Source: Opitutales bacterium
GTDB taxonomy: Bacteria; Verrucomicrobiota; Verrucomicrobiia; Opitutales; PNEW01
Length of the DNA stretch: 64,000 bases
NCBI GenBank assembly: GCA_965197745.1
Contig: CBDANS010000007.1
Coordinates: 1,824,001 to 1,888,000 of the forward strand
Reading direction: 5' to 3'
This document shows, one piece after another, positions 1 to 64,000 of the stretch. Positions within the stretch are counted from its first letter, which is position 1. Every line of letters begins with the position of its first letter. The notes under the pieces are model-generated. The model searched no databases, was not told the DNA's origin, and saw only the letters and a list, made by a program, of their open reading frames with translations. A program made the translations under genes and the position numbers.

Positions 1-704
1 TGCCCAGCATCGCACTCGAACTCGGACCTTTGGAAACCGATGCTTATGAACCTCTTGTTAATGCAGGGAGCGAGGGGTTGGTTGTTTACCAGGAGACATA
101 CCATAAACCCACTTATGAGGAACTTCATACCGCAGGACCCAAAAAATATTTTGGTTGGCGAATGGACACTCCCCAACGAGCATATAATGCCGGATTTCGC
201 AGGTTAGGTATTGGAGCCCTATACGGATTTTACGACTGGCGGTATGAGGCACTCTCGGTAGCTGCTCACGCGCAGTTTTTATTACAGCACTGCTGGAAAG
301 CTCAATTATCGATCAGCCTCTTGCGCCTGAGACCCGCTGCTGGAAATTTTCAATCCGATCCACAATTTCAGGTGAGTGACCGAGAGCTGGCACAACTTAT
401 TTGTGCTTTCCGCATGCTGTTACCGCATGCCGGCATTGTCCTGTCGACAAGGGAATCGCCTCATATGCGCAATGGGTTGGTTCGTCTTGGTATCACCACA
501 ATGAGTGCCGGCTCCAGCACAGAACCAGGCGCTTATAGTCATTTTGATGAAACTAACTGGACTCCAAAAAATGAACAACCGGGTGAGCAGTTTCACATTG
601 CTGATGAACGTCAACCACGAGAAATAGCTGAGATGATATCCGCACAAGGTTATGAACCGGTATGGAAGGATTTTGATCGATCATTAGTTACAACCGATGG
701 ATGA
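1..704 (+). CDS. thiH: 2-iminoacetate synthase ThiH (radical SAM), 5'-truncated by window edge
   Basis: Frame open from position 3; YQETYH, GIGALYG, LSTRES, MSAGSSTEPGAY and QFHIADER motifs; directly upstream of thiS. Confidence 0.92.
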   Translation, partial: PSIALELGPLETDAYEPLVNAGSEGLVVYQETYHKPTYEELHTAGPKKYFGWRMDTPQRAYNAGFRRLGIGALYGFYDWRYEALSVAAHAQFLLQHCWKAQLSISLLRLRPAAGNFQSDPQFQVSDRELAQLICAFRMLLPHAGIVLSTRESPHMRNGLVRLGITTMSAGSSTEPGAYSHFDETNWTPKNEQPGEQFHIADERQPREIAEMISAQGYEPVWKDFDRSLVTTDG

Positions 705-719
705 TCTGCCTACAATTAA

Positions 720-938
720 ATGAATCAGGAGAATCACATTCATTTCATCGCTAATGGAAAAGAATATGCGGTTGATAAAAGAACGGCGCTTCCTCATTTT
801 TTGGAGAGCATCAATCTTTCCCTTTCGAATGTCGTGATCGAGCGTAACAAAATTGCTCTTTCACCAGCCGAAGCGCAAAAAACGATAATTGAAGACGGGG
901 ATTCATTGGAAATAGCACGCATTGTCGCGGGCGGGTAA
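720..938 (+). CDS. thiS: Sulfur carrier protein ThiS
   Basis: 72 aa ubiquitin-like protein ending in VAGG; follows thiH. Confidence 0.92.
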   Translation: MNQENHIHFIANGKEYAVDKRTALPHFLESINLSLSNVVIERNKIALSPAEAQKTIIEDGDSLEIARIVAGG

Positions 939-941
939 AGT

Positions 942-1334
942 ATGCGATCAGATAGTATGGAGTTGAAAGGGCTGCAAGTACAACTCAACCGTCTGGTTCA
1001 TTACAAGGATCCCGTCAATCTCCCCGCGGATTCTCCTCACGCATTTATATATTATCTGACTATTTGCAATCAATCGGATCGGAAGGTTACCCTTTTAGGG
1101 CGTAAGTGGGTAATAAAGAATGAAGACGGAAATACACTTGTCATTGAAGGTGATAAAATCGTGGGGCAAACGCCAAAAATTGAACCGGGTGATGAGTTTT
1201 CCTTTAATAGCTATCATGTTACTGGTATCAGTGGCCGTGCTTATGGAAGCTTTCATGGTGTTGATGAATATCAAAATCAGATTCATGTTAAAGTTCCTAT
1301 GCTAGAAATGGTAATTCCAGGGAACGAGGCATGA
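942..1334 (+). CDS. apaG: ApaG domain protein
   Basis: FIYYLTICN, LLGRKWVI, GDKIVGQTPKIEPG, FSFNS motifs typical of ApaG. Confidence 0.85.
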   Translation: MRSDSMELKGLQVQLNRLVHYKDPVNLPADSPHAFIYYLTICNQSDRKVTLLGRKWVIKNEDGNTLVIEGDKIVGQTPKIEPGDEFSFNSYHVTGISGRAYGSFHGVDEYQNQIHVKVPMLEMVIPGNEA

Positions 1335-2689
1335 TCCTGACCGACTTAAACCGTCAGGGTGGCATAGGAGCAAATTCACTTTATGTTGAGTTGGGTTCCT
1401 TTAGATTCCTCATCGATGCCGGATTACACCCTAAAGTAGCAGGAAAAGAGGCCATGCCGGTTTACGATGGGACGGAAAATAAAAACCTCGATTTTATTAT
1501 TCTGACACATTGCCATCTTGATCATATAGGATCTTTACCCCTGCTAATTCAACATCATCCAGATGTTTCAATCCTCATGAGTCTGCCCTCGCAGATAATT
1601 GCTCCTGTTATGCTTCATAACTCTTGCTCCGTAATGCGCAAACAGCGGGACGAACTTAATATCCCGGAATACCCACTCTATTCCCATGATGATGTGGATA
1701 ATCTTAGAGAAAAAATATTACCCGTAACCTATGGCTCTTCATACAGCTTTAATCATAATAATGATTTACTTGAAATATGTTTTTACTCTTCAGGACATGT
1801 TGCCGGTGCCGCGGGATTCAGCATTAAGCATGAAAACAGGAAGATTTTTTTTACTGGAGATGTCCATTTTACGGAACAACAAACAATTCTCTCCGCGGAT
1901 TTTCCCCATGAAACATTCGATACCGTAGTAATGGAAACGACACGAGGCATGACCGAGCGCTCAATAGATAAATCACGAAAAATGGAAGAAAATCGTCTTA
2001 TTGAAATCATCGATGAGACCTTGTCCCATGGGGGATCCTGTCTCGTTCCGGTCTTCGCATTTGGGCGCATGCAGGAGATCCTCACAATGATTTATCATGC
2101 GCGCAAAGAAGGAGACCTTCGCGAATCGCCGATATTTTGTGGTGGTCTGGGTGTTAAACTTGCCCATGCCTTAGATCAGATTTCACGCGATAGTGAGCAC
2201 ATAAAATTCAGCCTTGAGATCTTTAAAGAGCTGAAAATAAAATCTTTACCTAAAAAAATATTTTCGCGCGGGAGACGAATAGAGAGCGGTCTTTACATAG
2301 TGAGCAGTGGAATGATGGTAGCCAATACCCCTTCATATCTTATAGCTGCCAGTTTACTTTCGAAGCACAGAAATACTATATGTTTTGTTGGTTATTGTGA
2401 TCCCGACACACCGGGCGGCAAGTTATTGAATACCCCTGCTGGTGATAATTTTCTTTTTGAATTTCTCGATTACAGCTCACCGGTAAATGCGCGTATCGAA
2501 AAACTTGATCTCAGCAGCCATGCCGACAGGGAAGACTTGTTAATGTTTGCCCTCAATGCTAAACCTCGCGCGGTAGTTCTTACCCATGGTGAGACTAAAT
2601 CTAAAAAATGGTTTACGGAACAAATAAAAAATCACGACAAAAAAGCCAAGGTTATCGATCCTCACCCTTTAGAATCCTGCATCGTTTAA
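1331..2689 (+). CDS. MBL-fold beta-CASP ribonuclease
   Basis: THCHLDHIG, GHVAGA, FTGD, METT, PVFAFGRMQE, SSHAD and THGE motifs. Confidence 0.88.
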   Translation: MILTDLNRQGGIGANSLYVELGSFRFLIDAGLHPKVAGKEAMPVYDGTENKNLDFIILTHCHLDHIGSLPLLIQHHPDVSILMSLPSQIIAPVMLHNSCSVMRKQRDELNIPEYPLYSHDDVDNLREKILPVTYGSSYSFNHNNDLLEICFYSSGHVAGAAGFSIKHENRKIFFTGDVHFTEQQTILSADFPHETFDTVVMETTRGMTERSIDKSRKMEENRLIEIIDETLSHGGSCLVPVFAFGRMQEILTMIYHARKEGDLRESPIFCGGLGVKLAHALDQISRDSEHIKFSLEIFKELKIKSLPKKIFSRGRRIESGLYIVSSGMMVANTPSYLIAASLLSKHRNTICFVGYCDPDTPGGKLLNTPAGDNFLFEFLDYSSPVNARIEKLDLSSHADREDLLMFALNAKPRAVVLTHGETKSKKWFTEQIKNHDKKAKVIDPHPLESCIV

Positions 2690-2716
2690 AATGACGCGGG
2701 TAGGGTTATAAATTTA

Positions 2717-3562
2717 TCAGCGCGCAAAACGCTTTTCTTCTGTTGATAGATCACTGATCGTAATCGTGCGGCTGTAAAGTCTTTTAACCATCCGGCAAAA
2801 GGAAAGAGATCCTGAAAAATATTCTATTTCAGGTAAAGCGGGTTGTAATTGTTTAAGGGGAAAAATTGACTTTCCAAGAAAGTGAAATGCTCCTCCACCC
2901 GCCAGGCATAGGGCGTAAGATGCGGCAATATTCCATATTTTATCATCGAATCCCAGACACCCATCGAGAATTCCAATAGCAGTGTATGCCGGATTTAAGA
3001 CACTGCTCTGCATACTACAGAGGTGATAACTGGATAAGAGTGGTTTTAATTGTTCACCCTTCTCATAAGTTAGGGGAAAATTCATGCCAATAATACTATG
3101 CTCGTCTAGGGGCGTGCTCTTAATAGATACTTTTCGACAACCATCATAAAGCCCCTGCTGCGGTCCGCCTTCGATTAGCTTTTGTCGAGACATATCATAA
3201 ACGTAGCCATAAACAGGAATTCCGTTCTTAAGCAAAGCCAGTGAAATAGAGCAAAATGGAATTCCTAATGCGTAATTATGAGCGCTATCAACTGGATTTA
3301 GAATCCAGGCATATTGCGCATTCAACTCCAACTGTTCATCTAAGGGGTTGGATTCTTCTGAACAATAATCATCTTTGGCAAAAGACTTACGTAATTCAGA
3401 AAATATCTTTTCGGAAATAACAAAATCGGTAAAAGAAACACAAGTCTTATCATCTTTCCAATCGCTATGCCCTTGACCGAATTGTTCATGAAAAAAATCA
3501 ACCTGTTTATTGATGGCCACTCGACCCGCATTAATGCGATGTTTAAGTTTATTATCCGCCAT
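2717..3562 (-). CDS. Inositol monophosphatase (SuhB/HisN) family protein with degenerate metal-binding motifs
   Basis: SEES, WILNPVDSAHNY (canonical DPIDGT), IWNIAAS (canonical WDxAA). Confidence 0.75.
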   Translation of the reverse strand: MADNKLKHRINAGRVAINKQVDFFHEQFGQGHSDWKDDKTCVSFTDFVISEKIFSELRKSFAKDDYCSEESNPLDEQLELNAQYAWILNPVDSAHNYALGIPFCSISLALLKNGIPVYGYVYDMSRQKLIEGGPQQGLYDGCRKVSIKSTPLDEHSIIGMNFPLTYEKGEQLKPLLSSYHLCSMQSSVLNPAYTAIGILDGCLGFDDKIWNIAASYALCLAGGGAFHFLGKSIFPLKQLQPALPEIEYFSGSLSFCRMVKRLYSRTITISDLSTEEKRFAR

Positions 3563-3654
3563 TTTAAATATTTAAATTATCTATAGTTCCGGGCCAATGA
3601 TTATATATTATTTCTTATCTTTTATTACTAAGATCAAGTTTCATTATAAGGAAT

Positions 3655-4194
3655 TTAAATATAATCGGTAAAGTCGTAAAGTTTGGGATCACGCGTCATG
3701 GGGCGCTTATATCGGCGATCAATTTTTTTATGTTTTTCATCACTCTTATCTTCAGAATCATTATTTAATACTTCTGCTTCATCATCGAGTAAGTCGCCAT
3801 ACTCTACCTCCAGTTTTTCGGGATCCTCACCTTCTTCTAAACGCCGCATTATTTCTTCCATGCTCACCGGCATCTTTTCACCACTGATCTCGGTCATTCT
3901 TCTCATTAACTGTGCCAGCTGTCGCGGATCAGGATTTTCCTCATCTATTTTGGCCACCTCACTTTCCATGCCTGCCAACGCTGCCTGCATTCCAGGATCG
4001 TCGAAATTTCTATTGTCCGTTCCTTCCCCTGATTTAGCGTGTTCCCTGGAGACAGAAAACTCGGATATCATTTTAACCATTTTATATTTCAGGTTATCGG
4101 GGCAACGAGGAACTCGATTAGCGTGCGGAATAGTTTTAAGATAAAATGAATATATTCGGTTATTGTCAGGACTGTAATATTCGTAAATTGGCAT
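3655..4194 (-). CDS. FmdB-like regulatory protein with acidic C-terminal extension
   Basis: N-terminal MPIYEY motif of the FmdB family; only one Cys retained (RCPD). Confidence 0.65.
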   Translation of the reverse strand: MPIYEYYSPDNNRIYSFYLKTIPHANRVPRCPDNLKYKMVKMISEFSVSREHAKSGEGTDNRNFDDPGMQAALAGMESEVAKIDEENPDPRQLAQLMRRMTEISGEKMPVSMEEIMRRLEEGEDPEKLEVEYGDLLDDEAEVLNNDSEDKSDEKHKKIDRRYKRPMTRDPKLYDFTDYI

Positions 4195-4235
4195 ATGACA
4201 GTTTTAATTGTATATAAATTAACGTGTTTATCCCC

Positions 4236-4264
4236 TTGACATACTTAAAAATATGTGGTATTGT
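4236..4264 (+). promoter_or_regulatory. Inward sigma70-type promoter of the transposase, -35 box inside the left TIR
   Basis: TTGACA-17 bp-TATTGT with extended TG; AGAAAGG RBS before ATG 4284. Confidence 0.55.
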
Positions 4265-4283
4265 TTATTTAGAAAGGTAAAAA

Positions 4284-5137
4284 ATGACAACGTTTTATAA
4301 ATTCCAAAAGCAATTCCCAGACGATAACGCGTGCTTGCATCAAATTATGATTTCTCGCTATGGGGGAACACGATTTGATTGCCCTAAATGTGAACATCCC
4401 AGCAAGTTTCACCGCATGAAGGAACAAAGAAACTATGTTTGCCAAAGGTGCGGACATCATTTGTATCCATGTGTCGGCACTCCGTTTGAACGCTCTCGCA
4501 CATCTTTGCATAAATGGTTTTATGCTATGTATCTGTTTGCCACATCCCGCCACGGGGTTGCCGCTAAGGAACTTCAACGGCAACTTGGCGTAACTTACAA
4601 AACAGCATGGCGTATGGCGCACGAAATCCGCAAATATATGGCTGAGGTGGATGGGGAAAGTCCTTTGAGAGGTATTATAGAAACTGATGAGACTTATATT
4701 GGAGGAAAAAGCTCTGGAGGAAAAAGAGGACGAGGTGCCCTAACAAGACAGTAGTTTTCGGCATGTTGGAACGCGATGGGGAAGTAATGACCAAGGTTGT
4801 CCCTAATGTCAGAAAGCGAACTCTTCAACCAATTATGAAAGAAAATGTTGAACCTAAAAGCACTGTTCATACCGACGAACTTCGATCTTATTCTGGACTG
4901 GCCAAAGATGGTTATATCCACAAGACTGTCGATCATGGATCGGGTGAATATGTAAAAGGTAATTGCCATGTCAACGGGATTGAGGGATTCTGGGCTCGTT
5001 TGAAGCTTTCGATTTGCGGGACGCATGTTCATGTTTCTGGGAAGCACCTTTTGAAGTATGTAAAGGAGTTTGAGTATCGTTACAACCGCCGGAAGGCTCC
5101 CGCTTCGATTTTCGCTGATCTGGTGGCCTGCCTCTAA
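4284..5137 (+). pseudogene. IS1595 (ISXO2-like) transposase, split by a -1 frameshift at CCC 4738-4740
   Basis: Zn ribbon CPKC/CQRC, HTH (LGVTYKTAWRM), ETDETYIGG, HTDE, NGIEGFW; adding one C restores GRGAPNKTVVFGMLERDG. Confidence 0.9.
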
Positions 5138-5175
5138 CGATCATCGCTTCTAGCAGAGCATTGAATCTGTTCATA

Positions 5176-5817
5176 TTATCCATCTTCTTGATTAGAGGTC
5201 GGCGGAGCATCCTGCCATTGTATCTCCGGAATGCCACCTTCTGCAGGATATTTAAGCAAAACCTTCTTTTGCCCGGTTAGAATGTAGGGCAACTTTTGTC
5301 CCTCTCGACCATATGATATCTTGAACTTAATTAACCCTTCAATCATTTGTCCCAGCGGAAGTGATTCTAGTTTAATAAAATGGTCATCAAACCATGCATC
5401 AGAACGTGGGGGGATCGTGACCCTATCTAGCTCGTATTTTTTCTTTGGCGGATAACATTCTCCTATCTGGGTTGAAACTTCTTGAATTTTTGAAACAATT
5501 GGAAACGATGCAAAATTGCGGACTTCTATACCTATACCTAGCTCTTTGATAACTTGTCCATTATCTGGTTTTTTAGCAATAACTCTAACTCCTGCAAATG
5601 AGAGCTTGTATTCTGGCGTAATTCGATCTTTCCACTCACTAAATCGCAAGAGTCCAGTAACGGTCAGTGTAAACAGTGCCACCATACCAATGTAGAGGTA
5701 AAACAAGGGAATACCACTTAACCATCCAATCACAGCACCGATCCCTGTAACCACTGTTGGGGTAATCAAACTGCGAACGATTTCCAGCAACGTTTCTTTT
5801 GCAAGAAATTTCCACAT
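5176..5817 (-). CDS. IS passenger protein: two N-terminal hydrophobic helices plus beta-rich domain, function unknown
   Basis: 213-aa ORF wholly inside the TIRs, convergent with the transposase. Confidence 0.8.
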   Translation of the reverse strand: MWKFLAKETLLEIVRSLITPTVVTGIGAVIGWLSGIPLFYLYIGMVALFTLTVTGLLRFSEWKDRITPEYKLSFAGVRVIAKKPDNGQVIKELGIGIEVRNFASFPIVSKIQEVSTQIGECYPPKKKYELDRVTIPPRSDAWFDDHFIKLESLPLGQMIEGLIKFKISYGREGQKLPYILTGQKKVLLKYPAEGGIPEIQWQDAPPTSNQEDG

Positions 5818-6162
5818 AAGATTATGTTAGATTTTATTACTAAGTATGTCAAGGGTATAAACACCTAAATTAATATGAAGACAATTGATTTTTCAGATAT
5901 TCTTCTCAATTATATAGGTCGATGGTCACGGGGCGCCATATTAAATCATCTCAATTTGTATTTTAAGCGATATTAAGCCTCTTATTTCAGTCGTCATCGA
6001 CAGGTCGCTATCACATTATTGACAATAAATTTCCAGAGCACACATAATTGAAATTGTACTGTCTCTTTCACTTAATGCGAGACCAGGGAATTAATTTTAT
6101 ATATTTGTGACCACCGAGTTAACTGGCACTGGGAGATAACACGGAAAAGAAAGATAACTTTT

Positions 6163-6867
6163 TTGAAAAAGAATTTAATTATTTTCACCATCATAATATT
6201 GCTGGTTGCGCTATCCTGGGGGTTGTATATTTATCAGAGTTTAAAGCATGAAGAGCAACTTGCTCGCGAGAGAGAACAATCAGCAGAATGGGAAGGCATG
6301 CTGGAAGAGTTAGCTAATGCAAATGCCGAGCTCGAAAAAAAAGCCCGTATAGAAGCTGAAAATGAAGCTAAAGCCCGCAAAGTTGCTGAAGATGCGCGGC
6401 GAATGTCTGAATTGAAAGCCACTACCGAAGAAAATGAGAGGCAAGAATATATTGAAAATCTTAAACTGCGATTAGCGAAAGAAGTGGAAGAAAGACGTGA
6501 AGCAGAAAAAGCGCTTCAAATACTCAGTGAGAAAATGACCTCACTGGAATATGCTCAAAGCCAGGCTGCGGAAAAACTGGCTGGTTTAAATGAGACAAAA
6601 GCCGGGGTGAATATGGAATTGGGTTCTGATCATTCTTATGATAAGGCGCGGTATGAGTTAAAAGAAAAAGAAATGGAAATCGAACATTTATCCGCTGAAA
6701 AGGAACGATTGGAAAAATTATATCAAGTAACCCTTGAACGCCAAATTGCCACCGAAGAAGAGCTCACTGGTGAAGCCAGTAAATTAAGACTTCCCCACCC
6801 GCTTCGCAATGCCATAAACGCATTTCTATATCTTCTGGGATTAAAAACTGAAGAAGAAGTGGAGTAG
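6163..6867 (+). CDS. Membrane-anchored coiled-coil protein
   Basis: N-terminal TM helix then long E/K/A-rich heptads; upstream TTGACA-18-CATAAT at 6019-6048. Confidence 0.75.
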   Translation: MKKNLIIFTIIILLVALSWGLYIYQSLKHEEQLAREREQSAEWEGMLEELANANAELEKKARIEAENEAKARKVAEDARRMSELKATTEENERQEYIENLKLRLAKEVEERREAEKALQILSEKMTSLEYAQSQAAEKLAGLNETKAGVNMELGSDHSYDKARYELKEKEMEIEHLSAEKERLEKLYQVTLERQIATEEELTGEASKLRLPHPLRNAINAFLYLLGLKTEEEVE

Positions 6868-6871
6868 CCAA

Positions 6872-7621
6872 TCAGGGCCTGCGAGCAACCCAAAATCGGC
6901 ATTCGTCCGAAAACTCTCTGACCTCCGGAGGTTCATTTGCTACGTTCATTCTTAAAATATCAGCCTCCACTTTGTAACCCGTGGCTTTCAGGTCTTCTCT
7001 AATTTCACTACAGGTTGGAACGTGAATAAATAATTCACCCATTGATGTTTTTTCAAACCGATCCCCGTACTCATTTAGATTGGCATTTTGCTTTCCTCGA
7101 CTCCACAGGAGTTTTTCTTTTTTCCAAAATTTTGACCATTGCTTGAGTTCACGATCGTGGGTGGTAAAGACAAAAAAACTGCTGGGTTTCAGGACACGCT
7201 TGATTTCTTTCAACGCCAGGCGTCGATCATAACGATTCGGAATTTGCATTAACCCGTTAAACCCGAAAATGGCTCCATCAAAATCATTAGATTTAAATTT
7301 CAACTCTGTCGCGTTTCCCACCTGAAAAGATATATTATATTCCAGCGTTTTTGCCAGGTGGCGTGCTCTCATTATCATCTCTCTGGAGTAATCAATTCCC
7401 AAAATTTTCTGATATCCCAGTTCATAAAGGCCCATGGCGATCCGGCCGGCTCCACATCCCAGCTCAAGGATTGTCTCTTCACCTTTAAAAACACGGGTGA
7501 ATATTTTTTCCTCTGATATCCAAAGACCAATGTTTATGGCTGCTGAAGCATAATGATCAACGATCTCTGATTTCTGGTAAAAGGATTTGATCTGATTCAT
7601 GTCCATAGCATTTGCCGGCAT
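6872..7621 (-). CDS. Class I SAM-dependent methyltransferase
   Basis: ILELGCGAGR, GIDYS and RVLKP motifs. Confidence 0.88.
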   Translation of the reverse strand: MPANAMDMNQIKSFYQKSEIVDHYASAAINIGLWISEEKIFTRVFKGEETILELGCGAGRIAMGLYELGYQKILGIDYSREMIMRARHLAKTLEYNISFQVGNATELKFKSNDFDGAIFGFNGLMQIPNRYDRRLALKEIKRVLKPSSFFVFTTHDRELKQWSKFWKKEKLLWSRGKQNANLNEYGDRFEKTSMGELFIHVPTCSEIREDLKATGYKVEADILRMNVANEPPEVREFSDECRFWVARRP

Positions 7622-7687
7622 CAGGTAAAATTAAGATAATAGAACTTGCTTTTCTGGCATGGGACTTTTTAATTAACCGCTTTTGTG

Positions 7688-8002
7688 ATGAAAGCCACGA
7701 TTAAAACGCAAGGGAAACAACTCACAGTAGAGGAAGGTGATATCTTCTTCGTCAATCGCTATAGGGATTCAAAGGCCGGAGATACGATTACTATAGATCA
7801 AGTATTAATGGTTGGGGAAGGCGAAAAGGCGGCATTTGGCTCTCCTTATATAGACGGTGCCACAGTCAAAGCGAAAATACTCGAAAATAAACGCGGGCAG
7901 AAAGTGGTTGTTTTTAAAAAGAAACGCCGTAAAGGTTATCGGCGCAAACGAGGACATCGACAAGAGCTTTCTGTAATCAAAATAGAGTTGATAAAAGCTT
8001 AA
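7688..8002 (+). CDS. rplU: 50S ribosomal protein L21
   Basis: [23 protein letters not shown]; precedes rpmA. Confidence 0.97.
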
Positions 8003-8017
8003 TTGGGGGAATCTATC

Positions 8018-8269
8018 ATGGCTCATAAAATGGGACAAGGAGCTAGTAGAAACGGTCGCGACAGTAAGGGTAGACGTTTAGGGGTCAAGAAATACGACGG
8101 TGAAATTGTGTCCGCTGGCAATATTCTTATGCGTCAGCGTGGGACTCGATTTCATCCGGGGCGCAACGTGGGTCTGGGCAAGGACTTCACGCTATTTGCT
8201 CTTGTCAACGGTAAAGTCAAATGGAATGCTCAGCAGCACATAGTGTCTGTTGAATCGTTAACGAATTAA
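8018..8269 (+). CDS. rpmA: 50S ribosomal protein L27
   Basis: [16 protein letters not shown]...RQRGT...DFTLFAL. Confidence 0.97.
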
Positions 8270-8376
8270 TTTATTTCCGATACATACACTATGTCGTGGT
8301 ATGGGTAAGTCAGGCTGGCTCCATATCCCCAATTTTTTCCCACTCCCGGAAATATATTAACAGTTAGGGTTCCCCT

Positions 8377-8751
8377 TTGAAACTGACTCTTCAAGAGCTT
8401 CTCAATCAGAAAGCGATGCTGGAAAAGCATCTCGCATGGCTGAATTCTAAAATAGAAGCGTTAAAAAGCGAATCAGCAGAGAGGGATGATACAACGGGAT
8501 CAATTGATCCAACCCTGGCCAGCTCTCAATCAGGAAACAGTTTGGCAACAGCACCACCAACACCTGAGCTCAGTGAAGGAACTATAACTGAGTCAGAGAA
8601 CGAGGTAGATGCAATTGCCCAGCATCACGTACCCGCACCGAGCGAGATGTCATCCATGACAAAATTTGGATGTGTAGCCGTTATTATAGGGATCTGCCTC
8701 TTGTTTCTTTTTGGTCTGTTTATCCTGCCCAATTGGTTATATCCCGATTGA
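8377..8751 (+). CDS. Hypothetical protein with N-terminal coiled coil and C-terminal TM helix
   Basis: 124-aa ORF filling the intergenic space; hydrophobic C-terminus. Confidence 0.6.
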   Translation: MKLTLQELLNQKAMLEKHLAWLNSKIEALKSESAERDDTTGSIDPTLASSQSGNSLATAPPTPELSEGTITESENEVDAIAQHHVPAPSEMSSMTKFGCVAVIIGICLLFLFGLFILPNWLYPD

Positions 8752-8776
8752 TTTTCCATATTACAGCAGCAGCCAA

Positions 8777-9817
8777 CTAAAGATTTATTTTTTCACCCTG
8801 GCTACTCCATGATTTGTATACCGCTTCTGTAAATTTCATATATTTTACGCCAAGCTCAAAGTTGGTTAAAGTTACAGGTGTGCCATTGCGTATACTATCG
8901 ATAAAATCTGATTCAACTTGCCATCCTCTTTTTTTCTCAGGAGATATTTCAATACGGCTCTCTTCAGTACTGCCAGCTTCCGCCTTGTAAAGTGCATTAT
9001 TTGCCAGGTCTAAGCGCAGCGATGACTTTGAACCATTGAGTCTCATTTCTGTACGTGACTGCCCGGACTCAATTCCACTGAAATGGTAAATCATGCGTGC
9101 ACCATTTGCGTAGCGCCCGATGATTGATAGACAGTCAGGAATATTTACAGGGCTCATTATCCCTTTTTCGAGATCCTCGCGTTCAGTTGTAAATACTACA
9201 CCATCTGCAATGATCCATGTGGGTTCATCTTTTATCCATCGATTTACTATTTCATGGTAAATGCCCATGCCCATTATGTTATAGCCACTCAACTCAAAAT
9301 CCTGGCGCCACATAATAGGTGTATCCGATCTCGCAAATTGTCCTCCCGTGTCTGTGACACATACTTCCCGTAAATCACCGATTGCTCCACTTGCGACGAG
9401 ATCTATAATCGTTGTATCAAATTCAAATGACATGGGGCCTGGAACAATTTGCGTTACGAGGTCCGGTTTTGCTTCGGAAGCTGCGAGCATAGACTCCGCT
9501 TCTGCTAAATTTCTCGCCATGCGTGCTTCGGTCAGGACATGCTTGTTTTCTTCTAACGCGGCGATGGTAATTTCCGCATGTAAATAAGGCCAGGTCCCTA
9601 TGCAGATGGCATCTATCTCAGGATCTTTAATGACTTCCTGCCATGTCTCTGCGATTCTCGGAATATTAAATTCACTGGCGGCTTTTTCAGAAGATTCTAT
9701 GCTGCGGTTACAAACCACAGAGCATTCCACGCCATCGATTTGCTTGAAACCTGGCAAATGTCGACTGCGAGTGTTTGCTCCAGCACCTATAATACCAATT
9801 CGTATTTGATTGCTCAT
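8777..9817 (-). CDS. Gfo/Idh/MocA family oxidoreductase
   Basis: IGIIGAG Rossmann motif, IDAICIGTWPYLH, KHVLTEARMA. Confidence 0.88.
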   Translation of the reverse strand: MSNQIRIGIIGAGANTRSRHLPGFKQIDGVECSVVCNRSIESSEKAASEFNIPRIAETWQEVIKDPEIDAICIGTWPYLHAEITIAALEENKHVLTEARMARNLAEAESMLAASEAKPDLVTQIVPGPMSFEFDTTIIDLVASGAIGDLREVCVTDTGGQFARSDTPIMWRQDFELSGYNIMGMGIYHEIVNRWIKDEPTWIIADGVVFTTEREDLEKGIMSPVNIPDCLSIIGRYANGARMIYHFSGIESGQSRTEMRLNGSKSSLRLDLANNALYKAEAGSTEESRIEISPEKKRGWQVESDFIDSIRNGTPVTLTNFELGVKYMKFTEAVYKSWSSQGEKINL

Positions 9818-9898
9818 GATGAATAAATGAGCAAAACATTTTAAAAAGGCAACCTTATCTCCTGTCCTTCTTTAGGATAATTTTTAAATAATAAATTC

Positions 9899-10570
9899 GT
9901 GTCTTATTCTAATAACCCCAGCAATAAACCTTTACGTTCTCTTTTCCCTTCGAAAGTGATTACGATAGAAAGTAAAATAAAAGATGTAGAAGGAAGTTTA
10001 TACCCTGAGGAAGCAAAGATTATCAAGAACGCAGGTGAAAAGCGTAAACAGGAATTTACCGCTGGGAGGATGTGCGCGCGCCTGGCCCTTGAGGAACTGG
10101 GATTCACGAATTTTCCTCTTCTCATTGGTCATGACCGTAATCCTCTCTGGCCTGAGGGGATTATAGGAAGTATTTCCCATACTGAACTCTATTGTGGTGT
10201 AGCTGTCGCGAAAAAAAAGGATTATCAGTCTATAGGTATTGATATGGAATTAACGGATAGACTGGGTAAACAATTATGGCCTCAGATTTTTACTCCAAGG
10301 GAGCAATCCTGGATTCAAAATAGCCCGGATCATGAGCATGTCAGTTGGGCATCGCTTTTCTTTAGTGCCAAAGAATGTTTCTACAAATATCAGTTCCCAT
10401 TGACGAACCAATGGGTGGGTTTTGAAGACGCTGAAATTAAAGTTGATGTTGAAGAAGGTAAATTCAATTTATTTTTACTCAAAGATATATCTTCTCTTGG
10501 TAATATTGGATCCTCATATGCCGGGTACTATCGATATTACGATGATCATATCATTACCGTAATCTACTAG
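9899..10570 (+). CDS. 4'-phosphopantetheinyl transferase (EntD-type)
   Basis: EFTAGR, PLWPEGIIGSISHT, IGIDME, FSAKECFYK. Confidence 0.92.
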   Translation: MSYSNNPSNKPLRSLFPSKVITIESKIKDVEGSLYPEEAKIIKNAGEKRKQEFTAGRMCARLALEELGFTNFPLLIGHDRNPLWPEGIIGSISHTELYCGVAVAKKKDYQSIGIDMELTDRLGKQLWPQIFTPREQSWIQNSPDHEHVSWASLFFSAKECFYKYQFPLTNQWVGFEDAEIKVDVEEGKFNLFLLKDISSLGNIGSSYAGYYRYYDDHIITVIY

Positions 10571-10683
10571 TGCGGGTTTTAATCTTTTCCTATTATCCAA
10601 AAGCAGAACAATTGTTATCCATTATTAAAAAGGCTTCCCTACATAATTAAGGGGCTATAAATAGATTAGACCCTGAATCGGTT

Positions 10684-11676
10684 TCACTCTATTAGGTGTT
10701 TATCTTTAAGCCATTGAAGTGTAGGAACTAGCGTTTCTTTTGCTGATCTAAAGTCCAACCCTAATTCTTGGCGTGCTTTAGAATTATCCATATACCAGTA
10801 AAGTAAGGCATATTCTAATGCTGCCGGATTAATGCCCAAAGGTAACCGAAGCCATTGGCTCAATAAGATTATAAATCGAATGAATATTGCAGGGAGGGTG
10901 ATAACGGGCTTGTTCTGTCCCAGTATTTCCAAGGTTAGTGTGGACAGTTCGTAAAAACTTAAATTATCACCACCAAGGATATAACGTTCACCTGATTTTC
11001 CATGATCATAGGCTGCTAAAATACCTTTTGCCACATCGTCAACATGGATGATGCTTGTCCCCCCCTTTGTCACAAATACCCGCTTACCTTTTGCAAATTC
11101 CACGAGTATTTCAGAAGTAATAAGTCCCGTATCGTCAGGTCCATAAACTTCAGTCGGATTTACAATTATGATCGGTAAGCCATCAGTCGCGTAATTCCGG
11201 CAAACTTTTTCCACTTCTGCTTTTGCGACAGCATAAGAGTACTTTTTCCCTTTTAAATTTAAATGAGCATTTTCATTTTGAATCCGTGGTACTTTTGTCC
11301 CCCCTATCGCCGAGGCACTACTGACATAGACTGTTTTTAAGTTACCCTGCTCCCTCGCCGCATCTAATAATTTACGGGATCCTTCAACAATGACTTCAGG
11401 AATCCGGGGTGAAGCAATATCTGCCCAATTGGATATTGCGGCCAAATGAATAACCCCATCACACCCCTTTATTCCTGCTGAGAGACAAGCTTGATCTCGG
11501 ATATCGCCGATAATGCGCTCAAACTTGAGATGATCAATTCGTTCCGTATTGCTGGACTTCCTTAACAGGCATCTTACTGAAAAACCATCAGCTATGAGCA
11601 GAGGCAATAAGTGAGATCCAATAAACCCATTCCCTCCAGTAACAAATATTTTTTCAGAATTCCTGTCCCTGCTCAC
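10684..11676 (-). CDS. NAD-dependent epimerase/dehydratase (extended SDR, HpnA/DFR-like)
   Basis: TGGNGFIG, HLAA, YAVAK, NPTEVYGP, GERYILGG. Confidence 0.88.
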   Translation of the reverse strand: MSRDRNSEKIFVTGGNGFIGSHLLPLLIADGFSVRCLLRKSSNTERIDHLKFERIIGDIRDQACLSAGIKGCDGVIHLAAISNWADIASPRIPEVIVEGSRKLLDAAREQGNLKTVYVSSASAIGGTKVPRIQNENAHLNLKGKKYSYAVAKAEVEKVCRNYATDGLPIIIVNPTEVYGPDDTGLITSEILVEFAKGKRVFVTKGGTSIIHVDDVAKGILAAYDHGKSGERYILGGDNLSFYELSTLTLEILGQNKPVITLPAIFIRFIILLSQWLRLPLGINPAALEYALLYWYMDNSKARQELGLDFRSAKETLVPTLQWLKDKHLIE

Positions 11677-11864
11677 TGTAGATTATCCACTATCAGGTTT
11701 TGCCAGCTACTGATTTAGGGCAATCCTGAATATAAATTTTAACTCTGTTTTAGAGTCAATCCTGATATCTCAAAGTATCAATTATGAAATAAATGCAGCC
11801 CTGTCTTTACAATGGACAGCACAATCAGGCAAAATTAAAGTAGATGTTCCTTCTCTTCTCGCCC

Positions 11865-13051
11865 TCAGGGCCCACAGGTGGCCTTAAGATAGACGGGGCC
11901 ACAATTAATGATCACGGGCTGACCACCAATTTCTATTTCGAAGAATACAACACCATTAAATTCCATACCTGCTTCAGTGGCTGGATTACATTGAGCGGCC
12001 ATCTGGAAAATAAATTGACTTCCAGGATTTAAAACTTGGGGAAGTTGAGTAAATATTCCCAATTGAAAATGGATACCTGGGTCAATATTTATCACGTTAA
12101 TGGCGGTAAGTTCTATGATGAAACTGCTCGTGTTCGTGAATGTTAATTCAGTCACCTCAAATCCCGTTGTCAGATTTCCATAATCAATAAACTCGGTACT
12201 AATTCCACAGTTAGCGGCCTTTTTACCCGCCTCTCCGGGAGGGCCCTGATCGCCCGTTGGACCAATTGGACCGGTAGGACCTGTTTGGTCCCCTGGGTCC
12301 AGTGATGCCTAATACCCTGTCCTCCTTGAGGGCCTGAGGGGCCTTGTAGACCTTCAGGTCCGGCGTCTCCGGTAACGCCAAGAGGTCCTTGAGGTCCAGG
12401 TAAACCTGTTGGTCCGGGAAAAAATCCAGGAGGACCCTGAATCCCTGTAGGACCGGTGGGACCTTGATTACCTGTGAGACCGCTCGGACCGGAGGGACCA
12501 CTGGCACCGGGCACTCCGGTAGGACCTGTCAGACCGGCTGGACCTGTAGGTCCTTCAGGTCCGGTCGGACCTGTGCCTCCCGATCCTCCACCACCAATGG
12601 ACAGATAAAAAATATCAAAGTAGGGATGGTTTCCCCGGTTATGATCATACTTATGCGAATTTTTTCTATTAACAGTGAGCAGGTAAGTTCCTGGAAAATC
12701 AATAATCACATCGGGCAATGCTGCCAGGAGTTCCTGGATAGGTTGATTTTTTTCTATCTCAGGGTCGGGGTCAAAAGCGAGAACATCAAGCACACAGATA
12801 CCCACCGTAGGAATGAAAAGAGTGACTCTGCCACTAAACTCATTGTCTCCAAAATGCACGCCTGATATGAGAACCGTTTTGTCATCCAAGTTGGGTTCGG
12901 CATCTAATATCCTGAGATGTTTATTCCCTTTGTCTTTTTTATCATCATTACCTCCCCCTTTTGCATGAGACAGCGATGGGGTGGATAGTAATAAAATTGC
13001 GGTTATTAAACTTAACAAGCGGTATTTAGATTTCATAGGCGTGCTCATCAT
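11865..13051 (-). CDS. Secreted collagen-like protein P1: signal peptide, shared N-domain, about 38 GXY triplets, ASH-like Ig domain; two apparent indels near 12285 and 12310
   Basis: ORFs 12170-13051 and 11865-12155 join through continuing GPT/GDQ/GPP triplets; C-terminus [11 protein letters not shown]; start may be ATG 13036. Confidence 0.75.
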
Positions 13052-13084
13052 CTAGTAGTAATAGGTAAAACTTGTAGTTACGCT

Positions 13085-13112
13085 GTCGTCCGCCCCAAAA
13101 AGGGTGGACGAC
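13085..13112 (-). terminator. GC-rich hairpin between P2 and P1, no U-tract
   Basis: GTCGTCCGCCC-N6-GGGTGGACGAC on the plus strand. Confidence 0.5.
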
Positions 13113-13136
13113 TAACGCTAATGAAAACTGAATGCA

Positions 13137-14103
13137 TCAATCATCACTGATGCAGATTGCAGTGAGAAATACAGGACCGCAATCAGCAGGACCAAAGTCA
13201 ACTTGGATAAAGACAAGCCCGTTAAATTGCAAACCGTCTTCTGTGAATGGATCACACAAAAAATCTATATCTATATTCAGTGTACCTCCTGCCAAGACCA
13301 AAAACAGGTGGAAACGGAAAGGAAGGCGGCGGTGGCGGTGGACTGCTTAAGGTATAATGGGGGCCCAGTATACCATCTGGACCAAAATTTAATATGGAAA
13401 TATCAGTAACCGTAAAGTCGGCCCCGCTGGTATTTGTTAAAATGATAGTTCCAGTGCCTCCAGCAGTTTCACCGTAATCGACTAACTGTGTATCGACGGT
13501 GCAACCGAATACGGCGTCAGCTCCGGTGGGACCAGTTGGACCGGTGGGACCTGATTCTCCGCCACCTTCACCGCCAGTACCAAAAGCTACATAAAAAATA
13601 TCGAATTTAGGCCGATTCCCGCGGTTATCATCCGTATCTTTCTTATCACTTTTGCCACCATTGTCTCCATCATCATCGTCATCACCATCACCAGAGCCCC
13701 GGTGATCAGATTTCTTTCCAATTACAGTGAGAAGGTATGTGCCCGGAAACTCCTCTATAAAATCAACAGGGATAGTCACAAGAAGCTCTTGTACCGGCTG
13801 ATTTTTTTCAATATCAGGATCGGGATCAAAGGCGATTATATCAAGTGGGCATACCCCTTGTGTGGGAATGTATAACTTTACCTTTCCCTTGAATTGATTG
13901 TTTTTTGAAAAATTAATTCCCGAGATGAGCAGCGTTCCGTCATCCAGATTAGGCTCAGCGCCTAATATTCGCAGGTGCTTTGCATCTTTCTTCTTGCTAT
14001 CTTTATCATCATCCTTCTTGCCGCCACCTTTCGCATTTATCAACAGTGGGTTGCACACAATTAATAACGCCAATAGAAAACCAGAGAGATAATTAATTTT
14101 CAT
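13137..14103 (-). CDS. Secreted paralog P2: signal peptide, shared N-domain, Asp-rich linker, about 4 GXY triplets, ASH-like domain; +1 frameshift at A5 13300-13304
   Basis: Removing one base gives ...FLCDPFTEDGLQFNGLVFIQVDFGPADCGPVFLTAICISDD*, homologous to the P1 C-terminus. Confidence 0.8.
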
Positions 14104-14329
14104 AAAACTCCTTCAGCATGTACATATAGTAGTATTATAGAATATGATACATGTGTATCATAAATGTCTGTTCTTGTAAATTATATACTAAAATGAAAAC
14201 TAATAAACTCGTCCTCGTTAAAATTGCGTCGCCAGGGACAGGGTGATTCATCTGAGCCAGTCACACCCTTTGCAAAAGGTGAAAAAACGGCTGCCCAGAA
14301 ATCGGGTTAATTGGCAATTGGATAGCCTC

Positions 14330-14365
14330 AAAAAAATCGTCGCCCGCTTTTAAGACGGACGACGA
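14330..14365 (-). terminator. Rho-independent terminator after P3
   Basis: TCGTCGTCCG/CGGGCGACGA stem followed by T7 on the minus strand. Confidence 0.7.
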
Positions 14366-14388
14366 CAGGGTTAATATTAAATATTTAA

Positions 14389-15209
14389 TCAATCACCGGG
14401 GAACCCTCCTGGAGGTCCTGGAGGTCCTGTCGGACCCGTTGGTCCAGTCGCACCATCAGCACCTGTTGGTCCAGTGGGCCCTGTTGCACCATCAGCGCCA
14501 GTAGGTCCAGTCGCTCCAGTGAGCCCAGAGGAACCTGTTGCTCCAGTGGCCCCAGTAGGTCCTATAGATCCTGCAGATCCAGTCGCGCCGGTAGGTCCAG
14601 TCGCACCCGTTACCCCCGTCGGTCCGGTCGCACCATCAGCGCCAGTTGGTCCAGCAGGTCCCGTTGATCCAATGTTTGCGTAAATAAAATCAAATTTTGG
14701 CCGATTTCCGCGATTATCGTCATGCTTATCACCATCATCGTCATCGCCATTATCGTCATTATCGTCATCATCACCGCCACCAGATCCTCCTCCTTGACTT
14801 CCACTACGATTACTTACTAGTAGTATATAAGTACCGGGAAACGTTTCAAATAAATCAGCGGGGATTTCTGCCAGAATTTCCTGGATGGGCTGATCTTTAT
14901 CGATGTCTGGTTGGGGATCATAAGCGATAACATCAAGGACGCATATTCCCTGCGTAGGAACGAAAAGTTTTACTGTTCCATTAAATTCATCACCCCGAAA
15001 TTAATCCCGGAAATGAGTAGGGTTCCATCATCGAGGTTGGGTTCAGCAGCGAATATACGGACGAAGTGACTTCCATTATCATTATTACCACCGCCACCAT
15101 CATCATCGTCATCATCACTATTGTTCCCGCCACCTTTAGCATATAAATGCAATGGGTTGCTAAGAATTAATAGCGTAGCAAATAAACCCAACAGATATTT
15201 AATCTTCAT
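14389..15209 (-). CDS. Secreted collagen-like paralog P3: signal peptide, shared N-domain, poly-Asp linker, about 30 uninterrupted GXY triplets; -1 frameshift at C4 14993-14996
   Basis: Adding one G on the coding strand gives [24 protein letters not shown]...RGNRPKFD...(GPT/GAT)n...GPPGGFPGD*; this C-terminal frame is absent from the ORF track. Confidence 0.8.
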
Positions 15210-15616
15210 AATCTCCCCTTTGATTTTGCACAGTAGTAGTTAAGAAACCAGTATCATAATTTTGTTGGATATAAGGGCAATCAACAAATTAGACCAGACC
15301 TTAATAATAAGGAATTCTTATAAAATAATCCTCAAGAAATTAAGGCACTAAATTGTTAATCAAATAAGTGAGTTCATTTAACAAATTATCTAAATATACG
15401 CCTTAAATGTAAAAATCATAAGGGTAGAATAAAACAATGTGAGTCGGCTACAGAAATCCGATAGCGCAACCAATATGCTGTCTATAAATCTATAGCCTGA
15501 GGTGTGCAAGCAGGTCACAATTCCTAGTGTAATTTTATAAGTTACAACAGAAACGATTGCAATGCTCGATATCGACATGCTGCCCCCCCTGTGCCTATTT
15601 AAGATTCCCTTAAACT

Positions 15617-16610
15617 TTATGGAAATAAATCTATATCGGGCGGGGGTGGTAAATCTGGAATTGAAATACATGTTCCAGAAAGTGTTACCGGACCGCAGGG
15701 AGCGGGTGCACTGTCAATTTCCACAAATACGCTTCCTGAAATTGGACCTTCTGCTAAACAACTGATTTGAACAACCACAAGTAACGATTCTCCAGCTGGA
15801 ACCGTGGCGGGAAGTGGATTTAAGATTGTTACCCTGGAGTATCCGACGTGATGTCCGAGACAATAAAATCAGCTGAACCTGCATTTGTCAGGGTCACAAA
15901 TTGAGCTACCGGCAATCCAACAAGGACAGAACCAAAATTTATCTCTAAATTATCTATATCACATGAAATGTCAGGTTCCGCTGACACGCACACAGGTCCG
16001 CTCACAGACACATACCCGGGACTGGGTCGATCAGGTTTTCTAATATCCTGATTACCCGCTTTCGTGGCAGCCAGGACACAACCGGTATCAATTACAAATT
16101 CTGGCTCAAGTACTGACTCATCGAGCGTTAAAGAAAAAATCTGGCATTCATTGTCACCCAAATTGAGGTTGTCAAATTTCAGCCCGACTACCTGAGTGGT
16201 AGGATCCGGAAATACAAGTTCCCAGGATTCTGAACCATCCCCGCAATCTCACATCCGGCAACAAGGTCGGCAAGCGTATTGCCCTCGGATAGACAATCGA
16301 GGAACTGGCCCAATCTTATGTCCCAATGGCTTAAGTCTTTAACTTCCGGCCCGACACCTAACTTGCATACCCTGTAAATAAAGGTAGCGGCATCATTTTC
16401 ACGCGTGACATCCAAGAGTTCTATACTGAATTGTCCATTCTCGGCATTCGCTGGATTGTCGTCGCATGTGCTTAAATCCAGGATATTTTCATTAGCAGGT
16501 GGAGTATTCTTATCAGAGGGTCCATTTCCCTTGCCGGGTTTGGCACTGACGACATTCATCAGCATCGATAGAACTATCGAAGCAATAACAGTTGAAATGA
16601 CATTTTTCAT
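15617..16610 (-). CDS. Secreted protein P4: signal peptide, Cys-containing N-domain (DLSHW, DPTT-x3-GLKFD), ASH/choice-of-anchor-D-like domain; -1 frameshifts at 16239-16242 and 15832-15834
   Basis: Three ORF pieces join with one added G at each junction; INFGSVLVG...VTLTNAGSADFIVSDI...LPATVPAGES...CGPVTLSGTC. Confidence 0.75.
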
Positions 16611-16720
16611 AACAGGTTTATCTTAAACAGGTGAAGAATTAATGAAGCTTAGATTCTTCTATTTAGTAATAGTGGTTTAGTTGTAGTAATTATCGAAATA
16701 TTCTTTTTAATTCAAAAATT

Positions 16721-16748
16721 ACTATAAGCAATATACCCTATAAGTCAA
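16721..16748 (-). promoter_or_regulatory. Putative sigma70 promoter for P4
   Basis: TTGACT-16 bp-TATAGT on the minus strand in an AT-rich region. Confidence 0.45.
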
Positions 16749-16943
16749 CGAGATATATATAATTCCCGGTAAAAAATAAGTAAAAAGCCCTATTTATTTT
16801 AATAATAATAAGAACCCCTTATCATTATTTATGACTTACCGGTACAGTAAATTGTTTCAGTTGACTGCAAAACGAGTGCCTGGGCTTAGCATTGAACCGG
16901 AAAATCATAGCAAATAATATAATGCTAATGACTATCTGTAAAT

Positions 16944-16987
16944 CGCCTTTCTCCAGTTCTGATCCTTGAAGCAGGAGGAGAAAGGTG
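16944..16987 (-). terminator. Hairpin downstream of the HD-domain gene
   Basis: CGCCTTTCTCC ... GGAGAAAGGTG inverted repeat 12 bp past the stop codon. Confidence 0.45.
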
Positions 16988-16999
16988 TCTTATCAGTGA

Positions 17000-17917
17000 T
17001 CACCCACCGAAATCAAATTCGAGTGGCTTCATCTCATAATACTGGTCCCACTTATCGAGGTACTCTGTCTCATATTGGATCGAGTTCACGTGTTCTATAG
17101 CTTTCTCCAAATAAGGATTTAAACCATCAGGATAAGGTTGGGCAAGAAATCGATACAGGCCGTGACAGTCATTTTCAAGTTTTGGGATGACAATCTTTTC
17201 CCAAAAGAAAGGGGTGCCTTTAAGAATATCCGCACTACTTTTAAAAATACGATCCTCCTCGGGAATATCTCGATAATCATCTGATTCCCCAAATTCACGA
17301 AAAAGTAAATTCAGCTTATTTTTATATTCGGGGTCACTAATCTGTCCCAGATAATCAGCGGTGCAAACAGCCTCCCCCATTATTCTCTCAACTTGATTAT
17401 TAAAGGGGACGGCATCGATGATGCTGCGCGGGCCGGTACAGCTTATGAGGTGTTGAACAACGAATATCTCAAAGCGATTCCAATCATTTTTGGTAAGATA
17501 TAATTCGGCAAGTTCACAGCTTCTCTGCTCGTGGACAAATGTATATTTAGCACCTGTTCCTTCGTTGTCTCCACCTTCTTTGAGGAAACCAATATCGTGG
17601 AGGATAATACCGTGAAGTCCGTTTTCAAAATCCCTTTCCGACAACATCGGTTCAATTTCATGAAGTTGTCGATTTGCCATGAGTCTTGTCCAACAGAGTG
17701 CGGCTTGTAAGGTGTGTTCCAAATTATGATAAGCGGCATCCATCTCCTGATATTCCCAGTAAGTGCCATTAAACATGCTATTAACGTCGGAAAAGAGTTG
17801 AGAAATCATTTCCGTATTCGCTTTGGGAAACACTTTTTTTTGTATCTCCTGAACCGCCTTTTCCACAACCAAGTAGTCTCTGGTGTCCACTTCATCCAGC
17901 GTGTAATTTAAACTCAT
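17000..17917 (-). CDS. HD-domain metal-dependent phosphohydrolase (paralog of 59178-60068)
   Basis: YHNLEHT, ILHDIG, HEQRS, TADYLGQ. Confidence 0.8.
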   Translation of the reverse strand: MSLNYTLDEVDTRDYLVVEKAVQEIQKKVFPKANTEMISQLFSDVNSMFNGTYWEYQEMDAAYHNLEHTLQAALCWTRLMANRQLHEIEPMLSERDFENGLHGIILHDIGFLKEGGDNEGTGAKYTFVHEQRSCELAELYLTKNDWNRFEIFVVQHLISCTGPRSIIDAVPFNNQVERIMGEAVCTADYLGQISDPEYKNKLNLLFREFGESDDYRDIPEEDRIFKSSADILKGTPFFWEKIVIPKLENDCHGLYRFLAQPYPDGLNPYLEKAIEHVNSIQYETEYLDKWDQYYEMKPLEFDFGG

Positions 17918-18104
17918 GATAAATTCGTCCTATCCTGTATAAATTAGTAATTAAATAATATTCCTCTTAAAATAATCCGGATAATCGGATCTATATTATC
18001 GTAAATAGTTATTAATATAAATGTGAAACAATAGCAATTTTTTTTACATTTAACTTCAACCGCTTTGTACAATTGTTACCTAACGGTGATAATAAAGGGT
18101 AAAT

Positions 18105-19723
18105 CTATTCGTTTCTCTCGGGGAGAGGAACCATTAAGGGGAGTATCCATCGAGCATGTCTGAACAACGGGTAGGACACCTTTGTCAGATCCGACTGCGG
18201 GTCAATTAATGGTTGAAACTCCCGGCCATTGAGAGAAGCAATTACACGTGCTCTTATTTCAACCTCTTCATACCCTTCATTTTTCATCTTCTGCTCAAGG
18301 AATTGGACAAATTGAATAACTAATCCGGGTCGAGAGGTCATTTTTTCGGTCTGTTTCGGTGTCAAATAATCTTGCGGATCAACAATCCACTGTTCCTTTG
18401 TTGTCGCATCAGTAATGATGAAAAATCCGGCTGACTCTTTATCACGCAATTTCATATGCCATGAATAATTATGGCCTTCCTCGGTCCAATGAACATTGCC
18501 TGAGATGATAAAATGACGCAAGGGAACCAAGATCTGGAGAAGCACCCAAGCGCCAAGCAAGATATACACAACCTTGCTCTCTGGAAAAAAACCAGGCTCA
18601 GATTCACTGATCGACAGTTTTTTTTCTTCTTCGGAGAATGCACTTGCATTAGTGGATGTTGATATAGATTTATTTTCATTCACTGACCGAAATGGTTCGT
18701 CCACGTGAAACGCGGCAATGGCCAGGCCCAACCCACCTACTATAGCTCGGATCGGTGAAAAACTGGTGGGAAGGAATCCGCCAATGAAAAATCCAAAAAC
18801 AAAACCTCCCGTTATTTTACACATGGAGACAAGATCAGCTTTGATTAGACTGCTAACGGCACGACGAGGCCAATCTGTGTCGAAAAATACAGCAGTCGTA
18901 ACGATCATTGTCCAGGGAAAGATACCAATACTGAAAAGCCGTGCATTCATAAAATGGAACAAAAGGGTAATGGCATAACCCAATACACGGGTCCGTCGGT
19001 GAATGAGCAGGAAGACGACTGATAAATCAATAAAAACAAGGCACTGTAAGCCATGAACAATACGAAAACCTCATTGGTAAAGAACTGGCCGAGAAAAGGA
19101 AAATCGGTCCGTGCGGCCAACCAGGCTCTTAAGGGTTCACCATACAACCAGTCCGAATTTAGCTTGGCGACACCGCCAAAGAAATATGGAACACCAACCT
19201 GGAAACGGAGGAGCCAAATCGACCAGGCAGGAATAAATCTCATTCGATGATTAGATTTTCGCAAGACGTCGAGTGAAAAAGAACGATTCGCCGGAACAAA
19301 TATCATGAGGAAAGCGATAAGACAGACGAGATAGAGATGATTGAGATATATCGCTTTCTCCAGTAAAAATATATAAGTGATCATTAAGAAAAAAAGGATG
19401 GCACATATTCGGTAGAACAATCCCAGGATAAGACAGAGGGCTATAATGCCCATCGCTACGATATGAATTTTCATGCCAAGACCCGGCCAGGGCTGAATAA
19501 ATTCAAACGGCCAATATTTAAAATAAAATACAGGGTTTGAAAAATAACGCCCGGTCCAGTCGTGTGCGATGAAACGCCACGCTTCCCAGAGCATGATCGA
19601 GTAGAAGCTGATTCGAATAAAAACGAGGCCGGCAATATCGACAGGGCTGAGAATGAAAGCGAAAATACTATGGAGTGGGTCGTGCTTTCCCCTATCCCTT
19701 TGTTCTCTATGAGGAGTTGTCAT
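18105..19723 (-). CDS. HTTM-domain, vitamin K-dependent gamma-carboxylase-like membrane protein; frameshift at A5 19032-19036
   Basis: YLNHLYL, YFFGGVAKLNSDW, FSIGIFPW, EEGHNYSWHMKL, SLNGR-x4-LIDP motifs across two overlapping ORFs. Confidence 0.88.
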
Positions 19724-19883
19724 CTTTGAAAAATTCCCAGCGGAGACTGATAAAAGGCTGTAACTATGTCCTTAAAATCAATTTAGATTCATTATTTAAT
19801 CGTTATGAATAAATAGAATAACTATTTTATCGGGAATAGATATAACTCTTTTTAATTATTTCTAAAAAGTAATTATAAACCCG

Positions 19884-21929
19884 ATGGTGAATTCGAAATC
19901 CAAACTCGAGAATGAATGCCCGGAGAAGGGAACGCGTACGCATTCAAACTGGTTAAAGGTAGGGGTTCACCTCTCAGTGATTTTTATCCTGTCGACATTG
20001 ATATTCGGGAATACCCTGAACAATGTTCTTCACCTGGATTCAATTTACCGTGTAGGGAACAACCCCGAGCTTGATAAGGTCTGGCCTCCCTGGAGGCATT
20101 TTACCGATCCGCGCACAAGCACATCGATACCACAAATTACGGCATTCCGTCCATTGCTTCCGCTGACCCTATCAATAAATAATGCCTTCAGTGATTTTAT
20201 AGGATGTGAAAGGTTAACAGGATTTCATCTCGGAAATATCGCGATCCACATTGGGACCTCTTTTATTCTCTATTTTTTCTTTATAGAATTACTTCAGTAT
20301 TGGGCGAAACTCGCAAAGCCCAAAAGGGATCTATGCAATATAGCGTTTGCCTCAACCTTAATTTTTGCAGTTCATCCTATATCCGGTGTTCCCGTAAACT
20401 ACATAGCGGCGCGTGATCTACTTTTGATGATGTTTTTCCTTATGGGATCTCTTTTCACATATGTGAGAATGAGACGTCTCGGTGAAACATTTACCGGATG
20501 GGCCTTTTCCCTGGGCCTACTCTCTCTATCGATGCTTTCGAAGCAGAATAGTGTGGTCGCGCCTGTATTGATATTTACCTTCGAGCTTCTTTTTGCTCGT
20601 CACTCCTATCGATCATGGAAAACCTGGTTATACCCACTCGCCTTCGGAAGTGTCATCGCCATTTTTTTTGTATGGACAGAAATCATACTCGATTTTTCCG
20701 ATCTGGGTCAGCTCCACACCGAAGCGATGACTCCATGGATTTATGCATGCACTATGGGACGAGTCCATCTCTTATACTATATACGAAATTTTATTTGGCC
20801 CTTTTCCATGCGGCCTCTCCCTTACATCGAAGCAGCGGAAGGAATATTCGATCCCGGAGTTATCATCGGCATTATCTTTATCCTCATAATTCTCGTAATC
20901 GCTTTCGTTTTCTGGCGCCGTGCGCCATTACTGAGCTGGTGCATCCTCTCATACTGGGGACTATTCGCTCCAACTTCATCCATCCGCCCATTTCGCTATC
21001 TTGTCGTTGACTATCGGCAGTACCCTTCGCTCGCATTTTTAAGCCTGGGACTAATACTTGGCCTTACTCTGTTGTTGTCTAATATTCCCAGGCAACGCCT
21101 GATCTGCTCTATAATAGTTGCCGTGGTAATTTGTTATTTTGGGATCTCTACATTTTTTATGAATAGAATCTGGCAAACTGAAGAAAAATTCTGGGGACAA
21201 AGTGTGCGTTATGGGGCAACAGCTCTTGCTCACATGAATTACGCTATGAGCATCCAGTATAAAAATCCACCATTAGCGGAAAAACATTTTCATGACACCC
21301 TAAAACTATCTCCAGGACATACCTATACGCATATAAATCTCGGATTGTTCTACATTCGATCGGGTAAGGTCGAAGAAGGTCTCAGTTACGTAAAAAAAGC
21401 TACTCAACTTGCTCCTAGCTGGGCCATAAGCCACTATTGGCTATCCAAAGCTTATCGTCAGGTAGGAAAATTGGCTGAAGCACAGGTAGAGAGCCATCGT
21501 GCCGCGGACCTGGATCCACGCAACGCTAAATACCAATACCAGGCTGCCTGGGATTTACAGGAACAAGGTGATGTCCTAAGATCACTCCCCTACTTGGAAC
21601 GCGTAGCCCGGATCAGTCCGGGCTATAAAATAGCTAATTTTCTTGAAGGATTTGCTCTCCAGAAAGCGGGGCGCTGGAAAGAGGCTGAATACAAGTACCG
21701 CCATTTTCTCCAGCAAAAACCGGATCATGCTCAGACTCACTTTAACCTGGCTTATGGATTAATGAACCATGGCGAACATACTGATGCTATAGATTTCTTT
21801 ATGGAGGCGCTTCGTCTGAATCCGGATATGAGTTCAACCCACCATTGGCTCTCAATATGCTATGACGAACTTGGGAACTCAGAAAAGGCAGCTTATTATA
21901 GGGCACAATATGAAGCGACTAAACATTGA
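19884..21929 (+). CDS. TMTC-like multi-TM (GT-C fold) protein with C-terminal TPRs
   Basis: NNP, FRPL, FHLGNIAIH, FAVHP, LSK motifs, about ten hydrophobic helices, then several TPR repeats. Confidence 0.8.
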   Translation: MVNSKSKLENECPEKGTRTHSNWLKVGVHLSVIFILSTLIFGNTLNNVLHLDSIYRVGNNPELDKVWPPWRHFTDPRTSTSIPQITAFRPLLPLTLSINNAFSDFIGCERLTGFHLGNIAIHIGTSFILYFFFIELLQYWAKLAKPKRDLCNIAFASTLIFAVHPISGVPVNYIAARDLLLMMFFLMGSLFTYVRMRRLGETFTGWAFSLGLLSLSMLSKQNSVVAPVLIFTFELLFARHSYRSWKTWLYPLAFGSVIAIFFVWTEIILDFSDLGQLHTEAMTPWIYACTMGRVHLLYYIRNFIWPFSMRPLPYIEAAEGIFDPGVIIGIIFILIILVIAFVFWRRAPLLSWCILSYWGLFAPTSSIRPFRYLVVDYRQYPSLAFLSLGLILGLTLLLSNIPRQRLICSIIVAVVICYFGISTFFMNRIWQTEEKFWGQSVRYGATALAHMNYAMSIQYKNPPLAEKHFHDTLKLSPGHTYTHINLGLFYIRSGKVEEGLSYVKKATQLAPSWAISHYWLSKAYRQVGKLAEAQVESHRAADLDPRNAKYQYQAAWDLQEQGDVLRSLPYLERVARISPGYKIANFLEGFALQKAGRWKEAEYKYRHFLQQKPDHAQTHFNLAYGLMNHGEHTDAIDFFMEALRLNPDMSSTHHWLSICYDELGNSEKAAYYRAQYEATKH

Positions 21930-21967
21930 GATCTTGCCTCATCACTTCGGGATTATAAAGTAGTAGA

Positions 21968-22044
<77 letters not shown>

Positions 22045-22082
22045 AATTAGGCAAAGTTGAGTAATTAGGAGTGAATTGAATA

Positions 22083-22364
22083 TCAACTCAAGGTTTTTTT
22101 TGCTTTAGGTTGTAATCCCGTCATAGCAAAAAACCCATTTCCACCCTTTTGTCTTTTAAGCTTATTCTACAAAATTCGGGCATGGGATAGATTCATAGGT
22201 CTACTAAACCATACAATACTCCAAGGGCCTCTGCTCCGTGTCCACCGACTTACGCCCGAATTATGATCTTCCTGACGTTTGTGAAAATTATTGCTCAGTC
22301 CAATATAAAAACTCCCCACTGAATTTTGCAATACATAGACATGGTAGAGAGGGTCCGTGCGCAT
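22083..22364 (-). pseudogene. Small GIY-YIG endonuclease with an internal TAG at 22167-22169
   Basis: HVYVLQN...FYIG...KRQEDHNSG...WT...GPW...ARIL*NKLKRQKGG; the second copy has Glu at the stop position. Confidence 0.85.
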
Positions 22365-22491
22365 GAGTTTAAGAATAATTAACTCAGAATCTTTTATCGG
22401 CACAACCTGCGCTATGTTAATACTTCCATAACGACAGTTTGGAGATTAATTGGCCATAAGCTGATTTTACGCCGATCCCGCAGTTGCGGGA

Positions 22492-22530
22492 TTATGAGCC
22501 TGACGAGCTACCGGACTGCTCCACCCTGCA
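22492..22530 (-). pseudogene. 5' half of tRNA-Met, truncated after the anticodon loop and fused to an 18-bp palindrome (22475-22492)
   Basis: Identical to 22006-22044; continues into ATCCCGCA-AC-TGCGGGAT. Confidence 0.9.
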
Positions 22531-22942
22531 AAGTAGGCAAAGGTGAGTAATTAGGAGTGAATTGATTATCAACTCAAGTTTTTTTTGCTCAGGTTGTAAT
22601 CCAGTCATGGCAAAAACCTCTTTTCCACCCTTTTGTCTTTTAAGCTTGTTTTCCAGAATTTGGGTATGGGATAGATTCATAGAGCGGCTATGCAATACAA
22701 TACTCCAGGGGCCTTTGTTCTGTGTCCACCGATTCACGCATCAATTATGATCATCCTCGAAAAATGCGTGTCCGCTATCATATAAAATCTTCTTGCTTTC
22801 CTCAAAGCAGTAGCTATTTCTGACTGTTTCACAATGGCTGGGTCTGTCCCGATGATTTCACCCATAAATTTTAATACACCTACGAATATACATTATATAA
22901 TACAGCTAGTATTCGGTTAGCTCCGGCTATTAACGGTCAGAT

Positions 22943-23815
22943 ATGAATATCACCATAAACGATCTACTTGACGCAGGCGTCCACTTCGGACACCAGTTGC
23001 GTCGCTTCAATCCCAAGGTGAAAAAATTTGTTTTCGACAACCGCCATGGAATCTCCGTCATCGACCTGGAACAGACTTTTTCCCTCCTCGAAGATGCGAC
23101 CAAATATATTGAGGAACTTGTAGCATCGGGTAAAAATATACTTTTTGTCGGAACCAAGCGACAGGCTCAGGAGATAATCCGCGAAGCTGCCACGTCCTGT
23201 CAGATGCCCTTTTGTGCTAATCGATGGATGGGAGGAACCCTCACCAATTTTGCCACTATAAAATCCAGCCTGGATAAATATAAGAACTATCTCGCCATGG
23301 ATGCCGACGGTTCACTTGACGAGCTGCACAACAAAGAGGCAGCTGCCATCCGCCGTGAGATGAACCGGATGCAACGCAACTTTGAAGGCCTCATTGAAAT
23401 GGATGGACTGCCCTCGGCCCTCTTCGTGATCGACATCAATCATGAAGAAATCGCGGTAGCCGAAGCCAAAAGAGTAAATACTCCGGTGATCGCGCTCGTT
23501 GACACTAACAGCAACCCTAACCTCGTCGATAAGCCAATTCCCGGTAATGATGACTCGATTAAATCCATACGCGTAATAGTTGAGACGGTCGTAGAAGCAG
23601 TGCAAAATGGGCTCTCTCAAAGGGAAGCTCAATCCTCTACGGCAATAGGGATAACCCCTATTGTGCGTGAATTTACAAAAGAAGAACAGCTCCCCATTAC
23701 CGCTCCAACCATTCCTACGGGTGAAGAAGAAGCGACAAGCGACATTCCTACGTCGTACTCTACAGACTCTGATGATGAAACATCAGGGGGCACACAAGGC
23801 CCGTTGTCTAAATAG
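22943..23815 (+). CDS. rpsB: 30S ribosomal protein S2
   Basis: DAGVHFGH, FVGTKRQA, RWMGGTLTN, PGNDDS. Confidence 0.98.
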   Translation: MNITINDLLDAGVHFGHQLRRFNPKVKKFVFDNRHGISVIDLEQTFSLLEDATKYIEELVASGKNILFVGTKRQAQEIIREAATSCQMPFCANRWMGGTLTNFATIKSSLDKYKNYLAMDADGSLDELHNKEAAAIRREMNRMQRNFEGLIEMDGLPSALFVIDINHEEIAVAEAKRVNTPVIALVDTNSNPNLVDKPIPGNDDSIKSIRVIVETVVEAVQNGLSQREAQSSTAIGITPIVREFTKEEQLPITAPTIPTGEEEATSDIPTSYSTDSDDETSGGTQGPLSK

Positions 23816-23858
23816 ATATATTTTCTCTCCAAGTTGGAATAATTACTCAGGTAATAAT

Positions 23859-24452
23859 ATGACTGTTGAAATTACAGCTAAAATGGTCAGCTCTTTACGA
23901 TCAGCAACAGGCGCCGGTCTCATGGATTGCAAGAAAGCATTGACCGAGGCTAAGGGTGATTCTGAACAGGCTATCCTGATTCTGCGCAAGAAGGGCATGG
24001 CGGCAGCGGAAAAAAAACTCGACCGCAGCGCCAGTGAAGGACTGATTGAGCAATACATTCACCTGGGAGGCAAGGTCGGTGTTCTCTTGGAAGTCAATTG
24101 TGAGACTGACTTTGTAGCAAAAACGGATGACTTCAAAAAACTTGTTAAAGACATTTGTCTCCACATTGCAGCGGCAAATCCGATTTGCATATCCAGCGAT
24201 GAGGTGCCAAAAGAATTAATTGAAAAAGAGCGTGATATCGCAGCGTCCCAAATTCAAAATAAACCACCTGATATTATTCAAAAAATAATTGAAGGAAAAT
24301 TGGTAAAATATTTCCAGGAAGTCTGCCTGATTGAGCAACCCTTTGTTAAAAATCCAGATCAAACGATAAAGGATCTGATTACAGAAAAGATCGCCAAGCT
24401 TGGTGAAAACATCGTAATTCGTCGTTTTACACGCTACCAGATGGGCGATTAA
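23859..24452 (+). CDS. tsf: Elongation factor Ts (short form)
   Basis: TGAGLMDCKKAL, EVNCETDFVA, GENIVIRRF; ATG at 23859. Confidence 0.97.
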   Translation: MTVEITAKMVSSLRSATGAGLMDCKKALTEAKGDSEQAILILRKKGMAAAEKKLDRSASEGLIEQYIHLGGKVGVLLEVNCETDFVAKTDDFKKLVKDICLHIAAANPICISSDEVPKELIEKERDIAASQIQNKPPDIIQKIIEGKLVKYFQEVCLIEQPFVKNPDQTIKDLITEKIAKLGENIVIRRFTRYQMGD

Positions 24453-24479
24453 GAGGGTTTTCCAACCCTTAGTGCTGAC

Positions 24480-25409
24480 TTATAAACCCAATAGCTCTGT
24501 CATAAAAGCACTGAGCTTTTCCTGCTCTTCATCACTGAGCGAATAGTACGGCGATCTTCGATAGCGTTTGGAAAGTCCGGCACATTCTAAAATGCCGTGA
24601 ATAGCCGCGTCACGGCTTCCTCTTACGTTATTATTATAATCGAAAAAAGGCATATCGAAATCACGAATAATTACAGCCGCAGTTTTTATATTCCCTTCAA
24701 GAATGGCGTGCCAATAGCGCCAGGTTAATTCAGGCTTAAAAATAATAAAATTCGAGAAATATCCATTAACCCCATAAGGTAGCATGTTCATATGATTCTG
24801 TTTTAATCCCCCTGCAATAATCGCCCACTGTTCATAGGCCATGAGGCATACCTTGCGCACAAATTCACCGCAGACGTCATCTTTCAGGGCAACGACCCCT
24901 GGGGCTCTCTCAATGAGCGCCTCGATAACATTATAAGAAAAAGCTAACGGTCGATACTTGAGATAATTGGTTACAATCATAACGGGAATATGTTTCCCCA
25001 CTGCGCTATAATGACCGACAAGTGAATCCACAGTTGTCGATTGAGCCCAATCAGGCGGTAAAACCATAAGCATGTCCGCACCGAGCTGAACGCAATATTT
25101 TGCGAAATCGACAGCTTTACCGGTCCACCAGGTCCCCGTTGCTGCGACGACAATTACGCGTTTATTGACATGCGCTACAATAAATTTGGTGATCTCAGCT
25201 ATTTCATCATCAGTAAGGACTGAAAATAAGCTATTACCCCAAGTAAGGATAATATTTTTGGCCCCAGCGCTAATGACAGTGTCTATTTGTCGACGCAGTC
25301 CATTCCAGTCGATTTCACCATTTTTTTCAAATGGAGTCCGGACTGAAGGACAAGGTCCGGTCAGGGCTTCACGCAATTCGAGAGGACATTTTTCTTTTTT
25401 TTGCCCCAT
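24480..25409 (-). CDS. DHDPS/N-acetylneuraminate lyase family aldolase, copy 2
   Basis: TPF-x3-GEID, GADMLMVLPP, ALKDD (Schiff-base Lys). Confidence 0.8.
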   Translation of the reverse strand: MGQKKEKCPLELREALTGPCPSVRTPFEKNGEIDWNGLRRQIDTVISAGAKNIILTWGNSLFSVLTDDEIAEITKFIVAHVNKRVIVVAATGTWWTGKAVDFAKYCVQLGADMLMVLPPDWAQSTTVDSLVGHYSAVGKHIPVMIVTNYLKYRPLAFSYNVIEALIERAPGVVALKDDVCGEFVRKVCLMAYEQWAIIAGGLKQNHMNMLPYGVNGYFSNFIIFKPELTWRYWHAILEGNIKTAAVIIRDFDMPFFDYNNNVRGSRDAAIHGILECAGLSKRYRRSPYYSLSDEEQEKLSAFMTELLGL

Positions 25410-25447
25410 GGTTTTAGGGGTAAAATATAATTTACCGTTCAGAATTT

Positions 25448-26377
25448 TTATTCGCTGTAGCGCTCAGTAATAAAAGATTGGAGCTTTTCCATTTGTTTAT
25501 CACTAAGCGAATGATAAGGCGCCCTTCTATAGCGTTTTGAATGGCCTGCGAGCTCCAGAATTCCATGTAAAGCTGCGTCTCGTCCCCCCTCGAAGGTGTT
25601 TATGAATTCGAATAGTGGCATATCGTAATCGCGAATAAATGCTGCTGCCTCCTCTATCTTACCATCAAATATGGCATTCCAATAGCGCCAGGCCAATTCG
25701 GGTCGAAAAATAATAAATACTGAAAAGTTACCGTCTACCCCATAGGGCACCATATTCATATGATTTTGTTTTATCCCTCCCGCGATAATAGCCCAGTGAT
25801 CATAAGCGATTAAACATACCTTTCGAACAAACTCGCCACACACATCATCTTTAAGGGCAACCACTCCCGTAGCGCGTTCAACCAGGGATTCTATAACCTG
25901 GTAGGAAAAAGGTCGCGGCCTGTTATTGAGATAATTGGTCACTATCATAACAGGAATATGTTCACCTGCCGTACTGTAATGTGCGACAAGAGTCTCCACA
26001 GTTGTTGATGCCCCCCAGTCCGGCGGTAAAACCATGAGCATGTCAGCACCGAGCTCAGCGCAATATTTTGCGAATTCAACTGTTTTTCCTGTCCACCAAA
26101 TACCACCGGCAGCTACGACCATCACACGCTTCTTAACGTGCTGCACAACCACTTTTGTAAATTCTGCAATTTCGTCGTCAGTGAGGAGGGAAAATAAGCT
26201 GTCCCCATAAGTTAAAATTACATTTTTTGCGCCGGCGTCTATGACATAATCCAGTTGTTGACGCAATCCGTTCCAATCAATCTCACCATCAATTTTAAAG
26301 GGTGTCCGTATTGAAGGACAGGGACCAGTAAGAGCTGCGCGAAGTTCTTGAGGACATATATTTTTTTCTAGCCCCAT
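25448..26377 (-). CDS. DHDPS/N-acetylneuraminate lyase family aldolase, copy 1
   Basis: Same motifs and same length (309 aa) as the downstream tandem paralog. Confidence 0.8.
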   Translation of the reverse strand: MGLEKNICPQELRAALTGPCPSIRTPFKIDGEIDWNGLRQQLDYVIDAGAKNVILTYGDSLFSLLTDDEIAEFTKVVVQHVKKRVMVVAAGGIWWTGKTVEFAKYCAELGADMLMVLPPDWGASTTVETLVAHYSTAGEHIPVMIVTNYLNNRPRPFSYQVIESLVERATGVVALKDDVCGEFVRKVCLIAYDHWAIIAGGIKQNHMNMVPYGVDGNFSVFIIFRPELAWRYWNAIFDGKIEEAAAFIRDYDMPLFEFINTFEGGRDAALHGILELAGHSKRYRRAPYHSLSDKQMEKLQSFITERYSE

Positions 26378-26393
26378 AAGATATGGTAAAACT

Positions 26394-27185
26394 TTATATC
26401 CCGCTCGCCTTTACGGCATTATCAAATTCCTCACTCCAGCGAGGAATGCTTTGAGCAACAGCCATAAAGTCACCCCCGTAATTAATAAACCTGGCACCCG
26501 CTTCAAGAAGTCCTTTCAAATCATCACCCCCTCCGGTAGGCCTCCCCCAGGCGATCCCATTTTTCTCTGCAGCATCTGCTACGCGTTTCTGTGCTTTCGT
26601 AAATCGAGGGTCTTTCAATTCCGCAGGACAACCCAGACGCAAACTTAAATCACTGGGACCGACAAAGAGGACATCGATGCCTTTGACGGCCGCAATCCCC
26701 TCAACATTATCAACCGCTTCAGGTGATTCAATTTGAACAGCAATCAACGTTTCCTGATTATAATGTTCGGTATATTCTTTCAAATTAAAGTTCGTATAAT
26801 AATCACCGTCCAAACCACCCCCATCTGCGCCTCGATCACCCAGGGGGGGGAACTTAGCGTTCTCGACAATGCTACGCGCTTGTTCCACAGAATTTACGAG
26901 GGGGACTAACAATCCAGTTGCGCCATTATCCAGATATTTCCCGATTGGAGTTCTTTCGCGTATAGAACTGGGACGGACGATACAATCGATATCACTGAAA
27001 TGTAGATTGATTAATAAGTTCTGTATGTCCTTGGGATTCCAAAAATTATGCTCAGTTTCCAGCCAAATGCCATCATAGCCATTAGCGGTGGCATATTTTG
27101 GGAGCATTGATATACTGGTATAAGAACATAGGGTCCTTGCAACTTGACCACTGCGAAGCTTTTTCAGCACTTTTGAACTTCTCAT
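26394..27185 (-). CDS. HpcH/HpaI class II pyruvate aldolase family protein
   Basis: WLETEH, IVRP, FPPLGDRG, VQIES, LFVGPSDLS. Confidence 0.88.
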   Translation of the reverse strand: MRSSKVLKKLRSGQVARTLCSYTSISMLPKYATANGYDGIWLETEHNFWNPKDIQNLLINLHFSDIDCIVRPSSIRERTPIGKYLDNGATGLLVPLVNSVEQARSIVENAKFPPLGDRGADGGGLDGDYYTNFNLKEYTEHYNQETLIAVQIESPEAVDNVEGIAAVKGIDVLFVGPSDLSLRLGCPAELKDPRFTKAQKRVADAAEKNGIAWGRPTGGGDDLKGLLEAGARFINYGGDFMAVAQSIPRWSEEFDNAVKASGI

Positions 27186-27360
27186 AATCTAAGAATTTTT
27201 AATGGGGTTAAAACATTCGCCAGCTATATATGTGAAATCGACCTGACACCCTAACTTTATAAAAGTCAAGTATCACTTGGCCTTAACCAAATGGTGTCAA
27301 TGACCTATTCAAAAATGAATGGCAGATCAACCTACCCCGTTAAAAATGTGCCGGGTCTTT

Positions 27361-27636
27361 TTAAAGATTCAACCGGTTTTTTATATCATCAATATTCACT
27401 CCCACAATTTCGACAATCTTGCGCCGTGATTTTTCGCCTCGGACCAGGGTAATCGAGAACCTGGGCAGTTTTAATCGATGAGATAAGAATTCAGTCAGAG
27501 ATTTATTCGCACGACCATTTTCAGGTGGAGCCATTAGCTTTACTTTAAGCGTCTCTCCTTGCCACCCGGTTATCTTATTGCTGGAAGCGTTTGGAACTAC
27601 GCCCACTTCAAGTCTTAATCCCCCATTAGTCGTCAT
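27361..27636 (-). CDS. DUF167 (YggU) family protein
   Basis: VVPNAS, APPENGRANK, GEKSRRK. Confidence 0.88.
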   Translation of the reverse strand: MTTNGGLRLEVGVVPNASSNKITGWQGETLKVKLMAPPENGRANKSLTEFLSHRLKLPRFSITLVRGEKSRRKIVEIVGVNIDDIKNRLNL

Positions 27637-28710
27637 TCAAGATTTTTTAGTATTAGGGTAACTACCCAGCCATTTAACCATGGGACAAGTGCTTTTTAAT
27701 TCTTCGAGAGCTTCTTGCACTTGAGTGTCTTCGTAATGACCGATAATATCGACAAAAAAGTAGTAGTCCCATAATTTACGTCGACTGGGTCGCGATTCTA
27801 TCTTGTTTAAATTGATCCCCCGCTTACTGAATGGATCAAGCGCTCCCTGCAAAGCACCCGGTTTATCTTGCAATGAAAAAACGAAACTGGATTTATCTCG
27901 CCCCTTACCCAATTTTCCTGAGGAGGCATTTCCGATAACTAAAAACCGGGTCACATTGTCTGTTTTATCCTGAATCTTTTCCGCGATCACCGGCACTTTG
28001 TAAATGGTCGCAGCTGTAGCTCCAGCAATTGCCGCTGTCCCTGGATGATTCTTAACATAGCGAACGGCATCTGCAGTGCTAGGGGCATCAATCTCCGTTA
28101 CATCCGGAAGCTGGCGAGACAACCATTGACGACATTGAGCGATGGCAATGTCTTTGGAATGTATCTCCTTGATTTCTTCCAAAGGGCAATTGGAGATGAG
28201 GCACATTGATACTTCCAGGTAAATCTCGGCAAAAATTTTCAGGTCTGTCTCCACCAGTAAATCGAGAGAATGAGTGACCGCTCCCTCGGTTGAATTCTCC
28301 ACGGCAATCACGCCATATTGCGCCTCTCCATTTTCGACGGCAGAAAATACTTCTGAAAAACTGTTTAGTGGTATGTACTTCAAGCTCGATCCAAAATTCT
28401 TGACTGCTGCTTGATGCGTAAAAGTTGCTTCGGGCCCAAGATAAGCAACAGTAATTGGTTTTTCGCGCGCAATCGCCACAGAGATGATCTCTCTATATAT
28501 TGAATGGATCGCATCATTATCCAGCGGACCCTTGTTCTTAGAATCCAATTTGCGGAAAATCTCAGCTTCCCGATTGGGATCATAAATTTCCTTCCCCGTC
28601 TTCTCTTTCAGGCGACCTATCTCGATAGCCTGTTTCACTCGCTCATTGATAAGCTCAACTATCTTACTGTCGAGGGCATCAATTTTACTTCGTATTTTAT
28701 CCAAGTCCAT
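27637..28710 (-). CDS. pheA: Chorismate mutase/prephenate dehydratase
   Basis: IRSKID...REAEI, YLGPEATF, ENSTEG, NVTRF, IESRP. Confidence 0.95.
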   Translation of the reverse strand: MDLDKIRSKIDALDSKIVELINERVKQAIEIGRLKEKTGKEIYDPNREAEIFRKLDSKNKGPLDNDAIHSIYREIISVAIAREKPITVAYLGPEATFTHQAAVKNFGSSLKYIPLNSFSEVFSAVENGEAQYGVIAVENSTEGAVTHSLDLLVETDLKIFAEIYLEVSMCLISNCPLEEIKEIHSKDIAIAQCRQWLSRQLPDVTEIDAPSTADAVRYVKNHPGTAAIAGATAATIYKVPVIAEKIQDKTDNVTRFLVIGNASSGKLGKGRDKSSFVFSLQDKPGALQGALDPFSKRGINLNKIESRPSRRKLWDYYFFVDIIGHYEDTQVQEALEELKSTCPMVKWLGSYPNTKKS

Positions 28711-28718
28711 TTATGCAA

Positions 28719-29429
28719 TTACATGTTATCTGATTCCGGAAGCCCGACATCAGCATCACTCAAGGATTCGGCTTCACCCGAGGATGCCTGGCGAATCCAT
28801 TCATTTATCTGTTGCGGCGAAAGGACATCTGACGCCGGAAGTTCTTCAATGGAACGCAACCCGCAAAATTCCAGAAACTTATCACAGGTTTCATATTGCA
28901 GTGGACGTCCCGGTAAATCAGCTCTTCCTGTCACCATTATAAGTTCATGCTCAAGCAGGGTGTTAATGGCGCTGTCTGAGGAGACCCCTCGGACGGATTC
29001 TATCTCAGATCTTGTCATAGGTTGGCGATAAGCAACAATGGCCAGAGTTTCCATGGCCGCCTGGCTAAGTTTATGGGGCTTGGGATCGTCTCGCAGCAGC
29101 CGCACCCAATCCGCAAAATCTGGACTCACCGAGAATCGGTAACCTCTCGGACCTTCTACCAACCGGTAAACTTCTTTTTCCTCCAGTACTTCGCTGGCAA
29201 GGGTTTCCATAGCATCACGTATTTGTGTTGCTGTGACTAAGGATGGGACTTGACTGACAATATCCTCCATAATGTCTTGGTCTTCCTCATCCTCTAAGAG
29301 CATATCCTCTCTCGAGGATGCAGGCAGTTCGTGGTAACGGGTAATAACCGCCTGTATATCTTTAATCGTTAGAGACTCAGAAGATGAAAAGAGAAGTGCT
29401 TTAAGTATTTTTTGAAGATTAAACTCCAT
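28719..29429 (-). CDS. scpB: SMC-Scp complex subunit ScpB
   Basis: LSQAAMETLAIVAYRQP, IESVRGV, PGRP, FLEFCGL. Confidence 0.93.
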   Translation of the reverse strand: MEFNLQKILKALLFSSSESLTIKDIQAVITRYHELPASSREDMLLEDEEDQDIMEDIVSQVPSLVTATQIRDAMETLASEVLEEKEVYRLVEGPRGYRFSVSPDFADWVRLLRDDPKPHKLSQAAMETLAIVAYRQPMTRSEIESVRGVSSDSAINTLLEHELIMVTGRADLPGRPLQYETCDKFLEFCGLRSIEELPASDVLSPQQINEWIRQASSGEAESLSDADVGLPESDNM

Positions 29430-29590
29430 TTAAATTTTTATAAGAAGAGATAAGAGACAAGTAAAAGGACGATCTAAGATAATAAAATGTGATTGTAGTT
29501 TAAGCGGCAATCACTTCATATGTAAAACCCAAATCTTTTATCAATATTAAAGTAACTGACCCCAAGAACAACCATATTAAAATATAAGTG

Positions 29591-31282
29591 ATGTCTATAG
29601 AAAAAAAGAATAGGCCTTATTCATCTATCCTCGTGGATGGTTCAAATCGTGCTGGCGCCCGGTCCATGCTCCGCGCGGTTGGTTTTAATGAAGATGATTT
29701 CAAGAAACCGATCATAGGTGTCGCTTCTACCTGGAGCATGGTCACGCCCTGTAATATGCATATCGATGAATTGGCAAAAGAAGCAGGAATGGGAGTCGAT
29801 GAAGCCATTGGTAAATCGATTATTTTTGGGACTATCACAGTTTCCGACGGTATCCCCATGGGCACTGTGGGGATGAAATATTCCCTCGTCTCCCGCGAGG
29901 TTATCGCTGACTCGATAGAAACAGTAGCTGGAGCAGAATGCTTTGATGGCCTTGTCGCTATAGGCGGATGTGATAAAAACATGCCCGGCTGCATGATGGC
30001 TATAGCTCGCTTAAATCGTCCATCGATCTTTGTCTACGGGGGATCTATCCTTCCGGGTATACACCATGAGAAGGAAGTAGATATTGTCTCCGTTTACGAA
30101 GCTATTGGATTAGAATCGAGCAAGAAAATTGATAAAGATGAGCTGCAGCATATTGAATCGTGTGCGATTCCCGGTCCAGGATCATGCAGTGGTATGTATA
30201 CCGCTAATACCATGGCATCAGCAATTGAAGCTTTGGGCATGAGCCTTCCCAATAGTTCGGCACTGCTTGCCGTATCTAAAGAGAAACGGCACGATGCTCG
30301 TAATGCGGGCAATGCGGTTCTAAAGCTGATTAATGAGGGGATCAAACCAAGGGATATCATGACGATGGAAGCATTTGAAAATGCGATCACTACGGTTATT
30401 GCCCTGGGTGGATCGACGAATGCCGTTCTCCACCTCCTCGCTATTGCCCACTCTGCAGAGGTGCCCCTATCAATAGACGATTTTACCCGTATCGGTAAAA
30501 ATGTCCCCGTGTTATGCGATCTCAGACCAAGTGGGCGCTACAGTATGGCTCAGTTGGTGCGGATTGGGGGATTAAAACCGTTGATGAAAATTTTATTAGA
30601 CAATGGATTGCTGCATGGTGATTGCCTTACAGTTACCGGAAACATGGTACGTGAAAATCTCGATGGTGTATCGCCTTACCCCCAGGATCAGGATATCGTC
30701 CGGTCTTTTGACGATCCTATTAAAAGAGAGAGCCATTTACACATACTCTACGGCAATCTTGCGCCAGAAGGAGCGGTTGCTAAAATTACCGGAAAGGAAG
30801 GGTTCAACTTCAGGGGGAAAGCTATTACTTATGAATCTGAAGAGGATGCGCTCAAAGGAATCCTTGAAGGGACGGTAGAGCCCGGTTATATCGTGGTAAT
30901 ACGCTATGAAGGCCCGAAAGGAGCGCCAGGGATGCGAGAAATGCTTGCCCCCACGTCTGCCATCATGGGGCGCGGCCTGGGAAAGGAAGTGGCCCTTATC
31001 ACCGATGGGCGATTTTCCGGAGGAAGCCACGGGTTTGTCGTTGGCCATGTTACACCTGAAGCAATGATGGGTGGCCCCATAGCGGTAATTAAAACCGGCG
31101 ACACCATCACTATAGACGCGTCCAGCAATGAAATTAACATAGAAATATCTGAAGAAGAATTAAAGCAGCGGCTCGCGAACTGGGAAAAACCAAAACCCAA
31201 AATAACGCGAGGAGTCCTTGCGAAATATGCCAAGATGGTCAGTTCGGCTTCGCGGGGTGCCGTAACCGATGACCGGCTATAA
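29591..31282 (+). CDS. ilvD: Dihydroxy-acid dehydratase
   Basis: PCNMH, SLVSRE, GCDKNMPG, GGSTN, TDGRFSGG. Confidence 0.97.
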   Translation: MSIEKKNRPYSSILVDGSNRAGARSMLRAVGFNEDDFKKPIIGVASTWSMVTPCNMHIDELAKEAGMGVDEAIGKSIIFGTITVSDGIPMGTVGMKYSLVSREVIADSIETVAGAECFDGLVAIGGCDKNMPGCMMAIARLNRPSIFVYGGSILPGIHHEKEVDIVSVYEAIGLESSKKIDKDELQHIESCAIPGPGSCSGMYTANTMASAIEALGMSLPNSSALLAVSKEKRHDARNAGNAVLKLINEGIKPRDIMTMEAFENAITTVIALGGSTNAVLHLLAIAHSAEVPLSIDDFTRIGKNVPVLCDLRPSGRYSMAQLVRIGGLKPLMKILLDNGLLHGDCLTVTGNMVRENLDGVSPYPQDQDIVRSFDDPIKRESHLHILYGNLAPEGAVAKITGKEGFNFRGKAITYESEEDALKGILEGTVEPGYIVVIRYEGPKGAPGMREMLAPTSAIMGRGLGKEVALITDGRFSGGSHGFVVGHVTPEAMMGGPIAVIKTGDTITIDASSNEINIEISEEELKQRLANWEKPKPKITRGVLAKYAKMVSSASRGAVTDDRL

Positions 31283-31332
31283 CCCACCAGGAGATCTGTA
31301 TTATTTGGCCAATCCTCATCTTATCTTCAATT

Positions 31333-32913
31333 ATGAGTTGGGACCGGTTTAAAAAATATTTTTTATCCTTCAAAGAATTAGGATTTTCTCTCGATATTAG
31401 CCGGATGGATTTCCCCGATTCTTATTTTGAGGAAATGGATCCGCTTATAAAAGGGGCTTTCACATCGATGCAGGCATTGGAAGAGGGAACCATTGCTAAC
31501 CCTGATGAAAATCGGATGGTAGGGCATTACTGGTTGCGATCACCTCATCTTGCTCCCTCTGCAGAAATACGAAACGAAATTGAATCTAATCTTCTACACC
31601 TTCAGGAATTTGCCTCTTCGGTCCTATCAGGTAAAATTTCAGGAGAAAACGGTGTTATTAAAAATTTATTGATCATAGGAATTGGAGGTTCAGCATTGGG
31701 ACCTCAGTTGCTGTATGATGCCTTAAGTCATCCTGAGAGAGACCGGGTTCAATTGTATTTTTTCGACAATACCGATCCAGACGGCATAGACCTGATCTTT
31801 TCGAAATTGAAAGATGCTCTGGGTAATACATTGGTCATCGTAATTTCAAAATCTGGAAACACCCCTGAAACGCGCAACGGAATGGAAGAAGCTAGATTTG
31901 CTTATCATGAAGCGGGGTTAAATTTCAACAAGCACGCGGTTGCGGTTACCGGAGCCGGAAGCTTTCTTGATCACTATGCAGCGGACTCTGGGTGGCTGGC
32001 TTCTTTTCCTTTATGGGATTGGGTAAGCGGTCGCACCAGTGTTTTTAGCTCGGTCGGACTACTGCCATCAGCTTTGCTCGGCATAAAGATAAGTGAATTA
32101 CTGGAAGCCGCCGCGGCCATGGATGTTCTTACTCGCACCCGAGACCCATTAAAAAATCCTGCTGCTCTCCTTGCACTCATGTGGTATTACGCCAGCGACG
32201 GCAAGGGATCCAAGGACATGGTCATTTTACCTTACAAAGATCGACTCATCCTGTTCTCCAGATACCTGCAACAGCTGATTATGGAATCGCTCGGTAAAGA
32301 AACTGATCTTAAAGGGAATGCAGTCAACCAGGGTATTTCTGTATATGGCAATAAAGGCTCGACTGATCAGCATGCCTTTGTCCAACAGTTGCGTGATGGC
32401 ATTGACAATTTTTTTGTTACTTTCATTGAAGTCCTTAAAGACAGACAGCATTCTTCTCGGGAAATTGAAAAGGGGGTCACCTCAGGAGATTATTTGCAGG
32501 GGGCATTCCTTGGGACACGTTCAGCTCTGCATGAAAAGGGGCGTCAATCCATCTCCATAACGATTAATGAAGTTAGTCCTTTTACCTTAGGATTACTCAT
32601 CGCGTTATATGAGCGCGCGGTTGGATTGTATGCAGGAATGATTGGGATCAATGCCTATGATCAACCCGGTGTAGAAGCCGGGAAAAAAGCTGCGGCTCTT
32701 TACCTGAAAATAAATAAGGCAATATTAGAATACCTCAAAACCCATCCCGATAATTCTTATACTCCGGAAGAACTGGCCTTGGAATTAGCCCTTGAAAGCG
32801 ATTCTGAAATAATCTTCAAATTATTGGAGCATTTAGCCGCTAATCCTGAAAAATGTATTATAAAAGATAAATCGGCCGATTTATTTAGTGCCCGCTATCG
32901 ATTTAATCCCTAG
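31333..32913 (+). CDS. pgi: Glucose-6-phosphate isomerase
   Basis: GIGGSALG, SKSG, QLIMESLGK, DQPGVEAGK. Confidence 0.96.
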   Translation: MSWDRFKKYFLSFKELGFSLDISRMDFPDSYFEEMDPLIKGAFTSMQALEEGTIANPDENRMVGHYWLRSPHLAPSAEIRNEIESNLLHLQEFASSVLSGKISGENGVIKNLLIIGIGGSALGPQLLYDALSHPERDRVQLYFFDNTDPDGIDLIFSKLKDALGNTLVIVISKSGNTPETRNGMEEARFAYHEAGLNFNKHAVAVTGAGSFLDHYAADSGWLASFPLWDWVSGRTSVFSSVGLLPSALLGIKISELLEAAAAMDVLTRTRDPLKNPAALLALMWYYASDGKGSKDMVILPYKDRLILFSRYLQQLIMESLGKETDLKGNAVNQGISVYGNKGSTDQHAFVQQLRDGIDNFFVTFIEVLKDRQHSSREIEKGVTSGDYLQGAFLGTRSALHEKGRQSISITINEVSPFTLGLLIALYERAVGLYAGMIGINAYDQPGVEAGKKAAALYLKINKAILEYLKTHPDNSYTPEELALELALESDSEIIFKLLEHLAANPEKCIIKDKSADLFSARYRFNP

Positions 32914-32984
32914 TTGCATATTGCCATAAATCATGTAATGATCTAATGGATAATCATTTAAATATCTTTACTCCCACCATTAAA

Positions 32985-33140
32985 ATGAAAAAAGAACAGC
33001 TGATAATACTCATTAGTATATTCATCGCAGCGGTAGTTACTCTCTCCGGTTGCGCCAAAGTAAACGAGGATGACTCTTCCATACCATGGAGTCGCCCGGC
33101 GGACTGGGAAAATAGAGCACCTGGTATGCCGGGGATGTGA
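32985..33140 (+). CDS. Small lipoprotein
   Basis: MKK, hydrophobic stretch, lipobox LSGC, then IPWSRPADWE. Confidence 0.65.
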   Translation: MKKEQLIILISIFIAAVVTLSGCAKVNEDDSSIPWSRPADWENRAPGMPGM

Positions 33141-33176
33141 AATGGGTGATTCATCTTTATAAAATCACTTTATCTT

Positions 33177-33890
33177 ATGCAGCCGCGGAAATCCGCCTGT
33201 GCCGAACCTGGTCGGCTCTATGTTTTAGCAACACCAATTGGCAATCTTGGTGATATATCTGCTAGAGCAGTCGCTATTCTTGGCACTTGTGACATTATCG
33301 CAGCGGAAAACATACAAAGAACGAAACGGCTCCTCGATCATCTAAAGATAGGTACTAAAATACTTCCATATCATGAGCATAATGAAATTCGTCAGGCTTT
33401 CAATATTGCCACCCTCATCGAATCGGGGAACGCCATAGCGCTCGTTTCCGATTCAGGGACACCAACCGTTAGCGATCCTGGTTTCCGACTCGTCCGGGAA
33501 TGTCGACGCCGCACTATTGATGTCATTCCCCTACCTGGACCTTCAGCGCATATAGCAGCACTCTCTGCTTCGGGATTACCGAGCGACGGATTTCTCTTTG
33601 TAGGATTTCTGCCTTCTAAATCAGCCGCGCGGCAAAAATTTTTCAAAGAGTTCTGTGATTTTGATTTCACCCTTATCCTCTATGAATCCTGTCATCGAAT
33701 TACTAAATGCATGAATGATTTAATTGAAGTGCTAGGCCCTGAACGAACTGTCTGTGTATCTCGAGAGTTAACTAAAATTCACGAATCTTTTTACATTGGA
33801 CCTGCCGATCATGTCCGCGAACTGCTTAATAAAAACAGTCTTAAAGGAGAGTTTGTAGTGGTGGTCGCAAAAAAGGGATTCCAAATATAA
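33177..33890 (+). CDS. rsmI: 16S rRNA C1402 2'-O-methyltransferase RsmI
   Basis: ATPIGNLGD, SDSGTPTVSDPG, RELTKIHE, KGEFV. Confidence 0.95.
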   Translation: MQPRKSACAEPGRLYVLATPIGNLGDISARAVAILGTCDIIAAENIQRTKRLLDHLKIGTKILPYHEHNEIRQAFNIATLIESGNAIALVSDSGTPTVSDPGFRLVRECRRRTIDVIPLPGPSAHIAALSASGLPSDGFLFVGFLPSKSAARQKFFKEFCDFDFTLILYESCHRITKCMNDLIEVLGPERTVCVSRELTKIHESFYIGPADHVRELLNKNSLKGEFVVVVAKKGFQI

Positions 33891-33894
33891 TCGA

Positions 33895-34847
33895 TTGTTG
33901 GTGAACAGTAAATCACCTGTAGTTGCGGTAATTGATATAGGCAGTAATACCATTAAGCTCCTGGTGGCAGGTAACGGAAATCCGCTTCATGTCATCGCCG
34001 AGGAGTCAAGTTATACGCGTATCATTAAAGGGGTAGACAGTATAAACCCACGACTGCCTGAGGAGAATATAGAGGAAAGTTGCCATAGCATCAAGAGCCT
34101 GGTTCAACATGCGTACAAGTATTCACCTCAGCGTATTGTCGTCGCCGCCACGAGTGCGGTGAGAGACGCTGACAACGGGGATATATTGAGCAGAGGTGTC
34201 TTTAAGAGCACCGGCTACAAATTGCAGGTGCTTAGTGGGGTGGAAGAAGCATTAGCCATTAGTCGTGGCGTGGCTCTAGATCCTGGACTCGCTGGAATTA
34301 AGAGATATTACCTCATCGACCTTGGTGGGGGCAGCCTCGAGCTAATTGATTATTCTTTCGACTCCATTAATCAACTGGCAAGCCTTCCTCTTGGAGCCGT
34401 TCGTTTGAAGGATGATATACTCAAAAATGTTAATACCGTTTTAGATGAAGAAGCAGTCAAAACTATTCAGCAATCTGTAATTGAAGTGATTCACTCAAGT
34501 GGATTTAAGTTCCTGCAGATTGGACAGCCGCTTGTTGTCACCAGCGGTTCCTTAAGGGTAGCTAAGAATCTGATCAGCAGGCAATCTCCGGAAATCCCCT
34601 CTGATTCGACCGAGATCCCCTCTGGACGCTTCGAGAATTATATCATAACTTATCAAAGCTCAGCCTTCCAGAGCGCCTGGCCCTGCCTGGTATGAGTGCA
34701 TCCCACGCAGATATTCTCCCTGTCGCACTCATCATTATTCTGCTAATCGCTGATCAATCCGGCACCGATAAGATTATTCATTCCTCTTACAATCTGCGTT
34801 ATGGCTTAGCCGCTCAGTTGCTCGCGGAAATGAGTCAAAATGGATAG
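33895..34847 (+). CDS. Ppx/GppA family exopolyphosphatase; -1 frameshift at C4 34617-34620
   Basis: DIGSNT, ATSAVRDA, DLGGGSLE; adding one C continues to HADILP...YNLRYGL, stop at 34845-34847. Confidence 0.85.
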
Positions 34848-35780
34848 GAAATCAGAGGGGATAGGTGCCTTTAGTTCAAGTTTCTGCTCAGTAATGGGAT
34901 GGCGTAGTGAAAGACGGTGTGCGTGGAGAAGAAACCGTTGAATAGGCGGAGTTGTTGTTGTTTCCGCCTTAGAACCATAGAGATGATCCCCTAAAACGGG
35001 GTGGCCAATATGGGCAAGATGAACCCTGATCTGGTGCGTGCGACCCGTGTGAATGCGAATCTTAAGAAGTGCGTATTGCCCGCCATATGTCTCCTGGCAT
35101 TTCCAATCACTGTGGGCAAAACGTCCATTAAGGGTAACCGCCATTTTAATTCTATTTACAGGGTGCCTGCCTATCGGTTCTTTAATGGTTCCTGAACTCA
35201 TTGTGGGGACACCACTTACTAAGGCCAGGTAATCTTTTTTCAGGGTGCGTTCCTCAAACATTTTGCTGAGACCGAGAAAAGCGGTGTCCGATTTCGCGAC
35301 GACGATTATACCTGAAGTATCCTTGTCGAGACGATGAACTATACCGGGCCGTTCCACCCCCCCTATGCCGCTTAAAGACTCGCGGCAATGGTGTAACATA
35401 GCATGTACGAGAGTAGGTTCAGTTATCCCGCACCCGGGGTGAACGACCAACCCCGCAATTTTATTAACGGCTACGATATGTTCATCTTCAAAAATAATCT
35501 CGAGGGGAAGAGCTATAGGCTTAAGATCGACAGGTTGCGTTGCTGGCAGGGTATAATAAATTGTGTCTCCCGCCGAGAGCCGCTGGCTTTTGATTATTAC
35601 TTCATTATCGAGCCAGACGAGACCCGATTCGAAAAACCGCTGGATCTGACTGCGACTGAGTTCCGGACAGTGATGGTGCAATACTTTATCTGCACGAACA
35701 CGGTTAAAAGTTGAGGGTACTTCAAAATAGTTATCCTCACCCGTTAACTTGGATTGTTTGCTCAAGCTAAATATCCTCAA
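34806..35780 (-). CDS. rluD: RluA/RluD family pseudouridine synthase
   Basis: S4 domain, RPGIVHRLDKDTSG, TGRTHQIRVH. Confidence 0.9.
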   Translation of the reverse strand: MRIFSLSKQSKLTGEDNYFEVPSTFNRVRADKVLHHHCPELSRSQIQRFFESGLVWLDNEVIIKSQRLSAGDTIYYTLPATQPVDLKPIALPLEIIFEDEHIVAVNKIAGLVVHPGCGITEPTLVHAMLHHCRESLSGIGGVERPGIVHRLDKDTSGIIVVAKSDTAFLGLSKMFEERTLKKDYLALVSGVPTMSSGTIKEPIGRHPVNRIKMAVTLNGRFAHSDWKCQETYGGQYALLKIRIHTGRTHQIRVHLAHIGHPVLGDHLYGSKAETTTTPPIQRFLLHAHRLSLRHPITEQKLELKAPIPSDFLSILTHFREQLSG

Positions 35781-36768
35781 TGATAAGGTCGAGTTGTTTT
35801 AAATAAAGAAGCTTTTCATCCTCAGGGATAAGAGCAATCTCAAATCCGTTGCGCGCCAACTGCGCTAATTCTTTATTTTTAAAACCCAACTCCATAGCTA
35901 ATGCCGCATATTCCTCTTCCAAATGATTGCCAAAAGAAAGCGGATCATCAGTATTCAAAGTACAGCGCACACCCGCGTCGTAAAGCATGCGAATGGGGTG
36001 ATCTTTCATGGAATGAACAACATTAAGCTTAACATTGCTTATGGGACAGACATCGAAAGTGATTTCCTTATCGACAACCATGGATAGCAAATTTGGATCT
36101 TCAACCGCGCGCACCCCGTGTTCAATACGAACAACACCCAAAGATTCGATTGCGTCTTTTACATAGTCTGGACCACCAAACTCTCCGGCATGAGCTTTGG
36201 TGAACTTTCCCCTGTCCCGAGCACGTGACCAGAGATCTCTCGCCCAATCCTCGATGGGGAGTAGTTCCGTGCCATGTAGATCAATCCCGTCTAATCCCTC
36301 CCAGTCCAGACAATCATTTAATACCGGAATCATTTTTTCGGTATATTGGTTACGCAGAATGCCCATAAATATTCTTACTTCCAATCCCTGAGGGACCGCG
36401 TCTCTTATCGCAGCTATAATTTCCGGACCCGGAATATTCAAAAACTCGATAATTCCGGCATGGAAACTCGTCTCGACATACTTAACATTTTGTTCGAGAT
36501 GTTTTCCGAAAATCATTTTGGCTGCTTCATTATATCTTTGGGGAGTAGTGTACCACTGTAGAGCCATGGCAATCAAATCGTCTGAGAATTCACTATAGCT
36601 TTGGAATTTGAAATCATCATTCCACGACCTGGGGAGGTCTTTAAACTGATTCGGATCGAGATTCTGGAGCAATGAGTAAGGCAAAGCTCCTTCTATGTGC
36701 AGATGAGTTTCCGTCTTAGGCAAATTCCGAATAAAGGCAGCAAGACGGGTATCGGGCTGATAGGGCAT
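35767..36768 (-). CDS. add: Adenosine/adenine deaminase
   Basis: PKTETHLHIEG, AHAGE, RIEHG, CPISN, NTDDP. Confidence 0.88.
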   Translation of the reverse strand: MPYQPDTRLAAFIRNLPKTETHLHIEGALPYSLLQNLDPNQFKDLPRSWNDDFKFQSYSEFSDDLIAMALQWYTTPQRYNEAAKMIFGKHLEQNVKYVETSFHAGIIEFLNIPGPEIIAAIRDAVPQGLEVRIFMGILRNQYTEKMIPVLNDCLDWEGLDGIDLHGTELLPIEDWARDLWSRARDRGKFTKAHAGEFGGPDYVKDAIESLGVVRIEHGVRAVEDPNLLSMVVDKEITFDVCPISNVKLNVVHSMKDHPIRMLYDAGVRCTLNTDDPLSFGNHLEEEYAALAMELGFKNKELAQLARNGFEIALIPEDEKLLYLKQLDLIIEDI

Positions 36769-36836
36769 TTTAGACTCTTAGAGTGGCGCACGATCAATGA
36801 GCATTACCTTATCTCCGATTGAAACTCTAAATAAAC

Positions 36837-37955
36837 TTATTTCTTACCCAGAAGATAATCCGGGTTTAACTTCTGAAGAACCTTTGGAATAAAAAGGCCA
36901 TCCTTTCTTATAAGTTTACGATCAAAATAAATTTCCCCTCCCCCATAATCGGGACGCTGAATACAAACAAGATCCCAATGGACTTGCGAGCGATTTCCAT
37001 TATTCGCTTCCTCATATGCCTGACCGGGAGTGAGGTGAAAAGATCCGGCAATCTTTTCATCAAAAAGTATGTCACGCATGGGTTCGAGGATATGCGGATT
37101 AAAACCAATGGCAAATTCACCGATATAACGCGCTCCCTGATCCGAGTCTAAAATCTCGTTAAGTTTCCCCTCATTGCCGCTAGCCGTGGCTTTAACGATA
37201 CGGCCTTTTTTGAAAATAAAGCGGACATTTTCAAAAGAATTACCCTGGTATACGGTGGCAGCATTATAAGTGATTTGCCCCTCTACACTTGTCTTAAGAG
37301 GACAGGAAAACACCTCTCCATCCGGTATATTATGAGACCCCCCACAAGTCACAGAAGACAACCCTTTTAAGGAGAACCGCAGGTCGGTCCCGGGCCCTTT
37401 TATTTCAACTCTATCGGTCTTATCCATGAGACGTTTGAGCGCCGACATACCTGGTATCATGCGGGAATAGTCAAGGGTGCAGACACGAAAATAAAAGTCC
37501 TCGAATGATTTTGTGCTTTGCAAAGCTTGTTGCGCCATGGCCGGAGTGGGCCAACGCAAAACCACCCATTTTGTCTTTTTCACCCGCCAGTCGAGAACCG
37601 GTTTCGACAGACTGATAGCGAGATTCATTTTTTCTGCGGGTACATCTGAAAATTCAAAAATATTGTTTGCGCCGCGAAGGGCAATATAAGCATCCATTTG
37701 TTTCATTCGCTGCAATTCATTTTTACAGGCAATAGTATATTGTTCGCTCACCCCTTCTCGATAAATTTCTCTGCTAATAGGGGCATGGTGTATTTGCACA
37801 AAAGGAATCGCTCCTCTTTTTCTAGCTGCCTCAATAATGGCGATGACCATCTCATCAGGAACATCATAGGCATCGATGAGAACTTTTTCGCCCTTATCTA
37901 ATTTAGTGGAAAACCCGGTTAAAACTTTAGCCAGCTGATTATACCGTGGATCCAT
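36837..37955 (-). CDS. Aminopeptidase (M29, AmpS/PepT-like)
   Basis: [26 protein letters not shown]-x2-HWD. Confidence 0.9.
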
Positions 37956-38018
37956 GCAAATTCTCCTTCATATATATCGCTTCACTATAAGAGGACATTT
38001 ATGAAGCGCCTACAACTG

Positions 38019-38804
38019 CTAGTTAAGTTTCTCATCAATGCAGTCCCTAACTTCTTCGATACTGCCATGAGCATCGATAAAGTGATAAGGAAATACATTC
38101 TGAAGCGCCTTTAAAGGTTTATTAGTGGTTTGTTTAAAGGTGCGATATCGATGGCGTGCCGTTGTTTCACTGAGGTCGGTTATTCGGGGCTCCTGCAATG
38201 TACCTGCTCCCAATTTCTCAATCTTCTTATTATGATCCAGCATCTGTTTCCCCCGATTCAACTGTCTTTGTACACTTGTTGCCTCGTTTACATAGAGGAC
38301 GATAATATGGAAATCAGGAATGGGGAAATTACTTTCATCTGGTGATCCAAGATGCATATTGTGCAACTCCATCAACCGTCGATGCAGGTCCTTCAGGCAC
38401 TCCGCTTGAACCATGCTCCGGGGAAACCCGTCAACGAGCGCACCCGCTTTGTATTTTGGATTGATGAGTTTTCGCAAGAGGAGCTTAAACGTTTCGTTAT
38501 CACCCACCAGAATACCGGCATTTATCAGTCGCTTGGACTTAGTGCTTCGAAATAGAGAACTGGTGACGATGGGCGGTGCCGTCAGGTTTGATATCTGCAT
38601 GATGGCGTCGGTCTGTGTGCCTTTGCCTGCACCCGGTGCGCCATTTAGCCAGCATATTTTTTTCGGGAAACAAAGTTTACCTTCTCCCTTTTCGTTTTTA
38701 AGCTCCGCCCATGCGAGATCGAGAATCTTCCGTGCCTCAAGAATATCACTATCCGGACTGTTCGTTTTTTCGGGTTTCGTTTTTGTTGGGGTAATATCAG
38801 GCAT
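38019..38804 (-). CDS. Adenylate kinase-like nucleoside monophosphate kinase
   Basis: GAPGAGKGT P-loop and VDGFPRS. Confidence 0.8.
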   Translation of the reverse strand: MPDITPTKTKPEKTNSPDSDILEARKILDLAWAELKNEKGEGKLCFPKKICWLNGAPGAGKGTQTDAIMQISNLTAPPIVTSSLFRSTKSKRLINAGILVGDNETFKLLLRKLINPKYKAGALVDGFPRSMVQAECLKDLHRRLMELHNMHLGSPDESNFPIPDFHIIVLYVNEATSVQRQLNRGKQMLDHNKKIEKLGAGTLQEPRITDLSETTARHRYRTFKQTTNKPLKALQNVFPYHFIDAHGSIEEVRDCIDEKLN

Positions 38805-38894
38805 GGGGTGGCTGCAGAAAATCCAGGTCAGCTGGGTGTTTTATTGTGATTTAGGTTATTAAATAATTCGTTAGATGTTGTTGCAATCATAATA

Positions 38895-40115
38895 TCATTG
38901 AGGAAAGGGAGATCTTGTCGCGGGCATATCTTTTTTTGGAAAACATATTCTGGATACCGCTTCATCAAAATCACTTACCCCGCTGAGGATATCAATTTTT
39001 AACTTCAAGTAATAAAATGGAACGGGGGGCTCGTGTGTTTTGGGGATGCGGACCGCATCTTTTTCGGTGGTCACCACCATATCAAGTTTGGCCTTCTTCA
39101 CACGATCGAAAAAATGCTTCAGTTCAGATGATGAAAACCAGTGGTGATCGAGGAATCGTCGATTGTATTGAATCTCGGCTCCATTTTTCTCTAAAAATTT
39201 TTCAAAACTCTCAGGATCGGCAATGCCACTGAAGGAACCAATCTTTTTACCTTGTAGTGTTGAAAGCTCACGCTTTGCATCACCATTAACCTCTTGCAGG
39301 TACTGCGGGTGGTGCGCACATTCAATTATTTCTGTATCCGGCTTATACTGGCGAATAATATTTTCGAGTATTGAATCATTTTGACCATCGGACTTGGTGA
39401 CAAAAACATAAGATGCCCGTTTAATGTGTTTAATGGGCTCACGCAGAATGCCGCGTGGGAGTAATTGATGATTACCGAATGGGTTGGTTTTATCGATGAG
39501 AAGGAGGTTAAGTTGTTCTTTTAGCGCAAGGTATTGAAACCCATCATCGAGGATAAGGGTATCGGCACCAAAATGTTTAATTGCAAAAAATCCTGCTTTA
39601 ACTCTATTTTTATCCACAATGACGAGAACACCGGGGAGATTTTTAGCCAACATATAAGGTTCATCACCAGCCATTTTCGCATCGAGGAGAACAGTGCGCC
39701 CATCACTTACAATCTTTGGCGGCGGCGGTTCGCCATGGGAAATCATTCGCCACCACTTTTTTAGCACGGCTTCGTTTTTACTTTTATATCCACGACTGAG
39801 AATAGCAACAGTGCGTCCCCGTTCAGCCAGGCTGCGGGCAAAAATTTCAACCACCGGTGTTTTACCGGTGCCCCCAACAGTAAGATTGCCCACGACAATA
39901 ACGAGACAACCAAGATGTTGGTCATGCATGATGCGGTTTTTATAGAGAAGCAACCGGAACTGGACGAGAACACTAAATACTTTGGATAATCCCGTTAACA
40001 CGAGTTTATACGCGTTTATGTAAAGTCCTTCGCGACGACCATAGATGACATCAATCGTAAACTTCTCAAAATTCTCGAAACCGTTTTCCAGATATTCCTT
40101 AAAATGCTTAAGCAT
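38895..40115 (-). CDS. lpxK: Tetraacyldisaccharide 4'-kinase
   Basis: [33 protein letters not shown]. Confidence 0.95.
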
Positions 40116-40374
40116 AGCGTTAATCCCGCAAATATGTGTTACTCAAAAAAATCGTTACGAGCCATTGGATGGATTTCCCAGTGTATGATATTATCTATAA
40201 GTGGCTTATCCACTGGTAGTTGAGAGTTTATCTTAACCTTTGTACCCGAAGATATTGTCATCAAAGTAATACATAAAGAGCCTTGACGAATTAAAAAATG
40301 CGCATTTTTCATATCCAGCCAACAAAAATGCAAATTAATTTACTCAGATCTAAAATCCATCGATCACATAACAG

Positions 40375-41451
40375 TTGAGTTACAAACTTTTTATTCCTGG
40401 TCCAGTTGAGGTATCGCCCAAGACATTCAAGGCGATGTCCACGCCTGTCATTGGCCATCGAAGTCCAGATTTTATCGCACTTTATGAGGCGATCCAGCCC
40501 AGGTTGCAGCAGCTTTTTTACACTCAGGATCCAGTGTTTCTCAGCACCAGCAGTGCCTGGGGCGTAATGGAAGGTTCAATCAGGAATCTTACAGCTAAAA
40601 AAGTTCTTAACTGTATGTGTGGAGCCTTCTCCGACAAATGGTACGATGTTGCTGGACGCTGCGGGAAAAATGCGGTCGCTCTTCAATTTGAATGGGGCCA
40701 TCCTGTTGACCCAGAAGCTGTTCACCGGGAACTGTCAAAGGGGCAGTATGATACTATTACAATTGTCCACAATGAAACATCAACTGGCACGATGAGTCCT
40801 ATTGCGGAAATTATGGCAGTGGTAAGAGAGTTTCCCGAGGTAATCTCCATTGTCGACACCGTTAGTTCATTTTCGGCTTTACCCATTAAAAAAGATGAAC
40901 TCGGCATCGATGTCATGCTGACCGGCTCCCAGAAAGCGCTCGCTTTACCTCCGGGGCTATCCTTATGCAGCGTTTCTCAGCGTGCACTCAATCGAAGCGA
41001 AAAACAAAATAATCGCGGCTATTATTTTGATTTTTTGGAATTTCTAAAAAATCACGAAAAAGGGATGACCCCTTCAACACCCAATATCCCGCTGATTTAT
41101 GCATTGCGCTCAAAACTGGGTGATATTTTTGAAGAGGGCGTAGAAAACCGATACGACCGCCATGAGCAACTCAATAGTATGGTTCATGCATGGGTCGAAA
41201 AGAACGGGTTTCAATTGTTTCCCGAAAAATGTTTCGCCTCCAAAACACTTAGCTGCGTGCAGAACAATCGAAATATCGACCTCGTCAAACTCAATGAAAA
41301 TTTAAAGAATCGTTTCAAATGTGTTATAGATGGAGGTTACGGTAAGATCAAAGGTAAGACCTTCCGCATTTCTAATATGGGAGATGAAACTGAATCAACA
41401 ATTTCCACACTCCTTGATAATATAACTGCAGTAATTTCCACTCTGGATTAA
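40375..41451 (+). CDS. Class V PLP aminotransferase (serine-pyruvate/alanine-glyoxylate type)
   Basis: PGP, HRS, HNETSTG, DTVSS, GSQKALALPPG. Confidence 0.88.
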   Translation: MSYKLFIPGPVEVSPKTFKAMSTPVIGHRSPDFIALYEAIQPRLQQLFYTQDPVFLSTSSAWGVMEGSIRNLTAKKVLNCMCGAFSDKWYDVAGRCGKNAVALQFEWGHPVDPEAVHRELSKGQYDTITIVHNETSTGTMSPIAEIMAVVREFPEVISIVDTVSSFSALPIKKDELGIDVMLTGSQKALALPPGLSLCSVSQRALNRSEKQNNRGYYFDFLEFLKNHEKGMTPSTPNIPLIYALRSKLGDIFEEGVENRYDRHEQLNSMVHAWVEKNGFQLFPEKCFASKTLSCVQNNRNIDLVKLNENLKNRFKCVIDGGYGKIKGKTFRISNMGDETESTISTLLDNITAVISTLD

Positions 41452-41495
41452 CCCCATACATAAAGAGATAAATAAGCCCCTGTAAACTTAGATAG

Positions 41496-43970
41496 ATGAA
41501 AACCTTCATTATTACCGAAAAACCAAGTGTTACCCGAGATATTGCATCTGCTCTGGGCAATCTGAAGAAAATAGGCAATTGGTATGAAAACGATGAATAT
41601 ATTATTCACTCTGCATCCGGACATCTTGTTGAACTTTTTATGCCTGAAGATATTGATAAAAAATTAGGATTCTGGAGACTTGGCGCCCTCCCTATTATCC
41701 CCCAGAAATTTGAACTTAAGCCCATCGAGAGATCCAAAGCAAAGTTTAATGAACTGAAAAAACTCATGGGGAGAAAAGAAGTCGATCTTATCGTGAACGC
41801 CTGTGATGCCGGCCGCGAAGGAGAATTGATTTTCACCTATATTTATGAATTAGCAAAATCGAAAAAACCAATTAAACGACTGTGGATGCAATCCATGACC
41901 CGCGACGGTATCCGCAAAGCATTTTCTTTACTACGAAACAACGAACAAATGAAACCTCTTGAGGACGCTGCCCGCTGTCGATCAGAAGCAGATTGGATGA
42001 TTGGTATCAATGGCACGCGCGCATTTACAACGAGAATGTATGGTTCACGACGTGGCCAGGTTGCCACCGTGGGCCGCGTCCAGACCCCCACCCTGGCCAT
42101 GGTCCATACTCGAGAATTAGCGATACGAAATTTCATTTCACGCCCTTACTGGCAGATTATCGGTGAATTTTCCGTCGCTGAGGGAAACTATACTGGAGTC
42201 TATCAACAACAGGATTTTAAAAAATCTGATGATAAAAATGATCGGATCGATCGTCTCTGGGATAAAGCATCGGCTGATCAAATCGTCTCTCAGGTAATGG
42301 GTATTAAAGATGCGCCTGCTAATGATAAGAAAAAACGGACTAAGCAATACGCACCTCTACTTTACGATTTAACCACTCTTCAACGAGAGGCTAATAACCG
42401 ATTTGGGCTCTCTGCACGCCACACATTGCAAACGGCACAAGCGCTTTACGAAAAACATAAGCTTATTACCTATCCCAGAACCGATTCGCATGCCCTACCT
42501 GAAGATTATCTATCTACGTGTAAGGGAATCATGAGCAATTTAATTAATCTAAAAGCATTTGCTCAACGGGTGCTGGATAACGGCTGGATTCATCCCAATA
42601 AGAGAATATTTAATAATGCACGAATCAGTGATCATTTCGCCATTATACCAACGGGCCAGAGTAGCGCTAATTTAAAAGCTGATGAAGAAAAAATATTCGA
42701 CATGATCTGCCGCCGTTTCATCGCTGTTTTCTACCCTCCCGCTCAATATGATGTGACTACTAGAAATACTGAAGTTGCTGAACATAACTTCAAAACTGAA
42801 GGAAGAGTATTAGTTGAACCGGGTTGGCTGGAGGTTTACGAAAGAACGACTGTCGATAAAGAGATTCTTCCCGCCCTGAGCAGCAGTGATGGCACCCCAT
42901 CTAGCGCTAAAGTAATTTCAATTGAAATAAAAAATGAAGCGACTACACCACCCCCACGGTATACTGAGGCTACCCTGCTTTCGGCTATGGAAGGCGCAGG
43001 AAAATTAGTTGATGAAGAAGAGCTGGCCGAAGCACTCAAAGAGAAGGGTCTCGGCACTCCTGCCACGCGCGCTCAGATTATTGAGCATCTTATTAAAGAA
43101 AAGTATTTAGTCCGGGAGGGACGCGAACTGCTCCCTACGGGGAAGACTGAAAACCTCATTGAATTTCTTGAAGCCGTTAAAGTAGATGCGCTCACCAGCC
43201 CCGCTATGACTGGGGAGTGGGAACATAAACTGCATTTGATTGAAACCGGAGAGCTAACCCGTGGGGATTTTATGAACGGCATCATTCAAATGACTACGGA
43301 AATAGTTGATCGGACTAAAAATTTTAAAGAATCGGATGAGGATGCACGGGTGAGTGATATCACCGCGCCCTCTGACGGCAAACCGATGCTTGAAACGCTC
43401 CGCAATTATAAATCTCAAGACGGCAAGTACATTGTTTACAAGATTATCGGCAACCGGAAGTTTAACGAAGAAGAAATTCACGCCCTTGTTACGCAACGAA
43501 AATTAGGGCCCATTGATGGATTCCGTTCCAAGGCAGGAAAACCCTTTTCTGCTATGCTTCAACTGGATGAAAACAATAAGGTAAATTTTATTTTTGAAAA
43601 CCAGAGAAATCAGGATGGGAATGAAAATGCACAAGGCGAATCAGCTGATATATCGAAATTTCCGATTGTCGGGAAATGCCCGGTTGATGGTTCTCCCATA
43701 CATGAAACGCCTAATGCTTATGTAAGCGCTAACTATTATGACAAAGAGAAGAAGAGCAATTTTCGTGTCAGCCGCGTCCTTCTGGGACGCACCATTCCAC
43801 GCGAACAATTCGTTAAACTTCTTGAAAACGGGAAGACCGATCTATTAGATAAATTTCGCTCGAAACGGACAAAAAGATTTTTTTCCGCCTACTTGATTTT
43901 AAAGAAAAACGGCCAGATAGGTTTTGAATTTGAGAAGAAAAAATCAGCAAGCAAAAAAGATGCGCCTTGA
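41496..43970 (+). CDS. topB: DNA topoisomerase III (type IA)
   Basis: EKPSV, DAGREGE, GINGTR, GRVQTPTL, ITYPRTD, GLGTPATRA; C-terminal Toprim_Crpt-like repeats. Confidence 0.9.
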   Translation: MKTFIITEKPSVTRDIASALGNLKKIGNWYENDEYIIHSASGHLVELFMPEDIDKKLGFWRLGALPIIPQKFELKPIERSKAKFNELKKLMGRKEVDLIVNACDAGREGELIFTYIYELAKSKKPIKRLWMQSMTRDGIRKAFSLLRNNEQMKPLEDAARCRSEADWMIGINGTRAFTTRMYGSRRGQVATVGRVQTPTLAMVHTRELAIRNFISRPYWQIIGEFSVAEGNYTGVYQQQDFKKSDDKNDRIDRLWDKASADQIVSQVMGIKDAPANDKKKRTKQYAPLLYDLTTLQREANNRFGLSARHTLQTAQALYEKHKLITYPRTDSHALPEDYLSTCKGIMSNLINLKAFAQRVLDNGWIHPNKRIFNNARISDHFAIIPTGQSSANLKADEEKIFDMICRRFIAVFYPPAQYDVTTRNTEVAEHNFKTEGRVLVEPGWLEVYERTTVDKEILPALSSSDGTPSSAKVISIEIKNEATTPPPRYTEATLLSAMEGAGKLVDEEELAEALKEKGLGTPATRAQIIEHLIKEKYLVREGRELLPTGKTENLIEFLEAVKVDALTSPAMTGEWEHKLHLIETGELTRGDFMNGIIQMTTEIVDRTKNFKESDEDARVSDITAPSDGKPMLETLRNYKSQDGKYIVYKIIGNRKFNEEEIHALVTQRKLGPIDGFRSKAGKPFSAMLQLDENNKVNFIFENQRNQDGNENAQGESADISKFPIVGKCPVDGSPIHETPNAYVSANYYDKEKKSNFRVSRVLLGRTIPREQFVKLLENGKTDLLDKFRSKRTKRFFSAYLILKKNGQIGFEFEKKKSASKKDAP

Positions 43971-44046
43971 TTTTAATATTTAATACCCTTTAATTCGACG
44001 AATTTCTTATCGCCTTTAGACGCATAACATCAAAGAGGAGTGACCA

Positions 44047-45081
44047 TTGCCAGTTGCCACGCCAAACCAGTACGCTAAGATTCTTGATGCAGCTCAAGAG
44101 GAAGGATACGCTTATCCAGCCATAAATTGTACATCCCTGATCAGCATAAATGCAGCTTTAAAAGGGTTCTCGGATGCCAAATCGGATGGATTAATCCAAT
44201 TCTCCACGGGTGCAGGTCAGTTTGCTTCGGGCTTGAATCTTAAAGATTCGGTTCACGGTGTCATTGTCCTCGCAGAGGCCGTACATAAGTTAGCGGAAAA
44301 ACATAATATTCTGGTCGCTTTGCATACGGACCATTGCCAACCGGATAAAGCGGAGGGATTTCTTAAGCCTCTTATTGAGGTCACAGCGGAACGTCGCAAA
44401 AACGGACTTAATAATCTATTACAAAGTCATATGCTGGATGCCTCAGCACTGCCCCTTGAAGATAACATGGCTATTTCCAGGGAATACCTGAAACGCTGCG
44501 CGGAAAATGAAATCATACTCGAAGTCGAAGCGGGTGTGGTTGGAGGTGAAGAAGACGGAGCATCCGGCAGTAAAGATACACCCGATGAGAAATTATATAC
44601 AACACCCGAAGACATGCTATACGTCCACGAAGCTTTAGACGGAATCGGACGCTACATGTTCGCCGCGACATTTGGTAATGTTCATGGACATTATAAACCC
44701 GGAGCTGTAAAGCTGAGTCCTGATATACTTAAGAAAGGACAGGAAGCGGTCATTAAAAAATACGGTGAAGCATCTGAATTCGATCTGGTTTTTCATGGTG
44801 GATCAGGTTCCCCTCTTGAGCAAATCCGAGAGACACTTGATTACGGTGTGATTAAAATGAATATTGACACTGACACTCAATACACTTTTACGCGTGCTAT
44901 TGCCGATCACATGTTCAAGCACTATGATGGTGTCATCATGGCCGATGGTGAAATAGGCGATAAAAAATATTATGACACACGCTCCTACTTAAAAAAGGCT
45001 GAAGAGGCCATGTCACAGCGAGTGTCACAAGGGTGTAGTGATTTACGCTCAAAGGGGAAAAGCCTTTTCGGCAAAGTATAA
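44047..45081 (+). CDS. fbaA: Class II fructose-bisphosphate aldolase
   Basis: LHTDHC, SHMLD, GGEEDG, FGNVHG, VFHGGSG, KMNIDTD. Confidence 0.95.
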   Translation: MPVATPNQYAKILDAAQEEGYAYPAINCTSLISINAALKGFSDAKSDGLIQFSTGAGQFASGLNLKDSVHGVIVLAEAVHKLAEKHNILVALHTDHCQPDKAEGFLKPLIEVTAERRKNGLNNLLQSHMLDASALPLEDNMAISREYLKRCAENEIILEVEAGVVGGEEDGASGSKDTPDEKLYTTPEDMLYVHEALDGIGRYMFAATFGNVHGHYKPGAVKLSPDILKKGQEAVIKKYGEASEFDLVFHGGSGSPLEQIRETLDYGVIKMNIDTDTQYTFTRAIADHMFKHYDGVIMADGEIGDKKYYDTRSYLKKAEEAMSQRVSQGCSDLRSKGKSLFGKV

Positions 45082-45126
45082 AAAGCGAGAAATCGCTAAA
45101 CTGGTATTGTCATAAATCCAACACCT

Positions 45127-45954
45127 TCAAGGTAACCAGGGATATTTGCGAAAATCCGGTTTTTCCTTATTGAGATACGCTCGATGCCCTTCGTTCCCTT
45201 CCTCCGATAAATAGTAGAGTAAAGTGGCATTTCCCGCAAGTTCCTGTAGCCCCGCCTGGCCATCACAATCAGCGTTAAAAGCTGCTTTGAGGCAGCGTAT
45301 GGCAAGAGGGCTTTTTTCCAGAATTTCACGGGCCCACTGCACGCCTTCTACCTCAAGTTTTTCGAGGGCAACCACTTTATTCACTAATCCCATGGCCAGG
45401 GCTTCTTCGGCACTGTATTGGTGGCATAAATACCAGATTTCGCGCGCTTTCTTCTGGCCGACAATACGTGCCAGATAGCTTGAGCCGAAACCACCGTCAA
45501 AACTACCAACAACCGGTCCACTTTGTCCGAAGATTGCATTATCAGCAGCGATAGTCAGATCGCACACTACTTGTAAGACCTGTCCCCCTCCGATGGCATA
45601 ACCTGCAACAAGGGCGATGACGACTTTTGGCATAGTTCGTATTAACCTTTGTAAATCCAGCACATTCAAGCGAGGTTCACCCCCCTCGGTAAGATAACCC
45701 GCTTTGCCTCGGATACTCTGATCGCCTCCCGAAGAAAAAGCGTATTTACCGTCGGTATGGGGTCCTGCTCCCGTCAGAAGAATAACCCCGATACGACTGT
45801 CTTCTCGAGCATTGGAAAAGGCATCGATCATTTCGGTAACCGTTTTCGGACGAAAGGCGTTACGCTTTTCCGGTCGGTTGATTGTAACACGGGCAATACC
45901 ATCTGTTTTTTCGTAGATGATATCTTCGTATTCCCGTACTTTATCCCATGCCAT
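45127..45954 (-). CDS. menB: 1,4-dihydroxy-2-naphthoyl-CoA synthase
   Basis: [34 protein letters not shown]. Confidence 0.96.
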
Positions 45955-45978
45955 TTTCAATGATACGATTATCGTAAT

Positions 45979-47778
45979 TCACAATTTGATCTGTTTCGCT
46001 ACAATTTCGCTTAATTCACTCAGGTATCGCGTATCTTTTTTCCGATTGGTAATGACTTCTAAAATTCGTAATCCCGAGGATGGTAATTTTCTTAACTTAT
46101 CCCTTAATTGATCAAGGTTTTTAACTCTGAAATGTGAGACCTTATAAACCTCAGCTAATTTTTTGAAGTTTATATCCTGCGGGGTTGCAAAATACTCTTC
46201 GAAGGGCGGGTTAAACTTTGCAATCGGCAATTGTTCAAATATGCCACCTCCGCTGTTATTTATTAATACTATGGTTAAATGACCCTTAAATTGTGAATTA
46301 GTGAGAAATCCATTGGTATCATGGAGAAGAGCAAGATCTCCGGTTAAAAGGACCGCTTTCTTATTAGCGTGAGCAATACCCAACGCCGTTGAAAGAGTAC
46401 CGTCTATACCATTCGCTCCCCGGTTGAAAAAAGGTTGAACCTGACGATTGTTCGCAGTCCAAAAATACTCCACGTCGCGCACCGGCATGCTGTTCGCGAT
46501 AAAAAGCGGTGTCCCCCGGGGCATTATTTTTGACATCACCCAGGCTATTTTCCCTTCAAAAGGAAATTTACACTTTTTTAATTCTTTGTTTAATATACGT
46601 GAAATTTTTTTCTCCGCAGCAATCCAGTTGTTACAGAATCCCGTGGACCGTGGAGAGCGATCCTGCAGGGTTTGCGCCAATGCAGCTACCGACATGCGCA
46701 GCGGTGTCGCATCTCTATGGAGAGCGTCAACATTATCATAACTTTGATCAAGGACCCATGTCCTTGCATTAAATTTCTCCAACCACGATCGCAATATTTT
46801 ACTCGAGGGCAATGGTCCAATACTTAGAACGGTACTGGGTCGAAGCCCATGTCTTAAATCAGGATGAGATAATGTATAATGGTAGTGAGTAATTAGATAA
46901 GGATTTGAATTTGCATAATTACGCAATGGAGATAATCCATCGGCGAGAGTTGGCCACCCCAACCGCTTTGCGATTATACCTATATCAGACGAAAATTTTT
47001 CCGGATTTTCGGGTTGATTGGGACCAACAATTATTAAGCCCTGACGAAACGATTCCATTTTCTCCGAAATCCCATTTTCCAGTGTAGGATTAATCGTCAT
47101 TTTGCTATCGCACAAAGGCTCAATATTATTAATCAGAGACAAAAGATCCAGTTCATGGGGAAATGCCAGAGGCCCCTCTTCTTCTATTGGGGCTAGCGGT
47201 TCGCGAAAGGGGAAATTTAAATGGACCGGACCTGGTGTCGGAAATCGGCAGCGTTCCCAGCAATGAACGAGGGTTTGACGCAAATATTTTAACCTGGCTG
47301 TTTCGAGAGAGGGTGTGGAGAGTTCTATCTGTATATTAGGATACGTGCCAAATATTTTTTGCTGATCGATGCTTTGTCCGGAATGACAGTGGCGCAATTC
47401 CGGTGGCCGATCAGCAGTCATCACAATAAGCGGTATTTGCGATTCGCGCGCTTCAATAATAGCAGGATAAAAATTAGCTGCGGCAGTTCCTGAAGTACAA
47501 ACCACGGCAACGGGTCGATGTATTTTTCGGGCCAGACCAAGAGCAAAAAAGGAGGCCGATCGCTCATCAAGGACAGGTAGGGTTTCAATATCACGATGAC
47601 GAGAGAAAGCAAAAGTCAAAGGGGCTGAGCGCGAACCTGGAGCGATAACGGCATGGCGTAAACCAAGGCGGGCTAGGACCTCCACGCACAATGCGCCCCA
47701 AATCGAATTCGTATTCGCATAACTAAACTGATCAAAAATAATTTTATTTGAAATCTTACCGCTGTCTTGAATAGCCAT
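45979..47778 (-). CDS. menD: SEPHCHC synthase
   Basis: PGSRSAP, DERSA, TSGTA, ADRPPE, NSMPVRD, NRGANGIDG, NNSGGGIF. Confidence 0.96.
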   Translation of the reverse strand: MAIQDSGKISNKIIFDQFSYANTNSIWGALCVEVLARLGLRHAVIAPGSRSAPLTFAFSRHRDIETLPVLDERSASFFALGLARKIHRPVAVVCTSGTAAANFYPAIIEARESQIPLIVMTADRPPELRHCHSGQSIDQQKIFGTYPNIQIELSTPSLETARLKYLRQTLVHCWERCRFPTPGPVHLNFPFREPLAPIEEEGPLAFPHELDLLSLINNIEPLCDSKMTINPTLENGISEKMESFRQGLIIVGPNQPENPEKFSSDIGIIAKRLGWPTLADGLSPLRNYANSNPYLITHYHYTLSHPDLRHGLRPSTVLSIGPLPSSKILRSWLEKFNARTWVLDQSYDNVDALHRDATPLRMSVAALAQTLQDRSPRSTGFCNNWIAAEKKISRILNKELKKCKFPFEGKIAWVMSKIMPRGTPLFIANSMPVRDVEYFWTANNRQVQPFFNRGANGIDGTLSTALGIAHANKKAVLLTGDLALLHDTNGFLTNSQFKGHLTIVLINNSGGGIFEQLPIAKFNPPFEEYFATPQDINFKKLAEVYKVSHFRVKNLDQLRDKLRKLPSSGLRILEVITNRKKDTRYLSELSEIVAKQIKL

Positions 47779-47808
47779 ACCTTCAATATGATGGAGAGGG
47801 TCTAATAA

Positions 47809-49391
47809 TTAAATGATAGTATCAAGAAGGGCTTGAAGTTTTAAATCGGTCTCTTTTTTCTCCAAAGCGGGATCCGATCCCTCGACAATACCATTTCCTG
47901 CGTATAATCTGGCATGGGAACCATTAATAAGTGCGGAGCGTATTGCTACTACCATTTCGCCATCTCCCCTGGCATTAAACCAACCTACAACACCGGCATA
48001 GAGACCCCGTTCGAAGGCCTCGAGGCCTTTGATCTCCTCGATAACCTTGTCACGTGGTGTTCCCCCTACAGCTGGGGTAGGATGTAAAATGCCCAGAATA
48101 TCCATAAAATGGCGGTCCCCTGGAATTTCACTGTATATGGGCGAGCGACACCGGCATAGAGACCCCGTTCGAAGGCCTCGAGGCCTTTGATCTCCTCGAT
48201 AACCTTGTCACGTGGTGTTCCCCCTACAGCTGGGGTAGGATGTAAAATGCCCAGAATATCCATAAAATGGCGGTCCCCTGGAATTTCACTGTATATGGGC
48301 GAGCGAAGGTGCTGAACATTAGATAGTTGAAGAAGAACCGGTAATGCGGCTGCCTGGGCTTCGATCCCTATCTCCTGAAGGCGCCGGGTTATAGCGTCAA
48401 TGACCAGTCGATGTTCACGCAAGTCTTTGTCGCTGTTCAGCAGGGCTCGCGCGTAGACAGCATCATCACTGGCTGAACTACCTCGAGGGGCCGAACCGGC
48501 AATTGCTTCCATCTTTAACTCACGCCCCTCAATTTTTAAAAGCCGTTCTGGAGACGCTCCGATAAAACTCTGTCGTTTACCATTGGCTATTGAAAACGAG
48601 TAACATCCAGGATAGATACTGCGAAGCTTATTAAGCGAACCCAATGGATCGAAAGGGGTATTTTTATTTAAATCCAAAGCACGGGCTAAGACAATTTTTT
48701 CATATCGGCTTTCCGCTATTTTACCGAGTGCGGTGCGTACCGATTCTTCATAATAATTTACACCGCCCACTTCCCCGATTTCAGGCACGGCATCGGCTTC
48801 GGATTCTGGCTCAATTTTATCGCTGCCATAGCTGAATGAAGAGAATCTCTGATGTGCCTTCCAAACCTTGTTTGTCAATACCTCCAGATCTGTATCTTCA
48901 TTAACAAAAACATTGGCTACAGCCCCATAGGTTCCGCCACACCGTGAAACTTGCCAGCGAGGAACAAATACTGTGGCAGGTGGAAAATACTCCACTGATT
49001 CAGGTTCATTATAGAAAGTGAAGGCACAAAAAAAATGAAGCCCACTGAACGGGATATTGAGATCACCGGTTACGATAGCGTTATCAAGGATTGATTTACT
49101 AAACCTCTTTACTTCTTTGAATCTATCAGGACCCTCAAAACTGGCAGAGACAATAGCTTCCGCTCCCGCAACAGCCTCGTCCAAGGCCCGGTTCTCCATA
49201 TAAAAGTGGAGCTCATACTCTTCATAAATCGATTCTAAAACTGCCAGTGGATCGATATGCTTAACCTCGATTGAAATACTCGCTATTTTAAAATGATCGT
49301 CCTTCGCCGCTTCTTCTTTGCAGTTTTGAAGAAAAGAAAATAATGCCTCTCGATTGCGAGAGCTTACAGGTGGTGGAGCAACAACATTCAC
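47809..49391 (-). CDS. menF: Isochorismate synthase, interrupted as assembled by a 158-bp tandem duplication
   Basis: KIVLAR, GASPERL, EH, HPTPAVGG, IRSA, AGNGIV; upstream of menD. Confidence 0.9.
47990..48305. repeat. Exact 158-bp tandem duplication (47990-48147 and 48148-48305)
   Basis: Base-by-base identical copies. Confidence 0.95.
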
Positions 49392-49435
49392 GAGTTCGAT
49401 TACTTCAATTTTAAATATGAAGGTATTGCCAATAT

Positions 49436-50965
49436 TTATGGTGAACGGGGGAAGAGTATCGTTTTTTCACCAAAAGTATTGCCCTCAAGTCTTGATGACC
49501 ACTTCAGTTCCAGATCCCATGTAGCAATTTCAGGTAGCCCTAAAAGCCCATAAATTTTCGCCGAGACATCAGGGGTCACGGGGGCCAGGGCTGCCGCGGC
49601 CAGTCGCACGCTTTCAGCCATCGTGGCAAGTGTGGATTCCAGTTTTTTGCGATCACCGGGAGCATCGGACTTGGCCAGTGCCCAGGGCGCACGGATCTCT
49701 GTGTAACGATTTATCGCTCTGATAAAATTAAACGTTCTATCGAGTGCACTGTGAAACTGCAATTCCTCAAACCCCTGAATTATCTCATCGCCCGTTTTTT
49801 GCCAAAGGGTATGAAGCTCCTTTTCGGGTTCTTCCTTGACGCAAACTGCGGGGATACGACTCTCACAATAACGCGCCCCCATGTTTAAGAGACGGCTTAC
49901 AAGATTTCCGAGATCGTTGGCAAGGTCACTATTGTAACGAGTTACAAAGTGCTCATGAGAGAAATCACTATCCTGCCCCACGTTCATTTCACGGGTAACG
50001 AAATAGCGAAATGCATCGGGTCCATATTCTTCAATGAGTGAAAGGGGATCAATAATCTCACCTGCGCTTTTTGACATTTTTCTCCCAGAAAAATTCCAAA
50101 AGCCATGAACGACGAGTGCTTGGGGGAGCTCAATTCCACAAGCATGAAGCATAATGGGCCAATAAATAGCATGCGCAGGCAGTATTACATCCTTGCCAAT
50201 AACATGCATGTTTACTGGCCAATATTCATTAAAATGATCCGTGTCGTATTTTACGGCTGTAATGTAATTAATTAGGGCATCGAACCACACATAGGTGACA
50301 AAACCAGAGTCAAAGGGTAATGGTATACCCCAGGAAAGCCGATCAACGGGACGGGATATGCACAGATCATTGAGCGGGTCTTTGAGGAATTCAAGAACCT
50401 GCTTTTGGCGGAACTGCGGAAAAATGAAATCATCATGACTCTCAATAAATTCGATTAGCCAATCCTGATACTGGCTCAATTTGAAGAAATAATTAGTCTC
50501 ACCAATTTTCGTAATTTCACCAAATTCTTCGGGCCAGGATCCATTTTCATCGCGCTCTTTTTCCTGAAGAAACTGTTCCTGTTTCACGCTATAGTATCCT
50601 TTATAATCGGCTTTGTATATTTCTTCTTTGTCAAAAAGTTTCTGGAGAATAGATTGAACAACTTTTTTGTGGCGGTCTTCCGTGGTTCGAATATAATCGC
50701 TATTAGAGATGAGGAGTTGCGTGCAGAGGTGATTAAATTGCGCGGCTATGTCATCACACAACTCAATAGGCTTCACCCCCAGTTTATTGGCACTTTGCTG
50801 AACTTTTTGCCCATGTTCATCAAGCCCGGTTAAAAAATGAACTTCATCCCCAATAACTCGACGATAGCGGGCGATTACATCAGCCAATGTCTTTTCATAG
50901 GCATGCCCAAGGTGAGGTGCCCCATTCGCGTAATCTATAGCCGTGGTGATATAAAACTTTTTCAT
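49436..50965 (-). CDS. metG: Methionine--tRNA ligase
   Basis: HLGH, DEHG, YVWFDAL, KMSKS. Confidence 0.96.
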   Translation of the reverse strand: MKKFYITTAIDYANGAPHLGHAYEKTLADVIARYRRVIGDEVHFLTGLDEHGQKVQQSANKLGVKPIELCDDIAAQFNHLCTQLLISNSDYIRTTEDRHKKVVQSILQKLFDKEEIYKADYKGYYSVKQEQFLQEKERDENGSWPEEFGEITKIGETNYFFKLSQYQDWLIEFIESHDDFIFPQFRQKQVLEFLKDPLNDLCISRPVDRLSWGIPLPFDSGFVTYVWFDALINYITAVKYDTDHFNEYWPVNMHVIGKDVILPAHAIYWPIMLHACGIELPQALVVHGFWNFSGRKMSKSAGEIIDPLSLIEEYGPDAFRYFVTREMNVGQDSDFSHEHFVTRYNSDLANDLGNLVSRLLNMGARYCESRIPAVCVKEEPEKELHTLWQKTGDEIIQGFEELQFHSALDRTFNFIRAINRYTEIRAPWALAKSDAPGDRKKLESTLATMAESVRLAAAALAPVTPDVSAKIYGLLGLPEIATWDLELKWSSRLEGNTFGEKTILFPRSP

Positions 50966-51423
50966 CCTTTTACCCTTTGATAAGGTCGGTTGCTACTGTT
51001 GATAAAAATATTAGGGAGCGCAAGTTTTCCCATGGCCCTACTTGCGGCTTTAAAGTTTAAGCACTGTTGGGAATCTTCTCCAACAATGAGATCATTTAAA
51101 TTGATCTAACAATGTTTTTAAAAGGGAAACAGAGAATGGCATTTCTCTCATCTGGTGTCTCAGAACGATTTCCCGACCTACCGTCAATCAAAATGCCTCA
51201 ACGCAGAGTTAAATTATGATGCGACTGATAAAGTAAATAAGAAAATAGGGGCAACATTATGCCATTTATATTGTCTTAATATAATAAGCAGAATTACAGG
51301 ATCTAAGTTATTGATGGCGGGTTTAAGACTTACAGAACGGCATCATTTAAACTGGATAGAGAAAAGCGTGCATCTTGAATAGATTGACATTAGTTATACA
51401 ATCAATAATAATTAAATTAACTA

Positions 51424-53271
51424 ATGCCTGATCGTTCTCCAAGAGAATCCTCGCGCGATAAAAGAACATCAAATCTGCGCAAAGAAACGATAAATGACGC
51501 GGTTATCAGGTTAGCTGGCAATTCACAGGATGGAATACAATCAGTGGGTGGTTTCCTGGCACGATTGGCGGGGAGGAATGCACAGGATGTTATGACTTAC
51601 ATGACCATCCCCTCGACGATATCAGGTGGACCATCGATTTATCAGGTGAGGATAGGGTCTGGAGAAATTCTTTCAGCCGGCGATGAAGCTGATTTTCTCG
51701 TCGCATTTTATCAACATAGTTATGAAGAGCATATTGAGTATCTGCGCGAAGGTGGTGTTCTAATATACGACACTGAGCACGTTAAACCGGATATATCAGA
51801 TAAACGCTTTGTTCCTGTCGGTATACCTATCACCGGCCTCACTATTGAAGCAGTAGGTGGCACATCGAAAGACAAGGGCAAAAATATATTTATTCTGGGG
51901 CTACTCGCCAATATTTTTACACTCGATGTCGAAAAACTACACGGACTGATAACAGAAAGAATAGGCGGTAAGGGGAAAAAAATACTGCGCAATGCACTGC
52001 TTGCATTTGACTCCGGTTATGCTTATCCCGTCGACAATGTTCTCGACCGTTATTATACTTTTATACCAGCCGAGAATGATAACAATAACTCACAGGTCAC
52101 GATGGATGGCAATCAAGCGCTCGCCTATGGACTGATAGCAGCAGGTGTTCGATATGGCGCGGGATACCCCATTACACCCTGGTCACCGGTAATGGAAACA
52201 TTGCGCTCAGAACTTCCAAAATATGGAGGAACTTTTGTCCAGGCCGAGGATGAAATTGCGGCTATTTCCATAGCGCTGGGTTTTTCTTACAGTGGTCACC
52301 TTGCAGTCACCGGTAGTTCCGGCCCCGGAATTTCACTCAAAATGGAAGGACTCGGTTGGGCGGTTATGGCGGAAATGCCCCTTATTGTCGTCAATATTCA
52401 ACGGGGAGGTCCTAGCACGGGGCTACCAACCAACGTCGAGCAAAGTGACCTCATGCAAGCCATCTATGGAAGTCATGGAGATACACCACGCGTGGTGATA
52501 GCACCGCGCGATGTTGAAGATTGTTTTTACACCGCCCTGGAAGCCGCGAAAATTGCCAGTGAATACAGTACCCCGGTAATAATTCTTTCTGATCTCGCTT
52601 TAGCGACAAGAATCGAAGCATTTGATGATCCTCATTTAGAAGACCTTGTTATTGAGCCCAAACTCGATCTCTCCCCTCATTCCGGTGAGTACCATCCCTA
52701 CGCTATAAATCGTATAACCAGGCATATTGTGCCCGGCACCCGTATTGAAGAAGGAAGCTATCCGGTAGTAACCGGCCTCGAGCATGACGAATCGGGTCAC
52801 CCCACAGCCAACCCACAATTGCATATGAAAATGACGGCTAAGCGTCGTGAAAAAATAAAACGTCTTGCCGCAACACTACCCCAACCTGAAGTATTTGGCG
52901 ATGAATCCGGCGATATCCTCTTCGTCGGTTGGGGTTCTACCTGGGGGCCTATTCACGAAGCAACAGTAGAAGCACGCGAACAGGGTGAAAAAACAGGCCA
53001 TATACATCTGAGGCATCTTCACCCTTTACCCAATAACCTGGAAATCATCTTCAGCCGGTATCGTCAGATATTCATTGTAGAATCTAACGATGTCGGACTC
53101 TACGGCTACGGCCAGTTGGCAAGCCTGTTACGCGCCCGTTATTGTAATCCGGCAATACGGAGTATATCCAAGACTGATGGCCTTATCTTTAAAGTTCGCG
53201 AAATACTCAGGGGGAAAAATGAATTACGCAGTGAACAAGCGGCTTCTTTCTCATCATTCCCCGAATATTAG
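51424..53271 (+). CDS. korA: 2-oxoacid:ferredoxin oxidoreductase alpha subunit
   Basis: GYPITP, QAEDE, SGPG, QRGGPSTGLPT, GLEHDE, GWGST. Confidence 0.88.
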   Translation: MPDRSPRESSRDKRTSNLRKETINDAVIRLAGNSQDGIQSVGGFLARLAGRNAQDVMTYMTIPSTISGGPSIYQVRIGSGEILSAGDEADFLVAFYQHSYEEHIEYLREGGVLIYDTEHVKPDISDKRFVPVGIPITGLTIEAVGGTSKDKGKNIFILGLLANIFTLDVEKLHGLITERIGGKGKKILRNALLAFDSGYAYPVDNVLDRYYTFIPAENDNNNSQVTMDGNQALAYGLIAAGVRYGAGYPITPWSPVMETLRSELPKYGGTFVQAEDEIAAISIALGFSYSGHLAVTGSSGPGISLKMEGLGWAVMAEMPLIVVNIQRGGPSTGLPTNVEQSDLMQAIYGSHGDTPRVVIAPRDVEDCFYTALEAAKIASEYSTPVIILSDLALATRIEAFDDPHLEDLVIEPKLDLSPHSGEYHPYAINRITRHIVPGTRIEEGSYPVVTGLEHDESGHPTANPQLHMKMTAKRREKIKRLAATLPQPEVFGDESGDILFVGWGSTWGPIHEATVEAREQGEKTGHIHLRHLHPLPNNLEIIFSRYRQIFIVESNDVGLYGYGQLASLLRARYCNPAIRSISKTDGLIFKVREILRGKNELRSEQAASFSSFPEY

Positions 53272-53277
53272 CATTAT

Positions 53278-54237
53278 TTGATCTCTAAAATACCGTGCAA
53301 ATCTATGATTGAAAAAAATCCAAGTAAAGCTTCGCCGGAAAAACTAACGAAACGTGCACTGCAATCAGACCACCCCACGTGGTGCCCCGGATGTGGAGAT
53401 TTCGCGGTATTAGCCGCTTTTTACAAAGTGTTAGAGAAACTTCAGCTTCCTCATGAAAATATTGTTACGCTTGCCGGTATCGGTTGTTCATCGCGGTTCC
53501 CCTATTTTGTAAACACCCACGGAGGCCATTACATTCACGGCCGTGCCGTTCCATTTGCCACCGGGGTCAGTCTCGGTCGATCTGACCTGCATATTTTTGT
53601 TTTTGGGGGAGACGGAGATGGATTTTCCATGGGGGGTAATCACCTCGATCACGCTGCGCGTAAAAACATTAATATGACCTATATAATTATGGATAATTTT
53701 GTTTACGGATTGACGAAAAAACAAACCTCCCCGACTTCCCCTCTCGGTTTCAAATCTACGACAGATCCATTTGGCTCTTTTGATGCTCCCATCAATCCAA
53801 TGAAAAAGTTGGTGTCCAGCGGTGCCACTTTCATCGCCCGCTCCCACGCAACTCAAGTGAAACACATGATGGAAATGTATGAACGTTCAATCGCCCACAA
53901 TGGATTTTCTGTTATCGAAATTCTCTCCGAATGCACCGAATTTTTTCCCGGTGCATTTGATGCTGGGATACCCCGCAAAGGAGGTGAATTCAAGTTGATA
54001 GATGAAAAAAAACATGACGGAACACCGCAAGATGAAGAGCGACATGAGTTGACGGATGAGAATGCCGCTTATCGATTGGCAGACATAGAATGGCCGGGTG
54101 TATTTGGCGTATTTTACGAATGCAAACGCTCGACGAAAAATGAAATGGAAAATACGCTTGTCGTAAAAAGTCGCCAGAAAACAGGTGATGTCAGCGCGCT
54201 AGAACTTCTCCGATCGACTTTTAAGCGTATGAAATAA
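53278..54237 (+). CDS. korB: 2-oxoacid:ferredoxin oxidoreductase beta subunit
   Basis: WCPGCGD, GIGCSSR, HGR, GDGD, YGLTK. Confidence 0.88.
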   Translation: MISKIPCKSMIEKNPSKASPEKLTKRALQSDHPTWCPGCGDFAVLAAFYKVLEKLQLPHENIVTLAGIGCSSRFPYFVNTHGGHYIHGRAVPFATGVSLGRSDLHIFVFGGDGDGFSMGGNHLDHAARKNINMTYIIMDNFVYGLTKKQTSPTSPLGFKSTTDPFGSFDAPINPMKKLVSSGATFIARSHATQVKHMMEMYERSIAHNGFSVIEILSECTEFFPGAFDAGIPRKGGEFKLIDEKKHDGTPQDEERHELTDENAAYRLADIEWPGVFGVFYECKRSTKNEMENTLVVKSRQKTGDVSALELLRSTFKRMK

Positions 54238-54305
54238 AATACGTTGACTTGCTGTATTCATTTATTATTCGAATATTTCTTTCGAATAATAATACCCTAA
54301 AAGTT

Positions 54306-55304
54306 ATGGCAGGAAAAATTAATACGATCATTGTAGGTACCGGTGGAATGGCCGGCCATCACTTAAAAAAGATGCTTGATCTGAGTCGGACAACCAAGAT
54401 CCAGGCATTTGTGGAGATCAGCGAAGCATCTCGGGAAAAGACCCGGACGATTTATGATGAACGCGGACTTAAGTGTCCCGCCTTTTATAATTCGATACAA
54501 TCGCTCTTGAAAAATGAGCCTAAACCACGTGCGGCTTTTATTGTCACCCCACACAAATTTCACCTTGAAAACACCCGCGACTGCCTTAATGCCGGAATGG
54601 ATGTGCTGCTTGAAAAACCCATGGTGATGAATACCAGTGAAGCAAAACGCCTTATTCAAGTACGCAATAAGACTGGCCGAATATTGGTTGTAGCATTTCC
54701 CGGAAGCCTATCACCCGCAGTGAAAAAAGCAAAGAAGATGCTTAAACAAGGAATTATCGGGGAAGTCAGAGGTGTCAGCGCTTATGTCCACCAAAGGTGG
54801 AAAAGTGCAACCATCGGGACTTGGCGCCAAAAGCCAGAAATTTCCGGTGGCGGATTCTTATTTGATACGGGTTCTCACATGATCAATACGATGGTTGATT
54901 TAATGAATGAACCGATCAGCGAAGTAACGGCTGTATTGGATAATTGCGGTGCTCCGGTTGAAATAAACAGTGCCATCATTGGCCGTTTTCGGAGTGGACA
55001 GTTTTTTTCATTATCAGGGATTGGAGATTCCATAAACTGTTTCGGAGCGATTCGAATTATTGGCACTAAGGGCATTCTTGTAACAGGTATATGGGGCGAA
55101 TATTTGAAGCTGTTAAAACAAGGCAAAAGTGAATACGCCCCCGTGCCCTACCCCAACTCGACCGGTGTTTGGCAGCAGTTTGTCCAGGTTCTACATGGAA
55201 AAATCGAAAATCCCTGCCCGCCTGAAGTAGGTCTGCGGTTTTCGCAACTCATGGATATGATTCGAAAGAGCGCTGAAACCGGTAAAAGGACTGTCCGTAA
55301 TTAA
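54306..55304 (+). CDS. Gfo/Idh/MocA family oxidoreductase
   Basis: IVGTGGMA, TPH, LEKPM, GGGFLFDTGSH. Confidence 0.88.
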   Translation: MAGKINTIIVGTGGMAGHHLKKMLDLSRTTKIQAFVEISEASREKTRTIYDERGLKCPAFYNSIQSLLKNEPKPRAAFIVTPHKFHLENTRDCLNAGMDVLLEKPMVMNTSEAKRLIQVRNKTGRILVVAFPGSLSPAVKKAKKMLKQGIIGEVRGVSAYVHQRWKSATIGTWRQKPEISGGGFLFDTGSHMINTMVDLMNEPISEVTAVLDNCGAPVEINSAIIGRFRSGQFFSLSGIGDSINCFGAIRIIGTKGILVTGIWGEYLKLLKQGKSEYAPVPYPNSTGVWQQFVQVLHGKIENPCPPEVGLRFSQLMDMIRKSAETGKRTVRN

Positions 55305-55948
55305 TCTAAATTGAAGCCCGGAACAAGAGGAGCGGTACAGATAAAAAGAAGGATTAAAAATATTGTTCCCCCTAAAAACCTGAGTTTATTCATGGAATGG
55401 ACCGATATTTCTTCAGGCACGCGTTTACCAAACAAGGCCGCCAATACCGTGAAGTAAAGCCACCACGCCATGGATCCCAGCCCGACACCCAGGGCTAGCA
55501 ATACGGCATATTCAGTCGGGCGTTCGCGCAGATGGAGACTGACCGCGATAAGTAATGAGCTATAGCCAATTAACCGCATGGGCATAGCCAGGGCGAGGCC
55601 AAATGTTGTCCATAGCACTCTGAATGCACCAGTGAGTGGTCCGTCATATTGAATAGTTTTAAAGCGGGGCGATTGATAAATAGTTAAACTCATATAGCCT
55701 AATACAAATGCTGCGCCCAATCGGAATAACCAATCAAATCCAGACGAGTACCTGGCCAACCACCATACGATAAGGGCAGCGAGGACCGACCATATTACTT
55801 GCGCCAGCGAGATTCCCAGTCCGGCCGCCATACCTGTCAACCAGCCGCGGCTTATTGTCATTTGCACACACCAGACAGCACCCGACACCATCGTAACAGA
55901 AAAGACAAATCCGAGAACGAAACCGATAATAGGAAAAAATAAATTCAT
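55301..55948 (-). CDS. LysE/RhtB-like membrane transporter
   Basis: 215 aa with about six TM helices; GxxAGLG and GSMAWW motifs. Confidence 0.65.
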   Translation of the reverse strand: MNLFFPIIGFVLGFVFSVTMVSGAVWCVQMTISRGWLTGMAAGLGISLAQVIWSVLAALIVWWLARYSSGFDWLFRLGAAFVLGYMSLTIYQSPRFKTIQYDGPLTGAFRVLWTTFGLALAMPMRLIGYSSLLIAVSLHLRERPTEYAVLLALGVGLGSMAWWLYFTVLAALFGKRVPEEISVHSMNKLRFLGGTIFLILLFICTAPLVPGFNLD

Positions 55949-57562
55949 ACTTTAATTCAAAAGTATCGCCAGCTATAAGAGTGACAGGGGATCAAAACTT
56001 AAAAGGCGCTAATTCATCTACACGATTGACAGGAGGAATAAGTGAAAACGCCTGCCGCCTTTTCCTTGTGAGTCGGGAATGGTTACACCATCCAGCCGGT
56101 ACAGATTGAGTTTGTTGCGTAAGGTACGAACGTTCACCTTTAATAATTTCGCGGCATGGGTTCGGTTTCCTCGAGTTACTTTCAGCGCGCGCAATATTTG
56201 TGCCTTCTCAATTTCTACCAGGGAGACTACTTCGTCTGCTCTCGCTGTGGATCTCACCCTTTCCAACTCTTTAATACGGGCTGAGACAGAGTATAAATGA
56301 TCATTGTCTTCAAGGGCAACCTGATCACTATGTCGTGAAGAATTTAGACCAAATGATACTGCATCGAGGGTGCCACCATTTCCTGACATGATAACCGCTC
56401 GCTCAACAGCATTCTGCAATTCTCGCACATTGCCGAGCCAATCTTGTTCCTGTAAATAATCCATTGCTTCAGGCGATATCCCGCTGATTTTCACCCCATG
56501 CTTGGGAGCGGCCGCTTAGCAAAATACGTCGCTAATTGAATAATATCTGATCTACGCTCCCTGAGGGGAGGATTGTTAATAGGGAAAACATTTAACCGGT
56601 AAAATAGATCCTGGCGAAATTCTCCTTTTTCAACACATTGCACAAGATTGCGATTAGTCGTGGCTAGAACACGAACATCCACCTTGATCGTTTTATTGCC
56701 ACCAACACGTTCAAATTCGCGTTCTTGCAATACACGGAGAAGTTTAGCCTGCAGAACGGGTGATATCTCACTGACTTCATCGAGCAGAATGGATCCGCCA
56801 TTAGCCAGTTCAAATCGACCCTCCCGACGCGCCATAGCACCGGTGAAGGCTCCTTTCTCATGGCCAAAAAATTCACTCTCTATAAGGGAATCTGAAATAG
56901 ATGCACAATTCACCTTGGTAAATGCTTTCCCGTCGCGGGAGCTGCCCTTATGAATTTCATTTGCTACGAGTTCTTTACCGGTCCCACTTTCACCTTGAAT
57001 GAGTACCGTGGCTTCTGTGGGTGCTACTTTTTTGATGAGTCTCCGCAGATTTTTAATAGCCGGACTGCTCCCGAGAATCCCGGTATCGTGGTCAACACCC
57101 TGACTGTAAAAACGGTTCAAGCTGAGAATATGACTATAATCCTCCGCTTTATTAATGATAATATCAATCTGGCTGTGATTGGACCCCGTTTTTCGTACCA
57201 ATTATTAAGTGAGAGAGTTCCCGGGTATTAATGGTTTTAGGATTGATGTATATGAGAGATCTTGGCGAAGTGAGGGCGTAGCCCGAACGCGGCCAAGATC
57301 TGAAAGGAATGTGACAAACTCTTGTGGGCTTTTAAAGCCTAAACGACTGTGGGGATGATCATGGTTATAGGTCTGGCGCCATTGTTCGATTACAACTTGT
57401 GCTTCAGCCACGCTGAGCAACACTTCACGGTTCAAACACTCATCGCGTAAGCGGTTGTGAAACGACTCGATGAAACCGTTTTGCCAGGGACTGCCCGGAT
57501 CGATATATATCGCCTTGATCTTTTTGTCGGACAACGACTGCTGCACCTGATGAGCAATGAAT

Positions 57563-57594
57563 GGCTTCGCATGTCGTCGCTTCGCTCCTCGGAA
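57563..57594 (-). repeat. 32-bp mini-hairpin insertion TTCCGAGGAGCGAAGCGACGACATGCGAAGCC
   Basis: Splits the expected Glu codon of SDNGS-E-F; net +31 bp causes a frameshift. Confidence 0.8.
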
Positions 57595-57722
57595 CACTGC
57601 CGTTGTCACTACGGATATAGCTGGGAGCTCCCTCCTTTTCAATGGCCTCGCTAAGCACAGAGAGGACATCCGATGAGGGGAGTTCACGAGCGACCCGGAT
57701 ATCCAGACATTCACGCGTATAT

Positions 57723-57765
57723 GGCTTCGCTTCGCTTGAGTGTCGTCGCTTTCAGCTCCTCGGTA
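57723..57765 (-). repeat. 43-bp mini-hairpin insertion TACCGAGGAGCTGAAAGCGACGACACTCAAGCGAAGCGAAGCC
   Basis: Splits the expected Glu codon of ID-E-YTREC; net +42 bp with an in-frame TGA. Confidence 0.8.
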
Positions 57766-58194
57766 CATCGATCAGAGTCATCATCTTTAATGGACCGCCA
57801 TGGTCTGTGCGATCATGGACAAAGTCCCAGGACCAAAGGTGATTGCGACCGGTTGCTTTAGTAGGCGACCCCGTAGAGACCCCTTGACGGTGTCTACGCT
57901 TTTTAGGTGGCTTTACCTGCAACCCTTCTGAACGTCGTACCGCCTGAACAAACTTCCTGTTTGTTGTCCAGCCTTCCTTTACGAGCAAGGCACGGATGCG
58001 CCGGTAACCGTAGCAGGGATGTTCCCAGGACAGGGTTATAATCCGCTCGGCCAACCGCTGAGCTTTCTTACTGGCCTGCTTGGGCTGGTAGCTGAAAGTT
58101 GACCAACTGAGGCTGAGGTAGGAACAAGCCCTTCGCAACGAGCACAGCCCTCTCTCAGCCGCATCTTTTACTACTCGCTTCTTCTGCTTGGGGC

Positions 58195-58461
58195 TCACCA
58201 CTTTTTTGACAGCGTTTCCTCCATTACCTGATTCTTAAGCATTTGATCAGCGAGCATCTTCTTCAACTCGGTGTTTTCTTTTTCCAGCTCTTTAAATCGC
58301 TTCGCATCGGCTAGTTCCAAATTGCCATACTTTTTACCCCAGCGATAGAAGGTCTGTTCACTCACGTTGTTGCCTCGGCAGATTTCCTCTACCGTTTTTC
58401 CGGTATCGGCTTGCCGCAGTATTGCGATGATCTGTTCTGTTGTGTATCTTTTTCTTTTCAT
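58195..58461 (-). CDS. IS3 OrfA (HTH)
   Basis: 88 aa MKRKRYTTEQII...SEQTFYRW...LEKENTELKK...SKKW. Confidence 0.93.
   Translation of the reverse strand: MKRKRYTTEQIIAILRQADTGKTVEEICRGNNVSEQTFYRWGKKYGNLELADAKRFKELEKENTELKKMLADQMLKNQVMEETLSKKW
58201..58207 (-). promoter_or_regulatory. Programmed -1 frameshift motif A AAA AAG
   Basis: A6G at the orfA/orfB overlap, typical of the IS3 family. Confidence 0.8.
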
Positions 58462-59177
58462 GAGGTTATCTGTTTATCCCGATAACCTCTCTCTGTTAAT
58501 GATACCATTTTTGGGGGTCACTCCAGCTGGTTGAAAATGGTTTGATAATATAATCAAAAGCACCTTCCCGCATACAATAGACAGCAGATTCAACCGAGGC
58601 GTAACCTGTCATCATGACTATCAATGGGGCATTCGGAGCTTTCGACAAGATGCGAAGCAAATCAGTACCGTCACCATCCGGTAATCTTACATCCATGAAG
58701 ACAAGGTCGAACAATTCATTTCTCAAAGTGCGTTCAGCGCTGGCAATAGTGTCCGCTGTTGCGATACTGCGTACTTTATTTGACAGTTGTTCTTCCATCG
58801 ACCTTCGAACCGCAAATTCGTCGTCGATCACTAATATTTTCTCTATGGCCATAAGCACGCCTTTTAGGGACAAAGGGTGTTTTACATTTTTTTTAACGTT
58901 AGGTCTATTGTTAGTTGATAAAAATTTTAAGGTTAATGGCGAGACGCGTATTGCCTTCAAATATCCCGGTTTAAAGCATTGGCATGATGCAATAAATAAC
59001 GTTGAAGTTCGTAAATTGTTGGTATTGTGGATAAAAAAACAAATTTTACATTTCCATAAACACTAATTTAGAAAATCAGTTATAAGGGTTGCATTACCAA
59101 AGTGAAATTTTAGATAATAAGAGACACTGCCATCGAACCGTAATTATTGAGATAACGCCCCAATAAAATACCGAGAA

Positions 59178-60068
59178 ATGACTTTAAATTACACGCTGGA
59201 AGACGTTGATACACGCTACTATAAAGTAGTGGCTATTGAGGTTCTTTCTCTGCATCAGCGTTGTTTTCCTGATGCTGATGGTTCATATATTATACCCCTC
59301 TTTGATGATATTCAGGGTATGTTTGCCGGTGAATACAAAAATTATCAGGCAATGGATACGATCTATCACGATTTGGAACATACTCTTCAAGCGACACTCT
59401 GTTGGGTGCGATTGATGGCTAATCGTCATCTTATTAATATCGAACCGGTAATTACGGCCAAAGAGTTCCAGATAGGTTTAACCGCTATCCTTTTTCATGA
59501 CATCGGTTATTTAAAAGAAAAAGGTGATAGGGACGGAACGGGTGCCAAATACACCTTTGTCCATGAACGGCGCAGTTGCGAGATCGTCGATATTTATTTA
59601 TCAGAAAATAAATGGGATAAATATGATATGTTTGCTGTTCAACATCTCATCGGATGCACGGGCCCACGAAGTATTATCAACGCGATTCCCTTTCATAGTA
59701 AAGCCGAGCGAATGATGGGAGAAGCAGTTTGTACTGCCGACTATGTTGGCCAGATGAGCGATTACAACTACGTAAAAAAATTACCTGCCCTCTTCCTCGA
59801 ATTTGAAGAATCTGATGATTTTCGCGAAGTTCCAAAAGAGGAGCGTCTATTCAAAAGCAAGGAAGAATTATTAACCGGAACTCCCTATTTTTGGGAAGAA
59901 GTGGTTGTCCAAAAATTAGAAAATGAGTGTCATGGTTTATTATATTGCCTTTCTGATCCCTACCCTGACGGGAATAATCCTTACATCAATAAGATTGAGG
60001 AAAACGTAAATCTCGTCCGGGAAATATGTGCTTCCAACGGGTCAAAGACAGTCACTGATCAGGAATAG
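59178..60068 (+). CDS. HD-domain metal-dependent phosphohydrolase (paralog of 17000-17917)
   Basis: YHDLEHT, LFHDIG, HERRS, TADYVGQ. Confidence 0.8.
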   Translation: MTLNYTLEDVDTRYYKVVAIEVLSLHQRCFPDADGSYIIPLFDDIQGMFAGEYKNYQAMDTIYHDLEHTLQATLCWVRLMANRHLINIEPVITAKEFQIGLTAILFHDIGYLKEKGDRDGTGAKYTFVHERRSCEIVDIYLSENKWDKYDMFAVQHLIGCTGPRSIINAIPFHSKAERMMGEAVCTADYVGQMSDYNYVKKLPALFLEFEESDDFREVPKEERLFKSKEELLTGTPYFWEEVVVQKLENECHGLLYCLSDPYPDGNNPYINKIEENVNLVREICASNGSKTVTDQE

Positions 60069-60107
60069 GATAGACACTGCGCTTAATGATTCTTTCACTG
60101 ATTGTGG

Positions 60108-61649
60108 ATGTTAGCTGTAGTTTCATCAGGAGCCTTGCATGGAATCAAAGCCTTGCCGGTACAGGTTGAAGTTAATTCTGGAGAGACCGGTGAACCAAAG
60201 TTAATTCTCGTAGGGCTGCCTGATGCCGCAGTTAAAGAGTCCAATGATCGAGTTGTCTCAGCACTAAGTAACAGTGGGTTTAGGGTGCCCTAAACGCGTA
60301 CCACCATTAATCTTGCTCCGGGAGATATACGTAAAGAGGGATCCACTTACGATTTACTCATAGCCCTTGGTATTCTCGCCTCCACCGGTCAACTGGTTGC
60401 ACCTGATTTAGATCAGTATGTAATCGGCGGCGAACTCAGTCTCTCGGGTGAAACACGACCGATCAAAGGCGCTTTAGCCATGACCATCCTTGCGCGGGAA
60501 CAGGGTAAAGCAGGACTCCTCCTGCCTCCAAACTCTTCGCGTGAAGCCGCTCTCGTTCAGGGAGTACCTGTTTACAGTGTAAATTCCCTTGATGAAGCCT
60601 GTGCATTTCTCTCTGGGAAGAAGCAACTACCCGTATGTGAACTCCCTATGGATATTAATAATGCGAGTGATCTTGCGAGTAGCTACGATATGGATATTTC
60701 AGAAATAAAAGGACAGCAGTCTCTTGTCCGTGCCGTGGAAGTGGCGGTATCTGGCGCTCATAATCTGCTCATGATAGGACCCCCTGGCTCCGGAAAATCC
60801 ATGGTCGCCAAACGTATCCCTACGATTATGCCCGTACCTACTCTTGAGGAATTTCTTGAAATACTCAGTGTTCACTCTGCTGCAGGGAATACCTTAGGTA
60901 GTGAAATTACTGCCTACCGGCGACCCTTCAGGAGTCCCCATCACACGATCAGCGATGTCGGACTTTTGGGCGGAGGCACTATACCCAGCCCGGGTGAAAT
61001 ATCACTGGCCCATAATGGTGTTCTCTTTCTCGATGAACTGCCCGAGTTTAAACGTTCAGCCCTTGAAGTCTTACGTCAACCGCTTGAAGACGGCGAAGTC
61101 ACCATATCACGCAGTGCAGGGAGAATCACCCTTCCCTGCTCGACCATGTTGGTAGCTGCCATGAATCCTTGCCCCTGTGGATACTTAGGCGACAGGAAGA
61201 GAGAATGCCGCTGCACGGTCACCCAGATACAACGCTATCGCGCGCGCATCAGCGGACCTCTCCTCGATCGTATTGATCTTCATATTGAAGCGCCCTCACT
61301 CCGAATTGAAGAAATGCAAAGCCAGAAGCCAGGACCGCCATCAAAAGATATACGCGAACGCATTCAAGGTTCTCGAAGCGTGCAAAACGAGCGATTCGCT
61401 AAGACTAATACCCACAGTAATGCACGCATGACTCATGCCCAGATACAAAAATTTTGTCCCATCGACGATAACCTTGGGAAACTGCTTCAACAGGCAATGG
61501 ATCAGCTCAATCTTTCGGCTCGTGCCTATGATCGCATCCTCAAGGTTTCACGCACCATCGCGGATCTCGCCGAATCGGAGAATATCGAAGCCCCTCACCT
61601 TCTCGAAGCCATTCATTATCGCGGCCTTGATCGAACCTTGTTTTATTAA
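60108..61649 (+). pseudogene. comM: ComM/YifB Mg-chelatase-like ATPase with an in-frame TAA at 60291-60293
   Basis: VGLPDAAVKES...[13 protein letters not shown]...GELSLSG...GPPGSGKS...FRSPHH...NPCPCG all in one frame. Confidence 0.9.
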
Positions 61650-61731
61650 TAGTGTTTCAATCGAATAAACTAGAATTTCGCTTCAATTGTCCATATTAAG
61701 GAATAGCATAAGACTATTGGATATATCACTA

Positions 61732-63537
61732 ATGAGGACACGCTTAATTAAATTGAGAAGCACTGCTCTTAGCATAATTTTAATCGTAAAATATCAATTC
61801 GCTATTCTCTTGCTCGGTGTGGGGTGCACCCAGTTACAAGAGCGTGAATTCGTTCAAACACCGATACCTGAAGATGCGGCGCAATCTGCGCTTGAACCGG
61901 GCAAACCAAGTGGAATATTTATTCGAACAGAAATAGGAGAGTTAGCCACTTTAAATCCATTAGTTGCAGAAGACCGGTCCTCAAGCGCGGCTATAGGATT
62001 AATGTCTGGGGCATTGACAGAATTTGACTGGGTAGATGAAGAAATAATACCTGGTTTGGCCAAGTCGTGGGATATATCAGAAGATCAGAAAACCTTTACC
62101 TTTCATCTTAGAAAGGGGGTACACTGGAGCAATGGCGCACCATTTTCCGCAGATGATGTTATCTTTTCATATAAGTGTTACTATGACGACCGCTTTCCTA
62201 ATCGTAGTAAATTTTATCTTACGATAAACGGAAAACCATGTGAAATTATTAAGATTGACGATTATACGGTGCAAATAACGGCACCGGAAATTTATGCTCC
62301 CTTCCTCCTTTTTGTCGCGGGTCAAGGAATTTTACCCAGACATATTTTAGAGGAATCATTTGATGATGGTACTTTGCTTAAACAATGGAGCATAAGTACA
62401 GCAAAAAACAACCCGGAGAAAATAGCATCACTGGGTCCATTTGTATTGCAATCGTACCGGCCAGGAGAACGCATCGTATTTGCCAGGAATCCCAATTATT
62501 ACAAAATCGACAAAGCTCGCGTACGCTTGCCCTATATCAAGTATTTAATTGCTAAAATGGTCAGCGACAGCAACGCAAGTACCGTAACATTTGCCCAGGG
62601 CCAAACGGATGTTGAAAGTATAGGACCCGGAGATCTAGCTTGGGTAGAACGAGCAATGAAAAAGCAGGATTTTAGAATTATAAACAGAGGACCTGCACCC
62701 TCTATTACCTTTATCTGGTTCAACTTAAACCCTGGCAAGAATGCCGATGGTAATCCCTTTGTAGAAGAATATAAGTTAGCCTGGTTTCAAAATCAGAAAT
62801 TTCGTCAAGCCGTATGTTATGGCACAAACCGCGAAGGAATTATTGAGGGGGTACTTTTCGGTCGAGGAGCCCCTTTACACTCATCCGTTACGCCAGCAAA
62901 TCGCAGGTGGCATAACCCAAATGTTCACAAGTATCCTTACAACCCTGATAAATCTAAAGAGCTACTAATTAGTGAAGGTTTCTTTTATAAAGAAAATAAT
63001 GTTCTTTATGGACCCAATGGAAACCGCGTAGCTATCACTCTGGAAACGAATAAGGATAACAATACTCGCACTGAAATAGCCACTGTTTTCAAGGAAAATA
63101 TGGCTCATTTAGGAATAGATATTAACTTACAATTTATCGACTTTAATACCCTTGTTGTAAAAATAACTGATTCTTTTGATTACGAATGTTCCCTCTTAGG
63201 ATTGGGTGGTGGAGTCAGCGATCCGGCGGCGAGCCTTGATATTTATTCCAGCGCAGGGCGTATGCACATGTGGTATCCGAGTCAGAAATCACCTGCTACT
63301 GAGTGGGAGGCCCGAATAGATAAATTGATGGGGCTTCAAGTAGGAACGCTTGATTTCAATGAGAGAAAACAATACATGGATGAAGTTCAGATGATTATGA
63401 GTGAGCAAGTCCCCTTTATATTGCTCATTAGTCCCAATGCCTATGTAGGGATTAAAAATAAGTGGCAAGGCGTGAAAGTCCCCACCATGGGTGGTGTGAT
63501 TTGGAATATTGATGAACTCTGGGCATTAGAGAAATGA
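61732..63537 (+). CDS. Peptide/nickel ABC transporter substrate-binding lipoprotein (family 5)
   Basis: Lipobox-like LGVGC; PGLAKSW, FHLRKGVHWSNGAPFSADDV, GPF; start codon uncertain. Confidence 0.9.
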   Translation: MRTRLIKLRSTALSIILIVKYQFAILLLGVGCTQLQEREFVQTPIPEDAAQSALEPGKPSGIFIRTEIGELATLNPLVAEDRSSSAAIGLMSGALTEFDWVDEEIIPGLAKSWDISEDQKTFTFHLRKGVHWSNGAPFSADDVIFSYKCYYDDRFPNRSKFYLTINGKPCEIIKIDDYTVQITAPEIYAPFLLFVAGQGILPRHILEESFDDGTLLKQWSISTAKNNPEKIASLGPFVLQSYRPGERIVFARNPNYYKIDKARVRLPYIKYLIAKMVSDSNASTVTFAQGQTDVESIGPGDLAWVERAMKKQDFRIINRGPAPSITFIWFNLNPGKNADGNPFVEEYKLAWFQNQKFRQAVCYGTNREGIIEGVLFGRGAPLHSSVTPANRRWHNPNVHKYPYNPDKSKELLISEGFFYKENNVLYGPNGNRVAITLETNKDNNTRTEIATVFKENMAHLGIDINLQFIDFNTLVVKITDSFDYECSLLGLGGGVSDPAASLDIYSSAGRMHMWYPSQKSPATEWEARIDKLMGLQVGTLDFNERKQYMDEVQMIMSEQVPFILLISPNAYVGIKNKWQGVKVPTMGGVIWNIDELWALEK

Positions 63538-64000
63538 TTTCATTTATCTTCAGAAGGCTCTTCACCCTTATTCCCCTTCTCGTCGGGATTACTTTTCTCG
63601 TCTTCCTTCTCATGAGCTTGGCGCCGGGTGATTTTTTAACGCCGATAAAAGCGCAGCGCGATATTTCGGAAGAATATATACTGGAACTGGAAAAACAGTT
63701 TGGCCTCGATAAACCCTGGTATCTTCAATATTTCCTCTGGCTGAAAAACGTTGTCACCCTTGATTTCGGCTATTCGTGGACTTACAAGGTTCCCGTTACG
63801 GAACTGCTCGGGAATCGCATCCTCGCCACTTTTTTGCTTTCTTTTACCTCGATAGCTTTTGCCTGGATTATTGCCATTCCCCTTGGGGTTTTGGCGGCAA
63901 TCCATCAGAATTCCATATTTGATCGTGTAAGCGCGAGCCTCGCCTATGCAGCTCTCTCCATCCCCGAATTTTTTCTTGCTATCGTAGCCATCTATATCGC
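63534..64000 (+). CDS. Peptide ABC transporter permease (OppB/DppB), 3'-truncated
   Basis: MISFIFRRL...LAPGD...FGLDKPWYLQY...DFGYS...AIPLG...SIPEF; ATGA overlap with the SBP gene. Confidence 0.92.
   Translation, partial: MISFIFRRLFTLIPLLVGITFLVFLLMSLAPGDFLTPIKAQRDISEEYILELEKQFGLDKPWYLQYFLWLKNVVTLDFGYSWTYKVPVTELLGNRILATFLLSFTSIAFAWIIAIPLGVLAAIHQNSIFDRVSASLAYAALSIPEFFLAIVAIYI

Follow-up and report, generated by a model that had tools for sequence, protein, structure and literature searches.

How a transposase gene comes to be interrupted twice within its catalytic core by two related segments of a few tens of nucleotides, and how such segments could then spread, is the question raised by an insertion sequence (IS) in the analyzed window, a 64,000-nt stretch of the genome of an Opitutales bacterium (G000:C7:1824001-1888000).

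The IS Element of the Window

The element, designated IS-I, has a length of 1350 bp and is located on the minus strand (57176-58525). Its limits were obtained by BLAST comparison of the window copy with the genome, in which the common limits corresponded to query positions 36-1385. The termini are TG...CA (TGGAG...AATCA), as is characteristic of IS3 elements, and reading of the flanks revealed a 4-bp target duplication, CAGC, on both sides (left copy, 58526-58529, minus strand; right copy, 57172-57175). The orfA gene (58198-58461, minus strand) encodes an 88-aa protein with an HTH_Tnp_1 domain (Pfam, E 1.3e-21). Its overlap with orfB contains the heptamer A AAA AAG (58201-58207, minus strand, read in the sequence), which we take, from what is known of IS3 elements, to be the usual -1 frameshift motif.

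The inserts of 43 and 32 nt cut orfB into three open segments, all on the minus strand. Segment 1 (57766-58201) comprises HTH_21 and the region of the first catalytic Asp and ends with ...LID; segment 2 (57595-57722), from YTREC to SDNGS, belongs to the rve core; and segment 3 (57205-57562) starts with FIAHQ, includes the catalytic Glu and rve_3, and is open to the stop codon. According to the Pfam analysis, IS-I contains HTH_Tnp_1, HTH_21, rve, and rve_3, and the OrfB of an intact relative contains HTH_21, rve (3e-22), and rve_3 (1.1e-25). The host of the inserts is thus a member of the IS3 family, as indicated by the HTH OrfA and DDE rve OrfB, the termini, the target duplication, and the A6G motif.

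IS-I splits the gene of a sigma-54-dependent response regulator, the receiver domain being upstream of it and the AAA+ domain downstream (minus strand, 56494-57201 and 58499-58960); since the element lies between these two domains, the regulator is inactivated in G000. In addition, orfB contains, where it encodes the C-terminal part of the protein (57255-57300, minus strand), a 10-bp perfect inverted repeat (AGATCTTGGC ... GCCAAGATCT) with about 25 nt between its arms. It is also found in intact relatives and is therefore a part of the IS and not another insert.

The Inserts and Their Empty Sites

Insert 1 (32 nt; 57563-57594, minus strand) occupies site 1, where it replaces one A of AGT-GAA-TTC, and insert 2 (43 nt; 57723-57765, minus strand) occupies site 2, where it replaces one A of GAT-GAA-TAT. 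They are 128 nt apart, have one orientation, and are each flanked by TG at the 5' side and AT at the 3' side. The pattern CCGAGGAGC-N(0-6)-GCGACGACA has two matches in the window versus none in 100 shuffles. Insert 2 is in frame and brings a TGA codon; the net gain from insert 1 is 31 nt, so the frame is shifted. A third site, GAT-GAG-TGT (57439-57441, minus strand), is empty in the window copy, and its Glu codon (GAT-GA?-TGT) carries a third sibling insert of 36 nt in 14 other G000 copies.

Among 15 aligned copies of the same IS in G000, site 2 was empty (...GATG-A-ATATACG) in seven, and site 1 was empty (...CAGTG-A-(A/G)TTCATT) in three. These empty sites in older copies indicate that each insert is exchanged for a single A of a Glu codon, with a net gain of 42 nt (insert 2) or 31 nt (insert 1) and with no target duplication. 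Both segments are gains at the DNA level, for which ancestral empty sites exist; insertion is precise and site-specific, with one insert type per site. When the OrfB of the intact relative was aligned with the HTLV-2 integrase core, site 2 (IDE|YT) was aligned with VDTFSG, in the turn that follows the second strand; site 1 came immediately after the DNG with the second catalytic Asp, and site 3 was approximately nine residues past the catalytic Glu.

The original prediction, which was made from the letters of the window, had described two sibling inserts of the same orientation with TG/AT flanks, each replacing one A of a TGAAT without duplication and adding either an in-frame stop or a frameshift to the DDE core. 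The coordinates, the spacing, and the shared pattern were reproduced, the alignment of empty sites from the same genome bore out the replacement of one base, and the stop and the frameshift were located in the 43-nt and 32-nt inserts, respectively. The transposase may be disabled by these inserts.

Distribution of the Inserts in the Genome

A search for the core CGAGGAGC-N(3-6)-GCGACG detected 126 matches in G000 versus 0 for the backwards control. One hundred of these are in IS3-type orfB genes, 23 are in GTCATTGCGAGGA-type repeats, and three are linked to tRNA genes. The orfB copies are always in the sense orientation and are confined to the three fixed sites, each of which has its own insert type with no exceptions.

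Among 36 near-full IS-I copies of G000, none was free of inserts. Inserts 2 and 1 were present together in 24 copies, all three inserts in five, insert 1 only in three, insert 3 only in three, and inserts 1 and 3 in one. Two near-uniform subfamilies, one of 9 and the other of 14 copies, belong to the group of 24 with inserts 2 and 1, and this form alone among the IS-I forms of G000 is multi-copy and near-identical. Interrupted copies have good ends and target duplications.

A second IS3-type element, IS-II (1318 bp), shows about 70-75% DNA identity to IS-I where the two can be aligned; its homologous site, SDNGS|EF, is occupied by insert 1. Fifteen IS-II copies are at least 99.5% identical to one another. 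A 94% subfamily of IS-II comprises nine occupied copies and four identical empty ones, the latter with a single long open frame of about 400 codons. Further diverged IS lineages contain diverged insert variants at the same sites. The inserts are near fixation among young IS copies. Chimeric IS copies (G000 C7:1673280-1674707; G001 L133) consist of the left part of IS-I and the right part of IS-II, joined exactly at insert 1; being common to both, insert 1 serves as a bridge for recombination across IS families that are otherwise diverged.

Transfer between IS Lineages

Two IS-I subfamilies, A and B, have 36-53% synonymous differences in the vicinity of insert 2 and in the stretch that separates the inserts, and 9-11% after insert 1. 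The dN/dS values between them are 0.07-0.21, which means that A and B diverged as working genes. Their inserts differ at no more than one position in 75 nt, and the flanks of insert 2 diverge within about 10 nt. As for IS-II, its insert 1 is identical to that of IS-I, and its left flank retains the lineage-specific sequence as far as the junction. On the downstream side, the gain of the insert is accompanied by three nearby changes (AG to CA and T to C). In the 94% subfamily of IS-II, a distant linked polymorphism is divided 2/2 among the empty copies and 4/5 among the occupied ones, all four combinations being present. A tree of IS copies, meant to date the gains, was scrambled by recombination.

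These comparisons show that each insert passes from one IS lineage to another as a unit of its own, accompanied by at most about 10 nt of flanking sequence. The inserts rise quickly to high frequency among IS copies, and their vertical neutral inheritance is excluded. Three readings are left, namely, homing-like conversion, repeated amplification of interrupted copies together with conversion, and strong selection on inserts required by the IS.

Structure of the Module

The inserts belong to a family of purine-rich, non-coding modules of about 23-43 nt. A module starts with T(A/T)CCGAG(GA); next come a small hairpin that varies and GACGACA, and GCGAAGC is usually found close to the 3' end. The junctions common to the siblings are G|T...C|AT; in all contexts, the module starts after G or C, and the first A of an AAT is replaced. 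Within the IS, the modules are inserted in Glu codons (GAA-T) that belong to the catalytic core of the transposase. Other YGAAT sites of the IS are never occupied, and G000 contains 23,808 such pentamers.

The heptamer GCGAAGC forms an exceptionally stable mini-hairpin. Nearest-neighbour DNA folding in comparison with shuffles showed that the inserts as a whole are not unusually stable (z +1.25 and +1.76). The position after GAGGA holds palindromes that differ in sequence across the members of the family, including the 69-copy repeats described below, which indicates that a hairpin at this position is a conserved feature. The 5' part of the module was also considered as a foreign tRNA 3' fragment, and none of the 44 tRNAs examined ends that way.

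GIY-YIG Genes and tRNA-Linked Copies

The GTCATTGCGAGGA-type repeat is present in 69 copies in G000. It ends near AATCCAG, and its outer motifs, GTCATT...AATCCAG, are NTS-like. Thirty-two copies are short, 30 contain a nested unit, and seven have other forms. The nested unit starts with TACCGAG, and its junction, GC|A|AT, is of the type found in the IS. Four small GIY-YIG genes (97 aa) are bracketed by inverted copies of this repeat in units of about 470 bp (for example, L159, C7:1545400-1546150, and L160, C7:483400-484100). One such protein (type 1) matches PF01541 and also PDB 1zg2, a UPF0213 protein. Many other copies of the repeat look like cargo-free hairpin derivatives.

The three tRNA-linked copies of the core are located just 3' of tRNA-Asn and tRNA-Gln genes. 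They are hairpins composed of the tRNA T-arm and its complement, in which the module replaces the A after TTCG (T-loop G57/A59), and they end with the tRNA 3' end. Comparison of one such copy with the Rfam family RtT (RF00391) gave 23.7 bits, which is below the gathering score of 45. The related genome G002 has, behind an intact tRNA-Asn gene, two 397-bp units in tandem (L139, G002:C1:398000-401000, minus strand, 1150-2032). Each of them combines a GIY-YIG gene encoding 93 aa with an AT-rich hairpin and then with 23 nt from the 3' half of the tRNA; the module follows in the T-loop, and the unit is closed by the tRNA 3' end.

A locus with GIY-YIG genes is also present in the window itself. A 78-aa GIY-YIG gene (22170-22403, minus strand) lies just upstream of the tRNA-Met gene (21968-22044), and a partial tRNA 5' half extending to the anticodon loop and a second GIY-YIG remnant (22492-22737) are found further upstream (region 21968-22750). 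This locus looks like a set of tandem tRNA-targeting GIY-YIG mini-elements.

One and the same core forms the interior of the GIY-YIG-bracketing repeats, the nested unit in about half of them, and the core of the RtT-like tRNA repeats. This Opitutales lineage has the module family as a native component.

The original prediction had also suggested a genome search for the motif, in the expectation of further copies with the same flanks in mobile elements, and a gene for a RAYT/TnpA or GIY-YIG protein flanked by it. More than 100 copies were indeed detected, almost only in mobile elements and with the same junctions, G|T...C|AT. The GIY-YIG alternative likewise found its counterpart in the four genes bracketed by core-bearing inverted repeats and in the G002 gene beside a tRNA half with the module. 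The link with the HUH/REP-RAYT system was not supported: the only Y1_Tnp gene of G000 has no flanking repeats. The proposal of an ultra-small, site-specific, non-autonomous element is supported as regards true insertions of one family with the same junctions, but not as regards a HUH/REP-type route.

Related Genomes

The core pattern was found in five of the 41 genomes of the order that were searched, including G000. G001 and G002, which belong to the same family, contain the same IS, the same inserts, and the tRNA-Asn-linked module. The other two core-positive genomes (Puniceicoccaceae and Opitutales records) contain related tRNA-Ser-linked or dispersed repeats. G002 has two fully intact IS-I copies and 45 matches to the empty site 1, four of which also have an empty site 2. 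About 40 G002 copies carry the 43-nt insert only, and all four of those inspected correspond to the intact copies with insert 2 and 0-2 substitutions.

In G040, an Opitutales genome of another family (L126, L131, L010, etc.), about 70 dispersed repeats contain one or two units of the TACCGAG-small hairpin-GAC(GAC)A type, representing a REP-like family with the same module. A scan of genome contigs for the core pattern yielded at least 116 stretches; among the matches listed, most were chance occurrences in high-GC genomes, and a few were real relatives from Opitutales, Puniceicoccaceae, and possibly Woeseiaceae. Searching metagenome contigs for the junction between the IS and insert 1 gave three matches, all due to chance.

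Possible Explanations of the Spread

As the best explanation, we tentatively propose, with a probability that we judge to be slightly short of even, that the inserts are ultra-small non-autonomous modules spreading by homing-like copying into specific sites, probably with the participation of Ssn-type ssDNA nucleases, and leaving the IS non-autonomous; the mechanism is inferred. An empty site would be broken or exposed as single-stranded DNA, and an occupied copy would then serve as the template for its repair. A small GIY-YIG ssDNA nuclease would be the likely agent. Occupied copies would make no transposase and would either rely on intact copies or be dead. Homing-like copying is preferred because it would explain the strict pairing of insert type and site, the short co-converted flank, the lack of intact IS-I in G000 despite two young subfamilies, and the intermediate picture in G002. 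The likeness of the targets to the 3' AATCC motif decreases from the 69-copy repeat through the T-loop and IS site 1 to sites 2 and 3. Several observations argue against homing. The inserts do not have the outer GTCATT/AATCCAG motifs, and the nuclease is a candidate one. Locally perfect empty targets persist in G000 and G002, so that any homing must be incomplete or must need more than the local sequence; in addition, YGAAT sites elsewhere in the IS are unoccupied. Finally, ectopic recombination among IS copies is rife, including the formation of chimeras at insert 1, and the four-gamete pattern could therefore have arisen without homing.

The abundance of interrupted copies fits equally well an amplification after a single insertion. 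An insert would have been gained once per lineage, and the interrupted IS would have been amplified non-autonomously and MITE-like, served in trans by the few intact copies, with no homing. Intact partners exist, namely, the four identical insert-free IS-II copies in G000 and the two intact IS-I copies in G002. A GCAAAGC variant of insert 1 is restricted to one subfamily (12 copies), as expected if it was inherited by transposition, and the target duplications and good ends of interrupted copies point in the same direction. Nevertheless, this scenario seems rather unlikely to us. IS3-type transposases act preferentially in cis. Not one insert-free IS-I was found among the 36 copies in G000, despite the near-uniformity within each of two subfamilies (9 and 14 copies); identical inserts occur in lineages with 36-53% synonymous divergence; and the four-gamete pattern requires conversion anyway. 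Since interrupted forms are the most numerous and uniform, it is necessary to invoke trans-mobilisation, conversion after amplification, or recoding.

Recoding would imply that the inserts are tolerated or even used, the TGA of insert 2 being read through and insert 1 being passed by a +1 shift or a ribosomal hop, so that the copies would be autonomous and merely attenuated. Besides the fact that only interrupted forms are multi-copy and near-identical in G000, this agrees with the length of insert 2, which is an exact multiple of 3, with the location of site 2 in a beta-turn, and with the frames of the inserts: the upstream frame reads V-P-R-S in both of them, and the downstream frame is open through the remaining part of the insert. 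In insert 1, the 5' CCG-AGG and the 3' CCA of the downstream frame could serve as take-off and landing codons. However, 25 of the 29 strict copies of insert 2 end with ACA instead of CCA, AGG is readable owing to the presence of tRNA-Arg(CCU), no known frameshift heptamer is present, diverged variants keep or gain stops, and the module is also present in non-coding contexts. The inserts are more conserved than nonsynonymous sites, which indicates recency and not coding constraint. Taken together, these data make recoding improbable. The idea of a hungry codon was rejected owing to the same tRNA-Arg(CCU).

Removal of the inserts from RNA as mini-introns, with restoration of the message, could be suggested by their invariable sense orientation and by the sibling in the T-loop of tRNA-like sequences. 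RNA data were checked using Logan contigs of two metatranscriptome and two other runs against positions 57100-58600, in the parts that were covered. Metatranscriptome contigs run without gaps through insert 1 (X20, 57483-57667) and insert 2 (X21, 57612-57845), and no joints skipping an insert were found in the contigs of the four runs, which are not raw reads and may include DNA carry-over. One contig of an RNA library carries an insert at site 3. The Rfam analysis of the IS yielded noise, with no family match and no RtT; excision could not restore the lost A; and in G002, an intact tRNA-Asn gene lies beside the interrupted halves. Mini-introns are accordingly the least plausible of these explanations, and we consider them highly improbable. 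Apart from these readings, a reverse-transcriptase route was rejected: no RVT_1 match was found in G000, although absence is not proven in a genome that is 92% complete.

Homing-like copying could also be given a more specific form, which we regard as unlikely, namely, a gene drive against transposons that is powered by a nuclease and has the modules as its payload. An Ssn-type nuclease would cut YG-AAT in single-stranded IS3 DNA during copy-out-paste-in, a module-bearing copy would mend the break, and actively transposing ISs would be selectively and heritably sterilised. If true, this would represent defence, or a hyper-parasite, built from a unit of 32-43 nt that encodes nothing.

Comparison with Known Systems

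Short non-coding inserts in open reading frames are known from translational bypass (T4 gene 60 and mitochondrial byps), where take-off and landing codons delimit the bypassed stretch. In gene 60, these codons are identical and a stop follows the take-off codon; in insert 1, the codons are CCG and CCA, and CCG is not followed by a stop. Matching codons are missing from most insert 2 copies, and the module is also found in non-coding DNA.

The SDR elements of Nostocaceae are reportedly mobile-looking units of a few tens of nucleotides that enter other repeats at defined short sites. Their sequences and their phylum differ from those of the module, and we know of no link of SDR to IS catalytic codons or GIY-YIG genes. 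A passage on Nostocaceae SDR in PMC5861425 cites Elhai et al. (2008, Genome Res). As for REP/REPIN sequences, the inserts resemble them in being short, strand-specific, hairpin-bearing, and present in about 100 copies. They differ from the REP/REPIN-RAYT system in their intragenic location (100 of 126 in orfB), in being single rather than paired, and in having no GTAG-type head.

The RtT repeats of the E. coli tyrT operon (RF00391; rttR, tpr) are similar to the tRNA-linked copies in their location 3' of a tRNA and in the hairpins of T-arm and complement. The RtT behind tyrV in E. coli has the same layout, an insert at the same T-loop position, and the GCGAAGC heptamer; its interior is 64 nt long, whereas that of the tRNA-linked copies is 32 nt. 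In E. coli K-12 (L005, 1286300-1287800), the RtT behind tyrV/tyrT can be read as the tRNA-Tyr T-arm plus its complement, into which about 80 nt are inserted at this position. To our knowledge, RtT has not been described inside IS genes. The similarity suggests that an event of this kind also gave rise to RtT, which would be its relic.

With homing introns and free-standing endonuclease genes, the inserts share super-Mendelian spread to empty alleles, precise junctions, short co-converted flanks, and the vicinity of GIY-YIG and tRNA genes. An example of such a free-standing gene is T4 SegB in the tRNA cluster (PMC2330249). The differences are that the module encodes nothing and has a length of 32-43 nt, that the nuclease, if any, would act in trans, and that the target is a multi-copy transposon.

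A literature search of limited coverage revealed no reports of such inserts in transposase genes or of their sweep through IS families. In its behaviour, the module resembles a mobile unit, among the smallest that have been seen in bacteria, and it sweeps through dozens of IS copies. If its spread is driven by a nuclease, this would be a natural way of disabling transposons copy by copy, and it would give a function and an origin to the long-unexplained tRNA-linked repeats of the RtT type. If the interrupted genes are still expressed, they would represent a new case of recoding.

Another of the closest known systems is that of the Ssn family. According to the consulted passages of Chenal et al. 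(Nat Commun 2025, PMC11893778), GIY-YIG proteins of this family are site-specific ssDNA nucleases. Their substrates are hairpin repeats with GTCATT...AATCYRG on the outside, which are bound in single-stranded form and cut a few nucleotides upstream; the repeat-gene-repeat layout resembles an IS, and cleavage and an effect on transformation, but not mobility, are reported there. The passages of that paper concerning coding, intragenic location, and insertion say nothing on repeat copies inside genes. The published degenerate SRM string, HGTCWY...RNCYNB, gave 16 matches in G000 versus 19 in the control, none of which overlapped the inserts or the 69-copy repeat. The IS inserts differ from the Ssn repeats in having no outer motifs or long palindrome and in their location in coding sequence, at fixed codons, with one base replaced. 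They also do not flank small GIY-YIG genes, whereas the related 69-copy repeat does so at four loci. At the same time, the single-domain GIY-YIG genes of G000, with their inverted hairpin repeats and GTCATT...AATCCAG outer motifs, resemble the NTS-ssnA-NTS arrangement, and the IS inserts contain the 17-nt interior core of these repeats. Orientation matters in both cases, and the conserved 5' end of the inserts is at the position reported for the Ssn cut, a few nucleotides upstream. Hairpin repeats tied to small GIY-YIG (Ssn) nucleases were described only in 2025. The pairing of hairpin repeats with GIY-YIG genes has already been published; what seems to be new here is the stripped-down modules at transposase catalytic codons and in the tRNA T-loop, together with their sweep through IS families.
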